Origin: Escherichia phage vB_EcoM-RPN187
Sequence record: OL770074.2
Direction: 5' to 3' (one strand)
DNA: 64,000 nt
Shown: positions 1 to 64,000 of the stretch, piece after piece
Layout: each line of letters begins with the position of its first letter
How positions within the stretch are numbered: position 1 is the stretch's first letter
The notes under the pieces: model-generated
Told to the model about the DNA's origin: nothing
Seen by the model: the letters and a program-made list of their open reading frames with translations, nothing else
Databases searched by the model: none
Made by a program: the position numbers and the translations under genes

Positions 1-2214
1 TTATTTGGCCGCTTCCACGGCCTTCATGAATTTAACGATTTGAGCGACCTGTTCTTTAGAAAGAGTACCACGTCGTCCCATGTATTCTGACACAATATGA
101 TAATTGGTTTCAAATTCAATAACCATTTTATCATCATTATCGTAAGCATTATCTTTAAGCTTATCGAAAATTTTAGCACACAATTCTAACTTCTTATTCA
201 GATCTCTGTTAGTAGCACCTGAGAATCGATTCCATCCCCAACGATTATTTACTGTTGAAAGTTTTGCAAAATCTTTACTGATTTCTTTGTTCTTAGAGCT
301 AAAATACTTACTAAGGAAGTTAAGCTCTTCATTACGAGTAATATGATTCAAATAAGGCTGTGCTCTACGACTTGGTGATACATACTCATCATAATCCACT
401 TTATCAATTAGCGTAATATAGTCATTAATTGATTTTTCGAACAAGCATTCTACTTCACCAAGTTTACGAACTTTCTTAGCAATCTGTGGACGGACTACAG
501 TGAACTCTTTAATACCTGACAAATCAGCAATACGGGTCAAGAAATTGGAGTCATAGTTCAACCAACCTTTATCTGCGTCAAGACATTCAGCATTAGAACG
601 ATTACGAACTATAGCATAACCTTGGATTTCATCAGCTTCACTCGCTGGAATAAAGAGATCTTCTGATACCCAAACATCGTTTTCATTCTTAAAGAACCGA
701 TGAGCACTTGGGGATTTAGGACGAGGCCCATTAGAACGAGTCTTGACTTCAATCCATGGCTTAACGATTTGTAAAAGCTCTGAAGTCTTGTACATGTTAA
801 TGTTGTCGCCATCAAAGATAACTTTAAGGCGTTCCAGAAGTTTCATTGCATCTTCGTCTGTAGGGTCAACGAATAGTACGCTTTTACCAAAACCGCTTGG
901 AACTTTACCGGTTAATTTAACCTCGTCTTTAGACATTTCAATTGAATTAAGAGCTCGCATTAATGGAACACGTCCCTTAACGTCGTCAATAACAATTTCA
1001 ACGTTTTTAATGTTAATGCCAATCAGACTGTTAATTGAAATAGTTGCAGATGAGCTACCACTTTCACGAATACGACGAAGACGAGGGTCTTCAATGATAT
1101 CGTATACGACGCCGAGATTACACCATTCAGGTCCCATTTTAAAACGTTTGTACAACTCAGAATAAGTTAGCTGTTCTTTAGAATATTTCAGTGATTCAAT
1201 ATTAGTCCCAGCCTTTTCCATGTATTTGCGAGCGGTATAGCCAAGAGAATCAATTTCACGGAACACATGACGCGGGTATTTACAATCAATCCATTTCTTA
1301 GAATCTTCAGCAAATAATTTTGCATCGATTTCTGCAACACGTTTATGGATATTTGCTACTGTACGTTTATCAAATGACAATGCTTCACGAGACGGGGCTA
1401 CATCTAGTTCACCCATAGGGAATTTAATATAAGCTGTAGTGCATCGCGTCATCATCCATGTTTGTTCTTTAATAACACTTCCGATTGGATATACAATACC
1501 ACCATAAACAGCCATGATATTACCACGTTCACCCCATGGAGCTTCCTTGGCTAAATAAACATCATCGAATTCCGGGAAGTATTTGATATCTTTAACACCA
1601 CGAACTTCTGCAATATCGCCGAGAGGACGCATAACATAAGCAATTTCGGATGCGAACTTTTCAAAATCTTCTGGGTTAACAGGCACAACTACTTCTACAC
1701 CCGTACGGTCATCAGGACCCATCTTATCTACGAAGGTTGGCTTAATCTGTGGACCGCTGTCATCTTGATAAATTACATAACCACGAACTTCACCATTGTG
1801 ATAAGACGTAAGGTTAAACGTATCGGTATATGCTAGTGGAGCTTTAGAGCCGAGTCCGAATCCACCAATGAAATCGTTACTCGATGTTTTAGTTGAAGCA
1901 AAATATGAGTTATAGATTCCTGGCTCTTCGTCATTACCTCGAATGGTGAAATCACTCATACCAGGACCAAAGTCTCGAACTACAAAACGTGGGTCTAAAC
2001 GACCTGGAGCCTGAACAATAAACTTATCAGTGCAACCATTAAGAATTTGACCATCGATACAGTTTGTGATTAATTCACGTACACAAGCCAATTCTTTGTT
2101 TGTATAAAGGTCATTAGACAAAATCTTATAAACTTTGCTATTGCCTTGAATAGTAAATGCTGTGCTCTTACCGCCTGAACCAATAATCGTTTCTTTAGCC
2201 GTTTCAATAATCAT
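1..2214 (-). CDS. rIIA: rIIA protein (N-terminal GHKL/HSP90-like ATPase fold)
   Basis: 737 aa ORF, ATG at 2214..2212, stop at window nt 1-3; size and position match T4 rIIA; followed by rIIA.1-size ORF. Confidence 0.88.
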   Translation of the reverse strand: MIIETAKETIIGSGGKSTAFTIQGNSKVYKILSNDLYTNKELACVRELITNCIDGQILNGCTDKFIVQAPGRLDPRFVVRDFGPGMSDFTIRGNDEEPGIYNSYFASTKTSSNDFIGGFGLGSKAPLAYTDTFNLTSYHNGEVRGYVIYQDDSGPQIKPTFVDKMGPDDRTGVEVVVPVNPEDFEKFASEIAYVMRPLGDIAEVRGVKDIKYFPEFDDVYLAKEAPWGERGNIMAVYGGIVYPIGSVIKEQTWMMTRCTTAYIKFPMGELDVAPSREALSFDKRTVANIHKRVAEIDAKLFAEDSKKWIDCKYPRHVFREIDSLGYTARKYMEKAGTNIESLKYSKEQLTYSELYKRFKMGPEWCNLGVVYDIIEDPRLRRIRESGSSSATISINSLIGINIKNVEIVIDDVKGRVPLMRALNSIEMSKDEVKLTGKVPSGFGKSVLFVDPTDEDAMKLLERLKVIFDGDNINMYKTSELLQIVKPWIEVKTRSNGPRPKSPSAHRFFKNENDVWVSEDLFIPASEADEIQGYAIVRNRSNAECLDADKGWLNYDSNFLTRIADLSGIKEFTVVRPQIAKKVRKLGEVECLFEKSINDYITLIDKVDYDEYVSPSRRAQPYLNHITRNEELNFLSKYFSSKNKEISKDFAKLSTVNNRWGWNRFSGATNRDLNKKLELCAKIFDKLKDNAYDNDDKMVIEFETNYHIVSEYMGRRGTLSKEQVAQIVKFMKAVEAAK

Positions 2215-2226
2215 ATTTTTCTCTCA

Positions 2227-2427
2227 TCACAAGTTACGTTTAAAAATTTCTGCTACTTCAAGAAGTTCTTCTTTAGTAGCTGTATCGGTTTGTATTTTAT
2301 ATCGAATTTCCTTAAAGCGTTCTTTAAAGGCTTCAGCTGATTCGATATCAAAAAATCTTTGGATAAGCCGGAATTCCCGGAGCACAGCTTTATCAAAAAG
2401 TTCCAAGTCCACGTTATATGTTCTCAT
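2227..2427 (-). CDS. hypothetical small protein (rIIA.1 position)
   Basis: 66 aa ORF with ATG start directly upstream of rIIA. Confidence 0.5.
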   Translation of the reverse strand: MRTYNVDLELFDKAVLREFRLIQRFFDIESAEAFKERFKEIRYKIQTDTATKEELLEVAEIFKRNL

Positions 2428-2451
2428 AATATTCTCTTCAGTAGATTCCTA

Positions 2452-2503
2452 GGGCACTATTACTAAAGACCATATAATCTATCATCTTATGTGTAATAGT
2501 GCC
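2452..2503. repeat. 11-bp perfect inverted repeat (ggcactattac / gtaatagtgcc) with 29-nt loop, rIIA.1-upstream intergenic
   Basis: read directly from sequence. Confidence 0.6.
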
Positions 2504-2519
2504 TCAGGCTATTCAGGAT

Positions 2520-3620
2520 TTACGCTGTGAAGATTTTATCCCACATCGCAACAACTGCATCTCGATTATACTTCTTCCATACTGCTTCAGCACGTTTAAC
2601 TCGAGCTTCGTATGTGTCAGTGAATTCTAATACAGCTTTTGTGTAAAGCGCAACTACTTCTTTCTTAGGAGTAGAGGAATCAATTTCTACACGCACAGTA
2701 TCTGGGTCGTATTCGAATGTCGCATGAGGATAATCCTTAAAAACTAACTGGATTACAGGGACACCTTTAGAGATAGCTTCAATAGAACTATTCTCTACTG
2801 TACCTGTGTCAGGACACGTATTAATAAGTGCTTTAGCTGTTTTAAGACGTTCCATGATTTCACTGTGTGGAGCATCAATAATAACAGGATATTTAGCTGG
2901 TGGTGCCCATTTACTAGGACAGTATCCTACACCATTTTCGCCTAGTGCTTTAATCGCTTCAAGAGCAACATCAGTACGACGCATTTTAGTGTCATAACGT
3001 TGTGCACTAATAATCAAATCAGTCGCCGGAAGAACTTCCGGTTTTTCAGTCAAACAAATAACCGGATAATCTTCGGCTTCAAACAATGGATTTGCTCGCC
3101 AATAATCATAATCAATTTTGTCAGTCAGACCTGAAGTCATATAACAATATTTGCGTTCAAATTCACGGAAGGCTTTAGTAGGAGCATAACTCTTACCACC
3201 ATTCTTATGAATTTGAATAGTCTGGTCCCAAATTTGAACAATGCCACGAGATACTGGTTCAAATGGTGTTGCCATAAAATTCTTATGAACTTTAGAGAGA
3301 CCTGCGTCTTTAATTGCCTGAACGGTTAGTTTAGTCGGTTCCATAGTAACAACAAAATCGTATTCATGGATGCCGGCTAGTTCAACAATCTTACGAGCCA
3401 TAGTATAACTCATACCTAGACTGAATTTAGTCAGATGACCAACAGGATGGTGTGTAACTTTCCAGTCACCAAACGTGTCATTATCAAAGCCGATATAATC
3501 AATATCAGCACCAATAGAAACTAAATATTTCAACACATTTAAATGTACTGCTTCAAGGCCACCTTGTACACGGTCAGGATTAAATGGGACTGCACGAGAT
3601 GGGATAAACATAACTTTCAT
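2520..3620 (-). CDS. GT-B fold glycosyltransferase; candidate DNA (hmC) sugar transferase, Aat-like
   Basis: 366 aa; C-terminal GTVENSSIEAISKGVPVIQ resembles the E..EA..G.PVI sugar-donor motif of GT-B (GT4-like) enzymes; sits between rIIA.1 and gp39. Confidence 0.65.
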   Translation of the reverse strand: MKVMFIPSRAVPFNPDRVQGGLEAVHLNVLKYLVSIGADIDYIGFDNDTFGDWKVTHHPVGHLTKFSLGMSYTMARKIVELAGIHEYDFVVTMEPTKLTVQAIKDAGLSKVHKNFMATPFEPVSRGIVQIWDQTIQIHKNGGKSYAPTKAFREFERKYCYMTSGLTDKIDYDYWRANPLFEAEDYPVICLTEKPEVLPATDLIISAQRYDTKMRRTDVALEAIKALGENGVGYCPSKWAPPAKYPVIIDAPHSEIMERLKTAKALINTCPDTGTVENSSIEAISKGVPVIQLVFKDYPHATFEYDPDTVRVEIDSSTPKKEVVALYTKAVLEFTDTYEARVKRAEAVWKKYNRDAVVAMWDKIFTA

Positions 3621-3662
3621 AATTAAGCCTTATTAAAATTAAAATGAAACTCCCGAAGGAGC

Positions 3663-5480
3663 TTAGGACATCCATTCTTTACGAAGTTCTGAATCGTCAC
3701 CCAACAACATTTCAAAGAGTTCTTTCCAATTTTCAGGAAGTTTAACTACGTCGTACACAGGGTTCTGAATCATTTCACGATATTCTGACTTTTCAAGGGA
3801 GCCTAATCCCTTGATGTATCGAATACTATGCTTAGGAAGTGTATCTTTAGCTTCTTCATACTCAGCTACAGTATAAAACCATTTTTGAGTTTTGCCAATT
3901 TGTGCAATAATTACAGGCGTTTTAACAAAGCGAATACGTCCTTGTTCAAACAATTCAGGCCAATTACTAAAGAAAGCAAGCAAAGCCGGATAAATACTTC
4001 CAAGACCATCATGATCGGCATCGGTCATAATTGCAATATTACGATAGTTCGTATTCTCTGCCTTTTCACCAAGAATAAGACCTGTGATAGCACAGATATC
4101 AAAGAGCTCTTTGTTCTTCATCATATCGGCATATGACATACCCCAGCTATTCATCACCTTACCACGTAATGGGAATCCGCCGTGTAGTTCACGGTCACGA
4201 ACATCAATGAGATAACCAATTGCCGAATCACCTTCTGTTAAAAACAATGTCGTATCTGCATCTTTACCACATTGGTTAGCTTTAATATGCTTATGAACCT
4301 TAGCTTTAGTTGCCTTTTTAGCTGCTTTAGTTTCTGCAGCCTTTTCTGCCGCCAATTTACGAGCTAATGCTGCTTCAACAATAGGCATAATCAAGGCTTC
4401 GTTTTTAAGAAGTGCCTGAGCAATTTTCTTAGCATCTAATTGGATATGATTACGAATATCACCATACGTTGACGTTAAACGTTCTTTAGTCTGAGAATCA
4501 AAACGCATGTTGCTCATGTCTCTAATAAACATCAACATTGTGAGGCATTCTTTAACACGAGCTTTAGTGACTTCAATACCCTTATATTTCTTTTTAATGC
4601 CAGGCAAAAGATGTTCGCAAATATCATCCATTACACATTCAACATGATGACCACCATTTTTAGTATGGATGTTATTCACATAAGTTAAATGACGGAAGCC
4701 ATCTGGTGATGTTGTGAATGCTATAGAGACTTTATCATTTTCTTGAATGATGTTATCTTCACCAAATTGTTTAGCAAATCGTTTAAAATTACCATCAACC
4801 TTTTTACCATTAAATGTGAACTTGATATCAGGATAAACGACTGCCAATGTTTGAAGACGGTCTAAAGTAATATCTAAATAAATTTGAGATAAATTATGCT
4901 CTTCAAATGAAGAGAAATCAGGAGTGAAGATTACTTTAGTGCCTTTACCTTTAGATTTCTTAGAAGACCATGATTTGTTTTCCATTCCGTTTGAACAGTT
5001 AACAGTGATTTCATTTTCGCCATCTGACGTGATGCCTGTAAACAACGTAGAGAAGATATTAGTTAAACTACTCCCGACGCCGTTCATACCACCAGTCTTG
5101 CGTTCAGAGTCGTCACCAAAGTTACCGCCAGCCTTTGGAATAGTCCAGGCTGCTACAGGCCCAGGAATCTGTTCACCATTTTGGTCGGTGACCATTGCTT
5201 GAGGAATACCACGTCCGTTATCTTCCACTGAGACTTGATTATTTTTAATTTGCACATCAATTTTATTTGCAAACTTAAATGATGTACGAATAGCTTCATC
5301 AACCGAGTTGTCAATAATCTCATCGATTAATTTAACCAGACCAGGAACATATTCAACTTGTTGATATTTACCAAACAAAAAACGCTCGTGGGCTTCTTTG
5401 GCCGAAGAACCAATATACATGCCACTACGTTTCTTAATATGTTCTACATCTGACAATACCTTAATTTCATTTTTAATCAT
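3663..5480 (-). CDS. 39: DNA topoisomerase II large (ATPase, GyrB-like) subunit, unsplit gp39 including the gp60 segment
   Basis: 605 aa, GHKL ATPase motifs, strong SD GAGGAG; T4 has this as two genes 39 (516 aa) + 60. Confidence 0.9.
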   Translation of the reverse strand: MIKNEIKVLSDVEHIKKRSGMYIGSSAKEAHERFLFGKYQQVEYVPGLVKLIDEIIDNSVDEAIRTSFKFANKIDVQIKNNQVSVEDNGRGIPQAMVTDQNGEQIPGPVAAWTIPKAGGNFGDDSERKTGGMNGVGSSLTNIFSTLFTGITSDGENEITVNCSNGMENKSWSSKKSKGKGTKVIFTPDFSSFEEHNLSQIYLDITLDRLQTLAVVYPDIKFTFNGKKVDGNFKRFAKQFGEDNIIQENDKVSIAFTTSPDGFRHLTYVNNIHTKNGGHHVECVMDDICEHLLPGIKKKYKGIEVTKARVKECLTMLMFIRDMSNMRFDSQTKERLTSTYGDIRNHIQLDAKKIAQALLKNEALIMPIVEAALARKLAAEKAAETKAAKKATKAKVHKHIKANQCGKDADTTLFLTEGDSAIGYLIDVRDRELHGGFPLRGKVMNSWGMSYADMMKNKELFDICAITGLILGEKAENTNYRNIAIMTDADHDGLGSIYPALLAFFSNWPELFEQGRIRFVKTPVIIAQIGKTQKWFYTVAEYEEAKDTLPKHSIRYIKGLGSLEKSEYREMIQNPVYDVVKLPENWKELFEMLLGDDSELRKEWMS

Positions 5481-5525
5481 GTTGTCTCCTCGTTATGAAG
5501 GTATTCTATCATCCGAAATCTAAAG

Positions 5526-5544
5526 CAAAAAGGGCCGAAGCCCT
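5526..5544 (-). terminator. intrinsic terminator-like hairpin (AGGGC-UUCG-GCCCU) followed by U-run on minus strand
   Basis: hairpin with cgaa/UUCG loop immediately after stop of ORF 5544..5969, A-run on plus. Confidence 0.5.
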
Positions 5545-5969
5545 TATTTAAATTTAATTTTCTGAAGTGCATCAATTGCAGCCAAACGCCCTTGTTCACT
5601 TTTAACTGTAATGACCACATCGCCTGATACGATCACCGAACCATCAACAAATTCTATAGAGCCTTTTTTGAAATCGACAGCTGTATCTGGTTCCGGAACT
5701 TCTTCAAAGAATTTAAATTCTGCACCATAAATCAGAATATCACCTTGCATACTATGAATAGTTCGGCCATAATCGCCTACGGCTTCTACAGCAATCACCG
5801 AAACGCCGTAACCAATCATCTCTTCCACAATAAAATCTTTGGACAATAAAGTAGTATGCAGATTAGTATTAAGACGTTTACCAGTCGTATTAAGCATTCT
5901 CAAGAAATTATCTTCTTGACCTTTGATAATACGATATTTCTTACCAACTTCAAAACCTTTAAAAGCCAT
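5544..5969 (-). CDS. hypothetical protein
   Basis: 141 aa ORF, ATG start. Confidence 0.55.
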   Translation of the reverse strand: MAFKGFEVGKKYRIIKGQEDNFLRMLNTTGKRLNTNLHTTLLSKDFIVEEMIGYGVSVIAVEAVGDYGRTIHSMQGDILIYGAEFKFFEEVPEPDTAVDFKKGSIEFVDGSVIVSGDVVITVKSEQGRLAAIDALQKIKFK

Positions 5970-5971
5970 AA

Positions 5972-6151
5972 TTAACCCTTCTTAAGTAAGTCGTAAAAAC
6001 CACCGTTCACATGTTTAGGAGCAGAAACCCGACGAGTAGACAGACGATGACATTCAGGGCAAACATCGGTTTCTCGTTCAGAAATCCTTTTAATTTTTTC
6101 ATATTCATGACCACAATCTTCAGATTGACATTTATAGTCGTATAACGGCAT
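5972..6151 (-). CDS. FmdB-family zinc-ribbon small protein (59 aa)
   Basis: my own translation MPLYDYKCQSEDCGHEYE...CPEC; below ORF-track cutoff; fits between neighbours with TAATAATG junction. Confidence 0.5.
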   Translation of the reverse strand: MPLYDYKCQSEDCGHEYEKIKRISERETDVCPECHRLSTRRVSAPKHVNGGFYDLLKKG

Positions 6152-6153
6152 TA

Positions 6154-6564
6154 TTATTCCTTAAAATGTGCTTTCAACATTTGATACAAAGACCATGCCT
6201 GGTCGTTATTTTCGATAGTAATCGTCATCACCGGAAATTCAGACAATTCGTCAAGTTCATCAGAATCTTGCTCTTCGGACGCTTGATATGGATTTTCAAC
6301 TTCATCAAAGAACTCTGCTTCATTCGTGGAGAGCCAGATAAAGTTTTCATCAAGGATATCACCACCTGTTGCGTATCCAACCGTGCCAGTAGATGTCACA
6401 ATTTTAGTAGGACGTCCGAGATGGTCAACATCTAAAATTTTAAAAGGTTCCATGCCAAGACGTCGTGCATAAATCCCATTATCAGTGTGGTCTTTAATAA
6501 ACTCTTCTTGGGCACGTTTATCTATAAATTGGTACCATGAGTTAACTCGGAATTTATTAGCCAT
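6154..6564 (-). CDS. hypothetical acidic protein
   Basis: ORF-track start is TTG; first ATG (MANKFRV) has SD AAGGAAA. Confidence 0.55.
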
Positions 6565-6791
6565 TAGTAAGTTTCCTTCCAATAAGTTGTACCATTTTCA
6601 GTGATTTCACGGAAGATACCATAGATAGGCATTTCATCACCGAGTTTTTCGTAAACGTAAACCACTTCAGTGTAGCATAAAAATTCTGTCCAGTTTTTCT
6701 GTACAACAACTAAATCAGGATTAAACAGAACATCTTCAAACTCATCGATGTTTGAATCAGTAGTTACATTTTTAATGATTTGGCGTTTCAT
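6564..6791 (-). CDS. hypothetical protein (75 aa)
   Basis: ORF-track N-terminus translates the promoter cassette; ATG (MKRQII) with SD GAGGAG chosen. Confidence 0.5.
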
Positions 6792-6819
6792 AATATTCTC
6801 CTCTTGTTTTGATAGGTCT

Positions 6820-6849
6820 ATAGTATCATAGGCCATAGTTGTTGTACAT
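6820..6849 (-). promoter_or_regulatory. early-type promoter cassette, variant -35 TGTACA, -10 TACTAT
   Basis: member of gataggtctata repeat family upstream of gene start. Confidence 0.4.
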
Positions 6850-7373
6850 CATTTTAGCAAAATAAAATCAACTTGTTCTGCCAATGAACGTCTGAACATT
6901 AATTGACAACTTCCGAGGATGAAATCAGGTGCTTCATAGACCGCGATGTAGTATCCTTTAGCTTTCAAGAGTTCAACATCCACCTGGTCATCAAACCATG
7001 CATAAACCGCGTCAACACTTTCAAATCCAAAATAGAACCCTTTAGCCCAATCTTCACTCAATTCAAATGTTTGCTCAATTCTATAGTATCTTAAGATATT
7101 TTGTTCAAGGAGTTTGTCTTCATTTACTGTAGGACGATTAGGGACATTGTAGTTGTCGCCGTGATGGTAGAAGTTACCTGAGAGTATTCCATGCTTATCA
7201 AGGAACTCCCATGTTTCTTCAGAGTTGTCGGTGCCCGACCAACCGTATGGCGAACGAGGTTCTTTATTCCAAGAGGTTTCCCAAATTCTGACGGCTTTAC
7301 CATCTTCGATAGCAATTCCTGGTAATGATTCACGTTGAGTACAAAAACTACGTTCTACGCGGTAAACTAACAT
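6849..7373 (-). CDS. hypothetical protein
   Basis: 174 aa, ATG start. Confidence 0.55.
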   Translation of the reverse strand: MLVYRVERSFCTQRESLPGIAIEDGKAVRIWETSWNKEPRSPYGWSGTDNSEETWEFLDKHGILSGNFYHHGDNYNVPNRPTVNEDKLLEQNILRYYRIEQTFELSEDWAKGFYFGFESVDAVYAWFDDQVDVELLKAKGYYIAVYEAPDFILGSCQLMFRRSLAEQVDFILLK

Positions 7374-7398
7374 ATTATTCTCCTCTGGTTGTTATGGT

Positions 7399-7427
7399 TA
7401 TAATATCAAAACCAGAGGAGAAGTAAA
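7399..7427 (-). promoter_or_regulatory. early promoter cassette: -35 GTTTAC, 17-nt spacer, -10 TATTAT; flanked by 9-bp inverted repeat overlapping the SD
   Basis: read on minus strand; arms cctctggtt 7381-7389 and aaccagagg 7410-7418. Confidence 0.6.
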
Positions 7428-7432
7428 CAACT

Positions 7433-7852
7433 TTATGCGAAAGCAGCTGGGCTATATTTTTTAATTTGGAATTCAGGAACTACCATGAACTGACCAGCGA
7501 AAACGATGTTATAAAGCTTAACACCATCTTCTACCCAACGGTCGCTAATAAATCCGGCGATTTGCTTAGTTTTCCACGGTGTTCCATCAGTTGCCGCAGC
7601 AATAGTGAATTCATGGTCTTTTTCAACAGAAACTGATCTGCATAGTCCCCATTTGAATGCTTTTTCTTCCGGTTCAATGAATTGGCTTTTAACATAACCA
7701 ATGTTACCATCGGCGTCACGAACTTTAACTTCGTTACGTCCAAAAACCGGATCACTCACAGAAAGAACTTCAACCAACTTCCCGGCAACTTTAGAGCGAG
7801 AAGCAACAGATACATATACGTAATCACCTGTAGAGAGATTTACAATATTCAT
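7433..7852 (-). CDS. hypothetical protein, paralog of 7862..8317
   Basis: 139 aa; shares SRSK.AG.LVEV and GFISD.WVEDG.KLYNIVF motifs with neighbour. Confidence 0.55.
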   Translation of the reverse strand: MNIVNLSTGDYVYVSVASRSKVAGKLVEVLSVSDPVFGRNEVKVRDADGNIGYVKSQFIEPEEKAFKWGLCRSVSVEKDHEFTIAAATDGTPWKTKQIAGFISDRWVEDGVKLYNIVFAGQFMVVPEFQIKKYSPAAFA

Positions 7853-7861
7853 AATAATTCC

Positions 7862-8317
7862 TTAAGCTTTACGAGGAGACACATAACGAGTGATTTCAGA
7901 TTCTTTAACAACTCGGAAGTCACCTAAGAATACGATATTGTATAACTTTTCGCCATCTTCAACCCATTGGTCACTAATGAAGCCACACATAGTATCAGTT
8001 TTGCTTGGATAACCGTATTCATCGATGAAGTCAAATTCTTTATCAGTCTGGAATTCAACACCTTTACAAAGCTCCCATTTGAACTGTACATTAGGTTCAG
8101 TAGAAGAAAAATGAGCGCTCACACGAGTTTCCAGGAATTTAGGACTTACGTAAGCGTACTGAGTATCCTGACGTCCAAAACTAGGAACGATTCGAACTTT
8201 AACTTCTTTAATGCGTCCCATGCCATTTGTGCGAAGTCCGACAACTTCAACCAGACGACCTGCGGCTTTAGACCGGGATGCAGTTGATACACGCTTAATT
8301 TCACCAATAGTAATCAT
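7862..8317 (-). CDS. hypothetical protein, paralog of 7433..7852
   Basis: start set to MITIGEIKRV (aligns with paralog); ORF-track N-terminus MEYNEF is the TATAAT promoter region. Confidence 0.55.
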   Translation of the reverse strand: MITIGEIKRVSTASRSKAAGRLVEVVGLRTNGMGRIKEVKVRIVPSFGRQDTQYAYVSPKFLETRVSAHFSSTEPNVQFKWELCKGVEFQTDKEFDFIDEYGYPSKTDTMCGFISDQWVEDGEKLYNIVFLGDFRVVKESEITRYVSPRKA

Positions 8318-8347
8318 AATTTTTCTCTCTTTGTTTAAGTTGAATTC

Positions 8348-8377
8348 ATTATACTCCATCCATCCATGGATGTAAAC
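8348..8377 (-). promoter_or_regulatory. early promoter: -35 GTTTAC, 18-nt spacer containing CCATGG palindrome, -10 TATAAT
   Basis: minus-strand read upstream of 7862..8317. Confidence 0.55.
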
Positions 8378-8382
8378 TGGTT

Positions 8383-9060
8383 TTATCGCTGTTTTACACT
8401 TAACGGGTCAGGATTTTCAGGGACATCTTCAAGACCAAGCGCATAACGCTGAGCATATTTTAACATCAAAATATCTTTAGCACAATCATGAATACTATCA
8501 TGGGCAACGAATCCTTTTAGCGTACCCATCGGTAATGGACACATACTTAATCCTCGTGTCAACGAGTAAGCTTCGATTGCCGTACGAATATCGCGTTGAG
8601 CCCAGAATTTAACCGGTTCTAATTTATCAGTATCAATATCTGGTTCAAGAACACCTTCATCACGATAGAGGTCACGAATCAAATCGACCAAGATCGGGAA
8701 GTCAAAGCTCATACCACGGCACCACATCTGTGATTTCCATTGGTCAACTTTATTAGCTCGGCAATAGTCTAAAAAGATTTTAATGCCTTCAAGCGTAGTG
8801 ACATCGTCTTCAGACGGAGCCAAGTTTTTACGTGCTTCAGCCGATTGTTCTTTCCACCATTTCATAGTGGATTTAGCGAAAACTCGCTTCCCTTTCTGAG
8901 AAGCTAAATTAAATTTAATTCGCTTACCTCGTTGAACAAGTTCTTCAAATGATTCAACAACTTCAGGGTCGGAATTATATGCAATAACCGCAAGGTCAAT
9001 AACAGCCGCTTTTGATGTATTGCCGAATGTTTCAAAATCTATAATAACATCAGTGCTCAT
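8383..9060 (-). CDS. dexA: exonuclease A (DEDD 3'-5' exonuclease)
   Basis: 225 aa; N-terminal IIDFETFG exo motif; T4 dexA position and size. Confidence 0.8.
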   Translation of the reverse strand: MSTDVIIDFETFGNTSKAAVIDLAVIAYNSDPEVVESFEELVQRGKRIKFNLASQKGKRVFAKSTMKWWKEQSAEARKNLAPSEDDVTTLEGIKIFLDYCRANKVDQWKSQMWCRGMSFDFPILVDLIRDLYRDEGVLEPDIDTDKLEPVKFWAQRDIRTAIEAYSLTRGLSMCPLPMGTLKGFVAHDSIHDCAKDILMLKYAQRYALGLEDVPENPDPLSVKQR

Positions 9061-9069
9061 AATTTTCTC

Positions 9070-10383
9070 TCAAATAAAATGGACGTCAAACCGGCCACGA
9101 GTTGTGCCGACATACAATAACTGTTTAGCTAATTCTGAATCGGCATAATGGATACACGGTGTATAAACAAAGGCCGTGTCAACAGACATACCCTGGGCCT
9201 TATGGAAGGTTGATACTGGTAGTGCCTTCACCTTAGTGAACATACGTTTAGCATCCCAGAATTCGCTCCATGGAGCTTTACCACCTTTATTCCAAAATTT
9301 GTATGTTTCTGCGGCCTTAGCCAAAAACAAATTGAATTTATAAAGCTCTTCTTCAGAAGAAATAACCTTTATATCTTCGCGGATGTATTCTTCATCATCC
9401 CCATATGTTTCTACTGTAAGATTCCAGTATCGTATCATATATTCGCCTGAAACACCACGTGCTTTAACGAATGTAGACGTTTCTACAGCATCTCGAATAC
9501 GAACGAATTGGCCGTTATTGAAAAGCATTTCGGTCATATTTTTACCATCTAGCTTATATGTCTTAGTAAATGGCTCTTGTAGAACAATGACTTCGTCTTT
9601 AATAAATGGTTTTTCTGTTTCAAGAAGTTTTCGGCGAATAATTGAATTTAACTTGTCCACCGACTTATTTGTGAATGCCATCATTCGATTTTCGAAAAGG
9701 TCTTCAGGAGTTTTAACGACGTTAAAATAGTTCATCATATACGATTTAAGGTCTGTATATCCGTGAACACCATGTCCATCAACTACTTTATCGTAAATCC
9801 ATTTGCCATTACGAATATCAGTCGCAACATCAATAATTGGTGCATTGCTACGTTTAACTTCTGTAAGGTTGCATTGCACGAAGTCTTTGTGAGTGAAGAA
9901 AGGACTTAGATACGCAGTTGATTCGCCTGGGTCTACCGGACGAATCTGGCATCGGTCGCCGATTCCAATTACTGTACACCATTTAGGGATACTAGCTAAC
10001 ATTATTTTAAACAGAGAACGGTCGCACATTGACGCTTCATCAAATAACAGTACACGGCACAAGGCTAAGTCTGGAACCTTTTTCTGTTCAAACAATACGT
10101 TTTCTTCGTATGTAGTTGGGTTGATTTTAAGAATGCTATGAATAGTCGATGCTTCTTGACCCGCAAGTTTGCTTAGAACCTTTTTAGCAGCATGTGTAGG
10201 GGCTGCTAAAATAATACCTGATTCTCCAGAAGAAATAAGGGCTTCAACGATGAATCTAGTAAGGGTTGTTTTACCTGTACCAGCAGGCCCATTAATAGTT
10301 ACGTGATGTTTCTTTTCTTTAATAGCGTTCATAACAACGTTGAAGGCGTTTTTCTGGCCTTCAGTCAAATCATCAAATGTCAT
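9070..10383 (-). CDS. dda: Dda DNA helicase (SF1)
   Basis: 437 aa; Walker A GPAGTGKTT; T4 Dda size and position. Confidence 0.9.
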   Translation of the reverse strand: MTFDDLTEGQKNAFNVVMNAIKEKKHHVTINGPAGTGKTTLTRFIVEALISSGESGIILAAPTHAAKKVLSKLAGQEASTIHSILKINPTTYEENVLFEQKKVPDLALCRVLLFDEASMCDRSLFKIMLASIPKWCTVIGIGDRCQIRPVDPGESTAYLSPFFTHKDFVQCNLTEVKRSNAPIIDVATDIRNGKWIYDKVVDGHGVHGYTDLKSYMMNYFNVVKTPEDLFENRMMAFTNKSVDKLNSIIRRKLLETEKPFIKDEVIVLQEPFTKTYKLDGKNMTEMLFNNGQFVRIRDAVETSTFVKARGVSGEYMIRYWNLTVETYGDDEEYIREDIKVISSEEELYKFNLFLAKAAETYKFWNKGGKAPWSEFWDAKRMFTKVKALPVSTFHKAQGMSVDTAFVYTPCIHYADSELAKQLLYVGTTRGRFDVHFI

Positions 10384-10691
10384 CGTAAAGTCCCTGCAAT
10401 TGGAATACTAACAATACGGCCTGTATCCAGGATTCGTTGATACAATTTTTGCGTCTCCGCATCTAGTTTAACGTGTTTCATTTCAAGCTTATTAAACCAG
10501 AACTTACGCGGAGTTTCGACCATTCTTAGAACTCCCATTTTTAAATCTGTTTTATACTGTGTTTTCAAAGTATCGAAAACTTTATCTGCAATATCCTTTC
10601 TAAAAAATACTGCAGGACGATGCTCATCAAGTGGAACCGGGACAGTAAATCCTTCCATATCTCGATAAACTATTGCATATACATAAACCAT
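10380..10691 (-). CDS. hypothetical protein (dda.1 position)
   Basis: 103 aa, ATG, overlaps dda start by 4 nt. Confidence 0.55.
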   Translation of the reverse strand: MVYVYAIVYRDMEGFTVPVPLDEHRPAVFFRKDIADKVFDTLKTQYKTDLKMGVLRMVETPRKFWFNKLEMKHVKLDAETQKLYQRILDTGRIVSIPIAGTLR

Positions 10692-10693
10692 AA

Positions 10694-11440
10694 TTAACCT
10701 TTAATCAGTTGGAATAATGATGCGCTAAGTGGTAAGCCGCGTTTCAATTTTAATTTACCAATGAAACCGATCTTTTCAAAACGTTGCAGACCTTGGATAA
10801 CTTTATCATATGTATCGAAAAGCGATTCAGCGTCAGTTAATTTAGTTTTAGTTTTCCAGTCAGAGCCTTTAAGAAGAACGTTGAGTTTAGTAAGTTCATG
10901 GCCTTCTGCTTGATGTGAGCCATTAATGCGTGCTTTCAAAGCAACAATTCTAAGTTTAGATTCGTTAGATAAGGGTTGATTTTTCATCATGTTCGCCATA
11001 TGCTTAACACGATTTTCACGTTTTGCTCGGATTTTTAAAATAGTGCCATAAACCTTTTTAATTTGGGCCCATTTCTTCTCGTCGAGATTAAGTTTCTCTA
11101 CTTTACGGGCAGAAGGATTAGCGATACGTCTTGCAATGGCATCACGTTTCTCAATAAGTTCTTCTAATGTTAAATCAGAACGAGCCGTGTTATATTTTTT
11201 CTTAACTGGGATAACATTACCTTTAATGTAGCCGATATCGTTATTAAAACGTTCTAAGGATAATTTCTCACCTTCAACAGAGTTATTGAAAGATTCACCT
11301 GAGTAAGCGCAGACCTTTTGATCAAGAATGTTTTTAAGGTAATTAAAATCTAAGTTAAAATCCTTAGAGCGTCTCTTTGCAGAAGCTCTAGTGTGGTCAA
11401 GACGACGATTGATTTTGTTAATTTTATTATTTGATAACAT
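10694..11440 (-). CDS. srd: Srd-like protein (assigned by synteny only)
   Basis: 248 aa basic protein between dda.1 and modA as in T4. Confidence 0.45.
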   Translation of the reverse strand: MLSNNKINKINRRLDHTRASAKRRSKDFNLDFNYLKNILDQKVCAYSGESFNNSVEGEKLSLERFNNDIGYIKGNVIPVKKKYNTARSDLTLEELIEKRDAIARRIANPSARKVEKLNLDEKKWAQIKKVYGTILKIRAKRENRVKHMANMMKNQPLSNESKLRIVALKARINGSHQAEGHELTKLNVLLKGSDWKTKTKLTDAESLFDTYDKVIQGLQRFEKIGFIGKLKLKRGLPLSASLFQLIKG

Positions 11441-11593
11441 AATATTTTCCTCTGTCTTACGGACGTTAAGGTCATTTAGCTGATAGGTCTATAATATCAT
11501 GCCCTCAGGTAGTGTACACTCTTTTTTCGTAAAATGCTTTAATTTTTTATGTGTTATAATGGTTCTGAGTTCCATCCGGTTATTCCAATCCAG

Positions 11594-12202
11594 TCAGTAA
11601 CTGACAATAGACATATTCCAGATTGTATAACTTCCATCTTGAATAATAGAATCTACACGCAGTGTAGTCCCTATAGGGAGCATAAATTCACATTCGTCAG
11701 ATATAAGTCTAGCATTAGACCGTCTTGTCGCTTCAGGGAAAGCTCCATTGAACTCACAAGATGGCGCAGCCAGAATCATGTTAAGCATATGTTCACGGAA
11801 GTTGAAAGCAAATGGTGCATCTTTGATGCAGAACATATTAAATGTTCCGTAAAAATTATACGAAGCAAAGTTACGTGCTACACCAAACACTGGACTAAAG
11901 CTCATTACTCTGTCAAATTTAATAATACTACCAATGCCTTTATCGTCGAGTGTGGCCATAGTTTTCTTAGAGATTCCACGATACATTGTCTCAGGAACTG
12001 AAGAAGACCAATTTCTACGAACAATTGCACTTAAATCTTGTTGGATGCTGTCTGGCTTGTTTTCCATACACTGCCATAGTACACTTTGTTCAATGTCGCT
12101 GAATTGCTCATCGATTTTGTACTGAAGCATATCTTGATAATCCGGGCATTGAGCACGTCGAACCATTTCTTCAATTTCACACTCGTTATACGGCATAAAC
12201 AT
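11594..12202 (-). CDS. modA: ADP-ribosyltransferase ModA-like (R-S-E class)
   Basis: 202 aa; YRG, SFS..ARNF and ECEF motifs; SD AGGAG. Confidence 0.75.
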   Translation of the reverse strand: MFMPYNECEIEEMVRRAQCPDYQDMLQYKIDEQFSDIEQSVLWQCMENKPDSIQQDLSAIVRRNWSSSVPETMYRGISKKTMATLDDKGIGSIIKFDRVMSFSPVFGVARNFASYNFYGTFNMFCIKDAPFAFNFREHMLNMILAAPSCEFNGAFPEATRRSNARLISDECEFMLPIGTTLRVDSIIQDGSYTIWNMSIVSY

Positions 12203-12259
12203 TTAGATTTCTCCTATGGTTGATAAAGGTATAGTATCATCATCGGAAGAGTTTGTACA

Positions 12260-12841
12260 CTAAAAATTCAACATTTTCAAATGAATGATTTTGTATAATC
12301 GAGATAAAGGGTCATATTCTAAGTCTTCAATTTCCACAATCTCAAATCTAGAGATACCTGAGACCATGTACTCTTGTTCAGATTCAATCATATCTAGGAC
12401 GTCAACACGTGTTTCTTCCATAACATGCTTAGGGTTCTTTCCGGCAAGTACAATGTTAACCATGTTTTGGTAGTAATCAAAAATGAATGGAGCATTCCTG
12501 AGACTAAGAATAGTGTACGTCTGATATTCCCAATTCCCAGAGAATTGACGAGCTGTACTGAAATCAGTTGTGAACGATGTTACTCGTCCAGGAGACCAAT
12601 GACATCCAACAGAAAGAAGGGAAAGACGTTCTACTTCTTCTGGAGTTACACCACGGTAGAGTTCTACTGGTACTGTAGAAGTCATATGCTTACGAACAAG
12701 ATGGTCTAATTCATAGTGGAAATCCGGGTCTTCCTTAGAATCAGTGCAAGCCCAGAGAATGTTTTGTTCTTGGCGGGTGAATTTGCTATCAATCAGATTT
12801 GTTAGGTATTCACGTTCTTGAAGTTCAGATTGACATGTCAT
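12260..12841 (-). CDS. modB: ADP-ribosyltransferase ModB-like (R-S-E class)
   Basis: 193 aa; YRG, STARQF, EQEYMV motifs; paralog of modA. Confidence 0.75.
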   Translation of the reverse strand: MTCQSELQEREYLTNLIDSKFTRQEQNILWACTDSKEDPDFHYELDHLVRKHMTSTVPVELYRGVTPEEVERLSLLSVGCHWSPGRVTSFTTDFSTARQFSGNWEYQTYTILSLRNAPFIFDYYQNMVNIVLAGKNPKHVMEETRVDVLDMIESEQEYMVSGISRFEIVEIEDLEYDPLSRLYKIIHLKMLNF

Positions 12842-12868
12842 GATAGACCTCCATTTAAAGATAAGCCT

Positions 12869-12897
12869 ATCATAACACGAGAGGAGGGAATGTAAAC
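12869..12897 (-). promoter_or_regulatory. early promoter: -35 GTTTAC, 17 nt, -10 TATGAT
   Basis: minus-strand read upstream of modB-like gene. Confidence 0.5.
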
Positions 12898-13057
12898 TAC
12901 TTTTTAAGCTTTCCTACTAAAGGTCCATCAGGTCCAGGTTGTTCTAACATGAATAAGGATGCTTTAAAAAGCAATGCCAACCCTTTCACCATTCGATACC
13001 ATGTCTCAAAGTCTTTTTCCTTGATTTCTAGTAAGAATTTCTCTTTAAATTTCTCTT

Positions 13058-13237
13058 TCATTTCCAAGGACTCCATGGTGGAGGGTCGTCATAATAAGAG
13101 GCAAGGTCTTTCAGGGCTTCAACAGGTAAACTAAAGCCGTGACGTTGTATAATACTATCTAGTTCATCAACAAGTTCACTACGATGCACTTTAGGAGCCT
13201 CAACTTCGGGCTCATCAAACATACTCATCAAGTCCAT
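13058..13237 (-). CDS. hypothetical small acidic protein
   Basis: ORF-track start is GTG; ATG (MDLMSMF) with SD GGTGA. Confidence 0.4.
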   Translation of the reverse strand: MDLMSMFDEPEVEAPKVHRSELVDELDSIIQRHGFSLPVEALKDLASYYDDPPPWSPWK

Positions 13238-13238
13238 A

Positions 13239-13703
13239 TTATTCACCGAGATAAAAACTAGCAGGTTCAGAGAATGTTTCTAGTGCTACGCCTTTTGTCT
13301 TAAAAAATTTCCAAATAGCTCGTTGCAAATGGATTAAATCTGCTAATGATGTAATAAAGTATTTTTTAGCAAAATACTTATGGTCTCGCTTTTCAAACAA
13401 ATCTAAACGCTTTTCTGGATTCACATAAATGGCATTTTCCGTAGATTCATAACCTAAGTCCTTTATGCCTTCTTCAAGACTAAACGGAGAATTTTTAGAA
13501 TGAGTAATAGCTCCAACTCGCTCTACACGAATTTTGTAACCTTTAGGAATCTGCAATTTGCAGAATTCTTCTACGATATATTGCGGATTATTTAGACTTT
13601 TGTTAATGAGAATAGCTATTTCTAGTGGAGTCTTATCTTCTACTGGTATATGTTTAAACGACTTGGCTTCAAGCAAATACATTTTAAATAACATAGCATC
13701 CAT
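13239..13703 (-). CDS. hypothetical protein
   Basis: 154 aa, ATG, SD GAGGAAA. Confidence 0.55.
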   Translation of the reverse strand: MDAMLFKMYLLEAKSFKHIPVEDKTPLEIAILINKSLNNPQYIVEEFCKLQIPKGYKIRVERVGAITHSKNSPFSLEEGIKDLGYESTENAIYVNPEKRLDLFEKRDHKYFAKKYFITSLADLIHLQRAIWKFFKTKGVALETFSEPASFYLGE

Positions 13704-13882
13704 TATAATTTCCTCGATGGTTCACCCATATAAAGTTTTACAATACGTTCGCCTTCATCTTCGATGAGCTTCTCTTCGTGTTTCTGGAATTCTTTAGCCA
13801 TATTCTCTTCAAGAACATCCAGCCAATCTTCCAGACCGACACCATCGTCCCAGCTTTTAAACCATCTTACCACTCTGTTCAT
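13703..13882 (-). CDS. hypothetical small protein
   Basis: ORF-track start TTG; ATG (MNRVVRW) with SD AGGGAG; ATGA overlap with upstream stop. Confidence 0.4.
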   Translation of the reverse strand: MNRVVRWFKSWDDGVGLEDWLDVLEENMAKEFQKHEEKLIEDEGERIVKLYMGEPSRKL

Positions 13883-14127
13883 TCGCAGCTCCCTGAGATT
13901 GAACCACAATCAGAATAACTTGTCCCAGAATCACCAGGCCAAGACGATACGTATGAATGATTATAATCGGAAGAGCTTGAAGCATTAACCTGTTTTGTTT
14001 TTGGACGAACAACTTCTTCCATCATTCCGTCACCGATATATTCCCAACTTTTTTCGTGTGTATCAGGAATAGGCATCATACCTTCGCCTGGATTAACAGC
14101 AAACAACTTCTTCAGCATCGTAAGCAT
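13879..14127 (-). CDS. hypothetical protein (start uncertain)
   Basis: internal ATG with SD GAGGAA chosen to limit overlap with 14093..14320. Confidence 0.35.
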   Translation of the reverse strand: MLTMLKKLFAVNPGEGMMPIPDTHEKSWEYIGDGMMEEVVRPKTKQVNASSSSDYNHSYVSSWPGDSGTSYSDCGSISGSCE

Positions 14128-14320
14128 TAATTGTTCCTCGAACAAAACGAACACCGCCATCGTCCCAACGGATTTCGGCATTAAATTTGACGTCTTCACC
14201 ATCCATCATGAATGAGTGTACGACTACATCATCATAGTATCCAAGACCGTATTTCAACGAAACTTCTTGAGCAATCAAAGCACCTAATGTGTTATTAGGT
14301 TTAATCCAACGATTTAACAT
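14093..14320 (-). CDS. hypothetical protein (75 aa)
   Basis: ATG (MLNRWIK) with SD GAGGAG; ORF-track N-terminus reads through terminator and promoter. Confidence 0.5.
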   Translation of the reverse strand: MLNRWIKPNNTLGALIAQEVSLKYGLGYYDDVVVHSFMMDGEDVKFNAEIRWDDGGVRFVRGTINAYDAEEVVCC

Positions 14321-14387
14321 ATTGTTCTCCTCTTGAGTAAGTAAGAATATCTTAACACAGTTTTTAGTGGTTGTAAACTGTAGAAAC

Positions 14388-14412
14388 AAAAAAAGGAATC
14401 CCGAAGGATTCC
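14388..14412 (-). terminator. rho-independent terminator downstream of soc: GGAAUCC-UUCG-GGAUUCC followed by U7
   Basis: perfect 7-bp stem, UUCG loop, 7 A on plus (U-run on minus). Confidence 0.7.
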
Positions 14413-14420
14413 TTGAATTA

Positions 14421-14657
14421 TTAACCACCTACTGCTGTAGGCGTAAACATTGCAGCATTCTTAGTTTTCCAATCAGATGCATCAGAAACTACAGTAGAAT
14501 ATGCTGCCTTTTCTGATGGAAAGATTTGGTAATGAGAATCTGCAATCCGATGTTCGTTTGAATAAATCTCAAACGGTACAGAAACTTCCATACCTTTAAC
14601 TTCTTTGCCTTCACCAGCAGGATGCGTAAAGGTTTTGATGTTTACATAACCACCCAT
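14421..14657 (-). CDS. soc: small outer capsid protein Soc
   Basis: 78 aa; GYVNIKTF...HYQ.FPSEKAAYSTV matches recalled T4 Soc. Confidence 0.85.
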   Translation of the reverse strand: MGGYVNIKTFTHPAGEGKEVKGMEVSVPFEIYSNEHRIADSHYQIFPSEKAAYSTVVSDASDWKTKNAAMFTPTAVGG

Positions 14658-14703
14658 AATTAACTCCTTTGTTGTTTAATTACAGGTGTATTTATATCAG
14701 TAA

Positions 14704-15225
14704 TCAGTAACCATTATCTTGGCGTTCAAAGTTGTGTTGGTTTTTCAAGTAGTAAAGTTTAAAGATTTCTTCAGCCGTAAGACCCAGACCTTGGAACATA
14801 TTCAGAACAAAGTGCAGAATATCAATCATCTCGAATTTAATTTCAAGCTGGTCTTCAGGAGACAGTTCATCGATACGACGATTTCGATATTCAACATGTT
14901 GAGCTTTCCACGGCTTCCATACAGAGCTAGCGGCTTTTTCACCATTGCTCATACCACCAAGTGAAGTCAGCAGTTCACGGAATTCATCATCAATATAATC
15001 TTTCTGATTACGCAGCCAATCAACAACATCACCAGCAGTGGCCAATTCATCAGGATGTTTGTTATGTTCAGGCTTGTCATTTGCCAGACGAACCTGTAAA
15101 GATTTCTGCATATCAAGCATTACCTGCAGAGGGTCTTTATCTTCGTGAATCAGAGCATTAAAATAAGCTTCTTCTGCTTTATCAACACCAGAAATAAGTT
15201 GTGAACATTCGTTAAAGTGTGCCAT
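14704..15225 (-). CDS. 56: dCTP pyrophosphatase gp56 (MazG-like)
   Basis: 173 aa from ATG (MAHFNE) with SD AAAGGAAAA; T4 gp56 171 aa; ORF-track start is TTG. Confidence 0.8.
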   Translation of the reverse strand: MAHFNECSQLISGVDKAEEAYFNALIHEDKDPLQVMLDMQKSLQVRLANDKPEHNKHPDELATAGDVVDWLRNQKDYIDDEFRELLTSLGGMSNGEKAASSVWKPWKAQHVEYRNRRIDELSPEDQLEIKFEMIDILHFVLNMFQGLGLTAEEIFKLYYLKNQHNFERQDNGY

Positions 15226-15315
15226 TATTTTTCCTTTCAATTCAGTATAAGAGAAGTTAATTCTAACATTAATTTTATAAAGCGTAATAAATAATAAGGT
15301 AACTAAGGAGATATT

Positions 15316-15513
15316 ATGTTTAAACTTCCATCGTTAATCAACGCTATTAAAGGCAATAAAAAGAAAACTGCTATCGCTGCAATAGTTGTAGGTGGCATTA
15401 TTTCATGGAACTTCGGGATTGCACCATTGTTAGTTGCCCATGGTGTTATGGTTCCTTCTGTTCCATTGGATACTGTAGTTGATTTAGCCTTTGCTATTAT
15501 AGGGCTTGTCTAA
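15316..15513 (+). CDS. hypothetical small hydrophobic/membrane protein, plus strand
   Basis: 65 aa, strong SD AAGGAG 6 nt before ATG; convergent with gp61, stop codons overlap. Confidence 0.55.
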   Translation: MFKLPSLINAIKGNKKKTAIAAIVVGGIISWNFGIAPLLVAHGVMVPSVPLDTVVDLAFAIIGLV

Positions 15514-16532
15514 ATCTTAGAATAATGAGATAATCTCATTTTAGCATGCAACCCACTTGAAATATTCTGTTTCATATATTCTAAAATTTCTTGTGGTGTT
15601 GCATTTTCTTTCATTACCATATCATTCACATCCTTTGATCTCCATGGAGCTCGGTCCCAGAACATGACACGTTCGCCTGCATCAACTAATCGCTTCATGC
15701 GAGCTATAGTATCCGGATGCCTAGGTTCATTATCCATTACCCATACCCGACGTTCTTTAAATGGTACCACATCTAAATCTATTGAGCCGCCTGTAATAGC
15801 GATTGCGTTGGGTATGAATAAACTATCAATAGGGCCTTCCATTACCCAGACGTCTCCTTCCTTAACACGTTCAGCACCATAAATTTTTGTTGCAGACTCA
15901 AACGCTTTAATAGTGATATATTTCTGAGGAGCATCTTTACGAAGTGCACGTCCTTGGAATGACTCAGCCTTCCCATCTTTATTAAAAATAGGAATCACTA
16001 AACGTGGTTCGGGAATCTCTTTCTTATACGTACCAGGTTGAATCTTGTTGACCAATTTGGGCCATTCTAATGTGAACCATAATCTGTTCCATGATTCTTT
16101 AGGAATGCATCGAGACTTAACATATTTCACAATAGGATGCTCTTCAGGCAGCTTGTCCAGACGAGAACAAGACGGCAAAGAATTTATAGTCTTTTTCTCT
16201 GGTTCTGGTTTATGTTCAGGAACCTTTTCAATCTTTGGTTCCATTCTAGCTTTTTCTTTACGAACTTCCATTAGATATTCGCGATAAAGCTCTTCATCAT
16301 ACTCTTTTAAGTATCCGGAAATTGTATTGTGGTATTGGCAGTTATAGCAATGTACATTACCAGGAGTACCACCATAATACCATCCGCGAGCTTTCATTGC
16401 ATCTGTCTGGGAGTCGCCACAAACTGGACACCGAAACGTTAATTTAAATGTGCTTGAATTATTGATTTGTCTAAAACGAGGGAGGTGAGAAAACGCACGA
16501 TAAGCAAATTCATTATCTATCCATTCAGCCAT
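15510..16532 (-). CDS. 61: DNA primase gp61
   Basis: 340 aa; zinc-ribbon CPVCGD...CYNC; T4 gp61 342 aa; SD GGAG. Confidence 0.9.
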   Translation of the reverse strand: MAEWIDNEFAYRAFSHLPRFRQINNSSTFKLTFRCPVCGDSQTDAMKARGWYYGGTPGNVHCYNCQYHNTISGYLKEYDEELYREYLMEVRKEKARMEPKIEKVPEHKPEPEKKTINSLPSCSRLDKLPEEHPIVKYVKSRCIPKESWNRLWFTLEWPKLVNKIQPGTYKKEIPEPRLVIPIFNKDGKAESFQGRALRKDAPQKYITIKAFESATKIYGAERVKEGDVWVMEGPIDSLFIPNAIAITGGSIDLDVVPFKERRVWVMDNEPRHPDTIARMKRLVDAGERVMFWDRAPWRSKDVNDMVMKENATPQEILEYMKQNISSGLHAKMRLSHYSKI

Positions 16533-16571
16533 AGTATTCTCCAGAGGCCTTAAATTAATAAGGCCATCATA

Positions 16572-17039
16572 TCACAACTTATTAATATTTACTTTAATTC
16601 GCTTTCTTTTCTTGGAAGGAATTTGTTCTGGACCTTTATTTACGACTGCACCTGTAGTTGTTCCTGATGCAATAGCTTGAGGACTACCGCCTGAATCACC
16701 AGCAACCATATCCTCAAATAAAGGGAGTTCTTTAAATATTTCTTTCTGTTGTTCTTCCGTAATGTTATAGCGTGAAGCTACAGCACTCCAGGCAGACATC
16801 ATTGAGGCCATTCCATTAAGACCTGGAACAGTGCTCATCATTCGCTTCATTGAACGAACTGAAGCATGAAAAGGTGTATAAGCCGCTTTCTCTTCGGGAG
16901 TAGAAGGACGTTTAAGAACACTTCCACGTTCATCGATGATTTTGGCTTCGTATGCTTTCCATTCGGTAAAAGGTTTTTGCATTAGTCGAATAAACTTATA
17001 TGCATAAACAGAATCTATTGCAGTGTTAATAATACCCAT
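16572..17039 (-). CDS. hypothetical protein (61.1 region)
   Basis: ORF-track start TTG; ATG (MGIINT) with strong SD AGGAGGT. Confidence 0.5.
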   Translation of the reverse strand: MGIINTAIDSVYAYKFIRLMQKPFTEWKAYEAKIIDERGSVLKRPSTPEEKAAYTPFHASVRSMKRMMSTVPGLNGMASMMSAWSAVASRYNITEEQQKEIFKELPLFEDMVAGDSGGSPQAIASGTTTGAVVNKGPEQIPSKKRKRIKVNINKL

Positions 17040-17058
17040 AGGTACCTCCTGAGTATAT

Positions 17059-17256
17059 TTAATCAATTACAAAGATTGCTTTGTCACCATTTATATCTGT
17101 GACTTCATACGTAGTGCCTTCATACTGCGGAATATTCCAAATTACACCATCATTAGCTTTTACGCTAATATGGTATTGGTGTTTTGAAACAACTTCATAA
17201 TCTTCAAAACTTGTAAAAACACTAATTTTAGAACCAGTGCAAATTGCAGTAGTCAT
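17059..17256 (-). CDS. hypothetical small protein
   Basis: 65 aa, ATG, SD GAGGT. Confidence 0.45.
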   Translation of the reverse strand: MTTAICTGSKISVFTSFEDYEVVSKHQYHISVKANDGVIWNIPQYEGTTYEVTDINGDKAIFVID

Positions 17257-17257
17257 T

Positions 17258-17908
17258 TTAACCTCGATTCATAAATGCATTAAATATTTGGTCATCAACA
17301 GAAATTTCTAATTCGACTTCAATTGCTTCAGCCTTTTCTTCAGGTGGTAATTCGTATCCACACACTACAATTTTTTCATCGATATCAAAATATACAGAAG
17401 CAATATGATTAATGTTATTTTCGGTTAAGTCTAAATCAACATCAACATCTTTTTGACCTACACTTAAAGGATAACTAATACGGGTTATTTTATTATCTTT
17501 AACAAAGAGTCCACCGACATACTCTGTGCTATGTTTGAAGCTTACACGTTTCCGAAATGAAAGATATGATGCATCTTTACCGTGAGCTCGGCTCATAGGA
17601 CATAATGAATAGCTAGAATAAGAGATGTCAAATCCTACACCTTCAATATGAGCCAACGCGTCATGATTAAACCAATTATAATCATATGCCAAATCCATTA
17701 TATTGTAATATGTGAAAGGCACTGGATTAACATCATACGTTGTACCTTTAAAATCTGCCCAGGCAACAATTTCGTTATCTTTAACAATTACAAAAATTAC
17801 ACCAATATGGTATCCGTTATTATTTTCATTCGGCGTTATATTATAACATTGTGCATTAGGAAATTTACCATATTTAAATGGTGCGTTTTTGTGCATGTAA
17901 TAAATCAT
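17258..17908 (-). CDS. hypothetical protein
   Basis: ORF-track start GTG; ATG (MIYYMHK) with SD AGGTGA; TAATATG junction with sp. Confidence 0.5.
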   Translation of the reverse strand: MIYYMHKNAPFKYGKFPNAQCYNITPNENNNGYHIGVIFVIVKDNEIVAWADFKGTTYDVNPVPFTYYNIMDLAYDYNWFNHDALAHIEGVGFDISYSSYSLCPMSRAHGKDASYLSFRKRVSFKHSTEYVGGLFVKDNKITRISYPLSVGQKDVDVDLDLTENNINHIASVYFDIDEKIVVCGYELPPEEKAEAIEVELEISVDDQIFNAFMNRG

Positions 17909-17909
17909 A

Positions 17910-18203
17910 TTATTCACCTGTGATTTCGGTTACGATATCTTTGTTATCGAAATTAGGGTCACAATACAAAACATAGTTGTACTGCATGATACCGCCAGAC
18001 TTAAGTTGTCCAACAACTTTATTAACCATATTAGGACGGTCTCGTTTAGTGATGTTCATGATATCAGAGAAGATTTGTTGTTCAACATCTTCTTGATTTG
18101 CAGTCATTGACCACTCACAGAGGTCTTTATCATAACCTGCCGTAACTGGAGCTGGTGCACATGATACTGCAAGTAAGATTGCTGCCAATGATAACTTTTT
18201 CAT
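17910..18203 (-). CDS. sp: spackle-like periplasmic protein with signal peptide
   Basis: 97 aa as T4 Sp; N-terminal signal peptide MKKLSLAAILLAVSCAPA; SD AGGAG. Confidence 0.65.
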   Translation of the reverse strand: MKKLSLAAILLAVSCAPAPVTAGYDKDLCEWSMTANQEDVEQQIFSDIMNITKRDRPNMVNKVVGQLKSGGIMQYNYVLYCDPNFDNKDIVTEITGE

Positions 18204-18232
18204 TTTAACTCCTTAGTTGATTTGATAGGACT

Positions 18233-18262
18233 ACTATACCATAGTCCATCTATAATGTAAAC
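18233..18262 (-). promoter_or_regulatory. early promoter: -35 GTTTAC, 18 nt, -10 TATAGT
   Basis: minus-strand read upstream of sp. Confidence 0.5.
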
Positions 18263-18266
18263 AACT

Positions 18267-18515
18267 TTATTCTTTTTCGCGAATAATAATTACTTGTTGA
18301 GGCTGCTGGGCAGATTTCTTTTCGGCAACGATAGACCAAATTAAAGTTCCAATCCAACCAACCATCGTCCAGTTAAAGAGTAAAGACACAAAGAAGATTG
18401 CTGTTGTGCTTTTTGTGCCACGAATAAGTGCGATTACCCAAGGCAACATGTAAATGATGATTGAACCAATACCTGCGATTAAAACCGCTACTGAACTAGC
18501 TACGAATAATTCCAT
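18267..18515 (-). CDS. hypothetical membrane protein (2 TM)
   Basis: 82 aa hydrophobic, ATG, SD GGAAA. Confidence 0.55.
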   Translation of the reverse strand: MELFVASSVAVLIAGIGSIIIYMLPWVIALIRGTKSTTAIFFVSLLFNWTMVGWIGTLIWSIVAEKKSAQQPQQVIIIREKE

Positions 18516-18543
18516 GTTAATTTCCTCTTGATTTGTTATGTTT

Positions 18544-18573
18544 ATAATATCTTATTTTAACTTTGGTGTAAAC
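18544..18573 (-). promoter_or_regulatory. early promoter: -35 GTTTAC, 18 nt, -10 TATTAT
   Basis: minus-strand read upstream of 18267..18515. Confidence 0.5.
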
Positions 18574-18576
18574 CAA

Positions 18577-18945
18577 TTAGTTAAATTTGTTTAAACGTTC
18601 AATACACTGGACGTAGTTATTTGCAATTTGTTTCTGGGTGGGCTCTTTACCAGTTGTTTCAACATAACGAATGAATGCGATTTCAGTAGCCTGTAGACAA
18701 TGTTCTTTAACACGTTGTTCTTTTGACAATGCTACAGTATCAGAGTCACGATAACGTTGAGCATAGGCATCAGCTTGAATCATTCGATTACCTACAGTAA
18801 CAGGGTCTTCCACTTCAACTTTAGGTTGGTCATACTGTTTAACATTCGGATTGTAAATCAGTTGGCCAACGTTATTAGGGATAAAGCCATGGGCACCACA
18901 TCCGGTTAATCCAAATACCATTGCTAAAGCGATTAATTTTTTCAT
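18577..18945 (-). CDS. putative lipoprotein
   Basis: 122 aa; signal peptide with lipobox LTGC. Confidence 0.6.
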   Translation of the reverse strand: MKKLIALAMVFGLTGCGAHGFIPNNVGQLIYNPNVKQYDQPKVEVEDPVTVGNRMIQADAYAQRYRDSDTVALSKEQRVKEHCLQATEIAFIRYVETTGKEPTQKQIANNYVQCIERLNKFN

Positions 18946-18973
18946 TTCAATTTCCTCTGTAGTTGATAGAAAG

Positions 18974-19003
18974 ATAGTAACACAGTATGTGGTGCTTGTA
19001 AAC
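18974..19003 (-). promoter_or_regulatory. early promoter: -35 GTTTAC, 18 nt, -10 TACTAT
   Basis: minus-strand read upstream of lipoprotein gene. Confidence 0.5.
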
Positions 19004-19015
19004 AGTTATTTAAAA

Positions 19016-19204
19016 TTATCGAAAATCTGCTTCAAAAACTTTCTCGTCATTAACAAATGCTTTAACTAATGCGTTGTTCACTTCAGCAAGTTGTACCGTA
19101 ACCCACTCGATTTCTTCGCGATCACCTGATAACATGATATCTTTAGTGAACATCTCGCCGCTTTTAAACCAACCGATAAAAGTAACTTTAGTTAATTTGC
19201 TCAT
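19016..19204 (-). CDS. dmd: Dmd-like antitoxin (discriminator of mRNA degradation)
   Basis: 62 aa from ATG (MSKLTKV) with SD GAGGA; FIGWFKSGEMFTKDI...AEVNNALVKAFVNDEKV matches recalled T4 Dmd; T4 position upstream of gene 41. Confidence 0.7.
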   Translation of the reverse strand: MSKLTKVTFIGWFKSGEMFTKDIMLSGDREEIEWVTVQLAEVNNALVKAFVNDEKVFEADFR

Positions 19205-19518
19205 ATTTCCTCGCAAAATGCCCATTCAGCGTGATAAACTGTAGCACCTTTAGTATTATTCATTTGAACTACGTCTACCGGAGAAATTACTCGATAGAGA
19301 CGTGGTTCACCTCCATAAGAGCGTGCTGCTCGTCCTGCATAAATCTTTGCTAAACCGATATCTTCAGTAAAGAATACACGATCCAAGTTTTTCTTACGTC
19401 CTGTTTCAGACAGAACTCCTGTTTCCTCAGGAGGACAAAGCATGTTTTCGATGTTAGCTGAACTACTTGAACCGTGATAAAAAATCTTAAATTCTGCTTT
19501 ACAATCGATGGTTTTCAT
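19201..19518 (-). CDS. hypothetical protein
   Basis: 105 aa, ATG, SD GGAG inside cassette stem. Confidence 0.5.
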   Translation of the reverse strand: MKTIDCKAEFKIFYHGSSSSANIENMLCPPEETGVLSETGRKKNLDRVFFTEDIGLAKIYAGRAARSYGGEPRLYRVISPVDVVQMNNTKGATVYHAEWAFCEEI

Positions 19519-19544
19519 TTTGTTCTCCAGTAGTTGATAGGTCT

Positions 19545-19573
19545 ATAATAACACAACTACTGGAGAAGTAAAC
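19545..19573 (-). promoter_or_regulatory. early promoter cassette: -35 GTTTAC, 17 nt, -10 TATTAT, flanked by 12-bp perfect inverted repeat containing the SD
   Basis: arms ctccagtagttg 19525-19536 and caactactggag 19554-19565. Confidence 0.6.
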
Positions 19574-19948
19574 TTAAAAATGTAATTTAGATATATCTGC
19601 GTTGATTTCGTTTTGGTTTGCGTCATATGCAATTAAACGAACCGCTTTAGATGGGTCATTCAATGCATAGAAATGATGGAACATTGCTCGAACGATATCA
19701 CCATTTACGAGTTTTACCTGGATAGGAGAACCTTTTTCGAGTTGGAAATGTTCATAAGCTTTGATGGTTCGCAGATAATCAAGTTTTTGATTTCCGGCTC
19801 CAACAATTTGTACGATACGTTTGCCCATGTTTTCCATACGAGATACAATAGTTTTAGGAGCAAGAATAACGTAGGTTGCCAGCGGAGAAACTACTTCAAC
19901 AGTTGTGTTTTCGGTGATTGCAGTAAAAATTGCTTGAGACATATTCAT
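19574..19948 (-). CDS. hypothetical protein
   Basis: 124 aa, ATG, SD GAGGAAAA. Confidence 0.5.
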   Translation of the reverse strand: MNMSQAIFTAITENTTVEVVSPLATYVILAPKTIVSRMENMGKRIVQIVGAGNQKLDYLRTIKAYEHFQLEKGSPIQVKLVNGDIVRAMFHHFYALNDPSKAVRLIAYDANQNEINADISKLHF

Positions 19949-19977
19949 AATGTTTTCCTCTTGTTTGGTGTAAATAC

Positions 19978-20007
19978 ATCATATCATGCCTAGAGGAAGA
20001 TGTAAAC
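19978..20007 (-). promoter_or_regulatory. early promoter: -35 GTTTAC, 18 nt, -10 TATGAT
   Basis: minus-strand read upstream of 19574..19948. Confidence 0.5.
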
Positions 20008-20010
20008 CCC

Positions 20011-20033
20011 GAAAGGAGACCGAAGTCTCCTTT
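20011..20033 (-). terminator. stem-loop after gene 41 (GGAGAC-UUCG-GUCUCC), terminator-like
   Basis: 6-9 bp stem with UUCG loop right after gp41 stop; U-run imperfect on minus, stronger on plus. Confidence 0.45.
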
Positions 20034-20036
20034 TTG

Positions 20037-21479
20037 TTAAAATTTTAACTCATTGGCTAAGCTATCTAGGTCAGCACGTGTTGTTTTGGCTTTACCTACG
20101 CGTTCCGTACGATTCATCTCTGCCTGACGCATCTGAGCACCTGCGTTTTCATTTACTGTGTTAGGTGTGTTCATGCCTTCTTGCTCAATCTCAACCCATT
20201 TCTGGTTGCCTTTACGTACACCCATCAGGAATTTATTCCACTTATTCTTATCACCGTATCGTGATTTGATTTGTTTGATAAGTTGTTGTTCAGCTTGTGC
20301 AAGTTCTTCAGTTTCAATTACGGCCAACATGAAATCTGCCGTTGCTGGTAAACCTGCTGATTCTGCAATATCGCTCATGTTCATATCCGAAGCATCCCAT
20401 GCTGCACGTCCTACTTGAGCTGCAGTCCATAGAACTGTTTCAGATTCTACTGCTAATGCACGAAGTTCTTCTGCGATAGCTTTAACTAATGTGTAACTAT
20501 TTTCAGTGTAAACTCTGATACGACAAGACCCACAAATACCTAAGTAATCAACCATGATTACAGATGGCACAAAGTTCTTCTTGAGTTTCAATTCATTAAG
20601 CAATGCACGGAATGTATTAGCATTAGCTCCACCAGTAGGATACTGTTTAACTACTAAACGTCCTAATGTAGATTTTGAACGCCATTTTTCCATCTTGGCT
20701 TTATATTCAGCATAAGATACGTTACCATCATCAATATCATCAAGCGATACGTCAAGCATGTTTGCATCTATACGCTTAGCGCAAACTTCTTCGGCCATTT
20801 CCATAGAAATATAAAGAACATTATGACCTGTTTGAAGATAATCTGCAGCAAGTGAACAAAGGCCTAAAGATTTACCAACGTTAACACCAGCCATTAAAAC
20901 ATTCAGTGTACCGGTTTCAGCACCACCTTTAGTGATTTTATTCAGAATGTTTAATTTGAACGGGACCTTACGTGCTTTGTTCAGATAAGAAAGCCAGCGG
21001 GCTTCGTAGTCTTCCATCCAGTCATGTCCAACATAACTATCAAACGAAATTGAAAGTGCTTGACGCATAATATCAGGAATAGCTCCTACGTCAGGCATTT
21101 TCTTGTTACGTTGTTCTGGAGGTAGTTCAGCATTAGACTGAATCTCAATGATTTTGGACGTAGCGTTATACATCGCTTTTTGCTGGACATATTTCTCAGT
21201 TTCTTTAACCAACCATTCGTGGTCTTCAGGAGTATCAGCCAATTTTTCAATTAAGTCTGAAGTTCCTTTATATTCGGCTTCAGTTAAAGAACTGTTATCT
21301 AAAGCCACCTTTAACGCATTGATAGATGGCATTGCATTATATTCGTTAACGTGGCTCTTTATAATTTTAAAGACGTTTTTTGCCGGTCCACGCTCAAAAT
21401 ACTCAGAATCCATATAAGGCCAGACCTTAGAAAAATAAGCCTGGTCATATACTAGATGAGACAAAATAATTTCTACCAC
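20037..21479 (-). CDS. 41: replicative DNA helicase gp41 (DnaB-like)
   Basis: 480 aa; Walker A GVNVGKS; GTG start preceded by SD AAGGAG; MVEIILSHL matches recalled T4 gp41. Confidence 0.9.
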   Translation of the reverse strand: MVEIILSHLVYDQAYFSKVWPYMDSEYFERGPAKNVFKIIKSHVNEYNAMPSINALKVALDNSSLTEAEYKGTSDLIEKLADTPEDHEWLVKETEKYVQQKAMYNATSKIIEIQSNAELPPEQRNKKMPDVGAIPDIMRQALSISFDSYVGHDWMEDYEARWLSYLNKARKVPFKLNILNKITKGGAETGTLNVLMAGVNVGKSLGLCSLAADYLQTGHNVLYISMEMAEEVCAKRIDANMLDVSLDDIDDGNVSYAEYKAKMEKWRSKSTLGRLVVKQYPTGGANANTFRALLNELKLKKNFVPSVIMVDYLGICGSCRIRVYTENSYTLVKAIAEELRALAVESETVLWTAAQVGRAAWDASDMNMSDIAESAGLPATADFMLAVIETEELAQAEQQLIKQIKSRYGDKNKWNKFLMGVRKGNQKWVEIEQEGMNTPNTVNENAGAQMRQAEMNRTERVGKAKTTRADLDSLANELKF

Positions 21480-21488
21480 GATAACTCC

Positions 21489-21830
21489 TTAAAAGAATTT
21501 AAATTTTTTCTTGGCCCGTTCATTAAAAGCTTGTTGTACTTGCATTGTAACACATTTTTCAACATGTGGTGCAAGTTCTGCTTTTCTGTCCTGGTCAAGA
21601 ACTGCAAAGTCCATTACGATTTTACCATCAACCCAGTCTAGTTTTGTAATATAGACTATATGATGAGAACCATCTTCAAGTGTAATCAGAATCTCTTGAA
21701 TGACATTTTCCATTGCTGAACGGATAATTTTAAGAGATTCATTAAACACTCGTTCTTTGCGAATGTCTTCCCCTTCCGAAGAAGGGGATTCATCAACGAT
21801 TTCTAGATTTAAATCATCGAGATTATTCAT
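21489..21830 (-). CDS. 40: gp40-like protein (assigned by synteny), start uncertain
   Basis: between gp41 and uvsX as in T4; internal ATG (MNNLDD) chosen to limit overlap with uvsX. Confidence 0.45.
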   Translation of the reverse strand: MNNLDDLNLEIVDESPSSEGEDIRKERVFNESLKIIRSAMENVIQEILITLEDGSHHIVYITKLDWVDGKIVMDFAVLDQDRKAELAPHVEKCVTMQVQQAFNERAKKKFKFF

Positions 21831-22995
21831 CGAAATCTTCCATTTCGTCAAGGTCATTTTCTATATCTGCTGCAGACGGAGCATCAGAAGTTTTAACCGG
21901 AACTTTAGTTGTTGCTTTGCAATTAATAAGGTCGTTAACAGCGTCATCAACTTCTTTAATAGAAGAGATAGCACCTAGTTTATATTTAGTTTCAATTGCA
22001 TCTCGGAAAGGTTTGTGTTTAAACAAAGGTCCCCAGAATTCTACACAATCAGTAGCTTTAGCACGCCATGATTTTTCTTCACGAATCATTTCGCCAGTTT
22101 CTTCGTCAAGGAATTCACGAGCATACCACCCGGCTTTAGGCTTAACTACAAAACCAATTTCAGTTGCCATTTCCAACAAGCCACTGAATGGGTCGATACC
22201 ACCATCAAAATTAACCGTGATTGGGAAAGTAGATTTTTCTTTAACGGTGCGAGATTTTTCTGCTTTCAGTGTGAAATCGTATCCGGTCAATTCTGTACCT
22301 TCTTTAACCTGACGTTTAGAGATAAAGAATACGGTGTTAGCAGAGTAAAGAATACCTGTACCACCGCCCATAATCTCTTTAGGATACAATCCGCCGATTT
22401 CCATTGCTGTATGGTTGATTGCAACACACGGAATATCTTTAATAGTCAGATACGGAGTCACAATGCGGAATAGAGATTTAAGTGCCTTAGCACGAGACAT
22501 ATCACCTACGACTTTCTCGTTCAATGCATCTTCAGTTTCTTTCTTAGATGCAGTATTACCGATTGAATCGATAAAGATAATAACTTTATCACCGCGTTCA
22601 ATAGCGTCAAGCTGATTAGTCATATCAACTTTAAGCTGTTCGACAGATTGAATCGGAGTATGAACTACACGGTCTAAATCAACACCCATTGAACGAAAAT
22701 AAGATTCCGAAGCACCAAATTCTGAATCATAGAACAAACAAATTGCATCTTTATATTTCTTCATATATGCTGCAACCATGGTCAGACCAAACAACGTTTT
22801 AAAGTGTTTAGAAGGAGCAGCAAAAATAGTTAAGCCTGATTGCAACCCGGCATTCAGTGCACCACCTAATGCAATATTCAACATCGGAATACGAGTAGGG
22901 ACTTCATCGCGATTATTAAACAACTTAGACTTAGTCAAGTCTGCAGTCATTTTAGAAGTAGAAGCTTTAATCAGACGAGATTTTAAATCAGACAT
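21823..22995 (-). CDS. uvsX: UvsX recombinase (RecA-like)
   Basis: 390 aa; N-terminus MSDLKSRLIKASTSK matches recalled T4 UvsX. Confidence 0.9.
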   Translation of the reverse strand: MSDLKSRLIKASTSKMTADLTKSKLFNNRDEVPTRIPMLNIALGGALNAGLQSGLTIFAAPSKHFKTLFGLTMVAAYMKKYKDAICLFYDSEFGASESYFRSMGVDLDRVVHTPIQSVEQLKVDMTNQLDAIERGDKVIIFIDSIGNTASKKETEDALNEKVVGDMSRAKALKSLFRIVTPYLTIKDIPCVAINHTAMEIGGLYPKEIMGGGTGILYSANTVFFISKRQVKEGTELTGYDFTLKAEKSRTVKEKSTFPITVNFDGGIDPFSGLLEMATEIGFVVKPKAGWYAREFLDEETGEMIREEKSWRAKATDCVEFWGPLFKHKPFRDAIETKYKLGAISSIKEVDDAVNDLINCKATTKVPVKTSDAPSAADIENDLDEMEDFDE

Positions 22996-23094
22996 TGTAT
23001 TTTTCCATAGGCATCATTATATTTTACTCATGTTTAAAAGATAAGACGATTATATACTAAGGGTTATACAGCATTTAAAACTTTAAACAGGCTC

Positions 23095-23643
23095 TTAACG
23101 AGCCCATTTGATAATTTCTGTAATCAAATTATTACGTTCGCTTGCATTAAATCCTATAACTTTGTTAGCACTATCATGATTAAGTAATTGATACGTTTGG
23201 ATTTTGTTATGAATTGCAAACTCTTCAAAATATGAAATGACTGTATTAAAACCGAATGAAGACAAAGTAATAAGGTCGTCTTCAAAACTTTCAGTCATTT
23301 CGTTACGTGTTAAAATAATTGTGAACACATCATGGTTTTGGCAAAGACGAACATAATCCTGTTCATAAACGTCAAGAACCGAGTCCACATCTTGTCGAAT
23401 ACGTCCATAAACCCAGTTACTAATATATCCACGGTCTAACAGATAAATCTTAGTAGGGTCTAAATAATTCAACATCGTTTCGAAACAGCCAACTTCATTT
23501 CGAGACTTAACATCAAAACGTCCATCAACTGTTCGTTTAGGGAAATCAATCTTTACATATCTTTCACTAATTTCCATTATGTCATTAATGAAAGTTGTTT
23601 TACCAGCATTATCCGGGCCATCTACTAAAATAATTTTAGCCAT
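23095..23643 (-). CDS. thymidylate kinase-like P-loop nucleotide kinase
   Basis: 182 aa; N-terminal ILVDGPDNAGKTT P-loop and LLDRGYIS (TMK DRY-like) motif; SD GAGGAA. Confidence 0.55.
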   Translation of the reverse strand: MAKIILVDGPDNAGKTTFINDIMEISERYVKIDFPKRTVDGRFDVKSRNEVGCFETMLNYLDPTKIYLLDRGYISNWVYGRIRQDVDSVLDVYEQDYVRLCQNHDVFTIILTRNEMTESFEDDLITLSSFGFNTVISYFEEFAIHNKIQTYQLLNHDSANKVIGFNASERNNLITEIIKWAR

Positions 23644-23644
23644 T

Positions 23645-24544
23645 TTATTCCTCGATTACGACATCTTCATATTTAGGTATATTATACGGCGAAGAAATTA
23701 AAGCATTAAAGTAGATGAACTCGCCAAGACCTGGATGGAATACTTCTTCAGGATTTTCGAAGTATTGAATCTTCGGACGTCCTTTAAGAATTTGATAGTA
23801 CTCAGTTTTAGTTGGTTTAAAAATTCGAATCAGCGCTTCTTCAGGATACTTATTTCTGTCGAAGCTATTATTTGGATCGGTTATATAAAGCGGTTGACCT
23901 AATTGAATTGCACATTCAACCACTTGTTCAAAACGATAACACGGGTCACTAATTCGAAATGGATGAAAAATACCATCTAGATGAATAGGAGCCAAATCAC
24001 CTACAAGACGCTGCATGATGGAAGGACGTATAACTTTCTGGGTTACGATAATCTTATTACCATCTGCACCTGCGTTAACCAGCACTTCTTTTTGACGTTC
24101 ATTCAACACAGTAGTTTGAAGTGAACGATTAACCGACAACATGTCGGTTTTTAAGAATTCGTCAATGTAAAAACGTGGTTTATTAGGGTCTGCAGTGATA
24201 TTGAAATTGAATTCTACATCAAAAGCGCCGTCATATCCAGTGATATCTGTGATTAGAAAATCACAATCATAATAAGCAATTAATGAATCAACCACAAATT
24301 CATTTTCAGACCAGAAATATTTACGAGTGTTATACGCGTTATCTTTATACCATAATGGAACAAACTTAAATTCTGGGAAAAGACGTTCGCATTCTTTAAT
24401 ATCAGATGCATTACGTGGATATGTAATAACATCACCTGGATTAGCACGGTGCAAATGAAGTTGGAAGTTGCCATCCTTAAGGATAGCATACTGTCCAGTT
24501 TCATAAGACCGCATACTCAAGATAGGTACGCGGAAAATAGCCAT
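23645..24544 (-). CDS. hypothetical protein at the T4 beta-glucosyltransferase locus
   Basis: 299 aa, ATG overlapping gp42 stop (TAATG); no motif recognised. Confidence 0.5.
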   Translation of the reverse strand: MAIFRVPILSMRSYETGQYAILKDGNFQLHLHRANPGDVITYPRNASDIKECERLFPEFKFVPLWYKDNAYNTRKYFWSENEFVVDSLIAYYDCDFLITDITGYDGAFDVEFNFNITADPNKPRFYIDEFLKTDMLSVNRSLQTTVLNERQKEVLVNAGADGNKIIVTQKVIRPSIMQRLVGDLAPIHLDGIFHPFRISDPCYRFEQVVECAIQLGQPLYITDPNNSFDRNKYPEEALIRIFKPTKTEYYQILKGRPKIQYFENPEEVFHPGLGEFIYFNALISSPYNIPKYEDVVIEE

Positions 24545-25260
24545 TAGTCAAGAAATCCTTTAACATAATCAAAATCACGTTCAAACACATGGGCACTTAC
24601 CATGGTATGAGTATAATCACCAACTTCTACACCACATTCGTTAGCGATATAATGAAGTAATTTTCCTTGGAGATAAAAATCCAACTGCATAACAACAGCA
24701 CAGTTCTGAGAACGCATATGACAGTGGGTATAAAGCTTACCATCACGAATATAATAAGTCACTGAGTCGGTACATGGATATTCAAGTGTTTCGTCTGAAT
24801 CAAGCAAAGCCTGATCAGAACTTTCTAGAATTTGGAACACAACTCTTCGAGAGTTAGGTTTTTCTTTAAGTTCTTTTAGAAGAGTTGGTAACTGGGCCGC
24901 AATGCGAGGACCATAGAAAGTGTTGAAGTTCGCAGGCAAAGCATCTGATTTTGGTTTAGAAATAAATTTAGCGACGTTAGGATATGCCTTAAATGCTTCT
25001 TCTGCATCAGTACCACCAGAAATCATAAATTTCCAGAAATCTTCAGCATATTCATAAGAGATGCGATTAATACGTGGGTCGGTCATTTTGAATGATGAAG
25101 GGGTATCAACAACTACTGTCATAGACCCAATTTCATTACAACGTCCAATACGAGAATCAGTTACGAATTCCGGGTTTTCTAAAATTTCACGATTGACTGC
25201 TTTAAATGCGGATTGAAAATCTGCGGCTTTAATATATTTCATTGTGTTATGTTTTCCCAT
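24544..25260 (-). CDS. 42: dCMP hydroxymethylase gp42 (thymidylate-synthase fold)
   Basis: 238 aa; CTDSVTYYIRD...MRSQN resembles recalled T4 gp42 active-site region; SD GAGGT. Confidence 0.7.
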   Translation of the reverse strand: MGKHNTMKYIKAADFQSAFKAVNREILENPEFVTDSRIGRCNEIGSMTVVVDTPSSFKMTDPRINRISYEYAEDFWKFMISGGTDAEEAFKAYPNVAKFISKPKSDALPANFNTFYGPRIAAQLPTLLKELKEKPNSRRVVFQILESSDQALLDSDETLEYPCTDSVTYYIRDGKLYTHCHMRSQNCAVVMQLDFYLQGKLLHYIANECGVEVGDYTHTMVSAHVFERDFDYVKGFLD

Positions 25261-25278
25261 GTTTACCTCAATACAGTT

Positions 25279-25302
25279 ATTATATACTCAATTCATAAAG
25301 CT
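25279..25302 (-). promoter_or_regulatory. possible middle-type promoter (MotA-box-like AGCTTTA 11 nt upstream of -10 TATAAT) before gene 42
   Basis: box deviates from TGCTT consensus at first position. Confidence 0.3.
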
Positions 25303-25393
25303 TATTTGAATTTCTTAGCGATGTTGATATAACGTAGAGCTTCGGCATCGATACTTCCAAGGACGCTATGAAGGAACGCGTCGACATAGTATT

Positions 25394-25543
25394 CTAGTTG
25401 AACAGGTTCTCTTTAATCACTTTAGCCGCTTTAGTTTCAAACAGGCCCATAAGGGCCTTTTTAAGAATTTGTTCGTTGTTGTTAATTTTAATAGTCAAAA
25501 TCTCTTCGTTAAGTTGGTGATTAAAAGTTTTTCTAGAAATCAT
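25394..25543 (-). CDS. possible small ORF (49 aa) coupled to upstream gene by ATGA overlap
   Basis: own translation MISRKTFNHQL...; contains a GGCCC/GGGCC hairpin, so may be non-coding. Confidence 0.25.
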   Translation of the reverse strand: MISRKTFNHQLNEEILTIKINNNEQILKKALMGLFETKAAKVIKENLFN

Positions 25544-26709
25544 TCTGGGTACCTCAAAGCGTCATCAGAGTTAGTTATATCAATAATAGATATAGAGTTT
25601 TCCGATAACCCATTTTTAGATAACTGACGTTTATAATATCTTTCACAATATGTACACGTCGTCCCGCAGATTTCATTAGCACAATCGAAATCTGGATGTT
25701 TGAACCACCTTTTTTCTAAAAAGCCATCTAACAAAGAGGTTTCAATATTTACCGTATGTGAAAACTCAGTCTCATTTTCAAGAGTGAAAATGGTCTCTAA
25801 AGGCTTCCACAATTCCAACAAATTACCTTCAAATTTTTCGGAAGCATAAGCTTCAAGAACTTTCAAAATGTAGTCTGTGCTACCTGTACGTCCTGAAACT
25901 TTGAATTGAGTGATACCAATATCATTATAAAGTTTCAAATCTTGAGGACGAACAAAACGAGTTCTCAACCAGTTAAATGGGTCTGTATCACGAGCTTTAA
26001 TACAGTGTTGCATTGGATATCCATTTAAGGATTTGGCATCATCTACTGTAACGTCGGTGCTATGGAAAATATAGCAAGAGTCACGATAACTACAATGTGT
26101 TGTATACCCTTTACCAGCATTAGAACAGAACTCATTTACAAGAACTTCAAATATTATATTGTTCTTATTGCAAAACTCTGCTGCACGCTTCAGGAAAGAA
26201 ACTGAACGGTTCTTATGAATTCCACAACAGACCTTTTTGATATTATACTGGTCATGCAAGTATTTGATTTGAGTTACAGCATCGACATGTAGAATTGTTG
26301 AAACTTCAATCTCAATGTCTTTATTGACTTCACGAACAATTTCCATAACAACAGGGTTAGCGATAGTAATACGCCATACGCCTATTGACCAAAGATACTG
26401 AACATAATCCTGAATAGCTTTCTTCTTCCACTCAACTAGTTCTCTTTTTGAACCAGGATTTATCGTGTTGAGTGTATAGTTAAAGCAAATACCTAATTCG
26501 TTACAACGTTTAACGTAATCTTCTAACATCTTTTTGTCAACGTCAGGAAGCCTAAAATCAGGTCTGGCTGCTACAAAAGCCATTTCTCTTGTAGAGCCGT
26601 ATACTTCGTTTATCAAGCTATTAGGATAAGTTTTATTGAGCTCTACGATTTTATCAAGAAGAGCTAAATCAAAATTCGTTCCGATTTTAAAGGTATTCAT
26701 TTTTTGCAT
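25540..26709 (-). CDS. hypothetical protein with weak resemblance to peptidase U32 (PrtC/RlhA/UbiU-type) family
   Basis: 389 aa; Cys-rich EFCSNAGKGYTTHCS and FKVSGRTGS reminiscent of U32 signature/LKIEGR motif; assignment tentative. Confidence 0.45.
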   Translation of the reverse strand: MQKMNTFKIGTNFDLALLDKIVELNKTYPNSLINEVYGSTREMAFVAARPDFRLPDVDKKMLEDYVKRCNELGICFNYTLNTINPGSKRELVEWKKKAIQDYVQYLWSIGVWRITIANPVVMEIVREVNKDIEIEVSTILHVDAVTQIKYLHDQYNIKKVCCGIHKNRSVSFLKRAAEFCNKNNIIFEVLVNEFCSNAGKGYTTHCSYRDSCYIFHSTDVTVDDAKSLNGYPMQHCIKARDTDPFNWLRTRFVRPQDLKLYNDIGITQFKVSGRTGSTDYILKVLEAYASEKFEGNLLELWKPLETIFTLENETEFSHTVNIETSLLDGFLEKRWFKHPDFDCANEICGTTCTYCERYYKRQLSKNGLSENSISIIDITNSDDALRYPE

Positions 26710-26756
26710 CTCGCCGTTAATTGATGCGATGGTTTTTGCAGGTCTTACTTAAATTA

Positions 26757-27158
26757 TTATAGATTCGGTTTATATGATTTAAATGTTTCGAATTCGCCTT
26801 TATTCATAAGAGCTTTGAATTCGTCAGGACGCATAGCTTTGTCGTCGATAATCCAATCATATACTGGTTTATGTGTTAGCAAATTATGGTACTTCAATCC
26901 AATGTTTGCCAAGTTCTGAATCAGACTTGGGAGAATGTCAATTGCTATACGACCCGGACCGACTGACTTCATACCGCGAGCAGTGTAAAGCGTTATGGTA
27001 TGCCCTGCATCATACAGGGCATTAATGGCAGACACCATTTCGACGTCTGGTTTGAAGTTCACGTAATCACGATTGTTATTCCACTCTGTTATACAATCAT
27101 CGACATCAAAACAAAGATTAAGCATGTTTTCTACACGGTGCATTAGATTCGTTCCCAT
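26757..27158 (-). CDS. small HAD-superfamily-like phosphatase (start uncertain)
   Basis: LCFDVDDCIT resembles HAD motif I; alternative starts at M6 (TAATG coupling) or M12. Confidence 0.45.
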   Translation of the reverse strand: MGTNLMHRVENMLNLCFDVDDCITEWNNNRDYVNFKPDVEMVSAINALYDAGHTITLYTARGMKSVGPGRIAIDILPSLIQNLANIGLKYHNLLTHKPVYDWIIDDKAMRPDEFKALMNKGEFETFKSYKPNL

Positions 27159-28828
27159 TGATGAGTGATATCGCCACCGATTGGACGATAGGAAACACCA
27201 GTTTCTTTATCAGTTAGTACCCATTTACCAGGATTTTTTGTAATCAGAGTAGCCGTTACAGGTTCTGCTACGTCATAACTAATAGAGCCGTCCTGAAGTA
27301 CACGGCCCATGTTACGTAATTGCTTAGTCAGAAGTTCCATACCTTTATAATATGCGGCTACCGCTTTAAGTGGATTATTCTTGAAATAACCACCTAATGC
27401 AATCCAGATAATTGCCACTGCCAAATGATGATACTCGTTAAACGAACTCATCTTTCCATATTTGTAAACTAATGGATTGATGTTAATAGTCACATTACAA
27501 GTTGTTTCATCAATAGTAAACTGTCCCCAGGTCGGATTAGCGTTGAATTCATCATACCCTGAAACAGCATAAAGCACTTTAGCTTCGTCATACAATTTTG
27601 GCCCGTAAATCTTGGTTTCACCAAAATATCCACGAGGGTCAATAAACTTGACTTCACCATTATCAGTAATCATAGTATTACTGAAGTTCGGGTCACCATG
27701 AATAACAGAGTACTGTCCCTGAGAACGGTTATGATAACGAATAAGGTGTTCTAAAGCTTGTCTCAACATTGGCTTCAGACGTCCAATCTTAGTGTAGTTC
27801 ACATGTGTGATTTTACCAAATGAATCAATCAATGGTTGAATACTTTCACAACGATCAATAACTTTCGTATAGAATTCTTTAGTGAAATCACGACGAACAG
27901 TTTCAGGACTTACAAAATAAGTGTCTGTGCTGAATTTCAGTGCATCTAAAATTGCATCAACAATTTGTGGACGAGCAAGACTTGATTTGGATTTAATATA
28001 TTCAAATGCCGGCTTACCTTTAATGCGTTCCATTTCAAAGTTATTTTCATTAACAGAAACTAACTGAGGAACTGAATCTGATTTCACTTTAAGATACCAT
28101 GAAATCTCATCTTTCTGAAGAGCTCGGCCCTGTTCGGTTAATGCGAATTTAGTTACAGTTTCTTCACCAATTTCAACTGCGTTAAAACTACGATTAAGTT
28201 CACGAACTTCATGAGCTTTTTCAAGTTTAGGCATATCACCTAAATCAATTAGATTCATAAGCTCTGATTTATTGAATGCGCTGCCGTAAAGGAATTCTAC
28301 GAAATCACGTCCTTTGCAGTATTCATGAATTTCCTCATCAGTAGAACCCATATAGAATTCCCAGTCTTTGAACTGATAAATTCCTACAACATTACCACCT
28401 GTTGAACCTACGTTAGTGATATTTTCACCGTCGAAATTATATCGACATTCGTCGCCCTTAACATAGATTGCGTTAACATTCCAAGACCACGAACCAAAAT
28501 CAGGAATAATATCACACCAGTTAACAATTACATTATGGCCGTCTAAATCTTTGTGCAATTTAGCAAGAGCATAAGCAGAACCATATGCTTCATCAACTGT
28601 ACGAATAGTCACATTGAACCCTTCTTGCTCACAATAAGCTCGAACAGTTTCAGCAAATTTTGAATGAACTACTACAATAATTTCATCTGCGCCAAGGTCA
28701 GAATAAATTGTATACAAATTGCTCAGAATAGTGTCTTGTTTATAGTTAACAAGCACCTTAGGAATATGATGCGTTATTGGATACAAACGAGTTGCCAGTC
28801 CAGCACCAAGAATAACAGCTTTTTTCAT
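27143..28828 (-). CDS. bifunctional sugar-phosphate nucleotidyltransferase (N-terminal) / APH-like kinase (C-terminal)
   Basis: 561 aa; N-terminal ILGAGLATRL (GxGxR NTase motif); C-terminal HGDPNFSNTMI and FIDPRGYFG (Brenner/APH kinase motifs); SD GAGGA. Confidence 0.7.
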   Translation of the reverse strand: MKKAVILGAGLATRLYPITHHIPKVLVNYKQDTILSNLYTIYSDLGADEIIVVVHSKFAETVRAYCEQEGFNVTIRTVDEAYGSAYALAKLHKDLDGHNVIVNWCDIIPDFGSWSWNVNAIYVKGDECRYNFDGENITNVGSTGGNVVGIYQFKDWEFYMGSTDEEIHEYCKGRDFVEFLYGSAFNKSELMNLIDLGDMPKLEKAHEVRELNRSFNAVEIGEETVTKFALTEQGRALQKDEISWYLKVKSDSVPQLVSVNENNFEMERIKGKPAFEYIKSKSSLARPQIVDAILDALKFSTDTYFVSPETVRRDFTKEFYTKVIDRCESIQPLIDSFGKITHVNYTKIGRLKPMLRQALEHLIRYHNRSQGQYSVIHGDPNFSNTMITDNGEVKFIDPRGYFGETKIYGPKLYDEAKVLYAVSGYDEFNANPTWGQFTIDETTCNVTININPLVYKYGKMSSFNEYHHLAVAIIWIALGGYFKNNPLKAVAAYYKGMELLTKQLRNMGRVLQDGSISYDVAEPVTATLITKNPGKWVLTDKETGVSYRPIGGDITHQWERI

Positions 28829-28869
28829 GTTGTGGTCCTCATTGGTAAGTAGGAGTATTGTACACTATT

Positions 28870-29013
28870 CTAGTTAAAGCATTCATACTTTGCTTGTAGT
28901 CCAATCATAATCCATCCGATTATAAGAGTCGGAATCATTACTGGAGCCGTTAAGCTCCAGTAGATAGTCATGACAAGCATCAATAGTAAAAGTCCTATTG
29001 TTATTGCTTTCAT
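28870..29013 (-). CDS. possible small two-TM membrane protein (47 aa), coupled to the SIS gene stop
   Basis: own translation MKAITIGLLLLMLVMTIYW...; ATG overlaps upstream TGA. Confidence 0.4.
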   Translation of the reverse strand: MKAITIGLLLLMLVMTIYWSLTAPVMIPTLIIGWIMIGLQAKYECFN

Positions 29014-29645
29014 TGTTCGCCTCGTAACATGGCACCTAGTGCACCGCCAGGGTGGAACTTAAGGAAGTCATTAGAGGTAAATCCACGTTCAGACGAAAGG
29101 TTGATAGCAAACGTATCGATAAGCGCTAACAACAATGTAGTGGACATGGTCGGAGCCAGAGAATTCTCATCAACCTCTACTGCGATGCCTGTACAGAACG
29201 TATAATCAAAAAGAGCTTCGTATTCTTGTGGAATGTCCGGGTTACAATGCAACAGAATCTGTTTGACGTTCGGACGAATCATTTTAAGATGCTTAGCCAC
29301 GCCTATCATTTCTTCAGTTTTACCAGAACGACTAATATGAATCAACACATCATTAGGCGCAATGAATCCTGCATCACCGTGAGAATAATGTCCAGTGTTC
29401 AAGTACATACTCGGGATACCGAGTGAAGCAAATGTCTCAGAAGCTTTAGTTGCAATATTAGCATTCTTACCAACACCTGTAATAATTACTCGGCTTTCAT
29501 AATTACTAAGTCCAGGACGTCGAAGAGTTTCTAGAATAGCATTATAACGAGCAGGGTTTTGACTAATTACTTTGGCCATAGCGGCCAAAGAAGAAGCTTG
29601 TTTTATGATTGCGTCAATAGCGATAGTAATAGGAGTAGTTTTCAT
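29010..29645 (-). CDS. SIS-domain sugar-phosphate isomerase (KdsD/GutQ-like arabinose-5-phosphate isomerase)
   Basis: 211 aa; ITGVGKNANIA and ISRSGKTEE SIS motifs; SD GAGAG. Confidence 0.7.
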   Translation of the reverse strand: MKTTPITIAIDAIIKQASSLAAMAKVISQNPARYNAILETLRRPGLSNYESRVIITGVGKNANIATKASETFASLGIPSMYLNTGHYSHGDAGFIAPNDVLIHISRSGKTEEMIGVAKHLKMIRPNVKQILLHCNPDIPQEYEALFDYTFCTGIAVEVDENSLAPTMSTTLLLALIDTFAINLSSERGFTSNDFLKFHPGGALGAMLRGEQ

Positions 29646-29685
29646 ATTTCTCTCATTTAATTAGTTTGCCGTCCATGTCATTATA

Positions 29686-32397
29686 TCAAAAATCGAACAT
29701 ATCGAACAGAGATGCTTTCTTCTCGTAATCGAGTTTCGCTGCTGATGTGAATCCTTCAAGTGGTTTAATAAATGTCTTCTCAAGGAGAACAGTGTAGTCC
29801 ATCCAATGAAGTACGTCGTCTTTAATTAAATCTGTGATTTCAGTACCAGAAGGCCATGCGATACATTTATCACCGAATGGGTTTCCTTCACGTAAAGGCA
29901 GAACATATACTTTTTCACCTTCTACAACTTGTGGTGCATCGATATTACCTTTGATAGCACGGTTATACGTCAGAATTCCACGAATATGGAATGGGCATTT
30001 AGGACCAGGGAATCCACCTACATCATATTTAGCAATGTTATTCGCAGAAGATACTGACGCGATGCTAATATAATTCAATTGACGGAATTCTTTTTCAAAC
30101 TCTTTAAAATATTCTTGTAATGATTCTTCGCCTTCCTGAAGCATACGACGAATACATTCTTTAAGAGCTTTCTGTACTGCTTTAGGAGTCGAAGATTTCT
30201 GAGTCTCTAGACCCATGATTTTGAGTTTAGGCTCAGCGTATCTGGTTCCTTCCATATCCCACACGTTTAATGCATAACGTTTCTTACCAGTCCAGAATCC
30301 ACCAATACCTTTAGAACCGAGTGGAGGCCCAGCGATAGCTTCTCGGTCCATGAACATTAAGTGTTGTTTATTGTTCATGTATTCACACATTTCACGGAAA
30401 CCTCTATCAATAGCTGGTTCCATACGTTCACGTGCAAACTTATCTAAGAAGTCTACCCAATGGTTGGTATCACGGAATTTAGATTCACCAACCTTATCGA
30501 TAATTTTATCAGCAGATACGTAAATAGAGTCTGTATCACCATAAAGAACGAAAGCTTCACCTTCTGTGCCACAAACTTCATTCAGATATTCATTAACTTT
30601 ACGTTCAATCCACTGTAAAGCCATTTGCCCGAATGTTGTGATTGCAGTAGCATTACGCAAATCGTAATAACGGAACCAAACGTTGCCAAGTGCACCATAA
30701 AGTGAGTTGATAAGCAATTTACGGTTAATTTGGGCAGTCATACCTGCAACTTCAGTACGTTGAGCTCTAAACAACATTTCATTAAGAGATTTAGCAGACA
30801 ACTTTTTAATCTTTTCTTTAATCTCATCACTGAAGTCGAAACGATAATCAACATCTAATGGTTCGTCAACAGAAAGATTAGGATTATGCAATGCCTCTTT
30901 AATTATTTCACCATTACGTTGAGCTGCAAGCATGTAACCTTTATGTTCTTTACGTTGATTAAAGACCTTAGTGATTTCAGTTGGAACAACACCGTCACGG
31001 TCTTTATAATACATCATGCCGTTAGGAGAACAACTGTACACATCAGAAGGACGTTCAGCAACAGCGTTAATATAATCATGTAATGGAGCTACTTTAAACG
31101 TTCCTGCTATTGTTTCTGGGCTAATATTCACTTGGCGAATAATACTTGGATACAGAGATGTAAGGTCGAAACTCATTACATATTTGTATCGATTTGGAAT
31201 AGGTTCCTTAACAAAAGCGCCTGGATAAGGTTGAACCGGGTGAGAACGACCTTGTGGAATCACCTTGTTCTGCTCTTTAAGGCTATTAAAAATAATAGCA
31301 TCCCATGTTTTAATTGGACTAAACACAGATTGAATCTGTATCTTAGCATAATAACCCATATCCAAACTCAAGTTGATGAACTGACGCTTAGCATCAATTT
31401 GCAATACACGATACACGTCGATAATGTTATAAGAAATATATCGTTGGTGATTGCTTTCACGAAGCTTAGAAATAGGGCCGTCATATTTCAGTTTACCAAC
31501 GTTCAATTCAAATTCTGAAATGTAATCCAGAGAATATGACGGTTGATTGGTAAAAGAGAATTTTTTGTAAAGGTCAATGTAATCAAGAACAGAGATACCG
31601 AACAATGTAATGATTTCACGAGAACCATACATGTTTTCGATAACTTTAACACGAGTTTTACGATGTGGTGATAAACGTTTCGCAGTAGATTCGCCAAAAA
31701 TATTCTTTATTCGGTTATACACATACGGAATATCAAATGACTCAACGTTCCATCCAGTCAAAACGACAGGAGTTTTCTGTTGCCAGAAGTTGAGATATTC
31801 CATCAACAATTCTTTTTCGTTATCGAACGGCATATAAATGATTTTATCGATAATTTCGGATGGAACTTCATCACCACCTTGTTCTTGAAGCTTAGCCGCA
31901 ATTTCGATAGACCATTCTTCTACATTACCATATGGAGAATTCAAAAGGTCAAATACGTAGAACCTGTCGTCAATTGAGTCATAATGAGTGATAGCATCAA
32001 TCGGGTGTTTTGCTTGTGACGGCTCAGGGAACCCATCCGGAGATGTTACTTCGATGTCGAAGTTAGCCACACGAATTTTTGTATGGTCGTATTTGATTTC
32101 ATAGTTATAAGTGTCAGACAAATACGCCAATTTGAAATCGTCCATGCCAAGTGCTTCAAGTCCGATATCTTCCATGCGTTTAATCCATTGGGAGGCATCA
32201 CGCATATTGGCGAACAACTTACGAGTACACGGCTTACCGTAGATATCGAAATATTTCGTAGCCTGACTTTCTGGACAATGAGCAAACAGTGATGGTTTAT
32301 ATTCTACTTCACGAGTACGTTCACGGCCGTTAGAATCGATGTAACGTTCAAAAATTGAATCACCAATCTGTTCAACCGTTAAGTAAAATTCTTTCAT
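29686..32397 (-). CDS. 43: DNA polymerase gp43 (family B, with 3'-5' exonuclease)
   Basis: 903 aa; exo and pol motifs (FDIE, YGDTDS, SLYGALG); T4 gp43 898 aa. Confidence 0.92.
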   Translation of the reverse strand: MKEFYLTVEQIGDSIFERYIDSNGRERTREVEYKPSLFAHCPESQATKYFDIYGKPCTRKLFANMRDASQWIKRMEDIGLEALGMDDFKLAYLSDTYNYEIKYDHTKIRVANFDIEVTSPDGFPEPSQAKHPIDAITHYDSIDDRFYVFDLLNSPYGNVEEWSIEIAAKLQEQGGDEVPSEIIDKIIYMPFDNEKELLMEYLNFWQQKTPVVLTGWNVESFDIPYVYNRIKNIFGESTAKRLSPHRKTRVKVIENMYGSREIITLFGISVLDYIDLYKKFSFTNQPSYSLDYISEFELNVGKLKYDGPISKLRESNHQRYISYNIIDVYRVLQIDAKRQFINLSLDMGYYAKIQIQSVFSPIKTWDAIIFNSLKEQNKVIPQGRSHPVQPYPGAFVKEPIPNRYKYVMSFDLTSLYPSIIRQVNISPETIAGTFKVAPLHDYINAVAERPSDVYSCSPNGMMYYKDRDGVVPTEITKVFNQRKEHKGYMLAAQRNGEIIKEALHNPNLSVDEPLDVDYRFDFSDEIKEKIKKLSAKSLNEMLFRAQRTEVAGMTAQINRKLLINSLYGALGNVWFRYYDLRNATAITTFGQMALQWIERKVNEYLNEVCGTEGEAFVLYGDTDSIYVSADKIIDKVGESKFRDTNHWVDFLDKFARERMEPAIDRGFREMCEYMNNKQHLMFMDREAIAGPPLGSKGIGGFWTGKKRYALNVWDMEGTRYAEPKLKIMGLETQKSSTPKAVQKALKECIRRMLQEGEESLQEYFKEFEKEFRQLNYISIASVSSANNIAKYDVGGFPGPKCPFHIRGILTYNRAIKGNIDAPQVVEGEKVYVLPLREGNPFGDKCIAWPSGTEITDLIKDDVLHWMDYTVLLEKTFIKPLEGFTSAAKLDYEKKASLFDMFDF

Positions 32398-32446
32398 TTA
32401 ATTTCCTTTAGACGAGTTATTGTCTTTTGTTTGTTGATGAACTTAT

Positions 32447-32466
32447 TATACTCCAAATGGGACCGA
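32447..32466 (-). terminator. stable stem-loop AAUGGGAC-UUCG-GUCCCAUU between regA and gene 43 (terminator-like, no clean U-run)
   Basis: 8-bp perfect stem with UUCG loop about 60-80 nt upstream of gp43 ATG. Confidence 0.4.
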
Positions 32467-32482
32467 AGTCCCATTGCTTGCT

Positions 32483-32851
32483 TTAATTACCAATTGTATA
32501 TTTTGCTTTCAAAGTCCAGTCATCTTTCTGTTTAAAAGAGATAACACGGAAGTTATTAGTCAGGCTAAATAGATCTTCACGAGCAGAGTCTTCAATAACA
32601 ATCAATCCCCAGTCTTCAAGCAACTGAGCAATCGAATCACGTCGCTGATAGTCTTCACCATCAATATCAACCTGACGTCCGTCCATACGCAGCATTTCTT
32701 TAAAGTGGACGATATAGTACTTACCTTGCTTTTGGAGGATATGACAAGACTGGTAAAGGACTTTATCCTTGTTATTAGCGATGCCCATACGGGTCAAAGT
32801 CTCTTTGACTTTCAGAAAATCTTCAGGGTTCTTCAATTTAATTTCAATCAT
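32483..32851 (-). CDS. regA: translational repressor RegA
   Basis: 122 aa from ATG (MIEIKLKNPEDFLKVKETLTRMGIANNKDKVLYQSCHILQK), matches recalled T4 RegA. Confidence 0.85.
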   Translation of the reverse strand: MIEIKLKNPEDFLKVKETLTRMGIANNKDKVLYQSCHILQKQGKYYIVHFKEMLRMDGRQVDIDGEDYQRRDSIAQLLEDWGLIVIEDSAREDLFSLTNNFRVISFKQKDDWTLKAKYTIGN

Positions 32852-32853
32852 TT

Positions 32854-33417
32854 TTACCATTCCAATGCTAATTTTTTAAATTGTTTTTGTTCTTTCACAT
32901 TTTTTGTAACTTCTTTGAGAAACTCATCAGTGACCATGGCCTTCAGTTCTTTAAGGACTATTGGCAACTTGTTATTTTTTTCAAGGAGCCGCTTATACTC
33001 AGTAGCATCATTCATGTTGATTGTGTAATGTTTCATCAACAGTTTGATAACTAGTAACTCTGAAGTGTCTTCGACTAGTTTAGCCCATTTAGAGAATCGA
33101 CGACCACGCGGAATTGCCGCCATCATATAGTTGAAGTGCGCTTCATCACTTAATTCAGAACCGACTAAGTTCATCATGTAAACAGCTGGCATACATTCTG
33201 GGAACTGGGATAATGAGTTCTCAACCATAAATTTTGAGTAGTCGACCTGAGCAATTGACATAGATTTCTTTTCATTAATAGCATTAATGATTTTAAAGAA
33301 TTCATTCTCAGGTTTTTCTTTAAACATATCAGCACATTTTTGAATCGCATCAGCGTCATTAGACTTCCATGCAATTTGGTGCTCGTTAAGCTGGACGTCA
33401 TCATCGAATAAGTTCAT
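32854..33417 (-). CDS. 62: clamp loader small subunit gp62
   Basis: 187 aa as T4 gp62; between gp44 and regA; TAATATG junction. Confidence 0.8.
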
Positions 33418-33418
33418 A

Positions 33419-34381
33419 TTATTTCCAAGTCAGTTCGCAGGTCAGTTGAAGAAGCATATACATAACATGTAATTCAATATTACTTGCTAATCCATGAAAC
33501 TTATTGTTTTCGCCTGCAATTTCATAAAGCGAAATAATACTTTTACCAGGTGCAACTTGGTCATAACATTCTGAAACTAATTTATCGATGAACCATGAAT
33601 AATCTGCGGCATATTTTGGAGCTAATGCACGAAGCTGTTTGATATCTTTGTTCTTCATTGCTTCGATAACATCAGAGACTGTGCCACGGTCATTAGTTAC
33701 GATAGACAAAATACCCGCATCAAGAACACCTTTAGACGAGTACTGGTCTAATTGACCAATTGTGCGACGAAAGTCTGGGAAGTTCTTTTTAACCAGAGCT
33801 GCAACAACTTTCATATCAGCGATTTCGATATTTTCGTTCTTACAGATTTCAACCATACGATGAATCATTTTCTTCATCATCGAGATTTTATCTTCTTCGG
33901 TTGGACGTCCGAATTCGATAACTCGACAACGACTACGTAATGGTTCAATAATTCCATCGATGTTGTTAGCAGTAATAATAATAGAGCAGTTACTAGAGAA
34001 TTCTTCCATAAACGTACGAAGGTGACGTTGTGATTCGGCGAGACCACTACGGTCAAATTCATCGATAACAATAACTTTCGGCTTGCCTTCCATTGAGACT
34101 GAACGAGCAAATGCGGTTAACGGTCCCCGTACAAAATCAATCTTACAATCAGAACCGTTGACGAACATCATTTCGGCATTGATATCATTACATAATGCTT
34201 TTGCTACGGTTGTTTTACCTGTACCAGGAGAAGGAGAGTGCAAAATAATATGAGGAAGTTTTCCTTTAGATACTAAAGACTTGAATGTTTCATGGTCATA
34301 CGCAGGCAGAATACATTCGTCAATGGAAGAAGGACGATATTTCTGTTCTAGAATGTGTTCTTTGGAATTGATAGTAATCAT
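33419..34381 (-). CDS. 44: clamp loader ATPase gp44 (AAA+, RFC-like)
   Basis: 320 aa; Walker [14 protein letters not shown] motif (LRSRC). Confidence 0.9.
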
Positions 34382-34415
34382 GTAATTTTCCTCATTATCA
34401 TTAAACTGGAGGATT

Positions 34416-34431
34416 TCTCCTCCATAATAGT
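34416..34431 (-). promoter_or_regulatory. hairpin GGAGGA-gaaa-UCCUCC in the gene 45-44 intercistronic region
   Basis: perfect 6-bp inverted repeat about 30 nt upstream of gp44 ATG. Confidence 0.35.
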
Positions 34432-34456
34432 ACTACATTAAACGTAAAGCTTTGAC

Positions 34457-35143
34457 TTAGAAGTCGTGAGTAGAATCGGCTTCCATCGCAATAACATAAC
34501 TTACTTGGGAGCTTTCAAACTTGGCTGCAACTTTATCACCAGCTCCCCACAACATTACTTTATAGTTACCTGGCTGGATTTTCATATTAGCCATATTGAT
34601 TACGAAGTTAAAATTGTTAGAACCGTCATAATCGGTAAGAGTCAAAGAATACTTAGGACGAGTTAGTCCAGAATCTTCAACTTTATTATAGCCATTGATA
34701 ACAATTTTACCATCTTTATTTGTAATAGCAATTGTATCAATCTGAAGACCACGTGAAACTCGAAGCAATTGTTGAAGGTCTTCAGCTTTAATTTCAGTAA
34801 TCACAGAAGCCACTGGGAATTGAATTGGCTTATTAGGAAAAACAATGGTGCTCTTGTCAGCGGCAGGCCAATAAACCGTGGAACGTGTATCTGCAATTTT
34901 AATATTGCCATCGGTGTGCATTGAAATTTCAGCATCATCAGACACTAGACTCAAAATGCTTAAGAAGCTATTCAAATCATAAAGTGCTACGTCAAAATCA
35001 ATTTCATCAGAGATATTTGCTTCCGCATAAGTGGTGCCATTAACTGCACGAGTCATAATAAATTTACCTTGACTCAGCAGAATGCCAGAGTTAATAGAGG
35101 CAAAGTTTTTCAGAATAGCGATAGTATCTTTAGACAGTTTCAT
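34457..35143 (-). CDS. 45: sliding clamp gp45
   Basis: 228 aa from ATG (MKLSKDTIAILKNF) matching recalled T4 gp45; ORF-track start is TTG. Confidence 0.9.
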   Translation of the reverse strand: MKLSKDTIAILKNFASINSGILLSQGKFIMTRAVNGTTYAEANISDEIDFDVALYDLNSFLSILSLVSDDAEISMHTDGNIKIADTRSTVYWPAADKSTIVFPNKPIQFPVASVITEIKAEDLQQLLRVSRGLQIDTIAITNKDGKIVINGYNKVEDSGLTRPKYSLTLTDYDGSNNFNFVINMANMKIQPGNYKVMLWGAGDKVAAKFESSQVSYVIAMEADSTHDF

Positions 35144-35183
35144 TTTATTTCCTTTCAAGACAATTCAAAGTTTAACAAATTTA

Positions 35184-35600
35184 TTATGCAGTAACCATTT
35201 GCTTTTTAATAGCTTCAGGCAGTGATTCAATATATTCTGGAATTTTAGAAGCAACAATTTCGCCGGCTGCAATTAGTTGTTCGTCGGCATCAACACAGTA
35301 GAAATCTTCCAGACGCTCAGAACCATCTTTATCAAGAACGATTTTTCCGCCGGCTTCAATAGAATCTTTATAGTGCTTACGCATCAGATGAATCCACATA
35401 TCAGATACATCGTTATCAATAAAACCATAAATCATAAAACGAGTTTCTTGTGGCAAAGATTGGAGTTTTTTAGCACTTGCGTCATCACAATGCAGGACCC
35501 ATGCTTTACGAACACGATTATGGTTATGTGGGTTAGCGTCAGTACGGATAGAAGTAACTTTCAGATCAGCAGCAGTGAAACCTTTAGCAGTAGTAAACAT
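35184..35600 (-). CDS. rpbA: RNA polymerase-binding protein RpbA-like (by synteny)
   Basis: 138 aa immediately downstream of gene 45 as in T4. Confidence 0.55.
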   Translation of the reverse strand: MFTTAKGFTAADLKVTSIRTDANPHNHNRVRKAWVLHCDDASAKKLQSLPQETRFMIYGFIDNDVSDMWIHLMRKHYKDSIEAGGKIVLDKDGSERLEDFYCVDADEQLIAAGEIVASKIPEYIESLPEAIKKQMVTA

Positions 35601-35612
35601 ATTATTTCTCTC

Positions 35613-35813
35613 TTATTCGTAGAAGTCGGTAACTGTCCATGCGGAATTGCGATTAGACATTATTTTATTATACTCATCTTTAAAAGCAGATTTGAGCATT
35701 TGTTCAGTAACAATATGTTCTTCACCTGAAAACGTATTGGTCAAAACATATTTTTTAATTTCAGGGACAACGAGAAGATGTTGGCCAGTTGAATACTCCA
35801 TGTTGTTCTCCAT
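35613..35813 (-). CDS. hypothetical small protein
   Basis: 66 aa, ATG. Confidence 0.45.
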   Translation of the reverse strand: MENNMEYSTGQHLLVVPEIKKYVLTNTFSGEEHIVTEQMLKSAFKDEYNKIMSNRNSAWTVTDFYE

Positions 35814-35855
35814 TTAATTTGATGTGGTCATTATAACCACATCGTGTTAAAGCGT

Positions 35856-37544
35856 TTATGAAACAGTCATTACCGTAAATCGTCCAACTTTGCTCATCTG
35901 AAGATGCTGTCCATACCGTTGAGGGTCATGGTCTCGATGAGAGATAATGAACACATTAGTATTTTGTAAACTTCCAAGAATGGTATCTATAGCCTTAACA
36001 GCCTCAGAATCGACAGCGCCATCAAAAACCTCATCAAGAATCAGAGTGTTGATTTTAACACCAGAGACCTTTTCAGCAATATCTCGCCATGTAAACAACA
36101 ATGCGATATCGATACGTGCCTTTTCACCTTGACTAAATGAAGCATAACTAAAATCTTCACGACCACGTGATTTTATAGATTCATTGAATTCTTCGTCAAT
36201 AGAAAACACGTAATCAGCTTCCATGATTTTAAGATAATAGTTAATCTGCTTGTTGAACAGAGGCACATATTTTTTAATGATAGCACCTTTAATACCAGAA
36301 TCTTTTAACATATCTGTGATAATACCACGATGGTATTTTTCAAGAACGATATCCGATTTTGTTTTAATGATTTTATCAAGTTCTTTTTGAAGCAAAGCTA
36401 TCTCATCGGCATGGTCGATAAATTCCGCTGAGGCTTGTTCTATTGCAGCTTTAACTTTCTTAGCTTTATCAATAGTGGCAATCATTGCTTGTTTCTTGGT
36501 ACGAATATCAGATGCAAGGTCCTGTTTAGTCTTAACATTAGCTCTATATTCGTCCACTAGGACACTCAGATTATCTCTGTGACATGTAAGTTGCTCGAAT
36601 GAGTGATTACATTCGTGAAGCTTATCGGTAATCTTAGAGACAATAGGATCACCCTGGTGCAACTGTGATGCACAAGTAGGACATGTGCCGCCGTCATGAT
36701 ACATCTTAATAACTTTGTTATATGAGTCAATTTTAGATTTAATCAAGAATGCTTCTTGTCCTATCTTGTTGAATGCCTCAGTAGGGTCTTCATCAAGAAC
36801 GATATTAAGTAGTCGCTCATTAGCTTCTTCGATTTCTGCTTTTAATGAACGAGCTTCTTTGGCTAGGTCGTCATACATATTCTGTAGACGCGCTACATTA
36901 TCACCAGATAATTTCTTTTGACGTTCGATATTCTCGTTATAAATCTTAATTTGTTGGATAACACCATCTTTCTTGGCATCGAGAACTTGTCCCTGGGAAT
37001 TAAGTTCTCGAACTTGAGACTTATTGATTTTATCCATTTCAGCGAGTGTGCCGACTTCTAAAAGGTCTTCAACAAGTTTTCTGCGAGCAGGGGTGCTAAG
37101 AGCCATGAAAGGGGTATACCCTGCCGTCCCAAGCACAACGATTTGTTTAAAAGACGCGTATGACATTCCGATGCTACGTTCAAATTCTTCTTGGAAGTCA
37201 CGACTGCTGGCAGATTCATCAAGACGAACACCGTCAACGGAGATTTCGAAAATATTGGGCTTTTGGCCACGTTTAATGAAGTATTTTTTACCATCAAATT
37301 CCATCCAAAGCTCAACTAAGAGCTCTTTCTTGTTCGTGCTATTAATGATTTGCCCTTTCTTAACATCACGAAATGGTTTACCGAAAAGTCCAAAAGTAAT
37401 GGCTTCTAACATCGTAGATTTACCACCACCATTTTTACCAGTGATTAATGTCTTTTGGACTTTATCTAATTGGATGTCAATAGGATTCCCGCCTACCGAC
37501 ATGATGTTTTGATAACGAACACGATTTAATTTAAATGATTTCAT
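35856..37544 (-). CDS. 46: recombination/repair ATPase gp46 (Rad50/SbcC-like)
   Basis: 562 aa; Walker A GKNGGGKST, coiled coil, CPTC zinc hook, C-terminal LILDEVFDG. Confidence 0.88.
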   Translation of the reverse strand: MKSFKLNRVRYQNIMSVGGNPIDIQLDKVQKTLITGKNGGGKSTMLEAITFGLFGKPFRDVKKGQIINSTNKKELLVELWMEFDGKKYFIKRGQKPNIFEISVDGVRLDESASSRDFQEEFERSIGMSYASFKQIVVLGTAGYTPFMALSTPARRKLVEDLLEVGTLAEMDKINKSQVRELNSQGQVLDAKKDGVIQQIKIYNENIERQKKLSGDNVARLQNMYDDLAKEARSLKAEIEEANERLLNIVLDEDPTEAFNKIGQEAFLIKSKIDSYNKVIKMYHDGGTCPTCASQLHQGDPIVSKITDKLHECNHSFEQLTCHRDNLSVLVDEYRANVKTKQDLASDIRTKKQAMIATIDKAKKVKAAIEQASAEFIDHADEIALLQKELDKIIKTKSDIVLEKYHRGIITDMLKDSGIKGAIIKKYVPLFNKQINYYLKIMEADYVFSIDEEFNESIKSRGREDFSYASFSQGEKARIDIALLFTWRDIAEKVSGVKINTLILDEVFDGAVDSEAVKAIDTILGSLQNTNVFIISHRDHDPQRYGQHLQMSKVGRFTVMTVS

Positions 37545-37780
37545 ATGTATTCTCTTCGAATGAAGTCCTCTACATATTTTAACATGTCATCTCTATCAGC
37601 AAAATATTCATCTAGTTCTGCATACATAACAACACCCGGTGCGTACTCACAGGTAACATACATTGTTCCAAAGAAACGAGGAGTTGATTCCTCGTAATTC
37701 TCAGTCCATTCAACGACACCAATATAACCGTCACCAATACTAAATTCATGACGTTGGATTTCGTAATCAGTCTTCGTCAT
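37541..37780 (-). CDS. hypothetical small protein
   Basis: ATG (MTKTDY) with SD GAGGA; ORF-track start TTG. Confidence 0.45.
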   Translation of the reverse strand: MTKTDYEIQRHEFSIGDGYIGVVEWTENYEESTPRFFGTMYVTCEYAPGVVMYAELDEYFADRDDMLKYVEDFIRREYI

Positions 37781-38024
37781 TATACGCGTCCTCAATACAC
37801 GCTTCAGCCATTTTAAGAATAGAGCCAGGAGTATCGTTGTCCATTATATTAAAGCTAAATTCAATAGCCCAGTCAGTGCAGACATGAACTGCTTTAACTT
37901 CATTGCCTTCAACGCGTAATGGCTCAATCCAATACTTGATAGTGTTCTCGAATCCATCATCATCTTTAACGTCCATTTCAACTTCAAGCCTGAGTCCAGC
38001 ATTGTTAAATTCATCTAAAGTCAT
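37767..38024 (-). CDS. hypothetical small acidic protein
   Basis: 85 aa; ATGA overlap with gp47 stop. Confidence 0.45.
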   Translation of the reverse strand: MTLDEFNNAGLRLEVEMDVKDDDGFENTIKYWIEPLRVEGNEVKAVHVCTDWAIEFSFNIMDNDTPGSILKMAEACIEDAYNDED

Positions 38025-39040
38025 TGTGTTGCCTCAATATAAAGTTCGTTGGAATATTTGACCAGCGCTTCTCTGTCTTCGTCTGAGATATCTGGAATCG
38101 CGTCAATATATTCTTTAATGATATCTTGAAGTGATTTAATCTCGATTTCCTGGTCGTCATCAGATTCAACACTGTTATCAACTTTAGAAACCATACGAAG
38201 AGAGTGAACTACTTTTTCAAGTTCAGATTCAAACTTAGTCAACTCTGAATCAATTTCTGATACTATAACACGTACGGCTAGATTAGTATAATCAGAATAA
38301 TTGATTTTGCCTTTAAACGGATAAGTGATTCGTCGATGCCATGTTGTTTCATTAGGAATAAATTCCATACGTTCAACATCGGTGTCAAATACCCAGAATC
38401 CTCGAGGGTCGTTTTCATCACCTGCAGTAAGGGTCCATGGTGTCCCAATATATTTGACGTTAGCAGCTTCAGAGATTGTGTGGAAGTGGCCGGACCAGAC
38501 TTGTTTATAGGTCTTTAAAAAATCAGGTTCAAGCCCATGAGACTTCATTCCTTTATAGAAATAAAAACCATTCAGTTCCCAGTGCCCAACACAATACGCG
38601 GCAGAAGAAGTCTTGATGTGCTCTAAGATTTCACCAGTATTTTCTTCGCACATCCAAGGAATTAAATCAATCAAACATCCGTCAAAATCTACTGTAGTAG
38701 GCTTATCATATACTTTAACATTAGGATATTTAGCTAAAAGCTCAGTAGAAGCGTTTGGAGTTAAAGTATTTTTAAAGTGCATATCATGGTTTCCTACAAC
38801 AGTATGTAGGGTAATACCAGCCTCATCAAGCATTTGAACTATTTCACGTGCGAACTCCATAGTTTTATGCGTGATTGCTTTTCGCACATCAAAAATATCG
38901 CCGTATTGAATCCATGTAGTAATTCCATTTTTCTTAGAATATTCTATCGCCTGCTTAATTCCATCCAACTGAATGGATTGAACCCACTCATCATCGGCTT
39001 TAACACCTAAATGCCAATCACCTAAATTTAAAATTTTCAT
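38021..39040 (-). CDS. 47: recombination nuclease gp47 (Mre11/SbcD-like)
   Basis: 339 aa; phosphoesterase motifs GDWHLG, GDIFD, GNHD; SD GAGGAAA. Confidence 0.9.
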   Translation of the reverse strand: MKILNLGDWHLGVKADDEWVQSIQLDGIKQAIEYSKKNGITTWIQYGDIFDVRKAITHKTMEFAREIVQMLDEAGITLHTVVGNHDMHFKNTLTPNASTELLAKYPNVKVYDKPTTVDFDGCLIDLIPWMCEENTGEILEHIKTSSAAYCVGHWELNGFYFYKGMKSHGLEPDFLKTYKQVWSGHFHTISEAANVKYIGTPWTLTAGDENDPRGFWVFDTDVERMEFIPNETTWHRRITYPFKGKINYSDYTNLAVRVIVSEIDSELTKFESELEKVVHSLRMVSKVDNSVESDDDQEIEIKSLQDIIKEYIDAIPDISDEDREALVKYSNELYIEATQ

Positions 39041-39086
39041 ATTATTTCCTCATTAGTTAATTCATTCTATCATCCGTTTATAAAGC

Positions 39087-39114
39087 AAAAAAAAAAGGAA
39101 CTCCGAAGAGTTCC
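39087..39114 (-). terminator. rho-independent terminator GGAACUC-UUCG-GAGUUCC followed by U10
   Basis: perfect 7-bp stem, UUCG loop, 10 A on plus strand. Confidence 0.7.
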
Positions 39115-39287
39115 TATCCACATAGTACACCGTACAGAGGCTCATTTGAACTTTTAAATCGAATGGGCTTGTATGTAATAGTTCCTTCGGCTTTAGCTTT
39201 ATCATAAGACTCTTTAAAACGTCTCATTCTTTCTGCTTTGCCTTTACGGATTTTATCGAAATTTTCAGAAGTCGGGATGTTCGTCAT
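39114..39287 (-). CDS. possible small basic protein (57 aa)
   Basis: own translation MTNIPTSENFDKIRKGKAERMRRFKESYDK...; SD GAGAGG; stop inside terminator stem. Confidence 0.3.
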   Translation of the reverse strand: MTNIPTSENFDKIRKGKAERMRRFKESYDKAKAEGTITYKPIRFKSSNEPLYGVLCG

Positions 39288-39326
39288 GCATAAGCACCTC
39301 TCAGAAAATGCCTAAATCGATTTCTC

Positions 39327-39533
39327 TCATCGTTTCCACCATTTCTTAACTTGAAATGAATCAACCCACACGAGTTGTTTTGGGTCTGCCTTTACAATAG
39401 GCGGACAAATTTCTGTAATAGAACCGTCGTGATATTCCTTTTCAGAGATTTTAACGCAAAGAGGACCTCCCAATTTAAGGGTGAACCCTGCGTTCAGCTT
39501 CAGACGTTTAAACTTTGTTTGAACTAGCGCCAT
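39327..39533 (-). CDS. hypothetical small protein
   Basis: ATG (MALVQTKF) with SD GAGGA; ORF-track start TTG. Confidence 0.4.
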   Translation of the reverse strand: MALVQTKFKRLKLNAGFTLKLGGPLCVKISEKEYHDGSITEICPPIVKADPKQLVWVDSFQVKKWWKR

Positions 39534-39831
39534 TAATGATGTCCTCAATAGCCTGACGAGTAGTAACCCACTGGATTTTAATTAACTTGTCGTTATATGG
39601 TTGTCGTAGAATATCCCGAGATTTCTTAATAGCATATTCGTAAGCTTCGAAGTTGTTTTGAATTGCTGCTTCTTGAGCATGAGCATAAAGACGGTTTAGT
39701 TCAAAACGATTCTTTTTAAGAATCTTTTCGGATTTTTTACGTGCTTCAGCTTCATTTTTCTTTTGGATTTCTTGTAGCATTTTAGCTACTGCATCTTCTG
39801 CTTCTTTATTTTCAATAATCTCGGTAGTCAT
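39508..39831 (-). CDS. hypothetical protein
   Basis: 107 aa, ATG. Confidence 0.5.
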   Translation of the reverse strand: MTTEIIENKEAEDAVAKMLQEIQKKNEAEARKKSEKILKKNRFELNRLYAHAQEAAIQNNFEAYEYAIKKSRDILRQPYNDKLIKIQWVTTRQAIEDIINGASSNKV

Positions 39832-39832
39832 A

Positions 39833-40048
39833 TTATCTCATTAAATTAAAATAAAAACGTCCATCCTCTTCAATACAGAACTCATACTCAACCGGAGTCC
39901 CATTTATCGAAAATGACACGTCATGTGGGTTCAAAGGGTCGATGTCAAAATTAATTTTAAATTCACGACCCAACAGTTTTACCAAATAAGGGATTGCTTC
40001 GTCAAAAGGTTCTTCTAAGTAGTTAGAGATGTCAATTGTCATCCTCAT
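39833..40048 (-). CDS. hypothetical small protein (start uncertain)
   Basis: internal ATG chosen because longer ORF overlaps gp55 by about 95 nt. Confidence 0.35.
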
Positions 40049-40589
40049 ATAAAAAATCCAAACTAGGCGAATCGCTAACAACTTCCTTCTTTTCAGCCCC
40101 AGGAGCTTTATAAGCGGATTCTTCATAATGCGTCATTTTATCGTAGATGTCTTGAATAAACGTTTCATCTACCAACGCTACCATATCATCGTCATGACTG
40201 TCGTAGACGTTATGAACGAAGTAACTATATTTCTTTGCAACTTCCTTACGTTCTTTTTTGATACGTTGGACAAAAGCATTAAAACAAGCTCGAGTTATGT
40301 ATGCATGTGGGTTATTGTACTTAGTTTCGTCGAAATTATGAAGTCCCTTAATAGAGGCTTCAATCCCATCTGCAATCATCTCCTGCTTCCAAGACTGGGT
40401 ATATCCTGAAAAGTTGAAACGTTTGGACAGGCCTTCAGCGATAAGCATAATTGCTAAACCGATGGTATCATTCTGACGAATAATTTTGTTTGGGTCTTTA
40501 TTATTTAAGAGCTCCTTTTTCCACTCGATTATAGCGGCGAGAAGCTCTTTATTATTCACATAGTTATTTTTAGGTTTTTGTTCAGTCAT
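40032..40589 (-). CDS. 55: late-transcription sigma factor gp55
   Basis: 185 aa as T4 gp55; N-terminus [17 protein letters not shown] resembles recalled T4 gp55; SD AGAGGT. Confidence 0.85.
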
Positions 40590-40661
40590 AAGTACCTCTT
40601 AGCTCAATTCATAGGTCTATTATATCATAATATTTAGAGACCTATCTTAAAGCACGAGATA

Positions 40662-40931
40662 CTATCGGAGCAAACAATAAGCCTGAAACACTTTTTCCAT
40701 TAAACGTTTGAACTCATGGATATCGATATAAAGCTCAGTAAGACCGGCATTATAAAGAAAATCTAAAAAGTTCTCATGTGTTTCGTTATAGTCGCCTTCG
40801 TTTAATTGAGATACATGAGTTTCCCAAAAACCAACACCTTTAACGAATGGAAAATACGTGACTTTCATGTATTCGTCAACATAAAATTCGCCCAGCTTTT
40901 CTTCAGTTATACTGATTCGAGTTAATTTCAT
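40662..40931 (-). CDS. hypothetical protein
   Basis: 89 aa, ATG, SD AGGAA. Confidence 0.5.
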   Translation of the reverse strand: MKLTRISITEEKLGEFYVDEYMKVTYFPFVKGVGFWETHVSQLNEGDYNETHENFLDFLYNAGLTELYIDIHEFKRLMEKVFQAYCLLR

Positions 40932-41155
40932 TCTAGTTCCTTTGCTGCTTCAAGAGCATCATCCAACGAATCAAATTGGTCAACGAAATCGATATTCAAC
41001 GCATCGTCAGCCGTAGCATATAGCCACCATTGTTTGAATTCATATTCTAGGATAAATCCAAGCCCTTCAATCTGAGAAAGACCTAGGCTATTTGTACCAA
41101 CTTCGTAACCAGCTAGACGCAGGTCATTAATCAAAGATTCTGTTAATACGCTCAT
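40928..41155 (-). CDS. hypothetical small acidic protein
   Basis: 75 aa, ATGA overlap. Confidence 0.5.
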   Translation of the reverse strand: MSVLTESLINDLRLAGYEVGTNSLGLSQIEGLGFILEYEFKQWWLYATADDALNIDFVDQFDSLDDALEAAKELE

Positions 41156-41484
41156 TTTACCGCCTTAACAATTTTCAGGTCAACGAATTTTTTCTTACGT
41201 TGATTTTTCATACGACGGATAGTCTTTTCAGAGATTTCATGTTTCTGATAAGCTTTAGATTCAACACCAAATGCAGCAACGTCAAATTCAGAAAGAATAT
41301 ATTGTACTAGAATTTCACGAATAGAATTACGTCCAATTTTCTGGTCGTGTTTTTGCATGATTTCATAAAGACGGAATTCCCATGCGTCAAGGACTTGAGG
41401 AGTAACAATATTGCCGGATTCCAGAAGAGCAACAACTTTATCGAAAGCGAAAGAATTAACTACGTTTTTGATTTTAGTAGACAT
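41152..41484 (-). CDS. hypothetical protein
   Basis: ATG (MSTKIKNV) with SD GAGGAAA chosen over longer ORF. Confidence 0.5.
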   Translation of the reverse strand: MSTKIKNVVNSFAFDKVVALLESGNIVTPQVLDAWEFRLYEIMQKHDQKIGRNSIREILVQYILSEFDVAAFGVESKAYQKHEISEKTIRRMKNQRKKKFVDLKIVKAVK

Positions 41485-41550
41485 ATTATTTTCCTCGGTT
41501 ATTTTATTATCCAATGAGAGCATTATACTCTGCTCTCAAGAGTTTGTGCA

Positions 41551-41790
41551 TTATTCCGTGATAAGATAATGTAAATAGTTTGCTTGACGAACACTGATAT
41601 CAACACCCATATCAAAGATACCTTTATAGAACGGGTATTTGTTTTCAGTAGAATCTAGACTAAAAGCCTTTCCACCACAACTAACGGTAATAGCATCAGT
41701 TAAAGTGTCATATACAAACTTAATAGTTGAGCCATTCACTACGACTTCAAGACGTTTTTTCGATGTAATAACGTCTAATTCTTGTTCCAT
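41551..41790 (-). CDS. hypothetical small protein
   Basis: 79 aa, ATG, SD GAGGAAA. Confidence 0.5.
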   Translation of the reverse strand: MEQELDVITSKKRLEVVVNGSTIKFVYDTLTDAITVSCGGKAFSLDSTENKYPFYKGIFDMGVDISVRQANYLHYLITE

Positions 41791-41853
41791 GATATTTTCC
41801 TCATTTTAAGACGATAGGAAGATAATAACACGTCTTCCTATCGTTGTACATTA

Positions 41854-42054
41854 TTAACCGAACTTTTTAGCGCCTTTCCAGCCTTCATACATAGCTGCAC
41901 AAGTCAGTAGTACAGCGTGCTGGCATTCTTTGTATTTGTAAATCCAGAACCAACGTAAAAAGTCTTCGTCCTCAACGCCGTTGAGTTTCATATTGGCAAA
42001 GAATTCGGCACGTTCTTCACGAAGTTGCCATGACACAATATTTTCAGGATTCAT
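41854..42054 (-). CDS. hypothetical small protein
   Basis: ATG (MNPENIV) with ATGA overlap; ORF-track start GTG. Confidence 0.4.
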   Translation of the reverse strand: MNPENIVSWQLREERAEFFANMKLNGVEDEDFLRWFWIYKYKECQHAVLLTCAAMYEGWKGAKKFG

Positions 42055-42185
42055 TTTGTGTTCCACGTCCCATTTTCATCGATGAACTTAATCCAGTCAT
42101 TTACAGACCATTTAGTTGTATCACCCTTTGGATTAACATTTAAAGTATATAATCCCTGCTTAAAAAGCATTCGTTTGATATTCAT
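42051..42185 (-). CDS. possible small protein (44 aa)
   Basis: ATG (MNIKRML) 4 nt after strong SD GAGGAAA; longer track ORF overlaps neighbour by 86 nt. Confidence 0.35.
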   Translation of the reverse strand: MNIKRMLFKQGLYTLNVNPKGDTTKWSVNDWIKFIDENGTWNTK

Positions 42186-42192
42186 AATTTCC

Positions 42193-42486
42193 TCAACTGT
42201 AACGATAACATTCATTAGCTTTACGTTTGGCTTCAGTATGAGAAGTATTATAATCATAATCTTCTTTACTGTAAACATCTTTTTTCAACTTACGAACTTC
42301 TTTGCGGAGTTGTCGATTCATTTCGTTCTTGACTTCAGAATCAACGCCTTTCATACGTTTCCATTTATCTGAGCGGAAAATGTTTTCAACCATGTCTTTG
42401 TGGCTAACACCGTCAGGAGCTTTACGTTTACCAAAATAGTCGTAATCACGAACTTTCAAATCTTTACGACGATACGTTTTACCCAT
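42193..42486 (-). CDS. hypothetical basic protein
   Basis: ATG (MGKTYRR) with SD GAGGT; ORF-track start TTG. Confidence 0.45.
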   Translation of the reverse strand: MGKTYRRKDLKVRDYDYFGKRKAPDGVSHKDMVENIFRSDKWKRMKGVDSEVKNEMNRQLRKEVRKLKKDVYSKEDYDYNTSHTEAKRKANECYRYS

Positions 42487-42493
42487 AAGTACC

Positions 42494-42742
42494 TCAGAGG
42501 TTGATTGATACAATGCGTTTGATAAAATTTACTTCACTTACTGAAAGGTCTTTAAGACCAATTGATTCTAAACGCTGAGTAAGCGTCAACATTGGGATAT
42601 AGTCCCAATGTATTTTAGACGTTTGATAAGTACGGACGCCATTAGCAATTTCAACGTTCAAATCGGAAATGGTAATGAACACCAGACGTTCGTTGTTTAC
42701 ATTAAGAGTTAGAACAACTTTCTTTGAATCTAAACTAATCAT
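42494..42742 (-). CDS. hypothetical small protein
   Basis: 82 aa, ATG, SD AGGAAA. Confidence 0.5.
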   Translation of the reverse strand: MISLDSKKVVLTLNVNNERLVFITISDLNVEIANGVRTYQTSKIHWDYIPMLTLTQRLESIGLKDLSVSEVNFIKRIVSINL

Positions 42743-42921
42743 GGCTTAATTTCCTTCGCAATTGAACAGAAGATACCACGGTCACAAAGCATTTCACCAA
42801 TTTCTGGATATTTGATTGAACGGTACCAAACATCCAGGCTTGAAACTCTGGTTATCTGTACTGCATTACCATTGACAGAATAGTACTGGTCGACCTTAAT
42901 TTCTTTATCTTCAATTGTCAT
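42739..42921 (-). CDS. hypothetical small protein (60 aa)
   Basis: ATG (MTIEDKEIK) with SD GGAAA; track N-terminus translates intergenic cassette. Confidence 0.45.
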   Translation of the reverse strand: MTIEDKEIKVDQYYSVNGNAVQITRVSSLDVWYRSIKYPEIGEMLCDRGIFCSIAKEIKP

Positions 42922-42949
42922 TTTATTTTCCTCTATAGTAGATGGTTTA

Positions 42950-42978
42950 ATCTTAACACATCTATTGAGGATGTAAAC
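42950..42978 (-). promoter_or_regulatory. early promoter: -35 GTTTAC, 17 nt, -10 TAAGAT (weak)
   Basis: minus-strand read upstream of 42739..42921. Confidence 0.4.
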
Positions 42979-43070
42979 TGTTTTATGAAAATATTTTCGA
43001 TTTGAGAGGGGCACAAGGAGATAGTGAAGTGAAGATTCCAATTGGATTATATTAGAAATGAGATAAAGAA

Positions 43071-43089
43071 GACCAGGCGGCACCTGGTC
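43071..43089 (-). terminator. hairpin GACCAGG-ugccg-CCUGGUC followed by U-rich tract (terminator-like)
   Basis: 7-bp stem overlapping stop of 43088 gene; U-rich on minus. Confidence 0.45.
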
Positions 43090-43411
43090 AATCTTCTATG
43101 ATATCAGAGTCATATCCTAATGAAATCAAGGACTTTTTAAACTCTGCAATATTCTTTTGTTTCTTATCATTTAAAAATATGACAGGATAACGAATATTAA
43201 GTGAAGTGAATCCTGCACGTTTAGCAAGAGATACGATTAAAGGACGGTCATATTCAATCTTACCATTATTAGTGAGGACTTTATAAAATGTATAAGGAGC
43301 ATTGAGCTCCTTTAAAAGTTTTGTAACAGTATAACATCCCGGACAACGTCCTACTTCTTCAGGGATGCCATAAATTTCAATCTTGTTCTTTAAGTTCGAG
43401 TTTTGTTCCAC
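43088..43411 (-). CDS. glutaredoxin/NrdH-like redoxin (start uncertain, possibly GTG)
   Basis: CPGC active-site motif in C-terminal about 85 aa; longer ORF overlaps upstream gene; no internal ATG. Confidence 0.45.
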   Translation of the reverse strand: MEQNSNLKNKIEIYGIPEEVGRCPGCYTVTKLLKELNAPYTFYKVLTNNGKIEYDRPLIVSLAKRAGFTSLNIRYPVIFLNDKKQKNIAEFKKSLISLGYDSDIIED

Positions 43412-43694
43412 GAGAAATAATTCCTTGGTAAGCCCAATAAGGAGGATTAACAGAATCCTCACCAGAGTTTTCTTCAGGAAAATAAACCTGGATAACAAAT
43501 CCAGATTCATCAAAGGTAAAATAAACTGTAGGTAATTCACCTAACAATTCAGCACGATTATTAATTTCTTCGAGTTCTCGTTCACATCCAGCCCAAAAAC
43601 TAGGATTTAAACTACATTCGTAAAAATAATAGTCATTACCGAACATATCAAAACCATTCCAACTCTCAACCACATACCGCTCAAAACTAATCAT
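43377..43694 (-). CDS. hypothetical acidic protein
   Basis: 105 aa, ATG. Confidence 0.5.
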   Translation of the reverse strand: MISFERYVVESWNGFDMFGNDYYFYECSLNPSFWAGCERELEEINNRAELLGELPTVYFTFDESGFVIQVYFPEENSGEDSVNPPYWAYQGIISRGTKLELKEQD

Positions 43695-43696
43695 AA

Positions 43697-43912
43697 TTAA
43701 GCCTTTTTATCAAGAACAGAATTCAGTTTATTAGTAATTTTGTCCAAACGTTCATTGAATTCGCTGGAGGATAAACCCTTTTCCGGAGAAATTAAACTAA
43801 TCACGAAAAATACAACAGTAAAAGGAATAAGAAAAATAGCTCCAACTGCCATAAACAAAAAGAACGTTACAGTTGTAAGAAAATCAGCTAAACCTTTACG
43901 AAATTTATACAT
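43697..43912 (-). CDS. hypothetical membrane protein (1-2 TM)
   Basis: 71 aa, hydrophobic core, SD AAGGGT. Confidence 0.5.
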   Translation of the reverse strand: MYKFRKGLADFLTTVTFFLFMAVGAIFLIPFTVVFFVISLISPEKGLSSSEFNERLDKITNKLNSVLDKKA

Positions 43913-43921
43913 ATTTTACCC

Positions 43922-44035
43922 TTAATTGATTATCCAAGCATTGATAAGCACTAAACTATATTGTGAATAAAATTCTGGACCAAAATTAAAAATCATATCA
44001 TTTATAGTATCCATAATATAATTCAATTTAATCAT
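43922..44035 (-). CDS. possible small ORF (37 aa)
   Basis: ATG overlapping nrdG stop; longer track ORF overlaps nrdG by about 120 nt. Confidence 0.2.
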   Translation of the reverse strand: MIKLNYIMDTINDMIFNFGPEFYSQYSLVLINAWIIN

Positions 44036-44498
44036 GTTTCCACACCCCATCGGTATTTGACCAAAGTCGCTGATTATCTGATCCTCGCCACAGTTTTTTG
44101 GTCGGAAGATTTTTCTCATACTTCCCATCAATAATAACATCAACATATTTAAGCATTTCTAGTTGTTTAATATCTTCAAACTTATATCCTGTCCACAACC
44201 AAATGCTTTTATTGGGATAAAGATTTTTTACTGTTTGAACGATGCAATGAACAACATCTCGGTTATCAGGATAGAGAGGGTCTCCTCCAGTTATAGTTAA
44301 TCCTTCTATATAATCGTTATTCAAACATTCAATTAATTGCTCTAGTGTTTCACCCGTAAATGGAATACCATTTCTAGCGTTCCATGTTGATTTATTATAA
44401 CACCCCTCGCATTTATGCAAACAACCTGTAACGAAAAGAACGACCCTGCAACCAGGGCCATTCACAAAATCGCAAGGATAAAATCTATCATAATTCAT
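44028..44498 (-). CDS. nrdG: anaerobic ribonucleotide reductase activating protein NrdG (radical SAM)
   Basis: 156 aa; CDFVNGPGCRVVLFVTGCLHKCEGC motif; ATGA overlap with nrdD. Confidence 0.9.
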   Translation of the reverse strand: MNYDRFYPCDFVNGPGCRVVLFVTGCLHKCEGCYNKSTWNARNGIPFTGETLEQLIECLNNDYIEGLTITGGDPLYPDNRDVVHCIVQTVKNLYPNKSIWLWTGYKFEDIKQLEMLKYVDVIIDGKYEKNLPTKKLWRGSDNQRLWSNTDGVWKHD

Positions 44499-46312
44499 TG
44501 GTGTTTAACCCTATGCATGATTTCTTTATTTTTGCCGAGATTAAATCCGCGTTCGTTCGGATTTCCAAGATATCCGCATGTTCTTCTTATGGTGTTCATC
44601 TTTTTAGGATCAGTTTCTCCACAAACTGAACAAACAAATCCGTTTTCAGTAGGAGTCATTTCATGGGTACTTCCGCACGTAAAACATTTATCTACTGGCA
44701 TATTAACACCAAAATAATCTAAATGTTGTGCAGCATAATCCCATACAGCCTCAAGACCTTTTAGGTTATTTTTCATATCAGGAAGTTCAACATAAGAAAT
44801 GTGACCACCTGTCGCAATGAAATGATATGGCGCTTCACGAGAAATCTTTTCAAATGGAGTAATATTTTCTTCTACTGAAACATGGAAACTATTAGTGTAC
44901 CAGCCTTTATCAGTAACATCTTTTACACTTCCATATTTTTCTGTATCAAGTTTACAGAAGCGATAACAAAGGTTTTCAGCAGGAGTAGAATACAGGCTAA
45001 AAGCAAAACCGGTTCTTTCAGTCCACTGCTTAAGACGAGCATTCATTTTAGTCAAAATTTCCTGTCCAATATCACGTCCGACAAGAATATTCAATTCGTG
45101 AATACCAACGTATCCTAAAGACACCGAACTTCTACCGTTTTTAAATAACTCAATTATGTCGTCATCAGGTTTAAGACGAACCCCGAATGCACCTTCTTGG
45201 TAAAGAATAGGAGCAACAGTAGCTTTAACTCCTTTTAAGGAACTAATTCTACACATCAATGCTTCAAAACACAAATCCATTCGTTCATTGAACAATTCGG
45301 CAAATTTCTGTTCATTGAACTGTGTTCCAATATAAGAATCTAATGCAATACGAGGAAGATTCAGTGTTACAACGCCAAGATTATTACGTCCATCAAGAAT
45401 TTCATTACCAGTCGAATCTTTCCATACGCTCAAGAAACTGCGGCAACCCATTGGAGAAACAGGAACAGATGAACCGGTGATAGCTTTATTATTCTTAACT
45501 GAAATAATATCAGGATACATTCTTTTGCTTGCGCATTCTAAAGCAAGCTGCTTAATATCATAGTTCGGATCGTCTTTATAAAGATTAACACCCTCTTCAA
45601 CAAACATAACAAGTTTAGGGAAAATAGGAGTTATCCCATCGCGTCCAAGGCCTTTAATACGATTTTTCAGAATTGCTTTCTGAATCATTCGTTCAGTCCA
45701 GTCAGTTCCCGTACCAAACGTAATTGTTACAAAAGGCGTTTGTCCGTTTGAACTAAAGAGAGTATTTACTTCATATTCATACGCTTGGAATGCATCGTAT
45801 ACATCTTTTTCTGTTTTAGATTGGGCATAATTCAACGCATCAGCGATTTGCCATTTTTCTGCATCCTCAATATGTTTTGCATAGGTGCGTTTAACATAAG
45901 GAGAAAGAACTTTATCGACATTCGCAAATGTAGTTCCACCATACTGATGCGAAGCAACCTGTGCAGTAATTTGCGCCATAATTGCAGTAGCAACACCGAT
46001 TGATTTAGGAGTTTCAATCTGTGCATTACCGAGCTTAAATCCGTTCTCAAGCATTCCTTTTAAATCTACTAAACAGCAATTAGTAAACGGAAGAGCAGGG
46101 GAATAATCAATATCGTGCACGTGAATAATTCCGCTTTCATGCGCTTTCATAATAAAAGACGGGACCATATTTTTGGCAATGTGCTTAGACACAATACCAG
46201 CCATAAGGTCCCGTTGAGTTGGAAAAACACGAGAATCTTTATTAGCATTCTCGTTTAAAAGGTCTTTATTAGTTTTATGAATCAATCCTTCAATTTCTTT
46301 TTCAATTGTCAT
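44495..46312 (-). CDS. nrdD: anaerobic ribonucleoside-triphosphate reductase NrdD (glycyl radical enzyme), intron-free
   Basis: 605 aa; C-terminal zinc ribbon CFTCGS...CSVCG and glycyl radical motif RTCGYLG. Confidence 0.9.
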   Translation of the reverse strand: MTIEKEIEGLIHKTNKDLLNENANKDSRVFPTQRDLMAGIVSKHIAKNMVPSFIMKAHESGIIHVHDIDYSPALPFTNCCLVDLKGMLENGFKLGNAQIETPKSIGVATAIMAQITAQVASHQYGGTTFANVDKVLSPYVKRTYAKHIEDAEKWQIADALNYAQSKTEKDVYDAFQAYEYEVNTLFSSNGQTPFVTITFGTGTDWTERMIQKAILKNRIKGLGRDGITPIFPKLVMFVEEGVNLYKDDPNYDIKQLALECASKRMYPDIISVKNNKAITGSSVPVSPMGCRSFLSVWKDSTGNEILDGRNNLGVVTLNLPRIALDSYIGTQFNEQKFAELFNERMDLCFEALMCRISSLKGVKATVAPILYQEGAFGVRLKPDDDIIELFKNGRSSVSLGYVGIHELNILVGRDIGQEILTKMNARLKQWTERTGFAFSLYSTPAENLCYRFCKLDTEKYGSVKDVTDKGWYTNSFHVSVEENITPFEKISREAPYHFIATGGHISYVELPDMKNNLKGLEAVWDYAAQHLDYFGVNMPVDKCFTCGSTHEMTPTENGFVCSVCGETDPKKMNTIRRTCGYLGNPNERGFNLGKNKEIMHRVKHQ

Positions 46313-46782
46313 TTTAAACTCTTTCTAAGCTGCTTTTTGAATGAAGCTATTAATTGTGTTTTAGTATCAGATTCATTATATTCAAATCCTCTTTGAAGCA
46401 TCTCAGCCATCATTTCCTCTTTACCTAGTCTTGAGAACTCTTTAGTTTTGTCTGGAACAAAATTAGGATGGATATTATTATCAGAATAATCTTGTTTCAA
46501 ATAAGCGAGAAGAGCTTCAAGCCATTCGAGGTAGTCGACATCACGTCCTTTAAGACCGGAACGGTTGAACTTATGCTTCATTTGACCTTCTGCTGCGTTG
46601 CACAGATTACAGAGTAATCCACGAACTCTACCGGCTTTTGGCCCGTTTAATTCATGGTCGTGGTCAAGATGGTTACCTTGAACATCAGGGTCTAATTCAC
46701 GGTGGCAAATAGGACACTTACCGTTCTGTGCATCATAAAATTTTTGTTTTTCTTCTTTATATTTTGCGCCTGATAATAACAT
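46309..46782 (-). CDS. 49: recombination endonuclease VII gp49
   Basis: 157 aa; CPICHREL...HLDHDHELNGPKAG.VRGLLCNLCNAAEG matches recalled T4 endo VII. Confidence 0.9.
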   Translation of the reverse strand: MLLSGAKYKEEKQKFYDAQNGKCPICHRELDPDVQGNHLDHDHELNGPKAGRVRGLLCNLCNAAEGQMKHKFNRSGLKGRDVDYLEWLEALLAYLKQDYSDNNIHPNFVPDKTKEFSRLGKEEMMAEMLQRGFEYNESDTKTQLIASFKKQLRKSLK

Positions 46783-46807
46783 GATAAACCCTTACCTTAA
46801 ATAGATA
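46783..46807 (-). promoter_or_regulatory. hairpin CCCUUA...UAAGGG whose 3' arm contains the gene 49 SD
   Basis: 6-bp inverted repeat directly upstream of gp49 ATG; T4 gene 49 is known to have SD-sequestering structure. Confidence 0.4.
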
Positions 46808-46817
46808 AGGGTATTTA

Positions 46818-47243
46818 TTAACTTAAACGTCTTTCTAAATATTCAATGTATTCTGCGGCTGCTTGCATCAGGTTACCTTCATAGCCGTCGTTATTTTCTT
46901 GTCCAGCTAATTTAGCTAATGCATAAGAAATTCGTTCACCTTCGAATTCACCAAGTTTACTACCTAGCACATCCGCAATATCAGCCGAATCAATTTCTTC
47001 GAGTTCATCTATTGAATGGGATTCCCAGAAGCACCAAAGAGAAGTATCACGGTCATAGATGCAAAGTTTCTCACCTGTGTTCAACATCACTTCGATAATG
47101 CCATGGCCGCCATAACCATCTTCGGTAGTAGTACCAATTACCTTGATGATTGTTCCTTTCTTTAATTCAGGAAACTTGTCTTGTAGTTCTTCATCTTCTT
47201 TAACAATCTTGAACCATTTACCGCGAGTTTCAGAAATATTCAT
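46818..47243 (-). CDS. hypothetical acidic protein
   Basis: 141 aa, ATG, SD AGAGGA. Confidence 0.5.
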   Translation of the reverse strand: MNISETRGKWFKIVKEDEELQDKFPELKKGTIIKVIGTTTEDGYGGHGIIEVMLNTGEKLCIYDRDTSLWCFWESHSIDELEEIDSADIADVLGSKLGEFEGERISYALAKLAGQENNDGYEGNLMQAAAEYIEYLERRLS

Positions 47244-47244
47244 A

Positions 47245-47415
47245 TCAATATCCTCTATAAAAGTTGCGATGCGTGCGTTTCGCTTTGCGAAGCTGACGTT
47301 TAGTTGGTCGAACCGTAAATGGTCGTCCGGAGAAAAAATTTGGTTCGGTTTTAATCAACACATACCAATCGTGTTCGCCACTTTTTAATAAACGGTACAA
47401 TAATTTAACTTGCAT
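47245..47415 (-). CDS. possible small basic protein (56 aa)
   Basis: ATG (MQVKLLY) with SD GGAAGAG; ORF-track start TTG. Confidence 0.35.
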   Translation of the reverse strand: MQVKLLYRLLKSGEHDWYVLIKTEPNFFSGRPFTVRPTKRQLRKAKRTHRNFYRGY

Positions 47416-47464
47416 AATAATCTCTTCCCATTTCCAAATCAATCATATCGTTTACTGTAGGTTC

Positions 47465-47494
47465 ATCATAACACGTTTCTTCGTCGTTGTAAAC
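47465..47494 (-). promoter_or_regulatory. early promoter: -35 GTTTAC, 18 nt, -10 TATGAT, preceded by 8-bp hairpin CGGCUCGA/UCGAGCCG
   Basis: minus-strand read. Confidence 0.45.
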
Positions 47495-47543
47495 TGTTTC
47501 GACGTCCGGCTCGACAGTTTCCCATCGAGCCGAATACCATGGT

Positions 47544-47861
47544 TTAACCCCGGAGTTTATTGAGCTCTTCATAATCAATCCAGGATTCTAGCCCTGACGG
47601 CAGGTCACATTCAATGTTCCACAGAAGCTCTTCGATGGCTTGTAGGCGATTATATTCTTCAACAGTAATAGTAACCATTGTTTCAGGCTTTTTAACCATC
47701 ATGTCATTCATCAGAATGTACAGGTCGTCCCATGTCCATATTTCAGCATCTCGAACTAATGAAGTCGGAATCGAATTTAAAACTTCAATCTTAGTAGGAG
47801 CGTCAGGGCCGAGAAGAGTTGCTACAAATTTATACGCTCTGGCGAAATCAATATCATTCAT
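47544..47861 (-). CDS. hypothetical protein
   Basis: 105 aa, ATGA overlap with nrdC stop. Confidence 0.5.
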   Translation of the reverse strand: MNDIDFARAYKFVATLLGPDAPTKIEVLNSIPTSLVRDAEIWTWDDLYILMNDMMVKKPETMVTITVEEYNRLQAIEELLWNIECDLPSGLESWIDYEELNKLRG

Positions 47862-48121
47862 TTAAAATATTCTCGCAGTTGGTCAAATCCACCAATGTGA
47901 CTTCCGTCAGGAGCAAACACTTGAGGCATAGTCAATCCGACTTGTGATTCACGTCCAAGCTTAACCAGAAGCTCAGCAATTTTCTCATCATCAAAAACAC
48001 CTTTTTCTGGCATAACATTAATGAATTCAAATGGCTGTTTCTTAACAGTCAGCAATCGTTTCGCATTATCGCAATAAATGCATTTATGAATAGTAGAGTC
48101 ATACCCATACACTTTAAACAT
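47858..48121 (-). CDS. nrdC: thioredoxin/glutaredoxin NrdC
   Basis: 87 aa from ATG (MFKVYGYDS...CIYC), nearly identical to recalled T4 NrdC. Confidence 0.85.
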   Translation of the reverse strand: MFKVYGYDSTIHKCIYCDNAKRLLTVKKQPFEFINVMPEKGVFDDEKIAELLVKLGRESQVGLTMPQVFAPDGSHIGGFDQLREYFK

Positions 48122-48527
48122 TATTTTTCCTTTCATCAATTAAATATGCAATGCCAAATACAATACATGTAATAAAACCTGTGATACAGATAGAAACCAA
48201 CAACACTGTACCAAAGAACCAAATCAAGTTATCTTTAGTAGTTTGTTTGATATCCATCTCACGAATTTCTATAGCTATCGTATCACCTTTATTAAGAAGC
48301 GTATAAAACGATGGTGATACATGCCTGTCAAAAACTCGTCCTTGTTCATCTTTATAAACTGCAATAAATTCTAATTTAGAATATTTTCCTGTAGATTGAC
48401 CTGAGATTAATTCTACTACCTCCACAGGAATTACTTTAGTTTCCATGTAAGTATTCTGGCTGTTCCAAATGAATGGAATGATGGCAAAAACTAAAGCTGT
48501 AATAAAACAACGAAGGCTATATCTCAT
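48114..48527 (-). CDS. hypothetical membrane protein
   Basis: 137 aa; N- and C-terminal hydrophobic segments. Confidence 0.5.
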   Translation of the reverse strand: MRYSLRCFITALVFAIIPFIWNSQNTYMETKVIPVEVVELISGQSTGKYSKLEFIAVYKDEQGRVFDRHVSPSFYTLLNKGDTIAIEIREMDIKQTTKDNLIWFFGTVLLVSICITGFITCIVFGIAYLIDERKNNV

Positions 48528-48832
48528 TATAATGTTCTCTCAAATTTGTGGAAGCATTTACGGCATTTCAATTTCAAGTTATCAGTGGTCCAGTTAACCA
48601 GTTGGACTTGGATAGTTCCACATTCCGGACATGGATGTTTTGCTGCCGATTTGGCAGCATTTTCACGTCGTTCAACCATTTTCATTATTTCGTTCCATGC
48701 CGGAGGAACGAACTCTTCTTCACCGTGGATTTTATCTCGCTGAACAAATTCAATCTTTGAACTATCGTCGATAAACTTAACCAAGCTGTGATTAGTGCTC
48801 ATGTCAATATCCTCTAAAAGACGTAGTTTCAT
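48527..48832 (-). CDS. hypothetical zinc-ribbon protein
   Basis: 101 aa; CPECG...CRKC; SD GAGGT. Confidence 0.5.
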   Translation of the reverse strand: MKLRLLEDIDMSTNHSLVKFIDDSSKIEFVQRDKIHGEEEFVPPAWNEIMKMVERRENAAKSAAKHPCPECGTIQVQLVNWTTDNLKLKCRKCFHKFERTL

Positions 48833-49782
48833 TATAAAACCTCAATGGCATTTCGTAAACCATCCGCTTTCGCATTCAGAGCTTTTAACGATTTAGTTTT
48901 TTCTGCAATCTGGGCTTCGACTTCTTTCAGTCGAGATTTGAGATATTCGCGTTCTTCTCTTAAATTATCAACTTTTTCTACTTTAGGTTCTTTAATAGGC
49001 TTAGGTTTATACGTATTAGGGTTCTTCAGTTTAATTAGAATGTGTGAACTGTACAGCATTGAACCATTATCTTCGGTTTCGTCATACATTTCCACTACGT
49101 CCATCATCTCCACCATCGTGCAGAGTTTATAAGACAACGAACGAATAGTTTTGTTGTGCTTATTAATTTCTTTAGAGTTCATGGTGCCTAGATTACGCGA
49201 GTAGTAATAAGGAACCTGGATATCAATTGTCAATGATGCGTTACCATTACCAGTTGGTTTGAATACTGCAGTAACCCAATCTTTAACATGAACTTTATTT
49301 GTACGACCATCGCCACCTGTGAATAATTTACGAGAATGTTTAAAAAGCATATTCACTTGGTTATTGAATTCACAAGCAAATTTATCAGCAAATTTAGTTT
49401 CAGGAATGGTAGATAACCAATCAGCCAAGTAGGTCTTTTTAACATCGTTAACAATAGTAAATTCAACCAAATCGGTTATAGATGTCGCAGTTTTAATGAA
49501 GCTCGGCTTCATAAAGTTTTTAATGTTATCGCGAGCTACAGTAGAAGATAATAAACGAGAACGTTTGAACCATTGAAGCAGTGTCCCTAATGAATGAGAA
49601 TACGCGTTTTGAGTATCTTTACAGATATGATTTTCTTGGCCTGTGTATGTACCAAAATCGCGAAGAATGCCACTTACTACAACTCGGTGTGGAACATCAA
49701 ATCCTAATGATCCAGAAGCACGTTGGGCATGAACGTTAGCGATAAGACCTGCAAAATAATCAATGTAATGTGAACGTGTCAT
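48832..49782 (-). CDS. hypothetical protein with C-terminal coiled coil
   Basis: 316 aa, ATG, SD GAGAGGAAA. Confidence 0.55.
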   Translation of the reverse strand: MTRSHYIDYFAGLIANVHAQRASGSLGFDVPHRVVVSGILRDFGTYTGQENHICKDTQNAYSHSLGTLLQWFKRSRLLSSTVARDNIKNFMKPSFIKTATSITDLVEFTIVNDVKKTYLADWLSTIPETKFADKFACEFNNQVNMLFKHSRKLFTGGDGRTNKVHVKDWVTAVFKPTGNGNASLTIDIQVPYYYSRNLGTMNSKEINKHNKTIRSLSYKLCTMVEMMDVVEMYDETEDNGSMLYSSHILIKLKNPNTYKPKPIKEPKVEKVDNLREEREYLKSRLKEVEAQIAEKTKSLKALNAKADGLRNAIEVL

Positions 49783-49810
49783 AATATTTTCCTCTCGTTA
49801 AGATAGAAAG

Positions 49811-49840
49811 ATTATACTCCAACCATCCTTGGTTGTAAAC
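49811..49840 (-). promoter_or_regulatory. early promoter: -35 GTTTAC, 18-nt spacer with small hairpin, -10 TATAAT
   Basis: minus-strand read; near-identical copy at 50804..50831. Confidence 0.55.
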
Positions 49841-49844
49841 TGAT

Positions 49845-50777
49845 TTATGATTTTAATGCATTCATTGCGTTAAAAAGTTTAGAGTACTGCAACTGGAGCT
49901 TGGTGACTACTTGTTGAGCATCACGAAGCTTAGCTTGTGCTTTGTCAAGTTCAACAGACAGTTGGTCCACAGTGCCTTTGATTTGATTATAATAGTAATC
50001 TTCTGCAGGAAGAAGACCGTTAGAGATTTCCAGTTTAGTCGACGGTGTGCCATTAAACATAACAGGTTGTGCTGAAGCCGCATTAATCTTACCGATAGTC
50101 GGGGCGACAATAATTGACGCTTCGAACGTTGCATTTTCCTTTTTAAGATTTTTATAATATTCAGAGTCTTTGTGCCACCATGGTGCAGGAACCTTTTTAC
50201 CAATAGATACACGAGCCTGGATAGCGATATGGCCCTTATTCTTGATAGGGTCGATAATATTAAGCTCACGAGAATAAATTGCTTTAATCTGGTGGATATT
50301 ATCACCTAACACTTCCAACGCTTGGTGGAATACACGAGCAACGTTATCATTCTTAGGTTTATACGTAAGAGTGAACTCGTTCTCACTGATAACCATGATT
50401 TCTAACTTATCGTAAGTATATTTCAAATGTTTCATGTTAATTGCTTGAGGACGAATACGAGAAGCAATGGCCATCAAATTGTTAAGGTTATTCCGGAACT
50501 GCTTAGCGAAATATTGTCCTTCACCGCCAATACAAAAATTACGAAGTTTCTGTTTGGCTAATAAACGGCTGAACTCACCATTTTTAATGAACTCTTTAAC
50601 GGGTGTGTTAGTAACGCATTCAAATTGAGTAAACTTACGAGAAGTAATCCCATAATATGAACAGATTTCCTCAATCTCTTCAGGAGTCTTTACAGGCATA
50701 CGGATAGGATTAGGACCTGGGGTATATGCGTTCGAGGTAAATTCTTTGATAAGTTCTCTACGTGTAATAGAAGCCAT
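49845..50777 (-). CDS. hypothetical protein with C-terminal coiled coil
   Basis: 310 aa, ATG, SD AGGA. Confidence 0.55.
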   Translation of the reverse strand: MASITRRELIKEFTSNAYTPGPNPIRMPVKTPEEIEEICSYYGITSRKFTQFECVTNTPVKEFIKNGEFSRLLAKQKLRNFCIGGEGQYFAKQFRNNLNNLMAIASRIRPQAINMKHLKYTYDKLEIMVISENEFTLTYKPKNDNVARVFHQALEVLGDNIHQIKAIYSRELNIIDPIKNKGHIAIQARVSIGKKVPAPWWHKDSEYYKNLKKENATFEASIIVAPTIGKINAASAQPVMFNGTPSTKLEISNGLLPAEDYYYNQIKGTVDQLSVELDKAQAKLRDAQQVVTKLQLQYSKLFNAMNALKS

Positions 50778-50803
50778 TTTATATTCCTCATGTTGAAAAA
50801 TTT

Positions 50804-50831
50804 ATTATACTCCAACCATCCTTGGTTGTAC
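50804..50831 (-). promoter_or_regulatory. early promoter, variant -35 GTACAA, -10 TATAAT
   Basis: near-identical to cassette at 49811..49840. Confidence 0.45.
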
Positions 50832-50832
50832 A

Positions 50833-51828
50833 TCATTCCTTAAGAAGTTTTACTACTTGAATAAGATTAGCTCGTTCTGTTTTATTTTTACCGTTTAAGC
50901 CTGCTAATCGTGAGATTTCATCGTCAGTCTGTTGAATAGTTACATTAAGTTCGTTAATCAAAGCTTCAAAGTATTTGATTTGCTCAGCATGTTTTGATTC
51001 AAATTTCTGAACCGGAATAACGTCTTGGTTCAGTTCATCAATAAGGTCTTTAAGAGCATCTTCTTGATTGATATCATATTCAACTTCTTTTATTTCTTCA
51101 ACGAGCTCGTCTTTATATCTAACGTCTTTTAGTCCTGGTGCTGGTCCTGAAATCTCTTCTTTAAGAGTACAAACATATCCAATACGGTATCCAATGCCGT
51201 CTCGCTTGATATCAACTTCGTCAATAAATCCACAATGTTTAAGACCAGAGCCGATTAAGTCAAAATATCCTTGACGACGTCCTTCAAACGTTACACGAAC
51301 TACTAAGACAGTTTTACCTGCAACCTTTTGAAGCTCACATTTATAAAAGTTTGTTGAACCTGAATAACGTGGATGAGTTTTAAAGTTCATCTGACGATCT
51401 AGGCCCATTTGTAAGCGTGCTGATACGGCCATAAAACGTGTTTGGTTCTCGTTAAGATGAGCAACAATCCATTTCAAAGGCATTTTACACTGTTCACGTC
51501 CGAACAAATCAGTACGTCCTAGATTACGCAGGATGTTGTTAGAGTTAATCATCGACAGAACGTTAAGTTTATTCAGCGCGCTGAAGATTCCATCGGCCAT
51601 TGATTTTCCGTAACCTTTACACGCTTTAATAAGCGCTCGCGGTAGATTAGTATAGATTTCAGACGGCATATGAAAATCAAATTTACTAGTCAGTAATTGA
51701 TGAACTTGGATAGCAATTTGCTCATAATTAAGTGCTCTGCGATCATTATGGTCTTTAAACCACACTTTAATCTGTGAAGCACATAAACCGTTAATTTCAT
51801 GTTTTACCGCATCAGATGTAATGCTCAT
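50833..51828 (-). CDS. hypothetical protein with C-terminal coiled coil
   Basis: 331 aa, ATG, SD GAGGAAA. Confidence 0.55.
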   Translation of the reverse strand: MSITSDAVKHEINGLCASQIKVWFKDHNDRRALNYEQIAIQVHQLLTSKFDFHMPSEIYTNLPRALIKACKGYGKSMADGIFSALNKLNVLSMINSNNILRNLGRTDLFGREQCKMPLKWIVAHLNENQTRFMAVSARLQMGLDRQMNFKTHPRYSGSTNFYKCELQKVAGKTVLVVRVTFEGRRQGYFDLIGSGLKHCGFIDEVDIKRDGIGYRIGYVCTLKEEISGPAPGLKDVRYKDELVEEIKEVEYDINQEDALKDLIDELNQDVIPVQKFESKHAEQIKYFEALINELNVTIQQTDDEISRLAGLNGKNKTERANLIQVVKLLKE

Positions 51829-51863
51829 AACTATTTCCTCAGATTGAATTGGAACTCAAAACC

Positions 51864-51889
51864 ATTATAACCCGTCCTTGGGTAAAGCG
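51864..51889 (-). promoter_or_regulatory. possible middle-type promoter (CGCTTTA box 13 nt upstream of -10 TATAAT)
   Basis: box deviates from TGCTT consensus. Confidence 0.3.
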
Positions 51890-51890
51890 T

Positions 51891-52418
51891 TTATGCGTGA
51901 ACCGTCTTTAAACGTTCTTCAAATTTCCGAAGAGTACTAATACGTTCTGCTTTCTGTTTTGTATAGTTTGCAATACGTTCTGAAGTGAGAGCGTATCGTT
52001 CATTTACTGTTTCTTTCATGAAGTCAGGGATTTCACGAGAAGCTTTAATTTCATCAAACTTATCGAGTACTGCCTGGTCTTCAGTGATTAAATTTTCGTA
52101 CATCTCGATATCTTTCTTGATGAAGTCGATATCTTCCTGGGTTACTTTGGATAAACGAGATGCTTTATCCTTTTTGTACTGCTCGTTAGTTTCACGAGAC
52201 CAGAATAATGTACGTTTTTTGTTAGTGTTTTTGTAGACTTCCACAATTCCAACTGAATCAATGATAGCAATCCAATTCCAGCGAGATTTGAAAATCTGAC
52301 CTCCGTCCACGGTAATCTCGTTACCATAAGCAACGTCATTAAAGAACTTGCTTTGTGCTTCAGATTTAAATTTACCGTCGTTATAATTTACCAGGTTGAA
52401 AATATCTTTAGCGTTCAT
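51891..52418 (-). CDS. hypothetical protein
   Basis: 175 aa, ATG, SD GGAGGT. Confidence 0.55.
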   Translation of the reverse strand: MNAKDIFNLVNYNDGKFKSEAQSKFFNDVAYGNEITVDGGQIFKSRWNWIAIIDSVGIVEVYKNTNKKRTLFWSRETNEQYKKDKASRLSKVTQEDIDFIKKDIEMYENLITEDQAVLDKFDEIKASREIPDFMKETVNERYALTSERIANYTKQKAERISTLRKFEERLKTVHA

Positions 52419-52445
52419 GTTTTACCTCCAGTAGTTGATAGGTCT

Positions 52446-52474
52446 ATAATAACACAACCATAGACCTTGTAAAC
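52446..52474 (-). promoter_or_regulatory. early promoter: -35 GTTTAC, 17 nt, -10 TATTAT
   Basis: minus-strand read; contains gataggtctataata core. Confidence 0.55.
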
Positions 52475-52476
52475 AA

Positions 52477-52764
52477 CTAAAAGAAACTTTTTTCGGTATT
52501 TTTTCCACTGAACCAAACAGACTTCGGGACTTTCTGTAATTTTTCAGATTTAAGTTTCTCTTCCTGTTCTTTCTTATATGCATCCTTGTCGTACTGGAAC
52601 AACTCTAGGGCATTCTTTTGTAGACGGTCTAAGGTAATTAAGGCTTTAGTTTTTCCTTTCAAGGAAGAGTCCTGGCGAACCTCCTCGCTATATTGCATCG
52701 TAGAACTAACCATACGATGAGCATACAGTTCGACTGCGGCTTTAATTTTTTGCATAAAATCCAT
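52477..52764 (-). CDS. hypothetical protein
   Basis: 95 aa, ATG, SD GAGGA. Confidence 0.5.
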   Translation of the reverse strand: MDFMQKIKAAVELYAHRMVSSTMQYSEEVRQDSSLKGKTKALITLDRLQKNALELFQYDKDAYKKEQEEKLKSEKLQKVPKSVWFSGKNTEKSFF

Positions 52765-52902
52765 AACATATCCTCTTTGATTTGTACACCATTATTTTTA
52801 AATATTTCTATGCCCTCAGTAGGTTCCTGGTGTCCTTCTTTGAGGTAAGCCATATGATTATTCATCTTTATGGCTTTTGTTACCTCAGAACTTCCTATAA
52901 GC

Positions 52903-53883
52903 TTATTTCAGTAAAGTTACTTCAGAGATTTCTTCCCAACCATCTTTATCAGTTGAAATAAAATCTGCTACATAAAGAGCCGTACGTAATGATACATTGC
53001 GAAGACGAGATACGTTAGCCTTCATCCAGGACAATGCTTTATACGTTTCTGCATCGGTCAGACCACGTTTCTGCATCATGTCAGTAGATAATATTACATC
53101 TTCAACTCGAACCATAATCTCTTCATTAGAGTGTACTCCAAGGTCGAGATACACCGAACGAGATACTAAAGCTTGAAGGTGTGGGGCAAGTTTCGAACCG
53201 CGTTCTAACTCTTTATCGATATCAACGTTTGTAATGAAAACGATAGTACCTTCAAACTCAAATTCTTTATCAATACCCTTATCATCGAGATAAGATGACG
53301 CAGTGCTCCAGCAAACTTTGCGTTTATCTCCAGTATCTAATGCTGCTTTAAGAAGGTTCAAGATGTCCATATCTGAGAATACGTCAACGTCGTCGATTAA
53401 GAGAACGCTGTCTGCATCACGGTTGAGCCAAAGTTGTTCGTAAAGGCCAATACCGGAGATTTTACCATTAATGCTTTTGTATTTGATGAAACCATTATCA
53501 TTAGCGTTATTAAGTGCTTTATCCAGAGAATACGTCTTACCAATACCAGCTGCACCTGAAATAATGAGTGAACGAATTTTGCCATCGATAATGCCATTCG
53601 TCATCATGTTCATTACTTTAAAGCGTTTGTTGATACGAGTTTTCATATCTTCAGTGCTTTCAACAACTGCAACTGGTGATGTCTCAACTCCTTCCATTAC
53701 GATGTCTGATTTGAAGACCCATACTCCACGTTCAGAACCATCAATCATAACGAAAATTTTACCATCACCTAAGTGGGAACATTCAGGATTAAGCTTTGCC
53801 GGGAACCATGTCTTTGTGGCGACATAAGAACCAGAGATTTCGTTATTACGATAGATACCTTTTTTGATTTGAACGTTGAACAT
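52903..53883 (-). CDS. P-loop NTPase (AAA-like) of unknown function
   Basis: Walker A GAAGIGKT, Walker B LLIDDVD; ATG (MFNVQIKKG) with SD GGAG chosen. Confidence 0.55.
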   Translation of the reverse strand: MFNVQIKKGIYRNNEISGSYVATKTWFPAKLNPECSHLGDGKIFVMIDGSERGVWVFKSDIVMEGVETSPVAVVESTEDMKTRINKRFKVMNMMTNGIIDGKIRSLIISGAAGIGKTYSLDKALNNANDNGFIKYKSINGKISGIGLYEQLWLNRDADSVLLIDDVDVFSDMDILNLLKAALDTGDKRKVCWSTASSYLDDKGIDKEFEFEGTIVFITNVDIDKELERGSKLAPHLQALVSRSVYLDLGVHSNEEIMVRVEDVILSTDMMQKRGLTDAETYKALSWMKANVSRLRNVSLRTALYVADFISTDKDGWEEISEVTLLK

Positions 53884-53921
53884 TTTATTCTCCAATTTAC
53901 TCATTTCGTTTCGATAGGTCT

Positions 53922-53950
53922 ATAATAACATGTTTAAAGCAAAAGTAAAC
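53922..53950 (-). promoter_or_regulatory. early promoter: -35 GTTTAC, 17 nt, -10 TATTAT
   Basis: minus-strand read. Confidence 0.55.
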
Positions 53951-53952
53951 AA

Positions 53953-54171
53953 TTATTTGCGACGAGATTTTTTGGTAAGAGGTTGAAAGAACACTGCTTT
54001 ACCTGCTGGGGTTAAGGTGACTCGTAACGCATTACCGATTCCCAAGGATGCTTTAACTAGACCTTTAGCTTTCAGTTCACCGAATGCTTGACGTTGGTCT
54101 GCATCACGAGTGTTAACCATAAGACCTTTATCACCAGCTTCACGAATCATTTCTAACATTTTGGTTTTCAT
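53953..54171 (-). CDS. hypothetical small basic protein (72 aa)
   Basis: ATG (MKTKMLEM) with SD GAGGAG; track N-terminus is translated cassette (IDLSKQEEN). Confidence 0.5.
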   Translation of the reverse strand: MKTKMLEMIREAGDKGLMVNTRDADQRQAFGELKAKGLVKASLGIGNALRVTLTPAGKAVFFQPLTKKSRRK

Positions 54172-54199
54172 TTTGTTCTCCTCTTGTTTTGATAGGTCT

Positions 54200-54227
54200 A
54201 TAATAACATATCCTAAAAGCATGTACA
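54200..54227 (-). promoter_or_regulatory. early promoter, variant -35 TGTACA, -10 TATTAT
   Basis: gataggtctataata core. Confidence 0.45.
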
Positions 54228-54280
54228 CTACTTTTTTAAAAATATTTTAACCCCCTAAAGGGACCCGAAGGTCCCCACAT

Positions 54281-54562
54281 TTACTTATCACACTTAGCAA
54301 CATAATTAGGCATATCACAGAATACGGAGCGAGTAACTACTCGGCCCTTTGACCATGCTTCAGTTGCTTGTCCGGCTGTGCTATTGATATAGCTTGATCT
54401 AATGTTCTCAATACCCTGAGAATGTGATGCATTTACCGAACCATTAGAAGACCCAGAAGACTGGTTACCACCAGCTCCTGCGCTACCGCTGGCTGCACCC
54501 GTGGTAGCACCGACAGAGAATGCCATCATTACTGCGAATAAACCAATTACTAATTTTTTCAT
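54281..54562 (-). CDS. hypothetical secreted Gly/Ser-rich small protein
   Basis: 93 aa; signal peptide MKKLVIGLFAVMMAFSVGA; SD GAGGT. Confidence 0.5.
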   Translation of the reverse strand: MKKLVIGLFAVMMAFSVGATTGAASGSAGAGGNQSSGSSNGSVNASHSQGIENIRSSYINSTAGQATEAWSKGRVVTRSVFCDMPNYVAKCDK

Positions 54563-54593
54563 ATTTACCTCAAGTTAATGGTTATTTATCTAC

Positions 54594-55583
54594 TTATTTA
54601 TAGTAAGAATTATGATTTTCGAGATAGACTTGTTCAAGGAAGTCATCCCAGAAACTCATATCTACTTTTTGTCGCATACCGTTCTTGGCAGCTTGTTCTG
54701 ACGCATGTTCAACTTGGTCAACGATATCTTCTAGGAATTCTTGTACAGTTTTAAACGTATGTTTACCAAGCTTAACATCGAGAATAAATGGAGCATCCTG
54801 AAGTGGGTAAACCAGGTCGCCGGTTTTATAAATTTCTAATAGTTGAAGTCCACCACGACATGCATGACTCAATGCTTTCCAGTCAATACCTTCGTTAGCT
54901 TCTGCCTTACGAGCACGTTCACCATAGTTCTCTTCCAGTTTAACCAGGATGGCATTGAACTCTTTATTGGTTAATGTGTCTTGGAATTTACGGTCTAACA
55001 GATTATAGAATGTTTGCTTACCTGTTTTCTCGTTTTCAGTTTCAACCCACGAAGCAAATTCACCTACAGGCAGAACATTCTTCATATGTGATAAACGAAT
55101 TACTGCACCATTATCAAAGTATTGTCCCCATTCATTAGAACGTTTAAGGGCTTGACGAAGAACAGCCAGTCGAGAACCCTTGACACCGTATTTAGAAGCT
55201 TGCTTACGGACATACCCTAAATAAGATTTCATGTTAGTGGTATAGAAACGAGACCTGTTATCTTGAATATACTTCCATACATCAGGCAAATCAGATTTAA
55301 CTACTAAACTTGGTGGAGTGTGAAGCATATCTAATGCGACGGTTTCACCATCCGCCGCTAATTTAAAGAAATATTTGAGACTATACAACTCATGGTCCAC
55401 GTCGTCTTTTGTGTTCTTAGAAGATGTGTTATTCGTGTTCTTGCTCATGTGTTCTTTAACGTTACCTGTCAAGATGTCACGAGCATGAGGGACATAAATT
55501 TCTTTAAAATCGACGTCAGATTCAGGAGTAGACGTTCCGTAAAGGTGGCTACCAAAGTAGCCTTTCATAATTGTTTTCATCAT
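54594..55583 (-). CDS. predicted nucleotidyltransferase (Pol-beta/minimal NTase fold)
   Basis: 329 aa; N-terminal GSHLYGTSTPESDVD fits GS-x(9-13)-DxD NTase signature. Confidence 0.55.
   Translation of the reverse strand: MMKTIMKGYFGSHLYGTSTPESDVDFKEIYVPHARDILTGNVKEHMSKNTNNTSSKNTKDDVDHELYSLKYFFKLAADGETVALDMLHTPPSLVVKSDLPDVWKYIQDNRSRFYTTNMKSYLGYVRKQASKYGVKGSRLAVLRQALKRSNEWGQYFDNGAVIRLSHMKNVLPVGEFASWVETENEKTGKQTFYNLLDRKFQDTLTNKEFNAILVKLEENYGERARKAEANEGIDWKALSHACRGGLQLLEIYKTGDLVYPLQDAPFILDVKLGKHTFKTVQEFLEDIVDQVEHASEQAAKNGMRQKVDMSFWDDFLEQVYLENHNSYYK
54595..54602 (-). promoter_or_regulatory. T4-type late promoter box TATAAATA (minus strand), about 33 nt upstream of 54281..54562 start
   Basis: exact match to late promoter consensus; overlaps 3' end of upstream gene. 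Confidence 0.45.
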
Positions 55584-56053
55584 TTAGCCTTATATTCAAG
55601 AGTAGGACAGATTTTTTCTTTACGAGCTTTAAGGTATTCACCTATTAATGATTTCTTACGTTCAATAGGTTCAAGTCCGTTTTTAATTCGTTCTTGGTTT
55701 TGCGCAATGAGCTCAATTTCTTTATAATATTTTCTGTCGTTATATTTGTCTAACAACCAAGACGGACCAATTACCAACCCGGTAGCAATAAAAGCCATGA
55801 CTGCTACCATTAAAATGCCTACACCAATTGAGGCCGGAACTAATGTCCATAGACTGCTAAAAACAAAGAATCTAGTTAAAATTTCCTGGCCAATGATTAC
55901 GACTGCTGCTAAAATAGCAAATCCGATAATTGAAACAGACAATACCGGGATTAACGTTTTCCAAAAATAAGCACACAACGTTTTCGGGCGATTCCATGTA
56001 CTATTGAACGCGGCATAAATTTTAAAGTGCCAAGAGTTTTCATTAATAATCAT
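55580..56053 (-). CDS. hypothetical integral membrane protein (about 3 TM)
   Basis: 157 aa, hydrophobic segments, SD AGGAA. Confidence 0.55.
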   Translation of the reverse strand: MIINENSWHFKIYAAFNSTWNRPKTLCAYFWKTLIPVLSVSIIGFAILAAVVIIGQEILTRFFVFSSLWTLVPASIGVGILMVAVMAFIATGLVIGPSWLLDKYNDRKYYKEIELIAQNQERIKNGLEPIERKKSLIGEYLKARKEKICPTLEYKAK

Positions 56054-56062
56054 AATAATTCC

Positions 56063-56593
56063 TTATTTCAAAGTCGGGATAATAGAATCAAGATAAGCTT
56101 TAAGAGCAACTGCTTCATCTTTGTCTAATGTAATGATATGTTGACGAAGGTCATCAATTTGACGAATAACTACGACATCACCATCTTCATACGAAGGATT
56201 AACGCCTAAGACCGTTGTAGAGTCAGGGTTGGCCGGATTTGTAATAAAAGCATTACGGCATTTAGCCCATTGAAGTTTGGCCTTTTTGGCTGTTTCAGAT
56301 TCCACGAATTCTTTCACCTTAGTGACGAATGTTTTCCAATTATTAATAGAAAAACATTCGTCTTCAGTTTCGATATTAACCCCACTATAAAGTCCATGAT
56401 AAAAACGAACTTGAAGGTCTTCATTAATGTTAATTACAGATGCATGACCCGGTGGATTGAGTTTCAAAATCTTGTCCAGTTCCATAGGAAGAATAGTAGC
56501 AGCATCATCTTCTTGTGTCAGAACATACACATAACCACGTTTTTCGATACATAAATCACCAAACAACTCGGTTGTTTCAATTACAGTTTTCAT
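56063..56593 (-). CDS. hypothetical protein
   Basis: ATG (MKTVIETT) with SD GGTGA; ORF-track start TTG. Confidence 0.5.
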   Translation of the reverse strand: MKTVIETTELFGDLCIEKRGYVYVLTQEDDAATILPMELDKILKLNPPGHASVININEDLQVRFYHGLYSGVNIETEDECFSINNWKTFVTKVKEFVESETAKKAKLQWAKCRNAFITNPANPDSTTVLGVNPSYEDGDVVVIRQIDDLRQHIITLDKDEAVALKAYLDSIIPTLK

Positions 56594-56594
56594 A

Positions 56595-56774
56595 TTATTC
56601 ACCAATTAAAGTTTCAACAAAATTCACCAAAGCATTCTGACAAGCATCAACCTGATTTTCATAAAAGCCTACATTATCATTTACCGCATGATAAGCTACA
56701 TCATTCAAATCTGAATCAGCTTCGCGCAAGTCACGAATAAGGTCCATCAATTTATTAGCTTGTTCACGGGTCAT
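56595..56774 (-). CDS. possible small acidic protein (59 aa)
   Basis: own translation MTREQANKLMDLIRDLREADSDL...; TAATATG junction with downstream gene. Confidence 0.35.
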   Translation of the reverse strand: MTREQANKLMDLIRDLREADSDLNDVAYHAVNDNVGFYENQVDACQNALVNFVETLIGE

Positions 56775-56881
56775 TTTACCATACTCGTTTCAATAAGATT
56801 CACTATGCCGTTTACCATGTTATAAGTAAACATCGGATAATTGTATTGTACTACAACATAAGCGATAAGCAAAAGTTTCAT
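56771..56881 (-). CDS. possible small hydrophobic peptide (36 aa)
   Basis: own translation MKLLLIAYVVVQYNYP...; SD GGAG; ATGA overlap with next ORF. Confidence 0.25.
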   Translation of the reverse strand: MKLLLIAYVVVQYNYPMFTYNMVNGIVNLIETSMVK

Positions 56882-56909
56882 TTTGTTCTCCATTTGTTTT
56901 GGTAGGACT

Positions 56910-56939
56910 ACTATAACATAGTCCTACCAAGACGTAAAC
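56910..56939 (-). promoter_or_regulatory. early promoter: -35 GTTTAC, 18 nt, -10 TATAGT within 10-bp inverted repeat GGTAGGACTA/TAGTCCTACC
   Basis: minus-strand read. Confidence 0.55.
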
Positions 56940-57154
56940 TACCGATTATGTTTTAAAATACTATAAAGAGCTTCTACTTGGCTTGCATCCAGGTAAATAA
57001 CATCATCATCTTGCTCAATGGAAATTCCGCCAGTATTACCTTCAACGAAATTACATTCGCATACTTCAACGGTGCGATATACATCACCAACTGGATGCCC
57101 AGGCTCCAGAACAATCACACCATCTTCAGAACAACCGCTTGGGTCATATAACAT
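56939..57154 (-). CDS. hypothetical small Cys-containing protein, paralog of 57246..57410
   Basis: ATG (MLYDPSGCSEDGV) with strong SD GAGGAAA. Confidence 0.45.
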   Translation of the reverse strand: MLYDPSGCSEDGVIVLEPGHPVGDVYRTVEVCECNFVEGNTGGISIEQDDDVIYLDASQVEALYSILKHNR

Positions 57155-57245
57155 TACAGTTTCCTCGCTAACCATGAAAAGAATAAACCAATTAAAACAG
57201 GTCCTACAGCCATTGTTAACCAAGCCCAAGGTTCAAGATAATAAA

Positions 57246-57410
57246 TCATCTCATGCTCCTGTGCCAACAGTTTCTTGGTTCACGTTTAAAAATTTCATCA
57301 TGCATTGATTGACAACCAACACAATATATCACCACCATATCATCTTCAGCGCTTTCAGGTAAAAGTTCAAGTACACCGTCTTCAGATTTTCCAGTATAAT
57401 CGTAAAGCAT
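57246..57410 (-). CDS. hypothetical small protein, paralog of 56939..57154
   Basis: ATG (MLYDYTGKSEDGV) with SD GAGGA; CVGC motif. Confidence 0.4.
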   Translation of the reverse strand: MLYDYTGKSEDGVLELLPESAEDDMVVIYCVGCQSMHDEIFKREPRNCWHRSMR

Positions 57411-57417
57411 AATATCC

Positions 57418-57597
57418 TCACATAATCTCGTTAACATACATTTGCAATTCGGTGTGGGCTTCGGCCATCTTTTTCATAGCTCTGTTAATGTCGATGTCTC
57501 CATCTTCGCAACCATGAGCATTTTCCCAATCAGATACAGCATTAGCGTACTCTTCAATCAAAAACATTAACTTAGAAATTTTTTCTTTACGTGACAT
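57418..57597 (-). CDS. hypothetical small protein
   Basis: ATG (MSRKEKI) with SD GGAG; ORF-track start TTG. Confidence 0.45.
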   Translation of the reverse strand: MSRKEKISKLMFLIEEYANAVSDWENAHGCEDGDIDINRAMKKMAEAHTELQMYVNEIM

Positions 57598-57624
57598 AAC
57601 GTTCTCCTCTAGTAAGTAAAGACT

Positions 57625-57653
57625 ACTATAACACAACCTGAGGAGAAGTAAAC
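57625..57653 (-). promoter_or_regulatory. early promoter: -35 GTTTAC, 17 nt, -10 TATAGT; 7-bp inverted repeat includes the SD
   Basis: minus-strand read. Confidence 0.55.
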
Positions 57654-57663
57654 TGCTAAATGC

Positions 57664-57691
57664 AAAAAAGCCCCAACCGTAAGGAAGGGGC
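57664..57691 (-). terminator. rho-independent terminator GCCCC...GGGGC followed by U6
   Basis: GC-rich stem then 6 A on plus (U-run on minus), just downstream of 57699..58001. Confidence 0.6.
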
Positions 57692-57698
57692 TAGTAAA

Positions 57699-58001
57699 TT
57701 AGATAGATGTAGGCTCTAATTTTATTTTCATGAACTCGGCAAATTGTCTGGCAGTTTTTATGCCTTGTTCATGACATTCAAATGCATCATCACAGGGGCT
57801 ATTTTTGTAATGCTTTACCATATACTTATAGAATTTTTCAGAATTCTCAACATTTTGAATTTCAAACAAAGTATATACGTTTTTAATCCCTGATTCCATA
57901 AAGTTATCAAAATATGGGTCGGTATACGCAGTACCAACGTTAGGAGTTGTTGCTGCAAAAAACCCCAGCATCGCCATTACAGCTATCGCTCTTAAGGCCA
58001 T
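57699..58001 (-). CDS. hypothetical secreted protein
   Basis: 100 aa; signal peptide MALRAIAVMAMLGFFAA; strong SD AGGAGG. Confidence 0.55.
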   Translation of the reverse strand: MALRAIAVMAMLGFFAATTPNVGTAYTDPYFDNFMESGIKNVYTLFEIQNVENSEKFYKYMVKHYKNSPCDDAFECHEQGIKTARQFAEFMKIKLEPTSI

Positions 58002-58013
58002 ATAGGCCTCCTG

Positions 58014-58226
58014 TTAATTTTGGCCAGTATTTATTTTTCGCCTTTGGACGGCCTTAACATCTGTGAGGTATTTTTCCAGCTTGCGCTTGCGTGTATAATC
58101 AGCTTTAGAACCGGTTTGACGGATATCCTCGTTTAAATGAGAAATAGAATGTCCTAATTCTCTTCGGATTTCATCCAATTGGGTTACAGTAAGATTACGA
58201 AGTTGTCTTTCGTTTAATTGCTGCAT
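58014..58226 (-). CDS. hypothetical small basic protein
   Basis: 70 aa, ATG, SD GAGGT. Confidence 0.5.
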
Positions 58227-58250
58227 ATATACCTCTTGGTTAGATATTAG

Positions 58251-58258
58251 TATTTATA
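58251..58258 (-). promoter_or_regulatory. T4-type late promoter box TATAAATA (minus strand), about 25 nt upstream of 58014..58226 start
   Basis: exact consensus match; overlaps 3' end of tk. Confidence 0.45.
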
Positions 58259-58835
58259 ACAACCCTGTCAAATCATTCCAATGCTTCCGGCATAATGACA
58301 CATATCTATCAGTATCACCAATTTCAATTTGACTGCCATCTGTAATTGGAAGTCCGTCTTCCGTGACTCTAGCTACCATTGTGGCCTTTTTACCGCAATG
58401 ACAGACACCTTTAAGTTCAACAAGCTTATCGGCAATAGCCATTAATGCTTGAGAACCTTCAAATAGATTACCTTTAAAATCTGTTCGTAGTCCATATGCC
58501 ATTACCGGCACATTGTATACGTCAACAATACGACTAAGTTGATACACCTTTTCAGTAGTTAAGAACTGAGCTTCGTCAACAAATACACAATGAATATCCT
58601 TTTGTGCTGCGGCCCATTTATAGAATTCAAAGATATCCATGTCTTTTGTAATTATATTGGCGTCCTGACGAATACCAATACGAGAGACTATTTCACCTTT
58701 TGAATCGCGAGTATCAATAGCCGGTTTAAGAACTAATACACCCATGCCACGTTCTTTATAGTTATGTGCGGCAGTAAGTAATGAAGCAGACTTACCAGCG
58801 TTCATAGCGGCATATGTAAAAATTAAACTAGCCAT
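58254..58835 (-). CDS. tk: thymidine kinase
   Basis: 193 aa; P-loop AMNAGKS, zinc ribbon CHCGKKA...CRKHW; T4 tk 193 aa. Confidence 0.9.
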   Translation of the reverse strand: MASLIFTYAAMNAGKSASLLTAAHNYKERGMGVLVLKPAIDTRDSKGEIVSRIGIRQDANIITKDMDIFEFYKWAAAQKDIHCVFVDEAQFLTTEKVYQLSRIVDVYNVPVMAYGLRTDFKGNLFEGSQALMAIADKLVELKGVCHCGKKATMVARVTEDGLPITDGSQIEIGDTDRYVSLCRKHWNDLTGLL

Positions 58836-58844
58836 AAGAGTCCC

Positions 58845-59027
58845 TTATAGTGAATTCACGTAGTCAATGAGTTCTTGTTCTTTCCTATCAAATGATTCCA
58901 ACAATGCTTGATATTCTTCATCTGTTAAAGGAGCATATTCATCGTACGCATTGGTGGCTGCTTGCTCATCCAATAGGTCATGGATAAGATCAAACAGTTT
59001 AGCTTTCTCTTCTTTAGTTAATTTCAT
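58845..59027 (-). CDS. hypothetical small acidic protein
   Basis: 60 aa, ATG, ATGA overlap. Confidence 0.5.
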   Translation of the reverse strand: MKLTKEEKAKLFDLIHDLLDEQAATNAYDEYAPLTDEEYQALLESFDRKEQELIDYVNSL

Positions 59028-59230
59028 TTAGGTTCACCTTCTTTAACGAAATCTGGGTAAGGGTAAAATCCTGAGTAAAACCCTTCACCTTTATGATTGC
59101 TACAACCTTTGTTCGAACAGTAACACCAATAATCAAAATCACAAGCCATTTCGTCATTGCATAAAGCAAAAACTACAGGCCATTCGCATTTTTCGCATTT
59201 AGCACCTGTAAGAATTTTTGTTTGACTCAT
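59024..59230 (-). CDS. hypothetical Cys-rich small protein
   Basis: ATG (MSQTKIL) with SD AAGGTGA; CEKCEW...CYCSNKGC. Confidence 0.45.
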   Translation of the reverse strand: MSQTKILTGAKCEKCEWPVVFALCNDEMACDFDYWCYCSNKGCSNHKGEGFYSGFYPYPDFVKEGEPK

Positions 59231-59439
59231 AGCCATGTCACCTTTAAGCAATATTCTTCTACATGTTGTTTACGACCTTTCTTATCAATAAAGGTATATT
59301 CAACGAATGTTCCGATGTAGTCTTTATCTACATCATGTGGACTATTAATTGGACATTTGGTACGACAAATGCGTTCCCATTGACGAATAATTACTGCCTT
59401 ATTCTTTGGGTCATACGGATGTGGATAATGTATATTCAT
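59227..59439 (-). CDS. hypothetical small protein
   Basis: ATG (MNIHYPH) with SD GGGAA; ATGA overlaps both neighbours. Confidence 0.45.
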   Translation of the reverse strand: MNIHYPHPYDPKNKAVIIRQWERICRTKCPINSPHDVDKDYIGTFVEYTFIDKKGRKQHVEEYCLKVTWL

Positions 59440-59903
59440 AATAATGGTTCCCAATCAACAATCACAATTTCTAGTTTAGTGGAATACGTATCTAAAATCT
59501 CTTCGATGACATCCCAGTTTCCACCACCGATACCTGCACCAATTCTTGGCATGTAAATTACAGGCTTTGTTATCTTATTCTTTCCGAATTCATTTAATTC
59601 TATTATACAATTCATTAAAGCAAAGTACTCAAAATTAGGTCCAGGCTCAAACTGCGTATAAAGATTAAAGCAATAAGCTTTATGTGTCTTAAAATATTTT
59701 TCATAAACTGAATAAGTCCCGAGTTTAGACTCGTCTCCGAATTCAGTTTGAAGTTTATCGGCTTCTAGAATTTTTGGATAAGCCTTTGCTAATTGTCCTG
59801 CCACACCAGCGCCCATTGTATGAAAACAATTACACCCATGAGCAATATTATTACCTTTAGAAAACAGGGCGACAATATCGCCCTTGATATAGTTTTTAAT
59901 CAC
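59436..59903 (-). CDS. macro-domain protein (ADP-ribose binding/hydrolase fold); start uncertain, probably GTG
   Basis: NIAHGCNCFHTMGAGVAGQLA and RIGAGIGGG macro-domain motifs; no ATG upstream of domain; GTG with SD GAGGAC. Confidence 0.65.
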   Translation of the reverse strand: MIKNYIKGDIVALFSKGNNIAHGCNCFHTMGAGVAGQLAKAYPKILEADKLQTEFGDESKLGTYSVYEKYFKTHKAYCFNLYTQFEPGPNFEYFALMNCIIELNEFGKNKITKPVIYMPRIGAGIGGGNWDVIEEILDTYSTKLEIVIVDWEPLL

Positions 59904-60243
59904 TTGCTGCAAGTCCTCTAGTATAAGAGTCAACTAGACGGTCCACCATAGAATTGCATGCTGCCTTATCTTTAGGTTCCGCCACCGAGCATTCTAATAT
60001 TTGCCATTTTTTATAGTATCTTTTAATTAAGGTGGACGCCTTGAACCTACTAGTCGCCCCATCTTTTTCTCCGTCTTTATACGCATATAACAATTTTTGT
60101 GAAAAATCTACTTTACACTCTTGACTTTTACCACAATAATCAGACGCTGTTCTGTTTGTATACTCCGTTACATCAGTATATGTAGTATTAGCAAGAGCGT
60201 TAAACGAAACCAAGCCAACTATTAAAGCCAACATTTTGGTCAT
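59896..60243 (-). CDS. hypothetical secreted protein
   Basis: 115 aa; signal peptide MTKMLALIVGLVSFNALA. Confidence 0.55.
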   Translation of the reverse strand: MTKMLALIVGLVSFNALANTTYTDVTEYTNRTASDYCGKSQECKVDFSQKLLYAYKDGEKDGATSRFKASTLIKRYYKKWQILECSVAEPKDKAACNSMVDRLVDSYTRGLAASD

Positions 60244-60782
60244 TCTTTTATTTCCAGTAGTTTGTTTGATTTAAGGTAATTAGCCTTTTCTAGGACTTCA
60301 GAAGCATATTTACTTCCAGCACTTGTCTTCCATCCCGCATTATATGAGGATATAGCTTTTCTTATATCCCCGTTATGTATATTTAACCAATAAGAAAATT
60401 CGATATAAGCCCATCTGGCTGAATTAGACCGCTTAGATAGCATTTTCTTAATTTGGGCATCAGTCATATTATAACCAAGCTGGTTAATTCTTGCCCTCAT
60501 TGTTGGTAGATAATTTTGGAACATTCCATACGCATGGTGACCTTTCTTATCTTTAAGATTAATACCGGCAGATGATTCCTGCCATAGTATTGCGGCCATT
60601 ATGTATCCAAGTCCTTTCTTATGCATGTTTTCATGCGTTTTAAATTTTCCATCCTTAGAAAACTGTTCCCCAAACTGATAAGCATAATTCAAGTTATCGA
60701 GTTGGACATTACTAAAAGTATGCTCGGAGCTATGTGCTGATAATGAAAGAGCAAATAGACCAGCGAGTAGTGCTTTTCTCAT
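60240..60782 (-). CDS. secreted lytic transglycosylase-like protein (SLT domain)
   Basis: 180 aa; signal peptide; LWQESSAG...AYGMFQ resembles SLT catalytic E-S and GLMQ motifs. Confidence 0.55.
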   Translation of the reverse strand: MRKALLAGLFALSLSAHSSEHTFSNVQLDNLNYAYQFGEQFSKDGKFKTHENMHKKGLGYIMAAILWQESSAGINLKDKKGHHAYGMFQNYLPTMRARINQLGYNMTDAQIKKMLSKRSNSARWAYIEFSYWLNIHNGDIRKAISSYNAGWKTSAGSKYASEVLEKANYLKSNKLLEIKE

Positions 60783-60790
60783 GTTTACCT

Positions 60791-61249
60791 CTAGATTTTA
60801 ATCACTGCTTTAGAAGCTTTTCCTGGTAGTCGTTTACTGTTAATAATAGCCATTCTGCATTGAAGAGTCTTCATTTTGAACGCTGGATTTTCGCGACAAA
60901 CTGTAAGTCCTAACCAAAGATTTCCGTCAGTTATTTCTAAACGGCCTGGGCGATATTCGACACCTTCGACAAAATCTTCATCAACATCTGGACGTGCCGG
61001 CATTGATAAAAATTCTGTAACTTCTTTAACATGATTTTTTACTTTACGAAATAATTCAAAAACGTAGTTCTCATCTATTTCTCTCTGGATGGCACGATCT
61101 AAGAGATGTTGAGAATACTTGATATGAAAGCCTGGTAGTCCAAGAGACTTTGCAGCATCTTTTATACCGGCATTTATTTTGCGGAACTCCGTTTCAAAGA
61201 TTCGACGGAGTTTATTACGGCGGATAAAAACGTCAGAATTGATAGTCAT
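60791..61249 (-). CDS. regB: endoribonuclease RegB
   Basis: 152 aa; closely matches recalled T4 RegB (FHIKYSQHLLDRAIQREIDE...RPGRLEITDGNLWLG). Confidence 0.85.
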   Translation of the reverse strand: MTINSDVFIRRNKLRRIFETEFRKINAGIKDAAKSLGLPGFHIKYSQHLLDRAIQREIDENYVFELFRKVKNHVKEVTEFLSMPARPDVDEDFVEGVEYRPGRLEITDGNLWLGLTVCRENPAFKMKTLQCRMAIINSKRLPGKASKAVIKI

Positions 61250-61277
61250 TTTTTATTTCTCCTCTAGTTGACAGGTC

Positions 61278-61306
61278 TATAGTAACACAACTAGAGGAGA
61301 AGTAAA
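61278..61306 (-). promoter_or_regulatory. early promoter cassette: -35 GTTTAC, 17 nt, -10 TACTAT, flanked by 9-bp inverted repeat CTCTAGTTG/CAACTAGAG next to regB SD
   Basis: minus-strand read. Confidence 0.6.
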
Positions 61307-61311
61307 CTACT

Positions 61312-61527
61312 TTATTGATAAAATGGAGTTAAAGCCCAAGATTCTTTAGATACCATATCGGCGAAATGCCTCATCTCTTCGATTTGGCGACGACGCTGGT
61401 CAGCATAGTCTTCTTCGCCTTCTTCCTTACAATCTTCAAGGTCTTCTTCAAGATACTTTAAGTATTCACTACAAATTTTGTTGACCTTTTCTTGAAAGTC
61501 CAATAACCCAGTAATAGTAGAAGCCAT
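61312..61527 (-). CDS. hypothetical small acidic protein
   Basis: 71 aa, TAATG overlap. Confidence 0.5.
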   Translation of the reverse strand: MASTITGLLDFQEKVNKICSEYLKYLEEDLEDCKEEGEEDYADQRRRQIEEMRHFADMVSKESWALTPFYQ

Positions 61528-61793
61528 TAGTATTTTTCCTCAGGTCGAAATACTGCACGACATGCCCACATGCTGGCTTCTTTTAGATGTTGCTTAGCAT
61601 ACTTAAGAGCCTGCACTGCATCCATATCTTCTTTGGTTTGTTGCTCTGATTCATTTTCTTTCAAGATATATGCTTCTTCAATCAGAGCATCAAACATCAA
61701 TCCAAGACGGACTTCTGCATCTTTAATAGCGTTCACTTTACTGATTTTATCATCGGTATGCGGCTTGTAGCCTTTGATGTCTTCAATCGACAT
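61527..61793 (-). CDS. hypothetical protein (88 aa)
   Basis: ATG (MSIEDIKGY) with strong SD GAGGAAA chosen over long track ORF. Confidence 0.45.
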   Translation of the reverse strand: MSIEDIKGYKPHTDDKISKVNAIKDAEVRLGLMFDALIEEAYILKENESEQQTKEDMDAVQALKYAKQHLKEASMWACRAVFRPEEKY

Positions 61794-62007
61794 AAGGAAT
61801 TTCCTCATCGGTGGCAAGGTCATATTCGACCAATTGGATAGGCTCATTAATACCATATCCGCGTACAGTGATATCGGTTGACGGATATTTTCCAGTAATA
61901 TCACCAATTCTAAATGATTCAATGAATGATTGCTCGCCTGAGCAACTAAACCAGGCGGCAAAACATTTTAAAACATCTTCAGACCCTTCTATAATCAATT
62001 TAGCCAT
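61783..62007 (-). CDS. hypothetical small protein
   Basis: 74 aa, TAATG overlap with grcA stop. Confidence 0.5.
   Translation of the reverse strand: MAKLIIEGSEDVLKCFAAWFSCSGEQSFIESFRIGDITGKYPSTDITVRGYGINEPIQLVEYDLATDEEIPYVD

Positions 62008-64000: not shown

What the first reader, a model, noticed from the sequence alone, without database searches (positions are those of the whole stretch)
2520..3620. GT-B glycosyltransferase between rIIA.1 and gp39 is the candidate DNA sugar transferase
The 366-aa protein has the C-terminal E..EA..G.PVI donor-binding signature of GT-B enzymes, while no T4-type alpha-gt (expected after gene 47) or beta-gt (expected after uvsX) is present. This is the likely hmC glycosyl/arabinosyl transferase partnering the synthesis island 23 kb away.
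Basis: partly seen in the sequence, partly recalled or inferred. Interest (0 to 1): 0.75.

Follow-up and report, generated by a model that had tools for sequence, protein, structure and literature searches.

The report
Known RB69-type phage DNA arabinosyltransferase
This gene is the already published and crystallised glycosyltransferase of RB69-like phages (RB69 ORF003c) that helps coat the phage's cytosines with arabinose; it most likely adds the second sugar, not the first, and the modified base is 5-hydroxycytosine, not hydroxymethylcytosine.

Summary
A 366-aa ORF lies at 2520..3620 (minus strand) between rIIA.1 and the fused gp60+39, with the conserved ENSSIEAISKGVPVI motif. T4-type alpha-gt and beta-gt are absent, and a sugar-nucleotide/ThyA-homolog island lies 20-26 kb away.

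The gene is not new. It is the ortholog of RB69 ORF003c (98.9% identical, same genome coordinates), proposed as the arabinosyltransferase in 2018. A 99%-identical protein from phage HY126 has crystal structures, apo and with UDP (PDB 9iqz, 9ir0). My AlphaFold model matches them at TM 0.95-0.97, and its other neighbours are GT-B, mostly GT4-type, enzymes.

The interpretation needs three corrections.
1. The acceptor chemistry is arabinosyl-5-hydroxycytosine, not hmC. The window's ThyA homolog is 99% identical to the RB69 enzyme shown to make 5-hydroxy-dCMP.
2. It is not the only transferase candidate. A 299-aa ORF inside the island (23645..24544) is the published candidate for the first arabinosyltransferase.
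3. Phyletic pattern, synteny and the one readable in vitro result for homologs (DLP3 gp76+gp77) indicate that this enzyme extends the sugar chain, adding beta-Araf to O3 of the first arabinose.

Verdict: already known, low interest.

The parts
2520..3620 (-). 366-aa GT-B glycosyltransferase. It is the ortholog of RB69 ORF003c (gp3) and of the phage HY126 glycosyltransferase (PDB 9iqz, 9ir0), and is the proposed second (beta) DNA arabinosyltransferase.
   Evidence: ORF. 98.9% identical to RB69 ORF003c at the same coordinates. 362/366 identical to the 9iqz chain. PHROG 8302 matched full length, E=4e-222. AF2 pLDDT 91.7 and TM 0.95-0.97 to 9ir0/9iqz.
3621..3664 (-). Short intergenic region after the gp60+39 stop codon. 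It holds a CTCC-TTCG-GGAG tetraloop hairpin (3647..3664) and an AAGG ribosome-binding site 7 nt before the ATG. No separate promoter was found, so the gene is probably co-transcribed with the topoisomerase gene (inference).
   Evidence: Sequence. Terminator-like and promoter scan. Fold.
2428..2519 (-). Downstream intergenic region with a strong hairpin: a perfect 11-bp stem, GGCACTATTAC...GTAATAGTGCC. Its role is unknown.
   Evidence: MFE -28.6 kcal/mol for 92 nt. Sequence.
23645..24544 (-). Island 299-aa protein, the ortholog of RB69 gp46:47, DLP3 gp79 and Thanatos TH1_063. It is the published candidate for the first (base-proximal, alpha) arabinosyltransferase.
24544..25260 (-). Thymidylate-synthase homolog, the 5-hydroxy-dCMP synthase (RB69 gp48 ortholog). 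It makes the hydroxyl group that receives the first arabinose.
   Evidence: Pfam Thymidylat_synt. 99.2% identical to RB69 ORF048c, 70% to Maestro 081 and 25% to T4 gp42. The RB69 enzyme's activity is published.
23095..23643 (-). 182-aa thymidylate-kinase-like nucleotide kinase (RB69 gp45 ortholog).
   Evidence: 97% identical to RB69 ORF045c. 43% to Maestro 079. Published fold assignment.
25540..26709 (-). U32-peptidase-like protein (RB69 gp50 ortholog). Its role in the pathway is unclear.
   Evidence: Pfam Peptidase_U32. 99% identical to RB69 ORF050c. The Thanatos counterpart, TH1_065, is also U32-like.
26757..27158 (-). HAD-type phosphatase (RB69 gp51, HY126 AfhF-like). Proposed to convert Araf-1,5-bisphosphate to Araf-1-phosphate.
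   Evidence: 99% identical to RB69 ORF051c. 60% to Maestro 082. Function taken from the literature.
27143..28828 (-). Bifunctional nucleotidyltransferase plus kinase (RB69 gp52:53, HY126 AfhE-like). Proposed to make UDP-arabinofuranose.
   Evidence: Pfam NTP_transferase plus weak kinase hits. 99% identical to RB69 ORF052c and 053c. Function taken from the literature.
29010..29645 (-). SIS-domain D-arabinose-5-phosphate isomerase (RB69 gp55 ortholog).
   Evidence: Pfam SIS. 99% identical to RB69 ORF055c. Literature.
14707..15225 (-). gp56 dCTPase. It removes canonical dCTP from the nucleotide pool.
   Evidence: 72% identical to T4 gp56 and 97% to RB69 gp56.

Best explanation
The ORF encodes a soluble GT-B glycosyltransferase that binds a UDP-sugar in its C-terminal domain. 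It belongs to the cytosine-arabinosylation pathway of RB69-like (Mosigvirus) phages.

Proposed pathway. The island makes 5-hydroxy-dCMP with the ThyA homolog, and this replaces dC in phage DNA. The island also makes UDP-D-arabinofuranose from ribulose-5-phosphate, using the isomerase, the kinase/uridylyltransferase and the phosphatase. A first transferase, most likely the island 299-aa protein, links alpha-Araf to the 5-hydroxyl of the base. The target enzyme then adds a second Araf in beta linkage to O3 of the first. The product is beta-D-Araf-(1->3)-alpha-D-Araf-5-hydroxy-dC in DNA, which shields the genome from restriction and CRISPR nucleases.

Basis of each step:
- Shown: the fold, and UDP binding by a 99%-identical protein.
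- Shown in the literature for RB69: the base and the sugar structure.
- Shown only for the 40-43%-identical DLP3 paralogs acting together: chain-elongating activity on DNA.
- Inferred: that this enzyme performs the second step.
For: Fold and donor:
- The model has pLDDT 91.7 and TM 0.95-0.97 to PDB 9ir0 ('phage HY126 glycosyltransferase with UDP') and 9iqz.

Identity:
- 98.9% identical to RB69 ORF003c at the same coordinates.

Link to the pathway:
- All island genes are 97-100% identical to RB69's.
- In Acinetobacter phages Maestro and DLP3, two paralogs of the target lie directly downstream of ThyA-homolog, island GT and kinase in one gene string.

Second step rather than first:
- The island GT is in 348 phage records across many genera. 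The target family is in 211: Mosigvirus with one copy, Acinetobacter phages with two.
- Thanatos has the island but no family member. Its 378-aa neighbour is U32-like. It is reported as mono-arabinosylated.
- Mosigviruses RB69, NP, Bas46 and Bas47 are reported with up to two arabinoses. DLP3, with two copies, has three.
- Purified DLP3 gp76+gp77, which are 40% and 43% identical to the target, add a third Araf from UDP-Araf to RB69 DNA. No individual GT acted on 5hoC DNA.
- Two 2026 papers propose the same assignment.
Against: - No direct activity data for this protein were available to me. He et al. 2026 and Mahler et al. 2025, which probably contain them, could not be read.
- I could not confirm that the island 299-aa protein is a glycosyltransferase. 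It has no Pfam, PDB or profile-profile signal, and its Thanatos ortholog was reported as a UDP-xylose pyrophosphorylase.
- DLP3 gp76 and gp77 were active only together, and on the third step, not the second.
- The copy-number correlation rests on a handful of chemically characterised phages.
- The closest folds are retaining GT4 enzymes, yet the proposed product is beta and the first linkage is alpha. The stereochemical course is therefore unresolved.
Confidence: 0.7

Rival explanations
1. It is the first, base-proximal transferase. It attaches arabinose directly to the 5-hydroxyl of cytosine in DNA, and the island 299-aa protein does something else.
For: - This was the original 2018 proposal for RB69 ORF003c.
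- It is the protein that was crystallised with UDP, in work on 'hydroxylation and arabinofuranosylation'.
- The island protein has no sequence-detectable GT signature.
- The island protein's Thanatos ortholog was reported as a sugar-nucleotide pyrophosphorylase.
Against: - About 140 phage records, including Thanatos, Serratia LC53 and Dhakavirus JS98, carry the island without any homolog of this protein. Thanatos and LC53 are reported to have arabinosylated cytosine, so another enzyme must perform the first transfer there.
- DLP3 homologs showed no activity on 5hoC DNA but did act on already arabinosylated DNA.
Confidence: 0.18
2. It is an hmC glucosyl- or arabinosyltransferase equivalent to T4 alpha-gt or beta-gt, acting on 5-hydroxymethylcytosine.
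For: - T4-like genome context with alpha-gt and beta-gt missing.
- GT-B fold shared with T4 alpha-gt.
- The 2018 paper described ara-hmC.
Against: - MS/MS and NMR show a 5-hydroxycytosine ether linkage, not a hydroxymethyl group.
- The window's ThyA homolog is 99% identical to RB69 gp48, a 5-hydroxy-dCMP synthase, and 25% identical to T4 gp42.
- There is no sequence similarity to T4 alpha-gt or beta-gt.
Confidence: 0.03
3. It glycosylates something other than DNA, such as a virion protein or a host envelope component. Its link to the arabinose island would then be coincidental.
For: - In Mosigviruses it lies 20 kb from the island.
- A 39%-identical metagenomic relative sits among tail and structural genes with no island nearby.
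- The closest folds act on lipids, small molecules and polysaccharides.
Against: - The paralogs are embedded in the DNA-modification gene string in Acinetobacter phages.
- DLP3 gp76+gp77 modify DNA in vitro.
- Within Mosigvirus it co-occurs almost one-to-one with the island: 155 against 153 records at >=95% identity.
Confidence: 0.03

Closest known systems
RB69 ORF003c (gp3) and the phage HY126 glycosyltransferase (PDB 9iqz, 9ir0); PHROG 8302
   Same: Essentially the same protein. It is 98.9% identical to RB69 ORF003c and 362/366 identical to the HY126 chain, with the same genome coordinates, neighbours and island.
   Different: Four conservative substitutions only: T56N, T191N, V231A and T327I relative to RB69.
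Acinetobacter phage DLP3 gp77 and gp76 (Maestro 078 and 077)
   Same: Same family, at 43% and 40% identity over the full length, with all invariant residues shared. They belong to the same 5-hydroxycytosine arabinosylation pathway. Together they add Araf from UDP-Araf to arabinosylated DNA in vitro.
   Different: There are two paralogs instead of one. They lie inside the island rather than 20 kb away. The activity shown is the third arabinose (beta-1,5), not the second.
Bacterial GT4-type GT-B glycosyltransferases (PimA, BshA, MshA, WaaG, tetrahydrobiopterin glucosyltransferase, sucrose-phosphate synthase)
   Different: Identity is at most 15%. It stays below all Pfam thresholds. It has E-x4-E instead of the canonical E-x7-E. 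The acceptor is a sugar on DNA and the donor is a furanose. The proposed product is beta-linked, whereas GT4 enzymes retain configuration.
T4 alpha-glucosyltransferase (GT72) and beta-glucosyltransferase (GT63)
   Different: There is no sequence similarity. The genome position differs. The sugar is arabinofuranose, not glucose, and the base is 5-hydroxycytosine, not 5-hydroxymethylcytosine. It probably acts on a sugar rather than on the base. In function it is closer to the T2/T6 beta-alpha-glucosyltransferase that makes gentiobiosyl-hmC; that comparison comes from my own knowledge and was not tested.

Membership tests
GT-B fold glycosyltransferases | Two Rossmann-like beta/alpha/beta domains separated by a cleft | tested here: met
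GT-B fold glycosyltransferases | Binds a nucleotide-sugar donor | tested here: met
   PDB 9ir0 is a UDP complex of a 99%-identical protein. I saw only the entry title, not the contacts.
CAZy GT4 / Pfam Glycos_transf_1 and Glyco_transf_4 | Sequence match above the curated family threshold | tested here: not met
   No Pfam hit for the ORF even at E<=10. Among 13 family members there are only sub-threshold hits, in 1-2 distant members: GT4-conflict 0.0028, Glyco_trans_1_4 0.013, Glycos_transf_1 0.048. A profile search of PDB sequences finds only 9iqz.
CAZy GT4 / Pfam Glycos_transf_1 and Glyco_transf_4 | Canonical E-x7-E motif in the C-terminal domain | tested here: not met
   The motif is E276-NSSI-E281. 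The residue eight positions before E281 is G273.
CAZy GT4 / Pfam Glycos_transf_1 and Glyco_transf_4 | Retention of anomeric configuration | not testable with these tools
   The product of the proposed step is beta-Araf. The anomeric configuration of the natural UDP-D-Araf donor is not known to me.
T4 alpha-gt / beta-gt DNA glucosyltransferases | Sequence homology to T4 alpha-gt or beta-gt | tested here: not met
   tblastn of both T4 proteins against the window gives no hit at E<=1.
T4 alpha-gt / beta-gt DNA glucosyltransferases | Acceptor is 5-hydroxymethylcytosine made by a gp42-type dCMP hydroxymethylase | tested here: not met
   The window's ThyA homolog is 25% identical to T4 gp42 and 99.2% identical to RB69 gp48, a published 5-hydroxy-dCMP synthase. 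RB69 DNA contains 5hoC.
RB69 ORF003c / DLP3 gp76-77 family (PHROG 8302; phage DNA arabinosyltransferase 2) | Full-length sequence membership | tested here: met
   PHROG 8302 at E=4e-222 over residues 1-366 of 366. 98.9% identical to RB69 ORF003c. 40-43% identical to DLP3 gp76 and gp77.
RB69 ORF003c / DLP3 gp76-77 family (PHROG 8302; phage DNA arabinosyltransferase 2) | Co-occurrence with a 5-hydroxy-dCMP synthase and a UDP-arabinose island | tested here: met
   The complete island is present at 23095..29645. In Acinetobacter phages the family members are contiguous with the island.
RB69 ORF003c / DLP3 gp76-77 family (PHROG 8302; phage DNA arabinosyltransferase 2) | Arabinosyl transfer from UDP-Araf to arabinosylated DNA | not testable with these tools
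   Published only for DLP3 gp76+gp77 acting together. The papers likely to hold data on this protein are not in the library.

The most novel reading that the evidence does not exclude
The enzyme is mechanistically atypical. It would be a soluble, UDP-arabinofuranose-dependent GT-B enzyme on a retaining-type GT4-like scaffold that forms a beta-(1->3) furanosyl bond on a sugar already attached to DNA. The island GT has the same kind of fold neighbours yet its proposed product is alpha. If both use one donor, one of the two must break the GT4 stereochemical rule. Alternatively, the target may work only as a complex with a partner GT, as DLP3 gp76 and gp77 do. The published work raises this question and leaves it open; it is not a discovery of this scan.
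Probability: 0.3. Interest if true: 0.45.

Novelty: already known. Interest (0 to 1): 0.15.

Why it matters
Arabinosylated cytosine protects RB69-like phages from restriction enzymes, some CRISPR-Cas systems and DNA glycosylases, and the number of arabinoses appears to tune that protection. Knowing which gene adds which sugar matters for phage engineering, for sequencing and cloning such DNA, and for predicting the host range of therapeutic phages. For this window, the practical value is a corrected annotation:
- The gene should be labelled DNA arabinosyltransferase (probably the second step), RB69 ORF003c family.
- The ThyA homolog should be labelled 5-hydroxy-dCMP synthase, not dCMP hydroxymethylase.
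- ORF 23645..24544 should be flagged as the other transferase candidate.

None of this is a new discovery.

Tried and rejected
- Pfam scan of the ORF at E<=10 found nothing. Sequence-based family assignment therefore fails; only PHROG 8302 ('unknown function') matches.
- The first AlphaFold run used 6 sequences and gave a poor model (pLDDT 60). I replaced it with a 13-sequence run.
- Searches of 5.8 billion proteins (word-indexed) and of 1.84 billion representatives (profile) found only 5 and 11 family clusters, none bacterial. An origin from a specific bacterial GT could not be traced.
- I tried to show independently that the island 299-aa protein is a GT. BLASTP against the target, a PDB sequence search, Pfam, a profile search of the PDB and hhalign against the target family (probability 0.2%) were all negative.
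- I suspected that Thanatos TH1_065 (378 aa, in the slot where Acinetobacter phages carry the paralogs) was a hidden family member. It is U32-peptidase-like and does not match the family profile, so I rejected this.
- He et al. 2026 and Mahler et al. 2025 could not be retrieved by DOI or PubMed ID. Searches for the PDB codes and for the Afh and Aat gene names gave no further sources.
- A promoter scan gave fewer sigma-70-like sites than the shuffled controls (8 against 12.5 expected), so I make no promoter claim.

Full report
**Observation.** The ORF is exactly as described. It runs 2520..3620 on the minus strand, has an ATG start and encodes 366 aa. It lies between rIIA.1 (2227..2427) and the topoisomerase gene (3663..5480). 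An AAGG ribosome-binding site lies 7 nt upstream, and the N-terminus aligns with all homologs. The quoted motif is ENSSIEAISKGVPVI at residues 276-290. It is the most conserved block of the family: E281, A282 and G286 are invariant across 13 sequences down to 20% identity. The gene is under strong purifying selection, with 27 synonymous against 4 non-synonymous codon differences from RB69 (pN/pS about 0.04). T4 alpha-gt and beta-gt have no tblastn match in the window at E<=1. Their usual neighbours gp47, gp55 and uvsX match strongly, and only about 1 kb separates gp47 from gp55.

**Identity.** The window is the start of an RB69-like Mosigvirus genome, about 98% identical to several such phages over the first 12 kb. 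In RB69 itself the gene at 2520..3620 is RB69ORF003c, and the window protein is 98.9% identical to it. Thomas et al. 2018 (PMC6024577) proposed ORF003c as the RB69 arabinosyltransferase from HMM, HHpred and Phyre2 evidence for a GT-B fold. A protein identical at 362 of 366 positions, from phage HY126, has crystal structures in the PDB. These are 9iqz (apo) and 9ir0 ('phage HY126 glycosyltransferase with UDP'), released July 2025. The finding is therefore a correct rediscovery of a known gene.

**The island, and a second transferase candidate.** After uvsX (21823..22995) the window encodes the following, all on the minus strand:
- a thymidylate-kinase-like protein (23095..23643);
- a 299-aa protein with no Pfam hit (23645..24544);
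- a thymidylate-synthase homolog (24544..25260);
- a U32-like protein (25540..26709);
- a small HAD-like protein (26757..27158);
- a nucleotidyltransferase/kinase fusion (27143..28828);
- a SIS-domain isomerase (29010..29645);
- then DNA polymerase.

**The base is not hmC.** MS/MS and NMR show that RB69 DNA carries beta-D-Araf-(1->3)-alpha-D-Araf linked by an ether to C5 of 5-hydroxy-2'-deoxycytidine. The RB69 ThyA homolog gp48 makes 5-hydroxy-dCMP. The earlier ara-hmC assignment is described as erroneous. The window's ThyA homolog is 99.2% identical to RB69 gp48, 70% identical to the Acinetobacter phage Maestro enzyme, and only 25% identical to T4 gp42.

**Which step?** I tested this comparatively.
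- Synteny: in Acinetobacter phages Maestro and DLP3, two paralogs of the target lie immediately downstream of ThyA-homolog, island GT and kinase in the same gene string. They are 43% and 40% identical to the target and 57% identical to each other. The family therefore belongs to this pathway.
- Distribution: tblastn finds the island GT in 348 phage records, spanning Mosigvirus, Dhakavirus, and Klebsiella, Edwardsiella, Enterobacter, Yersinia, Pectobacterium, Serratia, Proteus, Providencia, Shewanella and Acinetobacter phages. The target family is in only 211: about 155 Mosigviruses with one copy, 55 Acinetobacter phages with two, and one unresolved record.
- Thanatos: a family HMM finds no member in the island regions of Thanatos, Serratia LC53, Proteus Pm5461 or JS98, and only the one copy in the window. 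The 378-aa Thanatos protein in the equivalent slot is U32-like.
- Chemistry: reported chain length tracks copy number. Thanatos (none) is mono-arabinosylated. RB69, NP, Bas46 and Bas47 (one copy) carry up to two arabinoses. DLP3 (two copies) carries three.
- Biochemistry: purified DLP3 gp76 plus gp77 add a third Araf from UDP-Araf to RB69 DNA, whereas no single GT acted on 5hoC DNA.

Together these favour a chain-elongating role: the target adds the second, beta-(1->3)-linked arabinofuranose. My confidence is about 0.7.

**Caveats.**
- I could not read He et al. 2026, the source of the HY126 structures, or Mahler et al. 2025, the 'Aat' paper. The latter is cited for a viable Bas46 Aat deletion with altered defence sensitivity. 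Neither could be retrieved. They may already settle the step.
- I could not verify that the island 299-aa protein is a GT.
- The Thanatos ortholog of the island protein, TH1_063, was reported as a UDP-xylose pyrophosphorylase.
- Both candidate transferases have retaining-type GT4 neighbours, yet the two linkages are alpha and beta. At least one enzyme must depart from the GT4 rule, or the two use different donors. This remains open.

**Verdict.** The fold, the role in DNA sugar transfer and the partnership with the island are right. The acceptor base, the claim to be the sole candidate, and the likely step are wrong or incomplete. Novelty: already known. The gene was proposed in 2018, crystallised in 2025 and assigned to step 2 in 2026. 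Interest is low. The residual open question is the exact step and the stereochemical mechanism of this GT4-like furanosyltransferase.

Noticed in passing
window 25305-25543 (-): The ortholog of RB69 ORF049c (79 aa) has a 2-nt insertion relative to RB69 (AAAGAGAACCTG against AAAGAACCTG), which gives a stop after 49 aa. It could be a real frameshift in this phage, or another error in the old RB69 record like those in ORF046/047 and ORF052/053.
   Followed up: partly
window 2428-2519: The intergenic region between the GT stop codon and rIIA.1 folds into a strong hairpin with a perfect 11-bp stem, GGCACTATTAC...GTAATAGTGCC (MFE -28.6 kcal/mol for 92 nt). Its function is unknown.
   Followed up: partly
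window 3647-3664 (-): A CTCC-TTCG-GGAG tetraloop hairpin lies directly after the gp60+39 stop codon, 27 nt before the GT start. It was flagged as terminator-like.
   Followed up: no
window 3663-5480 (-): The topoisomerase large subunit is the fused 60+39 form (605 aa; the C-terminal part of T4 gp60 maps to 3666-4004). There is no gene-60 bypass element. The GT occupies the slot where T4 has gene 60, 60.1 and mobA.
   Followed up: partly
window 23645-24544 (-): The island 299-aa protein (RB69 gp46:47 ortholog) is intact here, as one ORF. It occurs in 348 phage records yet has no detectable sequence or profile similarity to any Pfam family, any PDB chain or the target GT family. Its Thanatos ortholog was reported as a UDP-xylose pyrophosphorylase, which conflicts with the GT assignment.
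   Followed up: partly
L006 10001-11140 (metagenomic contig SRR34261890_53613): A 39%-identical member of the GT family lies among tail and structural genes (Peptidase_M23, T4 gp13-like, DPBB_1, DUF4815, terminase) of a different phage. No ThyA or arabinose island lies within 10 kb. This hints at other uses of the family.
   Followed up: no
MK962757.1 (Shigella phage JK45) 2428-4165: The region homologous to window 2428-3662 spans 1738 bp instead of 1235, in two aligned pieces. This suggests an insertion of about 500 bp in or beside the GT gene.
   Followed up: no
phage collection: One record whose organism name begins 'Tegunavirus' matched the GT at under 60% identity, although the Yersinia TG1-type records did not. 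It is absent from the DNA-level hits. I did not identify it.
   Followed up: no

Follow-up and report, generated by a model that had tools for sequence, protein, structure and literature searches.

Few nucleoid-associated proteins encoded by phages have been the subject of any experimental work; MotB is one of them. The protein of phage T4 combines a KOW N-terminal domain with an OB-like C-terminal domain (PMC7827196, PMC6070864). It is made early and in abundance, binds modified as well as unmodified DNA tightly and non-specifically, co-purifies on DNA with H-NS and StpA, prevails over the footprint of H-NS at proV, relieves repression of part of the H-NS regulon on its own and doubles burst size (PMC6070864, PMC7827196), and its overexpression is toxic to E. 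coli (PMC6070864). In their survey of MotB homologs, Patterson-West et al. (2021) reported two motB copies in phage RB69 (PMC7827196). Table S4 of that work enters RB69p010 as 'RB69ORF010c similar to motB' and includes proteins of the same type, here called B-type, from RB69, RB51, Sf24, PhAPEC2, ST0 and others (PMC7827196). The RB69 sequence record marks the similarity of RB69p010 to the T4 accession that it also names for motB, RB51ncORF010c bears the annotation 'similar to motB and RB32ORF010c' in the RB51 record, and RB32 too carries the pair (RB32ORF010c). A tandem motB pair is thus already known, both from annotation in RB69 and RB51 and from the literature. Two further described systems bear on the locus. 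T4 MotB.1 and MotB.1-like proteins join an LSm-like N-terminal domain to a MotB-type C-terminal motif (PMC12152347, PMC7827196), and PeSL (promoter-early plus stem-loop) cassettes mediate modular shuffling in T4-type phages (Arbiol et al. 2010, PMC2839356; PMC4122927).

The window analyzed here, by which we mean the whole 64-kb stretch of DNA, carries such a pair at 7433-8317. Its two genes are those known in RB69 as motB (RB69p011, NP_861701) and RB69ORF010c (RB69p010, NP_861700).

Two tandem members of the MotB family

A sequence-only reading of the window had pointed to adjacent genes for proteins of 139 and 151 amino acids with two peptide blocks in common. The open reading frames were found exactly where it had placed them, on the minus strand like all genes around them: the 151-codon frame (7862-8317 including the stop codon, motB copy A) comes first in the direction of transcription and the 139-codon frame (7433-7852 including the stop codon, motB copy B) second. 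Both blocks are likewise present in both proteins, SRSK.AG.LVEV being matched by SRSKAAGRLVEV and SRSKVAGKLVEV, the latter in copy B, and GFISD.WVEDG.KLYNIVF by GFISDQWVEDGEKLYNIVF and GFISDRWVEDGVKLYNIVF. The relationship is not confined to a short stretch of low complexity, the one outcome that would have spoken against it, because BLASTP matches the proteins over their full length (residues 2-145 of copy A and 6-133 of copy B) with 64/145 identities (44%) and an E value of 9e-33. At the DNA level, a repeat finder detected direct repeats of 49 nt (71%) and 18 nt (94%) between the two copies. Copies A and B are true full-length paralogs in tandem.

Both genes belong to the MotB family. Pfam PF17613 (motB, modifier of transcription), the one Pfam family to which they show a match, recognizes copy A with 127.5 bits (E 5.8e-37) and copy B with 77.2 bits, in both cases above the gathering cut-off of 25 bits, and phrog_1671 (MotB-like transcriptional regulator) matches them with E values of 4.6e-64 and 1.3e-51, respectively. 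Copy A is nearer to T4 MotB (47% identity, 129 bits) than is copy B (39% identity, 84 bits). The pair also lies where motB genes of Tevenvirinae are located, in the early non-essential region between dexA and cef.

The reading frame of copy A can be extended in the 5' direction to an ATG at 8359, which would yield a protein of 165 amino acids. We favor the start at 8317 and the 151-residue product, because the optional extension of 14 codons overlies the promoter, whose -10 element sits within it, does not keep the reading frame in RB51 and has no counterpart in T4 MotB, the first codon of which corresponds to the internal ATG of copy A. A GAGAG-rich ribosome-binding region precedes the ATG at 8317, and several database records also use this start.

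AlphaFold2 models made from family alignments gave confident two-domain predictions for both proteins. Each model has four strands in the N-terminal domain and five in the C-terminal one; mean pLDDT is 85.0 (pTM 0.51) for copy A, in which residues 66-75 form a disordered linker, and 88.7 (pTM 0.77) for copy B, which has no disordered segment. The prediction for both proteins is thus a pair of small beta-barrel domains, the N-terminal one a KOW/Tudor-like SH3 barrel, in the all-beta architecture of MotB with the DQWVEDG.KLYN core in the C-terminal barrel. The top viral fold match of copy B is a T4-type MotB (E 3.4e-13). When the PDB was searched with the sequence of copy A, there was no match at E <= 1 and hence no solved structure of a MotB relative.

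The models and alignments reveal differences between the copies. Copy B lacks the entire interdomain linker as well as a six-residue N-terminal hairpin extension that is seen in copy A and in T4 MotB, where it is basic (IIPKDGKSKPQ). In their N-terminal halves the proteins differ in net charge, with +7 for copy A, +4 for T4 MotB and -1 for copy B; the C-terminal domain of copy A carries a charge of -5, and copy B is about neutral. All family-invariant core residues are kept in copy B. Neither copy has the GoF/Frd.2-like N-terminal domain of MotB.1 proteins; both carry SRSK.AG.LVEV and EVKVR instead, and the MotB.1-like protein of phage NHEP10 aligns solely to the C-terminal 29-31 residues of each copy. 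With its MotB-type N-terminal domain (SRSKVAGKLVEV, EVKVR), copy B is therefore a MotB and not a MotB.1 protein.

The gene order in the window is dda-dexA-A-B-motB.2-cef-goF-39.2. Upstream of the pair are the genes for Dda helicase (9070-10383) and, directly adjoining copy A, DexA exonuclease (8383-9060, minus strand, PF16473). Downstream, the goF product is 74% identical to T4 GoF, and 39.2 is a zinc-ribbon gene. The gene that follows copy B (6849-7373, minus strand, 174 amino acids) was considered as a third motB copy and rejected: it encodes a MotB.2 homolog (34% identity and E 9e-17 to T4 MotB.2, phrog_1106) that has no PF17613 match and no similarity to MotB. A tblastn search of the whole window for further MotB or MotB.1-like copies found just copies A and B. 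The DNA of the window is about 97% identical to that of Mosigvirus phages (NHEP10, the O157 typing phages 3 and 6, PhAPEC2), and in RB69, the type Mosigvirus, the genes occupy nearly identical coordinates (motB.2 6849-7373, RB69p010 7434-7853, motB 7863-8318). These matches identify the window as the left end of an RB69-like Mosigvirus (T-even) genome.

Promoters, intergenic junction and rearrangements

With respect to the promoter, the sequence-only reading needs refinement: it had assigned a TATAAT promoter of its own to the second copy. The TATAAT element is real but stands before the whole pair, 5' of the gene for the 151-residue protein. It is part of a sigma-70-type early promoter (GTTTACA-17 nt-TATAAT, 8348..8377, minus strand) in the 65-nt intergenic region between dexA and copy A, in which the core TTTACA-17 nt-TATAAT at 8376..8348 agrees with the consensus at 11/12 positions and is conserved in relatives. 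The pattern TTTAC-N17-19-TATAAT occurs five times in the window against 0.54 expected occurrences. A nearly identical copy of the promoter cassette is found at 49811-49839; the genes beside it (316 and 310 amino acids) show no detectable paralogy. A 12-nt palindrome in the spacer of the upstream promoter, CATCCATGGATG, was dropped as a candidate stem-loop, being neither significant (z -0.84) nor conserved (relatives have CCAAGG).

No promoter-like site was found between copies A and B. The junction reads TAA-GGAATTATT-ATG (7853..7864, minus strand); the genes are 9 nt apart, and AAGGA, the Shine-Dalgarno sequence in front of copy B, shares nucleotides with the preceding stop codon. The same 9-nt junction is present in nine of the ten loci that were read, the tenth being Sf24 with 12 nt, and a 9-nt gap follows from the gene coordinates in the remaining 3 of 13 loci. 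This arrangement is an operon-like coupling, and copy B appears to be co-transcribed with copy A: given the lack of a promoter between the genes, the short gap and the overlap of AAGGA with the stop codon, the upstream promoter most likely serves both.

On the other side of the pair, the 59-nt gap 3' of copy B contains a second, PeSL-like cassette of promoter and stem-loop (7378..7427, minus strand) that separates the pair from the motB.2 homolog. It comprises a promoter-like sequence, TTTACT-16-TATTAT (7427..7400), with an upstream TG, and a stem of 13 bp in which 7422-7410 pairs with 7390-7378, also recorded as inverted repeat I2. The predicted stem-loop is stable (dG -19.4 kcal/mol, z -4.5), and none of 200 shuffled sequences was as stable. 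The cassette probably ends or attenuates the transcript of the pair and restarts transcription. The A-B pair is a two-gene module between regulatory cassettes.

Comparison with relatives also provided information about gene loss next to the pair. Most close relatives have a gene for a MotB.1-like protein of 164 amino acids between dexA and copy A. This gene is missing in the window, hence the gap of about 557 bp in DNA alignments with NHEP10 and most other relatives. Where present, the motB.1-like gene is flanked by two direct copies of the upstream promoter cassette, and the four genomes without it (the window, G2285, JK42 and vB_VIPECOMC06) each have one chimeric cassette. The crossover points are of three kinds, one shared by the window and G2285, a second in JK42 and a third in vB_VIPECOMC06, which argues for repeated independent deletions by recombination within the 29-bp repeated promoter. 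As far as can be read from these junctions, the deletions indicate the mechanism proposed for PeSLs.

A second type of rearrangement was encountered in metagenomes, where hybrid genes occur that have an A-type front and a B-type back (P0035, P0026) or combine an N-terminal domain of T4 type with a C-terminal domain of B type (P0124). A T4-like N-terminal part is joined to an A-type C-terminal domain in P0036 and in a protein of the isolate Shf125875 (P0033). P0124 is represented by five contigs from at least four sequencing runs and is the sole motB, located between motB.1 and cef, wherever both flanks are visible; P0035 likewise is the sole motB gene between motB.1 and cef. Hybrids of this kind are the products expected of unequal crossover between tandem copies at the FKW or DQWVEDG blocks, and those known from a single contig could be due to assembly collapse.

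Age, spread and retention of the pair

Examination of copy number in related phages revealed the same pair in 13/13 genomes from two genera. In Tequatrovirus RB51, Sf24 and pSe_SNUABM_01, an A-type motB is directly followed by a B-type gene; the former shows tblastn identities of 75-81% to copy A (a MAFFT alignment gives 84% for RB51), and the latter is 88-90% identical to copy B. Taken across Mosigvirus and Tequatrovirus, orthologs are 75-100% identical for A and 88-100% for B, and the pair is inherited as one unit in Mosigvirus and in some Tequatrovirus such as RB51. With identity cut-offs of 80% for B and 60% for A, a tblastn search of 50,697 phage records retrieved B-type genes from 207 and A-type genes from 202 of them, and it is on these identity-band counts, together with the 13 loci inspected in full, that the co-occurrence of A and B rests. 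Some 570 more records contain only more distant MotB types, such as that of T4. Loci were taken from GenBank phage records; a scan of IMG/VR yielded only three further ones.

Both copies are intact, functional and under purifying selection. Pairwise comparison of the 13 genomes gave a median dN/dS of 0.25 for copy A and 0.15 for copy B at a median dS of about 0.4-0.45. Copy B has 139 amino acids in all 13 genomes and contains no indel or stop, and the length of copy A varies between 151 and 176 amino acids through insertions at one place, between the two domains. At the nucleotide level, copies A and B are only 55% identical to each other, and the same codon is used at 36 of the 66 residues that they share. 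Recent gene conversion was considered as the origin of the identical peptide blocks and rejected, as synonymous sites within the blocks differ; the blocks are kept by selection at the protein level. Of the proposal of a tandem duplication followed by divergence, the tandem full-length paralogy therefore stands, but the duplication is not specific to this phage: on the evidence of sequence divergence and distribution, it is ancient and has been kept by selection.

A phylogenetic tree was calculated by simple neighbor joining from about 149 alignment columns and rooted on MotB homologs of Klebsiella phages; since the family is a domain mosaic, its branching is indicative only. The B clade was recovered in 200/200 bootstraps, the remaining coliphage MotB types (A, T4, JS98, SP18) formed a group without B in 160/200, and B was sister to A in only 33/200. 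The tree is indicative of an A/B split that is older than the diversification of MotB among these genera, or else of faster early evolution of B, as a higher rate in copy B could mimic an old branch point.

It is against this background that an origin of copy B outside the locus has to be weighed, that is, as an old separate MotB lineage that was placed beside motB by promoter-cassette-mediated recombination, the pair now being a mobile cassette. The position of B outside all other coliphage MotB types in 160/200 bootstraps agrees with this idea, as do the promoter cassettes of the module-shuffling kind on both sides of the pair (PMC2839356), the location of the pair, which follows motB.1/motB.2 in RB51 but precedes motB.2 in Mosigvirus, and the frequency of domain-level mosaics in the MotB family. 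However, no phage was found with a B-type gene alone or elsewhere, B always being located 9-12 nt after motB in the loci inspected, and the family is small: among 1.84 billion representative proteins, only 21 clusters (50% identity) match copy B at E <= 0.001, the B-type proteins form one of them and no outside donor lineage is visible. A faster rate of B after duplication in place fits the tree equally well. We consider a separate origin unlikely.

A different reading would be that A and B work only together: they might form a heteromer, or B might serve as modulator or antidote and keep a toxic coating of DNA by A in check. The near-exact co-occurrence (202 versus 207 records), the translational adjacency of the genes, the complementary charges of the N-terminal half of A (+7), its C-terminal domain (-5) and the roughly neutral B, and the toxicity of overexpressed T4 MotB (PMC6070864) are all compatible with such a partnership. 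Against it, T4 and approximately 570 further phage records have just one motB, and some phages carry, in place of the pair, a natural fusion with a single N-terminal and a single C-terminal domain, so that a two-subunit complex is not obligatory; an exclusive partnership is very unlikely. A recent duplication in this phage or its immediate ancestors, one copy of which is drifting, would be the plainest way to take the sequence-only reading and might be suspected from adjacent genes of similar length on the same strand with long identical peptide blocks, but it is refuted by the conservation of both copies across Mosigvirus and Tequatrovirus (RB51, Sf24, pSe_SNUABM_01), does not match the largely randomized synonymous positions, the 55% nucleotide identity or the 33/200 bootstraps for a sister relationship, and is left with practically no probability, just as dS values of 0.4-0.6 between genomes speak against a recent recombinant spread of the segment. 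Equally negligible is the probability that copy B is redundant and decaying, an incipient pseudogene, for although it is shorter and has lost the hairpin extension, the linker and the basic N-terminal charge, it is under stronger constraint than A (dN/dS 0.15 versus 0.25), is free of indels and stops at a constant 139 amino acids in 13 genomes, is present, at 80% identity or more, in 207 phage records and yields a confident, compact AlphaFold2 model.

Probable function and comparison with known systems

Taken together, the locus is very probably the motB locus of an RB69-like Mosigvirus with two ancient tandem MotB paralogs that are most likely co-transcribed and would bind DNA. According to this reading, both genes would be transcribed together right after infection from the strong host-type early promoter 5' of A, and copy B would be translated from the ribosome-binding site that overlaps the stop codon of copy A. 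By homology with the T4 protein we infer that A and B would be made early and in large amounts, would bind DNA irrespective of its sequence and probably remodel H-NS-bound DNA; by changing the placement of H-NS they would raise phage yield modestly. With its T4-like basic N-terminal half and flexible linker, copy A is expected to act as T4 MotB does. Copy B, devoid of the basic N-terminal charge, may bind DNA differently or not at all. Its conserved core residues and stronger constraint argue that it has some function, and its compact, uncharged build suggests a modified role.

A more far-reaching idea is that of a subfunctionalized nucleoid-associated protein, in which A would be responsible for bulk coating of DNA, B would have a distinct job and the hybrids would represent a third allelic solution. 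We regard this as quite unlikely. If true, B may cap or temper the toxic polymerization of A on DNA, or it may target another host partner (StpA or another silencer) or bind modified phage DNA or RNA, and the fusions of an N-terminal domain of A or T4 type with a C-terminal domain of B type would mark the domains as exchangeable modules.

The finding is correct but ordinary and has little import beyond proper annotation. For both genes the label should be MotB family, with the names motB and motB paralog (RB69ORF010c type); the start of the upstream gene should be set to 8317 and not to 8359. Beyond this, about a quarter of the MotB-carrying phage records in the collection searched (207/777) have an additional copy whose conservation exceeds that of the first, and the single-gene model derived from T4 therefore does not fit the whole family. 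Copy B is a cheap and obvious target for studies of how T-even phages counteract H-NS, and the locus exemplifies long-term retention of paralogs, collapse of tandem pairs into hybrids and loss of genes between repeated promoters.

Comparison with PeSL cassettes yields a mixed picture. The likeness is drawn from comparative junctions. In agreement with PeSLs, the cassettes at the motB locus have strong sigma-70-like promoters with AT-rich upstream sequence and lie in intergenic positions of the hyperplastic early region, the cassette at 7378-7427 has a stable stem-loop over its -10 region, and a variable gene is bordered by repeated cassette copies, within which the deletion junctions fall. Unlike a PeSL, the cassette at 8348-8377, which is the one that is repeated and marks the deletion junctions, has no significant stem-loop in the window (z -0.84).

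The closest counterpart is RB69 itself. Both genes are found there with order and strand unchanged, motB.2 being downstream and dexA upstream as in the window, and RB69 MotB (P0014) is 91% identical to copy A. The one exception is a motB.1-like gene, split into open reading frames of 29 and 132 amino acids, that is located between motB and dexA in RB69 and absent from the window; otherwise the two sequences differ only by point differences. The proteins of RB51 show 81-84% identity to copy A and 90% to copy B. MotB.1 proteins are encoded in the same gene cluster and share the C-terminal core G(W/F)(V/I)(T/S)DQW(I/V)EDG with both copies, whereas their GoF/Frd.2-like N-terminal domain is unrelated to that of A and B.

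T4 MotB (NP_049626, PF17613) is of the same family and has the same two-domain layout as copies A and B, with which it shares the blocks SRSKAAG.LVEV, EVKVR, FKW and G.I.DQWVEDG.KLYN.VF. Its gene lies in the same region between dexA and cef and is under early-promoter control, as is predicted for the pair. T4 has a single motB for a protein of 162 amino acids, whereas the window has two copies, and the order dexA-motB.2-motB.1-motB-cef of T4 is replaced by dexA-A-B-motB.2-cef.

The promoter cassette and the probable loss of the MotB.1-like gene

In most relatives, a gene for a 164-aa MotB.1-like protein lies between dexA and motB (copy A; 7862-8317, - strand), as in NHEP10 (L001, 3081-3575), and in the relatives carrying this gene one promoter cassette occurs on both sides of it as a direct repeat. 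The gene is absent from the window and from three other genomes, each of which retains one chimeric cassette (8348-8377 on the - strand in the window). Comparison of the window with the NHEP10 gene and its flanks and with loci L002, L014 and L015 revealed three different crossover points. This implies that the MotB.1-like gene was lost in independent events via recombination inside the repeated promoter, a shuffling process of the type described for the promoter-early plus stem-loop (PeSL) cassettes of T4-type phages. In RB69 (L022), the gene is annotated as two open reading frames of 29 aa and 132 aa (3377-3466 and 3475-3873), which apparently represent a single interrupted MotB.1-like gene; this split explains the '29 aa peptide' category of the 2021 MotB survey.

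Several genomes that retain the MotB.1-like gene (L011, L012, L013 and L018) have a degraded promoter copy just upstream of motB, 60-90 nt ahead of copy A, with TTGTACA at -35 and TATAGC or TATAGT at -10. In these genomes, transcription of motB would start at the promoter ahead of the MotB.1-like gene.

A near-identical second copy of the motB-region cassette is present 41 kb away (49811-49839, - strand), upstream of a gene for a 316-aa protein (48832-49782). It comprises TTTACAACCAAGGATGGTTGGAGTATAAT plus about 15 nt on either side and matches the 'upstream-type' copy, i.e., the one preceding the MotB.1-like gene in NHEP10, which identifies the cassette as a dispersed repeat. Relatedness between the 316-aa gene and the neighboring 310-aa gene was not detectable.

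Hybrid MotB proteins and linker length

Natural hybrid motB genes combine an A-type or T4-type N-terminal domain with a B-type or A-type C-terminal domain (P0035, encoded at L005 1373-1894; P0124, at L006-L009; and P0026, P0036, P0038 and P0033, the last from isolate Shf125875). P0124, which was found in at least four runs, and P0035 are each encoded by the sole motB gene at their locus. A collapse of the tandem pair, through unequal crossover within the conserved FKW or DQWVEDG blocks, would produce this arrangement; hybrids known from a single contig could be assembly artefacts. The copy A interdomain linker (about residues 66-75 in the window) is hypervariable in length: among the aligned orthologs (L004, L010, L012, L013 and L015-L018), S/E/V/A-rich inserts of 0-25 residues result in proteins of 151-176 aa, whereas the length of copy B never varies across relatives.

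Repeated elements downstream of the tandem pair

The ribosome-binding and stem region ahead of the motB.2 homolog (7371-7402) recurs with 78% identity upstream of cef (6789-6820), with an inverted repeat at 6796-6814/7404-7422. This similarity suggests that related regulatory cassettes precede the two successive genes.

Further downstream, the goF ortholog and a 141-aa protein may constitute a second diverged pair. Their genes (6154-6564 and 5544-5969, - strand) flank 39.2 (5972-6151), and both proteins are assigned to phrog_622 in the vB_VIPECOMC06 record. The goF ortholog is 74% identical to T4 GoF, whereas the 141-aa protein shares only 29% identity with it (E 0.048). In T4, the position of the 141-aa protein is occupied by 39.1.

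Follow-up and report, generated by a model that had tools for sequence, protein, structure and literature searches.

Early promoters of phage T4 have the layout UP/-35/TGn/-10 (PMC2988021). In the Mosigvirus RB69, 57 early promoters are predicted, which carry GTTTAC at -35 and a C-rich segment at positions -3 to -1, and the distance between the MotA box and the -10 hexamer in published middle promoters is 11-13 nt (PMC1524935). PeSL elements, which are described in RB49/phi1, T4/PST and KVP40/nt-1, are repeated intergenic units formed by an early promoter, a stem-loop, a Shine-Dalgarno sequence (SD) and an ATG. The PeSL 'mini-circle' model predicts recombinant cassette junctions (PMC2839356, PMC4122927), and the recombination mechanism was shown experimentally in RB49/phi1 (PMC2839356). 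Another arrangement is found in the T4 genes e, soc, 49 and I-TevI, in which the SD is hidden by a hairpin in those transcripts alone that begin ahead of an internal late promoter, the 5' arm of the hairpin also being ahead of it (PMC3014915).

The window analysed here is the whole stretch of 64,000 nucleotides from Escherichia phage vB_EcoM-RPN187 (OL770074.2). In megablast searches with four segments, which together make up the whole window, it matches hundreds of T4-like coliphages, and the best matches are the Mosigvirus genomes AV112, NHEP10, PhAPEC2 and JS09, which are 97-99% identical. The window is assigned to the genus Mosigvirus of T4-like coliphages and, within the genome, to the early-gene arm, with its genes on the minus strand. 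This strand carries nearly all of them, and the gene order is that of the T4 early arm: rIIA, topoisomerase, goF, cef, motB.2, two motB-like genes, dexA, dda, srd and modA/B. The ORF track of the window is a mechanical longest-ORF list, and over-long starts are therefore expected in it. The PhAPEC2 annotation, from which 105 genes were placed on the window by sequence-anchored mapping, served as the reference for curated starts; it is itself fallible, with gp41 truncated in it. The comparison of relatives drew on an annotated phage collection, and a protein-seeded search of IMG/VR gave just 3-5 loci for each of the three focal genes (MotB-like, cef and RB69ORF102c-like, the last called ORF102c below).

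Predicted early promoters of the window

The elements upstream of the three focal genes are the following:

8348..8377, minus strand: predicted early (sigma-70) promoter of the MotB-like gene, (G)TTTACA at 8377/8376-8371, 17-nt spacer, TATAAT at 8353-8348
6820..6848, minus strand: predicted early promoter of cef, TGTACA at 6848-6843, 17-nt spacer, TACTAT at 6825-6820, kept across Mosigvirus relatives
54200..54227, minus strand: predicted early promoter of the ORF102c-like gene, TGTACA at 54227-54222, 16-nt spacer, TGn, TATTAT at 54205-54200, 9/12 matches
54249..54265, minus strand: terminator-like hairpin that directly precedes the ORF102c promoter

The promoter at 8376-8348 matches the consensus at 11 of 12 positions and is the best sigma-70 site within 5500-9500. 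The pattern TTTAC-N17-18-TAnnAT has 19 occurrences in the window, of which the coding (minus) strand carries 18, while shuffles give 3.17 +/- 1.75 matches on both strands together. About 24 intergenic cassettes are present, upstream of the motB-like, cef, motB.2, modA/B, imm, dmd-region and other genes. Their SD is purine-rich, and the SD-ATG follows 20-57 nt past the -10 box, and except in two cassettes this distance is 20-35 nt. TGn is found at 54200, 53922 and 7400 and is missing at 8348, where the region upstream of -35 (AAAACAGCGATAAAACC) is A-rich by eye.

The counterparts of these roughly 24 modules of early promoter, leader and SD are the early promoters of T4 and the PeSL cassettes of other T4-like phages. 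Like the T4 promoters and those predicted in RB69, the modules have GTTTAC(A/T) at -35, a spacer of 16-17 nt, a TAnnnT -10 box that is often accompanied by TGn, an upstream region that looks A-rich and a C-rich segment at -3 to -1 (AGACC), and they stand directly upstream of early-gene orthologs (motB, cef and others) in matching orientation. Unlike the T4 promoters, those of the window are predictions, the 8348 promoter has no TGn, and one subfamily is near-identical well past the polymerase contacts (27 nt in two promoters). A nearly identical spacer, ACA(A/T)CCA(A/T)GGATGG(T/A)TGGAGTATAAT (repeat family D11), is found at 8348-8376, 49811-49839 and 50804-50830 (minus strand), and the motB.1 promoter of PhAPEC2 is a member of the same subfamily.

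Some cassettes, notably 54200 and 53922, might be MotA-dependent middle promoters or dual early/middle promoters. The spacers of both contain TGCTTT(T/A), which is similar to the MotA box TGCTTtA and is kept in three relatives (L003, L011 and L015), but this box is 7-10 nt from the -10 hexamer, short of the 11-13 nt spacing that is published (PMC1524935), and these promoters also have a good -35 element, TGTACA or TTTACT, at a distance that suits sigma-70. A middle or dual role is considered improbable, and the cassettes are treated here as early promoters. The MotA-box-like sequences in question are TTTGCTTTA and ATGCTTTTA, in the spacers of 53922-53949 and 54200-54227 (minus strand), 2-4 nt nearer to -10 than in the published spacing; the two promoters may be dual early/middle ones.

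Probable over-long reading frames and their added N-termini

The original prediction was that N-terminal extensions given by ORF callers in this genome are translations of promoter cassettes. The reading frames concerned, as they stand in the mechanical ORF list, are:

7862..8359, minus strand: over-long MotB-like ORF, 165 aa, begins MEYNEFNLNKERKIMITIGE
6564..6836, minus strand: over-long cef ORF, 90 aa
53953..54228, minus strand: over-long RB69ORF102c-like ORF, 91 aa, GTG start, begins MYMLLGYVIIDLSKQEENKMKTK

The coding sequences that are very probably the true ones are:

7862..8317, minus strand: MotB-like CDS, 151 aa, starts MITIGEIK; PhAPEC2, phi25-307 and Sf24 annotate the same start
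6564..6791, minus strand: cef CDS, 75 aa, starts MKRQ; start as in PhAPEC2 and public records
53953..54171, minus strand: RB69ORF102c-like CDS, 72 aa; start as in the PhAPEC2 annotation, and the 72-aa form includes RB69ORF102c AAP76004.1

The extensions, very probably spurious, which make the difference between the two sets are:

8318..8359, minus strand: MotB-like extension, 14 codons (MEYNEFNLNKERKI), covering promoter spacer, -10, predicted transcription start, 5'UTR and SD-like GAGAG
6792..6836, minus strand: cef extension, 15 codons (MAYDTIDLSKQEENI), including the 27-mer at 6796-6822 and the SD GAGGAG at 6803-6798
54172..54228, minus strand: ORF102c extension, 19 codons (MYMLLGYVIIDLSKQEENK), including the 27-mer at 54176-54202 and the SD GAGGAG at 54183-54178

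All three extended starts are at or upstream of the -10 box. The start at 8359 and that at 6836 fall in the promoter spacer, the MotB-like ATG (8359-8357) being located between -35 and -10, and the start at 54228 falls in the -35 element, which is overlapped by the GTG that the ORF caller chose for ORF102c (54228-54226). A transcript that begins at the gene's own promoter cannot contain such a start, because the start codon is at or upstream of the -10 box. The peptide MEYNEF, which had been taken for a translated TATAAT box, is indeed encoded by ATG GAG TAT AAT GAA TTC, with TATAAT in frame as Y-N. The peptide IDLSKQEEN, reported to open the cef and ORF102c frames, is shared by the two as stated, but it is not at their very beginning, since it occupies residues 6-14 and 10-18. 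Its source is a 27-nt stretch, TATAGACCTATCAAAACAAGAGGAGAA, which is identical at 6796-6822 and 54176-54202, and which covers the last bases of the -10 box, then the predicted transcription start, the leader and the GAGGAG Shine-Dalgarno. The two promoters that carry it stand 47 kb apart, and this identity between the cef and ORF102c cassettes had 0 matches in 100 shuffles.

In the proposed mechanism, host sigma-70 RNA polymerase would read TTTACA-17 nt-TATAAT at 8348-8377, and transcription would begin about 7 nt past the -10 box, at a predicted position of about 8341. A leader of roughly 24 nt with the SD-like GAGAG, which is located at 8329-8325, would then lead to the MotB-like ATG at 8317. 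By accident, the reading frame is open backwards through leader and promoter to an ATG in the promoter spacer, and the longest-ORF rule therefore adds 14 residues to the MotB-like protein. The same accident is seen at cef (probable true start 6791) and at the RB69ORF102c-like gene (probable true start 54171). We infer promoter activity, the exact transcription start and the non-translation of the extensions from the sequence.

Relatives bear on whether the added residues could be made after all, as longer N-terminal isoforms from read-through transcripts begun at upstream promoters. At two of the genes the reading frame of the extension is lost in near-identical relatives with the protein unaltered: a 1-nt insertion in the leader frameshifts the cef extension in PhAPEC2, a phage 97% identical, and indels frameshift the ORF102c extension in a relative (L011) whose protein is 97% identical. 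In-frame stops are found upstream of a 69%-identical cef and of the cef of the Tequatrovirus Sf24 (loci L007 and Sf24), and the ORF102c extension is stopped in four more distant relatives (L012-L015). The MotB-like extension speaks for the isoforms in that it is in frame in all the Mosigvirus sequences examined and is broken only in the more distant Sf24 ortholog, in which the same N-terminus MITIGEIKRVS follows a different promoter and an in-frame stop, with no upstream start codon. The extended MotB-like start is also used in many database entries and is preferred by the gene callers of several databases, and in phages that contain motB.1 this ATG shares sequence with the preceding stop codon (TAATG), where some coupled initiation on a read-through mRNA could occur. 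However, about 7 positions in the 21-residue form of this extension differ between near-identical phages, in which the mature N-terminus hardly changes, and conserved extension residues coincide exactly with the -35, -10 and SD consensus.

Pairing with the anti-SD is also poor ahead of all three extended starts, with -0.3, -2.4 and +1.7 kcal/mol, against -9.1, -4.9 and -9.1 kcal/mol at the inner ATGs. In the case of ORF102c, the terminator-like hairpin at 54249..54265 would limit the read-through transcripts able to carry the extension. Real isoforms are considered very improbable. The start positions, the relatives and the SD pairing all support the original prediction for the three genes, and their extensions are with high probability promoter and leader DNA read by the longest-ORF rule and not protein.

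Cassette junctions and spacer-SD pairing

The cassettes of the window share with PeSLs the repeated intergenic organisation of early promoter, stem-loop, SD and ATG (PMC2839356, PMC4122927), the location of stems between -35 and -10 or overlapping -10, and the association of gene indels with cassettes, although this does not apply to all indels of the window. They differ from PeSLs in that the three focal cassettes have no significant stem, the fold z-scores of the MotB-like, cef and ORF102c cassettes being -0.5, +0.4 and +0.4 against shuffles, and in that the 3' arm of the other stems is often the SD itself, with no U-tract, unlike the terminators proposed for PeSLs. A text search of the two PeSL papers (PMC2839356, PMC4122927) found no mention of RB69 or of translation. 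The focal cassettes were considered as structured PeSLs, a candidate that was dropped with folds no better than those of shuffles. A palindrome in the 8348 spacer, CATCCATGGATG, was rejected as a hairpin, as it has only about 4 bp and reads CCAAGG in relatives.

In PhAPEC2, dexA and the MotB-like gene are separated by a further gene, motB.1, which has a similar promoter on either side; the window is without this 558-bp module. The comparison of window 8311-8377 with positions 8318-8941 of PhAPEC2 (NC_024794) gives the following identities:

Window promoter, upstream of -35: 48/50 to PmotB.1 and 17/50 to PmotB-like
Window promoter, downstream of -10: 17/30 to PmotB.1 and 28/30 to PmotB-like

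The crossover in the 8348 promoter is within a few nucleotides just past the -35 element. The promoter has the upstream half of PmotB.1 and the downstream half of PmotB-like, and 8335-8380 is therefore a recombinant junction of two cassettes, left by the loss of motB.1 if the event is taken to be a deletion and not an insertion. A junction of this kind is what the PeSL 'mini-circle' model leads one to expect. The phage phi25-307 carries the same motB.1 junction as the window. It is also without motB.2, and there (L020, MG589383, about 440-505) the junction joins cassettes 7400 and 6820: the -35 and spacer come from the motB.2 cassette, and the -10, leader and SD from that of cef. This motB.2 loss is read as a second cassette-to-cassette deletion.

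Four modules of about 300-430 bp are present in the window and absent from PhAPEC2:

41547-41844: 297-bp insertion with a cassette -35 region at either end, of which the downstream one is degraded (TGCACA)
63384-63810: module bounded by TATTTACATT repeats
54283-54596: module bounded by short microhomologies at gene ends
59035-59446: module bounded by short microhomologies at gene ends

Such junctions suggest that the cassettes might primarily be recombination modules of the PeSL type, whose similarity is kept by recombination and not by promoter constraint alone. The chimeric 8335-8380 promoter with its missing motB.1, the joining of cassettes 7400 and 6820 in phi25-307 and the 41547-41844 insertion between two -35 regions are in favour of this, as is the mechanism shown experimentally in RB49/phi1 (PMC2839356), but other indels relative to PhAPEC2 end in short gene-end microhomologies and not in cassettes, and it is we who infer the direction, deletion or insertion, of each event. 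Recombination as the primary role is given even chances; it is compatible with promoter function and is not an alternative to it. The cassettes behind the artefact would be strong early promoters, which drive host takeover, and also markers of gene-shuffling junctions.

In contrast to the focal cassettes, others contain stems. Cassettes 7400, 19545 and 61279 have a perfect stem in which TTCTCC... of the spacer pairs with ...GGAGAA of the SD, with the -10 box in the loop:

7371..7430, minus strand: motB.2 cassette, 13-bp stem of spacer TTCTCCTCTGGTT and SD region AACCAGAGGAGAA, -19.4 kcal/mol, z = -4.95
19516..19575, minus strand: stem cassette, 14-bp stem TTCTCCAGTAGTTG / CAACTACTGGAGAA, -21.5 kcal/mol, z = -5.34
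61247..61310, minus strand: stem cassette, 14-bp stem TTCTCCTCTAGTTG / CAACTAGAGGAGAA, -22.6 kcal/mol, z = -5.23

Stems between spacer and leader are also found in the cassettes whose -10 boxes end at 57625, 63467, 42950, 56910 and 41822, and 8 of 24 cassettes pair the spacer with their own leader at dG <= -12 kcal/mol. The mean pairing of spacer with own leader is -10.2 kcal/mol, compared with -7.75 +/- 0.52 kcal/mol after permutation, and 0 of 10,000 permutations reach it. In a scan of IMG/VR that fixed just TTTACTTCTCC and GGAGAA, the stem is lengthened by at least 5 bp in 17 of 27 promoter-context matches and in 1 of 96 others, and about nine different arm sequences, all perfectly complementary, are found among the matches. 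The spacer and SD arms covary across T4-like contigs of IMG/VR. The stems are followed by A-rich sequence with no T-run, and are therefore unlike intrinsic terminators; the terminator scan was empty at the 7400 cassette. Their identification as intrinsic terminators was rejected for the missing T-run, though they might terminate transcription without a U-tract.

The pairing of spacer with SD is well supported in itself. A broader proposal, which is tentative and has slightly less than even odds, is that a considerable share of the early promoters of T4-like phages carries an anti-Shine-Dalgarno, with the spacer as 5' arm and the SD as 3' arm of a 13-14 bp hairpin and with the -10 box and the transcription start in its loop; the putative function of these stems is the control of translation on read-through mRNAs. 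As in the T4 genes e, soc, 49 and I-TevI, the promoter of cassettes 7400, 19545 and 61279 is inside the hairpin, and the SD-covering stem can form in read-through transcripts only. In place of the late promoter of these genes there is an early sigma-70 promoter, whose -35/-10 spacer supplies the 5' arm, and the function is putative. A literature search on SD sequestration at early promoters found late-promoter cases only.

If the proposal is true, mRNAs from the own promoter would be without the 5' arm and freely translated, while on read-through mRNAs from upstream promoters the SD would be locked, and only ribosomes that finish the upstream gene, 6-10 nt ahead of the stem, could open it. A locked SD might also escape RegB cleavage at GGAG. 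The cassettes would then do at early promoters what the hairpins of T4 e, soc, 49 and I-TevI do at late ones, and the stem-loops of PeSLs would gain a translational rather than a terminator role. The covarying stems thus suggest a possible extra layer of translational control.

Start assignment in databases

Automated annotation of this genome had been expected to inflate N-termini, and the inflated forms are already found verbatim in GenBank and RefSeq entries. By exact-sequence look-up, the 165-aa MotB-like form of the window is present in GenBank as ULA52075.1 (RPN187), the 90-aa cef as WPK34487.1 (AV112), and the window's 89-aa form of ORF102c as ULA52159.1 (RPN187), WPK34570.1 (AV112) and others. 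The cef of HX01 has 90 aa in RefSeq and 75 aa in GenBank. Among listed cluster members, the extended form is found in 22 of 30 for MotB-like, 6 of 15 for cef and 4 of 15 for ORF102c. The 228-nt cef is annotated in seven sampled public records from different submitters, and its 75-aa product is found on 397 contigs; AV112, in which both cef and MotB-like are extended, annotates the 273-nt form.

Longer versions of the MotB-like protein are also present. In four of seven sampled records the gene starts at the ATG that overlaps the upstream stop codon, and the product begins MLYIQGWMEYNEFNLNKEREIM-ITIGEIK, where LY(I) translates the -35 element and YN the -10 box. Forms of 172 aa with MLYIQGWMEYNEF are found in mobillu, JQD51, AV112, AV117, PCM001, SA79RD, p000y, mogra, FP43 and the RefSeq entry of p000v, and the same MLYIQGWMEYNEF extension is present in DCP548 (186 aa) and LF82-9 (182 aa).

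A wider claim, that many starts of the ORF track are TTG or GTG codons upstream of a good SD-ATG, agrees with the curated starts: a longer upstream ORF exists for 40 of the 105 genes (16 with ATG, 15 with TTG and 9 with GTG), and the curated start has the stronger SD pairing in 35 of these 40. The -10 box is located inside the extension in seven genes (6820, 8348, 14349, 42247, 42950, 54200 and 57625). The reading of extended starts as false, highly probable for the three focal genes, fails as a general rule, since gp41 is correctly represented by its long ORF, which starts with GTG:

20037..21479, minus strand: gp41 helicase, GTG start, 480 aa, residues 1-480 align with residues 1-475 of T4 gp41 (PDB 8dtp_A)

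In this case SD pairing is stronger before the extended start (-8.7 kcal/mol, compared with -5.2 kcal/mol), and the RefSeq gp41 of PhAPEC2, which starts at an internal Met and has 458 aa, is truncated. This is the opposite error, and a blanket correction would therefore be wrong; starts need comparative or experimental support.

The artefact is similar to the over-extension known from gene callers that favour the longest ORF or overlap, in which an upstream in-frame ATG, GTG or TTG without a good SD beats the true SD-ATG. It differs from it in that the residues added here are translated promoter consensus, and therefore the same spurious peptide recurs in unrelated proteins and in many phages. 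The original finding is correct, and it is a known type of artefact on known elements, namely T4-type early promoters and PeSL-like cassettes. It matters mainly for curation, as spurious N-termini are present in GenBank, RefSeq and UniRef-type resources for many Mosigvirus genomes, and they propagate to cluster representatives, structure predictions and expression constructs.

A naming error was also observed for Cef, which is called 'cytochrome C biogenesis protein CcmE' in many NCBI assemblies of E. coli, Shigella and Salmonella. The contigs concerned, of about 170 kb, look like phage genomes inside bacterial assemblies, with a wrong product name.

Follow-up and report, generated by a model that had tools for sequence, protein, structure and literature searches.

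The window analysed, a 64-kb stretch of sequence record OL770074.2, derives from a Mosigvirus, a T4-type coliphage with ~98% identity to HX01 and TU01. The minus strand accounts for ~90% of its coding sequence; on the opposite strand lies a 65-codon ORF (15316..15513; ATG at 15316, TAA stop at 15511-15513) that belongs to PHROG 2024 and follows, with 5 nt between them, the Shine-Dalgarno (SD) sequence AAGGAG (15305..15310, plus strand). Upstream of the SD sequence is a late-promoter-like box, AATAAATA (15286..15293, plus strand), equivalent to TATAAATA with A at position -13. The ORF is convergent with the gene of the gp61 DNA primase (15510..16532, minus strand; phrog_47, E = 2e-100) and divergent from that of the gp56 dCTPase (14704..15225, minus strand; start taken as the ATG at 15225, MAHFNE...), the upstream region of which holds both the ORF and its promoter box. 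The gp61 stop codon TAG (cta at 15510-15512 on the plus strand) shares 2 nt with the stop codon of the ORF, and the two genes therefore overlap by 4 nt, a stop-on-stop geometry that is kept in Mosigvirus, Tequatrovirus, Moonvirus and Gelderlandvirus. Within the C-terminal codons of gp61 (M R L S H Y) lies the palindrome AATGAGAT-A-ATCTCATT (15524..15540).

The sequence-only reading had described the ORF as hydrophobic, preceded by AAGGAG, overlapping the gp61 stop on the other strand, and, across the 64 kb, the one plus-strand gene that convinced. Its features and coordinates were verified, and a census of plus-strand ORFs of at least 40 aa within the gaps of the minus-strand coding tiling of the window supports its uniqueness: an SD sequence combined with an ATG was found in the 65-aa ORF alone, and none of the nine other plus-strand candidates has a PHROG match. 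The PHROG 2024 HMM aligns residues 1-65 of the predicted protein with profile positions 1-65 of 65 (E = 2.6e-27), and recognizes the T4 and Yersinia phage P8 orthologs with E = 5e-31 and 4e-26, respectively. Orthologs include RB69ORF029w, RB32ORF030w, gp16.1 of Salmonella phage S16, and an ORF of T4 (NC_000866, 17738-17938) that is present in the reference record without annotation. The protein finds matches in 692 phage records by tblastn, and the plus-strand position between 56 (dam in T4) and 61 is shared by at least six genera of Tevenvirinae (Mosigvirus, Tequatrovirus, Gaprivervirus, Moonvirus, Jiaodavirus and Gelderlandvirus) and an unclassified Yersinia phage. Between genera, amino acid identity falls as low as 28-31%, alignment gaps are whole codons, and residues W31, N32, P37, G43, P47 and G63 are invariant. 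The dN/dS of orthologous pairs ranges from 0.09 to 0.34 (T4 versus RB51, 0.09; T4 versus SG1, 0.12; the window versus L009, 0.20; Merlin versus S16, 0.23), and substitutions rank third > first > second by codon position, the second being least changed in every pair compared. The AGGAG of the SD sequence is invariant in an alignment of the upstream regions of nine lineages. Thus, 15316-15513 on the plus strand is a bona fide conserved gene of T-even phages.

The PHROG 2024 family is narrow, as judged from sequence searches. When the Mosigvirus alignment was run exhaustively with HMMER against 1.84 billion representatives, it recovered only two related 50%-identity clusters and one spurious repeat protein; word-indexed searches found nothing beyond close relatives, and PHROG 2024 is the sole family match of the 65-aa protein, Pfam, NCBIfam and PADLOC having none. 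Its members are annotated as hypothetical proteins of T-even phages, and RB69ORF029w, RB32ORF030w and S16 gp16.1 do not differ from the protein of the window in family, position, strand or predicted transmembrane (TM) segment. In the searchable literature we found no paper on RB69ORF029w or ORF030w, no T4 transcription start site or Ribo-seq evidence at this locus, and no transcript, ribosome or peptide evidence for the gene.

The orientation of the ORF bears on the timing of its expression. Early and middle transcripts of T4 are all of one polarity (PMC2988020), and both strands are used by late transcripts only (PMC2988020; PMC1524935). Lying on the clockwise strand, the ORF is compatible with late transcription only, and the gene is most likely late because early and middle transcription is all on the other strand. 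The candidate promoter is the AATAAATA box, 22 nt before the ATG, with a predicted transcript start near 15299. In every lineage the ATG is preceded, at a distance of 12-23 nt, by a NATAAATA box, in the form N-ATAAATA or, in Merlin and S16 (two genera), ATTAAATA, and it is kept although the flanking sequences do not align and the neighbouring gene varies (dam in T4, 56 elsewhere). The box differs from the late-promoter consensus at one position in the phage of the window and at two in Merlin and S16; A at -13 is the commonest variant, found in 9 of 50 late promoters of T4 (PMC2988020). The AATAAATA motif is depleted in the window (4 observed versus 10 expected); it occurs only twice on the plus strand of the 64 kb, the copy at 15286-15293 included, and exact TATAAATA has no plus-strand occurrence there. 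The same class of motif marks soc (14689-14696), and the RB69 late-promoter HMM (Nolan et al.) does not call the box. The gene is probably expressed late; the gp55-associated RNA polymerase would transcribe it from this box, with translation initiated from the strong SD sequence.

The AlphaFold2 model of the 65-aa protein (pLDDT 85) has helices at residues 3-11, 15-41 and 51-62, of which one alone has the length needed to cross a bilayer, and charge is distributed unevenly (+5 N-terminal, -2 C-terminal). Both the model and the charge distribution agree with the TM segment predicted at residues 21-41 of RB69ORF029w (PMC1524935 supplement). The protein would thus have a basic cytoplasmic N-terminus, a long TM helix (approximately residues 18-41) and, after a turn rich in Pro, a short acidic and hydrophobic C-terminal helix on the periplasmic side. 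It is probably a protein of the inner membrane that is made late and has a distant relationship to a family of holins.

The link to holins passes through a family of 96-aa proteins of enterobacterial prophages. Aligned with hhalign, the T-even profile matches this family with 97-98% probability (best 98.2%, E = 5e-14), and the 96-aa family matches PHROG 2024 with E = 1e-10 to 8e-13. Nine of 20 members of the 96-aa family in turn match GTA_holin_3TM (PF11351), the best with 24.8 bits, which is exactly the gathering cutoff of 24.8 bits; scored on their own, the shared C-terminal 50 aa give 18.1 bits (E = 0.004, model positions 68-117). No direct match to PF11351 with E ≤ 10 was obtained for the proteins of the window, T4, P8, P0007, Merlin, KPV15 or S16, and the holin link is therefore transitive, none of the seven orthologs reaching the model by itself. 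The region concerned is hydrophobic, and its composition can inflate scores. It comprises a TM-plus-tail module, W-N-F/Y-x3-P...G-x3-P-x2-P-L-D/E, which is putatively homologous, by way of the 96-aa family, to the C-terminal module of the GTA_holin_3TM lineage. PF11351 includes the holin of the Rhodobacter capsulatus gene transfer agent and TeaA of Vibrio phage ICP1, of which the latter has demonstrated holin activity (PMC7182436). With these proteins the 65-aa protein shares a phage-encoded origin, small size, a predicted membrane location, probable late expression, and, when aligned through the 96-aa family, a module consisting of aromatic-N-F/Y, P, G, P..P-L-D/E and a G near the end; it differs in being about half as long, in covering neither the N-terminal nor the central part of the model, and in having one TM helix plus a short 12-residue helix rather than three TM segments. 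Other approaches to holins are the ortholog of phage OE5505, which bears the label 'Holin' in UniProt/BFVD (a fold search of BFVD with the 65-aa model returned orthologs only, one so labelled), and a weak match of the 65-aa protein family to phrog_3427. The 'GTA-like holin' of Pan1 is itself under the Pfam threshold for PF11351.

The best explanation of the gene, in our judgement, is that, late in infection, its product would build up and self-associate in the inner membrane and serve there as an accessory factor, either of the membrane or of lysis timing. Holin T of T4 and its antiholins RI and RIII are likewise late-acting inner-membrane components, and T has an N-in topology with a single TM segment, as predicted for the 65-aa protein; however, T has 218 aa and carries a large domain in the periplasm, and no sequence similarity of the 65-aa protein to T, RI or RIII was detected. 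The phage already has a different, essential holin: lysis of T4 depends on T, hence an accessory role rather than that of the main holin, and t mutants of T4 do not lyse, so the 65-aa protein is not a sufficient holin. Taken as a whole, with the palindrome functionless (see below), this explanation is one to which we would give an even chance. Work on lysis, lysis inhibition and late transcription takes T4 as its reference, and if the link to the holin family is true, a second holin-like membrane protein would join a system whose parts were believed to be all listed (T, RI, RIII, E and the spanins).

A possible, though less probable, alternative is that the late membrane protein is real and has a job other than lysis, such as superinfection exclusion, defence or counter-defence, or membrane anchoring, in which case nothing more than a common module for membrane insertion would lie behind its likeness to holins. 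The context of the 96-aa relatives favours this alternative. They resemble the 65-aa protein in the motif MF.L..II.LIK at the N-terminus and in the last 45 residues, and differ by a hydrophilic insert of ~30 residues (…EQN.ITLEETRKG.TWR…); they reside in prophages and islands (P0048 and P0034, for example, each occur on some 900 contigs of E. coli/Klebsiella), whereas the 65-aa gene is in a lytic T-even genome. The 96-aa gene is the last in a cassette of four accessory genes (GIY-YIG-like, 189, 103 and 96 aa) at the ends of prophages, adjoining a KAP NTPase (PADLOC PDC-S20) and an EcoRII restriction-modification system, and occurs once outside any prophage. The prophages that carry it hold a separate DUF2730 holin-like gene and a lysozyme gene, an apparent lysis cassette, so the 96-aa proteins themselves may be something other than holins. 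In the T-even genomes, too, the gene is situated among genes of DNA metabolism (primase and dCTPase) with no endolysin adjoining, which does not resemble a lysis cassette, and T, RI, RIII and the spanins are already present in T4; we know of no genetic link between the ORF and lysis. Against this alternative, PADLOC finds no match for either the 65-aa or the 96-aa protein, and the only function-labelled families approached are those of holins (PF11351, phrog_3427 weakly, and the UniProt label).

Two further explanations invoke the transcript as well as, or in place of, the protein. A bolder version of the preferred explanation, that the gene is an overlooked late gene of T-even phages encoding a minimal holin-like protein of the TeaA/GTA type that works in lysis or lysis inhibition, for example by tuning the triggering of holin T or the membrane potential, while its unterminated late transcript silences gene 61 in antisense, we regard as unlikely. 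Slightly more doubtful still is that RNA is the main product and the ORF secondary, a late plus-strand transcript complementary to the 61-to-56 read-through mRNA helping to shut off early replication genes. The overlapping stop codons, with their geometry kept in four genera, are compatible with such a role, and no plus-strand terminator was detected for about 3 kb after the ORF, so that a late transcript of it would necessarily run antisense into gene 61. The strong purifying selection on amino acids and the invariant SD sequence and ATG, however, point to the protein, and in CJ20 and KPV15 the spacer at this junction contains strong, GC-rich terminator hairpins right after the ORF (in CJ20 a stem of ~19 bp followed by UUUUU, in KPV15 GGGGCC/GGCCCC), which would abolish an antisense effect while the gene is retained. 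These terminators of relatives also argue for real convergent transcription at the junction of the ORF and 61. In T4, a hairpin on the minus strand, GGGTTAAT…ATTAACCC, spans the convergent stops (z = -2.3); Mosigvirus has no equivalent of it.

The palindrome had attracted attention in the sequence-only reading as a possible bidirectional terminator or protein-binding site. It exists as a perfect 17-bp palindrome, at 15524-15540 and not, as had been read, at 15522-15538, and a function for it is very improbable. Bidirectional intrinsic terminators do occur between convergent genes of T4-type phages, for example downstream of uvsW.1 (PMC1524935), and the palindrome is like them in lying between convergent genes, 10 nt past the plus-strand stop, with a short U run (UUUUA on the plus strand) after it; it is perfect in this window, and its hairpin is present in both minimum free energy (MFE) folds. 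Unlike them, it is inside coding sequence, AU-rich, limited to 7 usable pairs, and not conserved. Its RNA would form a 7-bp hairpin with two G-C pairs of seven; the 56-nt fold (-6.2 kcal/mol) has a z-score of -0.33 versus shuffles, the z-scores of the two folds being -0.33 and +0.15. A scan of 14600-16700 found no terminator-like site, the stem failing because it is not GC-rich, in contrast to the long or GC-rich terminators of CJ20 and KPV15 at the equivalent site. Perfect palindromes with 8-bp arms and a 1-nt spacer are no more numerous in the window than expected by chance (2 versus 1.6 ± 1.4 in first-order Markov simulations). Conservation in relatives had been set beforehand as a check: the perfect form occurs in only seven phage records, versus 140 Mosigvirus records with AACGAGATAATCTCATT, which has a stem mismatch (the AACGAG form), and it is absent from the equivalent site in T4, Merlin and S16; in HX01 the hairpin is gone from the MFE fold. 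The C-terminal codons of gp61 (M-R-L-S-H/R/K-Y) fully account for the sequence: in AGA-TTA-TCT, AGA and TCT are reverse complements around TTA, and an Arg-to-His substitution in a small subclade would have completed the palindrome. It thus appears to be an incidental product of coding with no function of its own, and can be dropped, sparing follow-up effort. A candidate sigma-70 promoter over the palindrome (15506-15534, plus strand) was likewise rejected, 6 such sites being found in 14600-16700 versus 6.9 expected.

Least probable of all, to the point of being negligible, is that the 65-aa ORF is no gene but a spurious reading frame that happens to run antisense to the 61-56 intergenic transcript: it is short, hydrophobic, missing from the NC_000866 annotation and blank in Pfam and NCBIfam, but amino acid conservation across genera with whole-codon gaps, dN/dS well below 1, the conserved SD sequence, PHROG family membership and a confident structural model all oppose this. 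The reference record of T4 thus omits a selected, syntenic gene, and the ORF should join the T4 annotation. Phage a48 has a frameshifted copy of it, which suggests either that the gene is dispensable or that a homopolymer was misread in sequencing.

The region studied comprises the 290 bp separating the genes of gp61 primase (15510-16532, minus strand; phrog_47, E 2e-100) and gp56 dCTPase (14704-15225, minus strand), together with the first 30 bp within the 3' end of gene 61. The window is from a Mosigvirus, a coliphage of T4 type, and 1.9 kb of it (14700-16600) has 98-99% identity to phages TU01, AV112 and HX01. As a sequence-only reading had described, a 65-aa ORF lies on the plus strand at 15316-15513 (ATG at 15316, TAA at 15511-15513), with an AAGGAG Shine-Dalgarno sequence (15305-15310, plus strand) 5 nt ahead of the ATG, and its stop codon has two bases in common with the minus-strand TAG of gp61 (15510-15512). 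The same reading's description of it as the only convincing plus-strand gene is upheld within the limits of a census of plus-strand ORFs, 40 aa or longer, that fall clear of the minus-strand coding tiling (about 90% of the window): it is the sole ORF with a Shine-Dalgarno sequence, an ATG and a plausible protein, and nine other candidates have no PHROG match.

The ORF is almost certainly a real gene. It belongs to PHROG 2024, which it matches over its full length (E 2.6e-27), is contained in 692 phage records (tblastn), and occupies the same position and strand in Mosigvirus, Tequatrovirus, Gaprivervirus, a Yersinia phage, Moonvirus, Jiaodavirus and Gelderlandvirus. Its dN/dS is 0.09-0.34 (Nei-Gojobori, informative pairs), substitutions rank by codon position as 3 > 1 > 2 in all pairs, alignment gaps are whole codons, and W31, N32, P37, G43, P47 and G63 stay unchanged even between orthologs only 28% identical. 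The family has little breadth: HMMER, run exhaustively against 1.84 billion representatives, returned two related clusters only. Its members are annotated as hypothetical proteins in HX01 (D299_gp163), Merlin (gp33), KPV15 (gp050), S16 (gp16.1) and RB51 ("RB32ORF030w, similar to RB69ORF029w"). The T4 ortholog (66 aa, 55% identical; NC_000866 17738-17938, plus strand = L002 3239-3439), with GATAAATA and AAAGGAGG upstream, falls in a 309-bp dam-61 gap that carries no annotation in NC_000866; it is called in a recent T4 assembly annotated with Pyrodigal and PHROG (OZ209023). The gene is previously catalogued yet uncharacterised, and of an ordinary kind, probably encoding a small late phage membrane protein; its mild interest is that it is kept across the T-even subfamily, is left out of the annotation of the T4 reference, and has holins as its closest labelled relatives. 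In phage a48 (L007 1483-1608) the loss of one nucleotide from a run of A (aataaaaa-cgt) truncates the ortholog to an annotated 41-aa remnant; either the gene is dispensable or the deletion is a sequencing error in the homopolymer.

Upstream of the ORF, 22 nt ahead of the ATG, is a AATAAATA box (15286-15293, plus strand), the A(-13) form of the late-promoter consensus TATAAATA. A(-13) is the commonest variant, found in 9 of 50 T4 late promoters (PMC2988020), and across T4-like phages as a whole position -13 shows little conservation (PMC1524935). A box stands 12-23 nt upstream of the ATG in all lineages compared, as GATAAATA in T4, AATAAATA in RB51-type phages, CATAAATA in Gaprivervirus, the Yersinia phage and KPV15, and ATTAAATA in Merlin and S16; the sequence flanking it is unalignable between lineages, and the upstream neighbour varies (dam in T4, 56 elsewhere). 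Both forms are scarce in the window (TATAAATA, 4 observed versus 7.3 expected; AATAAATA, 4 versus 10), which fits selection against stray late promoters, and the plus strand has two AATAAATA and no TATAAATA. A perfect TATAAATA at 14689-14696 on the minus strand, 32 nt upstream of the soc ortholog (14421-14657, minus strand), is probably the soc late promoter. Nolan et al. (PMC1524935), using an HMM for RB69 late promoters, did not list the box. Late promoter function is a well-motivated prediction for the 15286-15293 box; since early and middle transcripts of T4 all have one polarity (PMC2988020), the plus-strand gene should be a late one, and its late expression is likely.

The two genes converge on a 4-nt stop-on-stop overlap that is kept in Mosigvirus, Tequatrovirus, Moonvirus and Gelderlandvirus. 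Relatives with a spacer at this junction have a strong terminator-like hairpin in it: GGGGCC-UUUG-GGCCCC in the 18-nt gap of KPV15 (L024 1366-1381), and in CJ20 (L006 ~1750-1795) some 19 bp of stem ahead of UUUUU, in a 118-nt gap that folds as a whole at -41.5 kcal/mol. These hairpins, absent where the stops overlap, look like bidirectional terminators, suggesting that both strands are truly transcribed into the junction, and they provide a model of how a terminator appears beside gene 61. No plus-strand terminator-like site was found for about 3 kb past the ORF in the window, so a late transcript would continue antisense into gene 61. In T4 (L002 3428-3480), the overlapping stops lie between the 8-bp arms of an inverted repeat, GGGTTAAT…ATTAACCC (minus-strand fold -11.8 kcal/mol, z = -2.3); the repeat is absent from the Mosigvirus window.

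The palindrome AATGAGAT-A-ATCTCATT, which the sequence-only reading had offered as a bidirectional terminator or protein-binding site, exists, two bases to the right of where it had been placed (15524-15540), and is a chance occurrence. The window has two perfect palindromes of this design (8-bp arms, 1-nt spacer) versus 1.6 +/- 1.4 in Markov simulations; the other is TTTTAACG-A-CGTTAAAA at 9711-9727. As RNA it is a 7-bp AU-rich hairpin, the surrounding 56 nt fold no better than shuffles (z = -0.33 on the plus strand, +0.15 on the minus), and a terminator scan of 14600-16700 found nothing. Read on the primase strand, ATG AGA TTA TCT CAT T encodes M-R-L-S-H-Y of the gp61 tail KMRLSHYSKI*, and the core GAGAT-A-ATCTC comes for free because AGA and TCT are reverse complements on either side of TTA. 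Conservation in relatives, whose absence the sequence-only reading had named as a refutation, is lacking: the CAT (His) of the window is CGT (Arg) in HX01 and most relatives, disrupting one stem pair; exact-word searches found the perfect palindrome in 7 phage records and the AACGAG form in 140; T4-type phages encode MRLSKY as ATGCGGCTATCTAAATAT, without the palindrome; and Merlin and S16 lack it. It was rejected as a feature on frequency, stability, codon origin and lack of conservation in relatives.

The protein is very likely located in the membrane. A transmembrane segment at 21-41 was predicted for RB69ORF029w by Nolan et al. (PMC1524935), and AlphaFold2, given an alignment of 24 sequences, models helices at 3-11, 15-41 and 51-62 separated by a Pro-rich turn (mean pLDDT 85). 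The net charge is +5 in the N-terminal 17 residues and -2 in the C-terminal 24; from this the positive-inside rule yields a predicted N-in/C-out topology, with a single pass through the inner membrane and a short helix that is periplasmic or interfacial.

Homology to the GTA_holin_3TM lineage (PF11351) is rather probable. A 92-aa Yersinia protein from an IMG/VR search (contig L018) matches both PHROG 2024 (E 8e-13) and PF11351 (24.8 bits, exactly the gathering score; E 3e-5), and belongs to a family of about 96 aa that is common in enterobacterial prophages, two of its variants each occurring on about 900 contigs. In profile-profile comparison with this family, the T-even alignment gave 97.4% probability with 8 sequences, and 98.2% (E 5e-14, residues 20-65) once Merlin, KPV15 and S16 were added. 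PF11351 was matched by 9 of 20 family members (E <= 0.01), and by the T-even-homologous C-terminal 50 residues alone at 18.1 bits (E 0.004, model positions 68-117). The T-even protein, which retains an N-terminal amphipathic helix and the TM-plus-tail module without the central hydrophilic segment, looks by these links like a minimal derivative of this lineage. PF11351 includes the RcGTA holin and ICP1 TeaA; DNP triggers TeaA, which makes the PMF collapse (PMC7182436). A Tequatrovirus ortholog already carries a "Holin" label in UniProt/BFVD.

A lysis-related role is nevertheless doubtful, and a serious rival is a membrane role that is accessory or related to exclusion or defence. The PF11351 link is transitive and in a hydrophobic region, no T-even ortholog searched matching PF11351 directly; the protein has one TM helix whereas GTA_holin_3TM has three; and its gene lies outside any lysis cassette. 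T4 lysis requires holin T, so the protein cannot be a sufficient holin. Prophages with the 96-aa gene have a separate DUF2730 holin-like gene and lysozyme, which appear to be their true lysis cassette, and the 96-aa gene is itself the last of a four-gene cassette (GIY-YIG/SegE-like, ~149 aa; 189, 103 and 96 aa; L019 4670-6291, L018 18-1614, also L020-L022). This cassette stands at the end of enterobacterial prophages, past the tail-tip J gene, adjoining a KAP NTPase (PADLOC PDC-S20), and in L022 lies outside a prophage, where its neighbour is an R-M system of EcoRII type. PADLOC does not match the cassette itself, which could be an accessory or defence module of an uncharacterised sort.

Three more tiny plus-strand ORFs, 25-37 aa long, that the HX01 RefSeq record has close to soc and 56 (L001 675-872, 2017-2094) look like over-calls, without counterpart in the other annotations examined. 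The interval between 56 and 61 is a hot spot for insertions: in Yersinia phage P8 a homing endonuclease separates the small ORF from gene 61 (L005 1786-2553), in T4 dam stands between the small ORF and 56 (L002 2347-3126), with segF beyond 56, and SG1 and L011 have yet another gene upstream of the small ORF.
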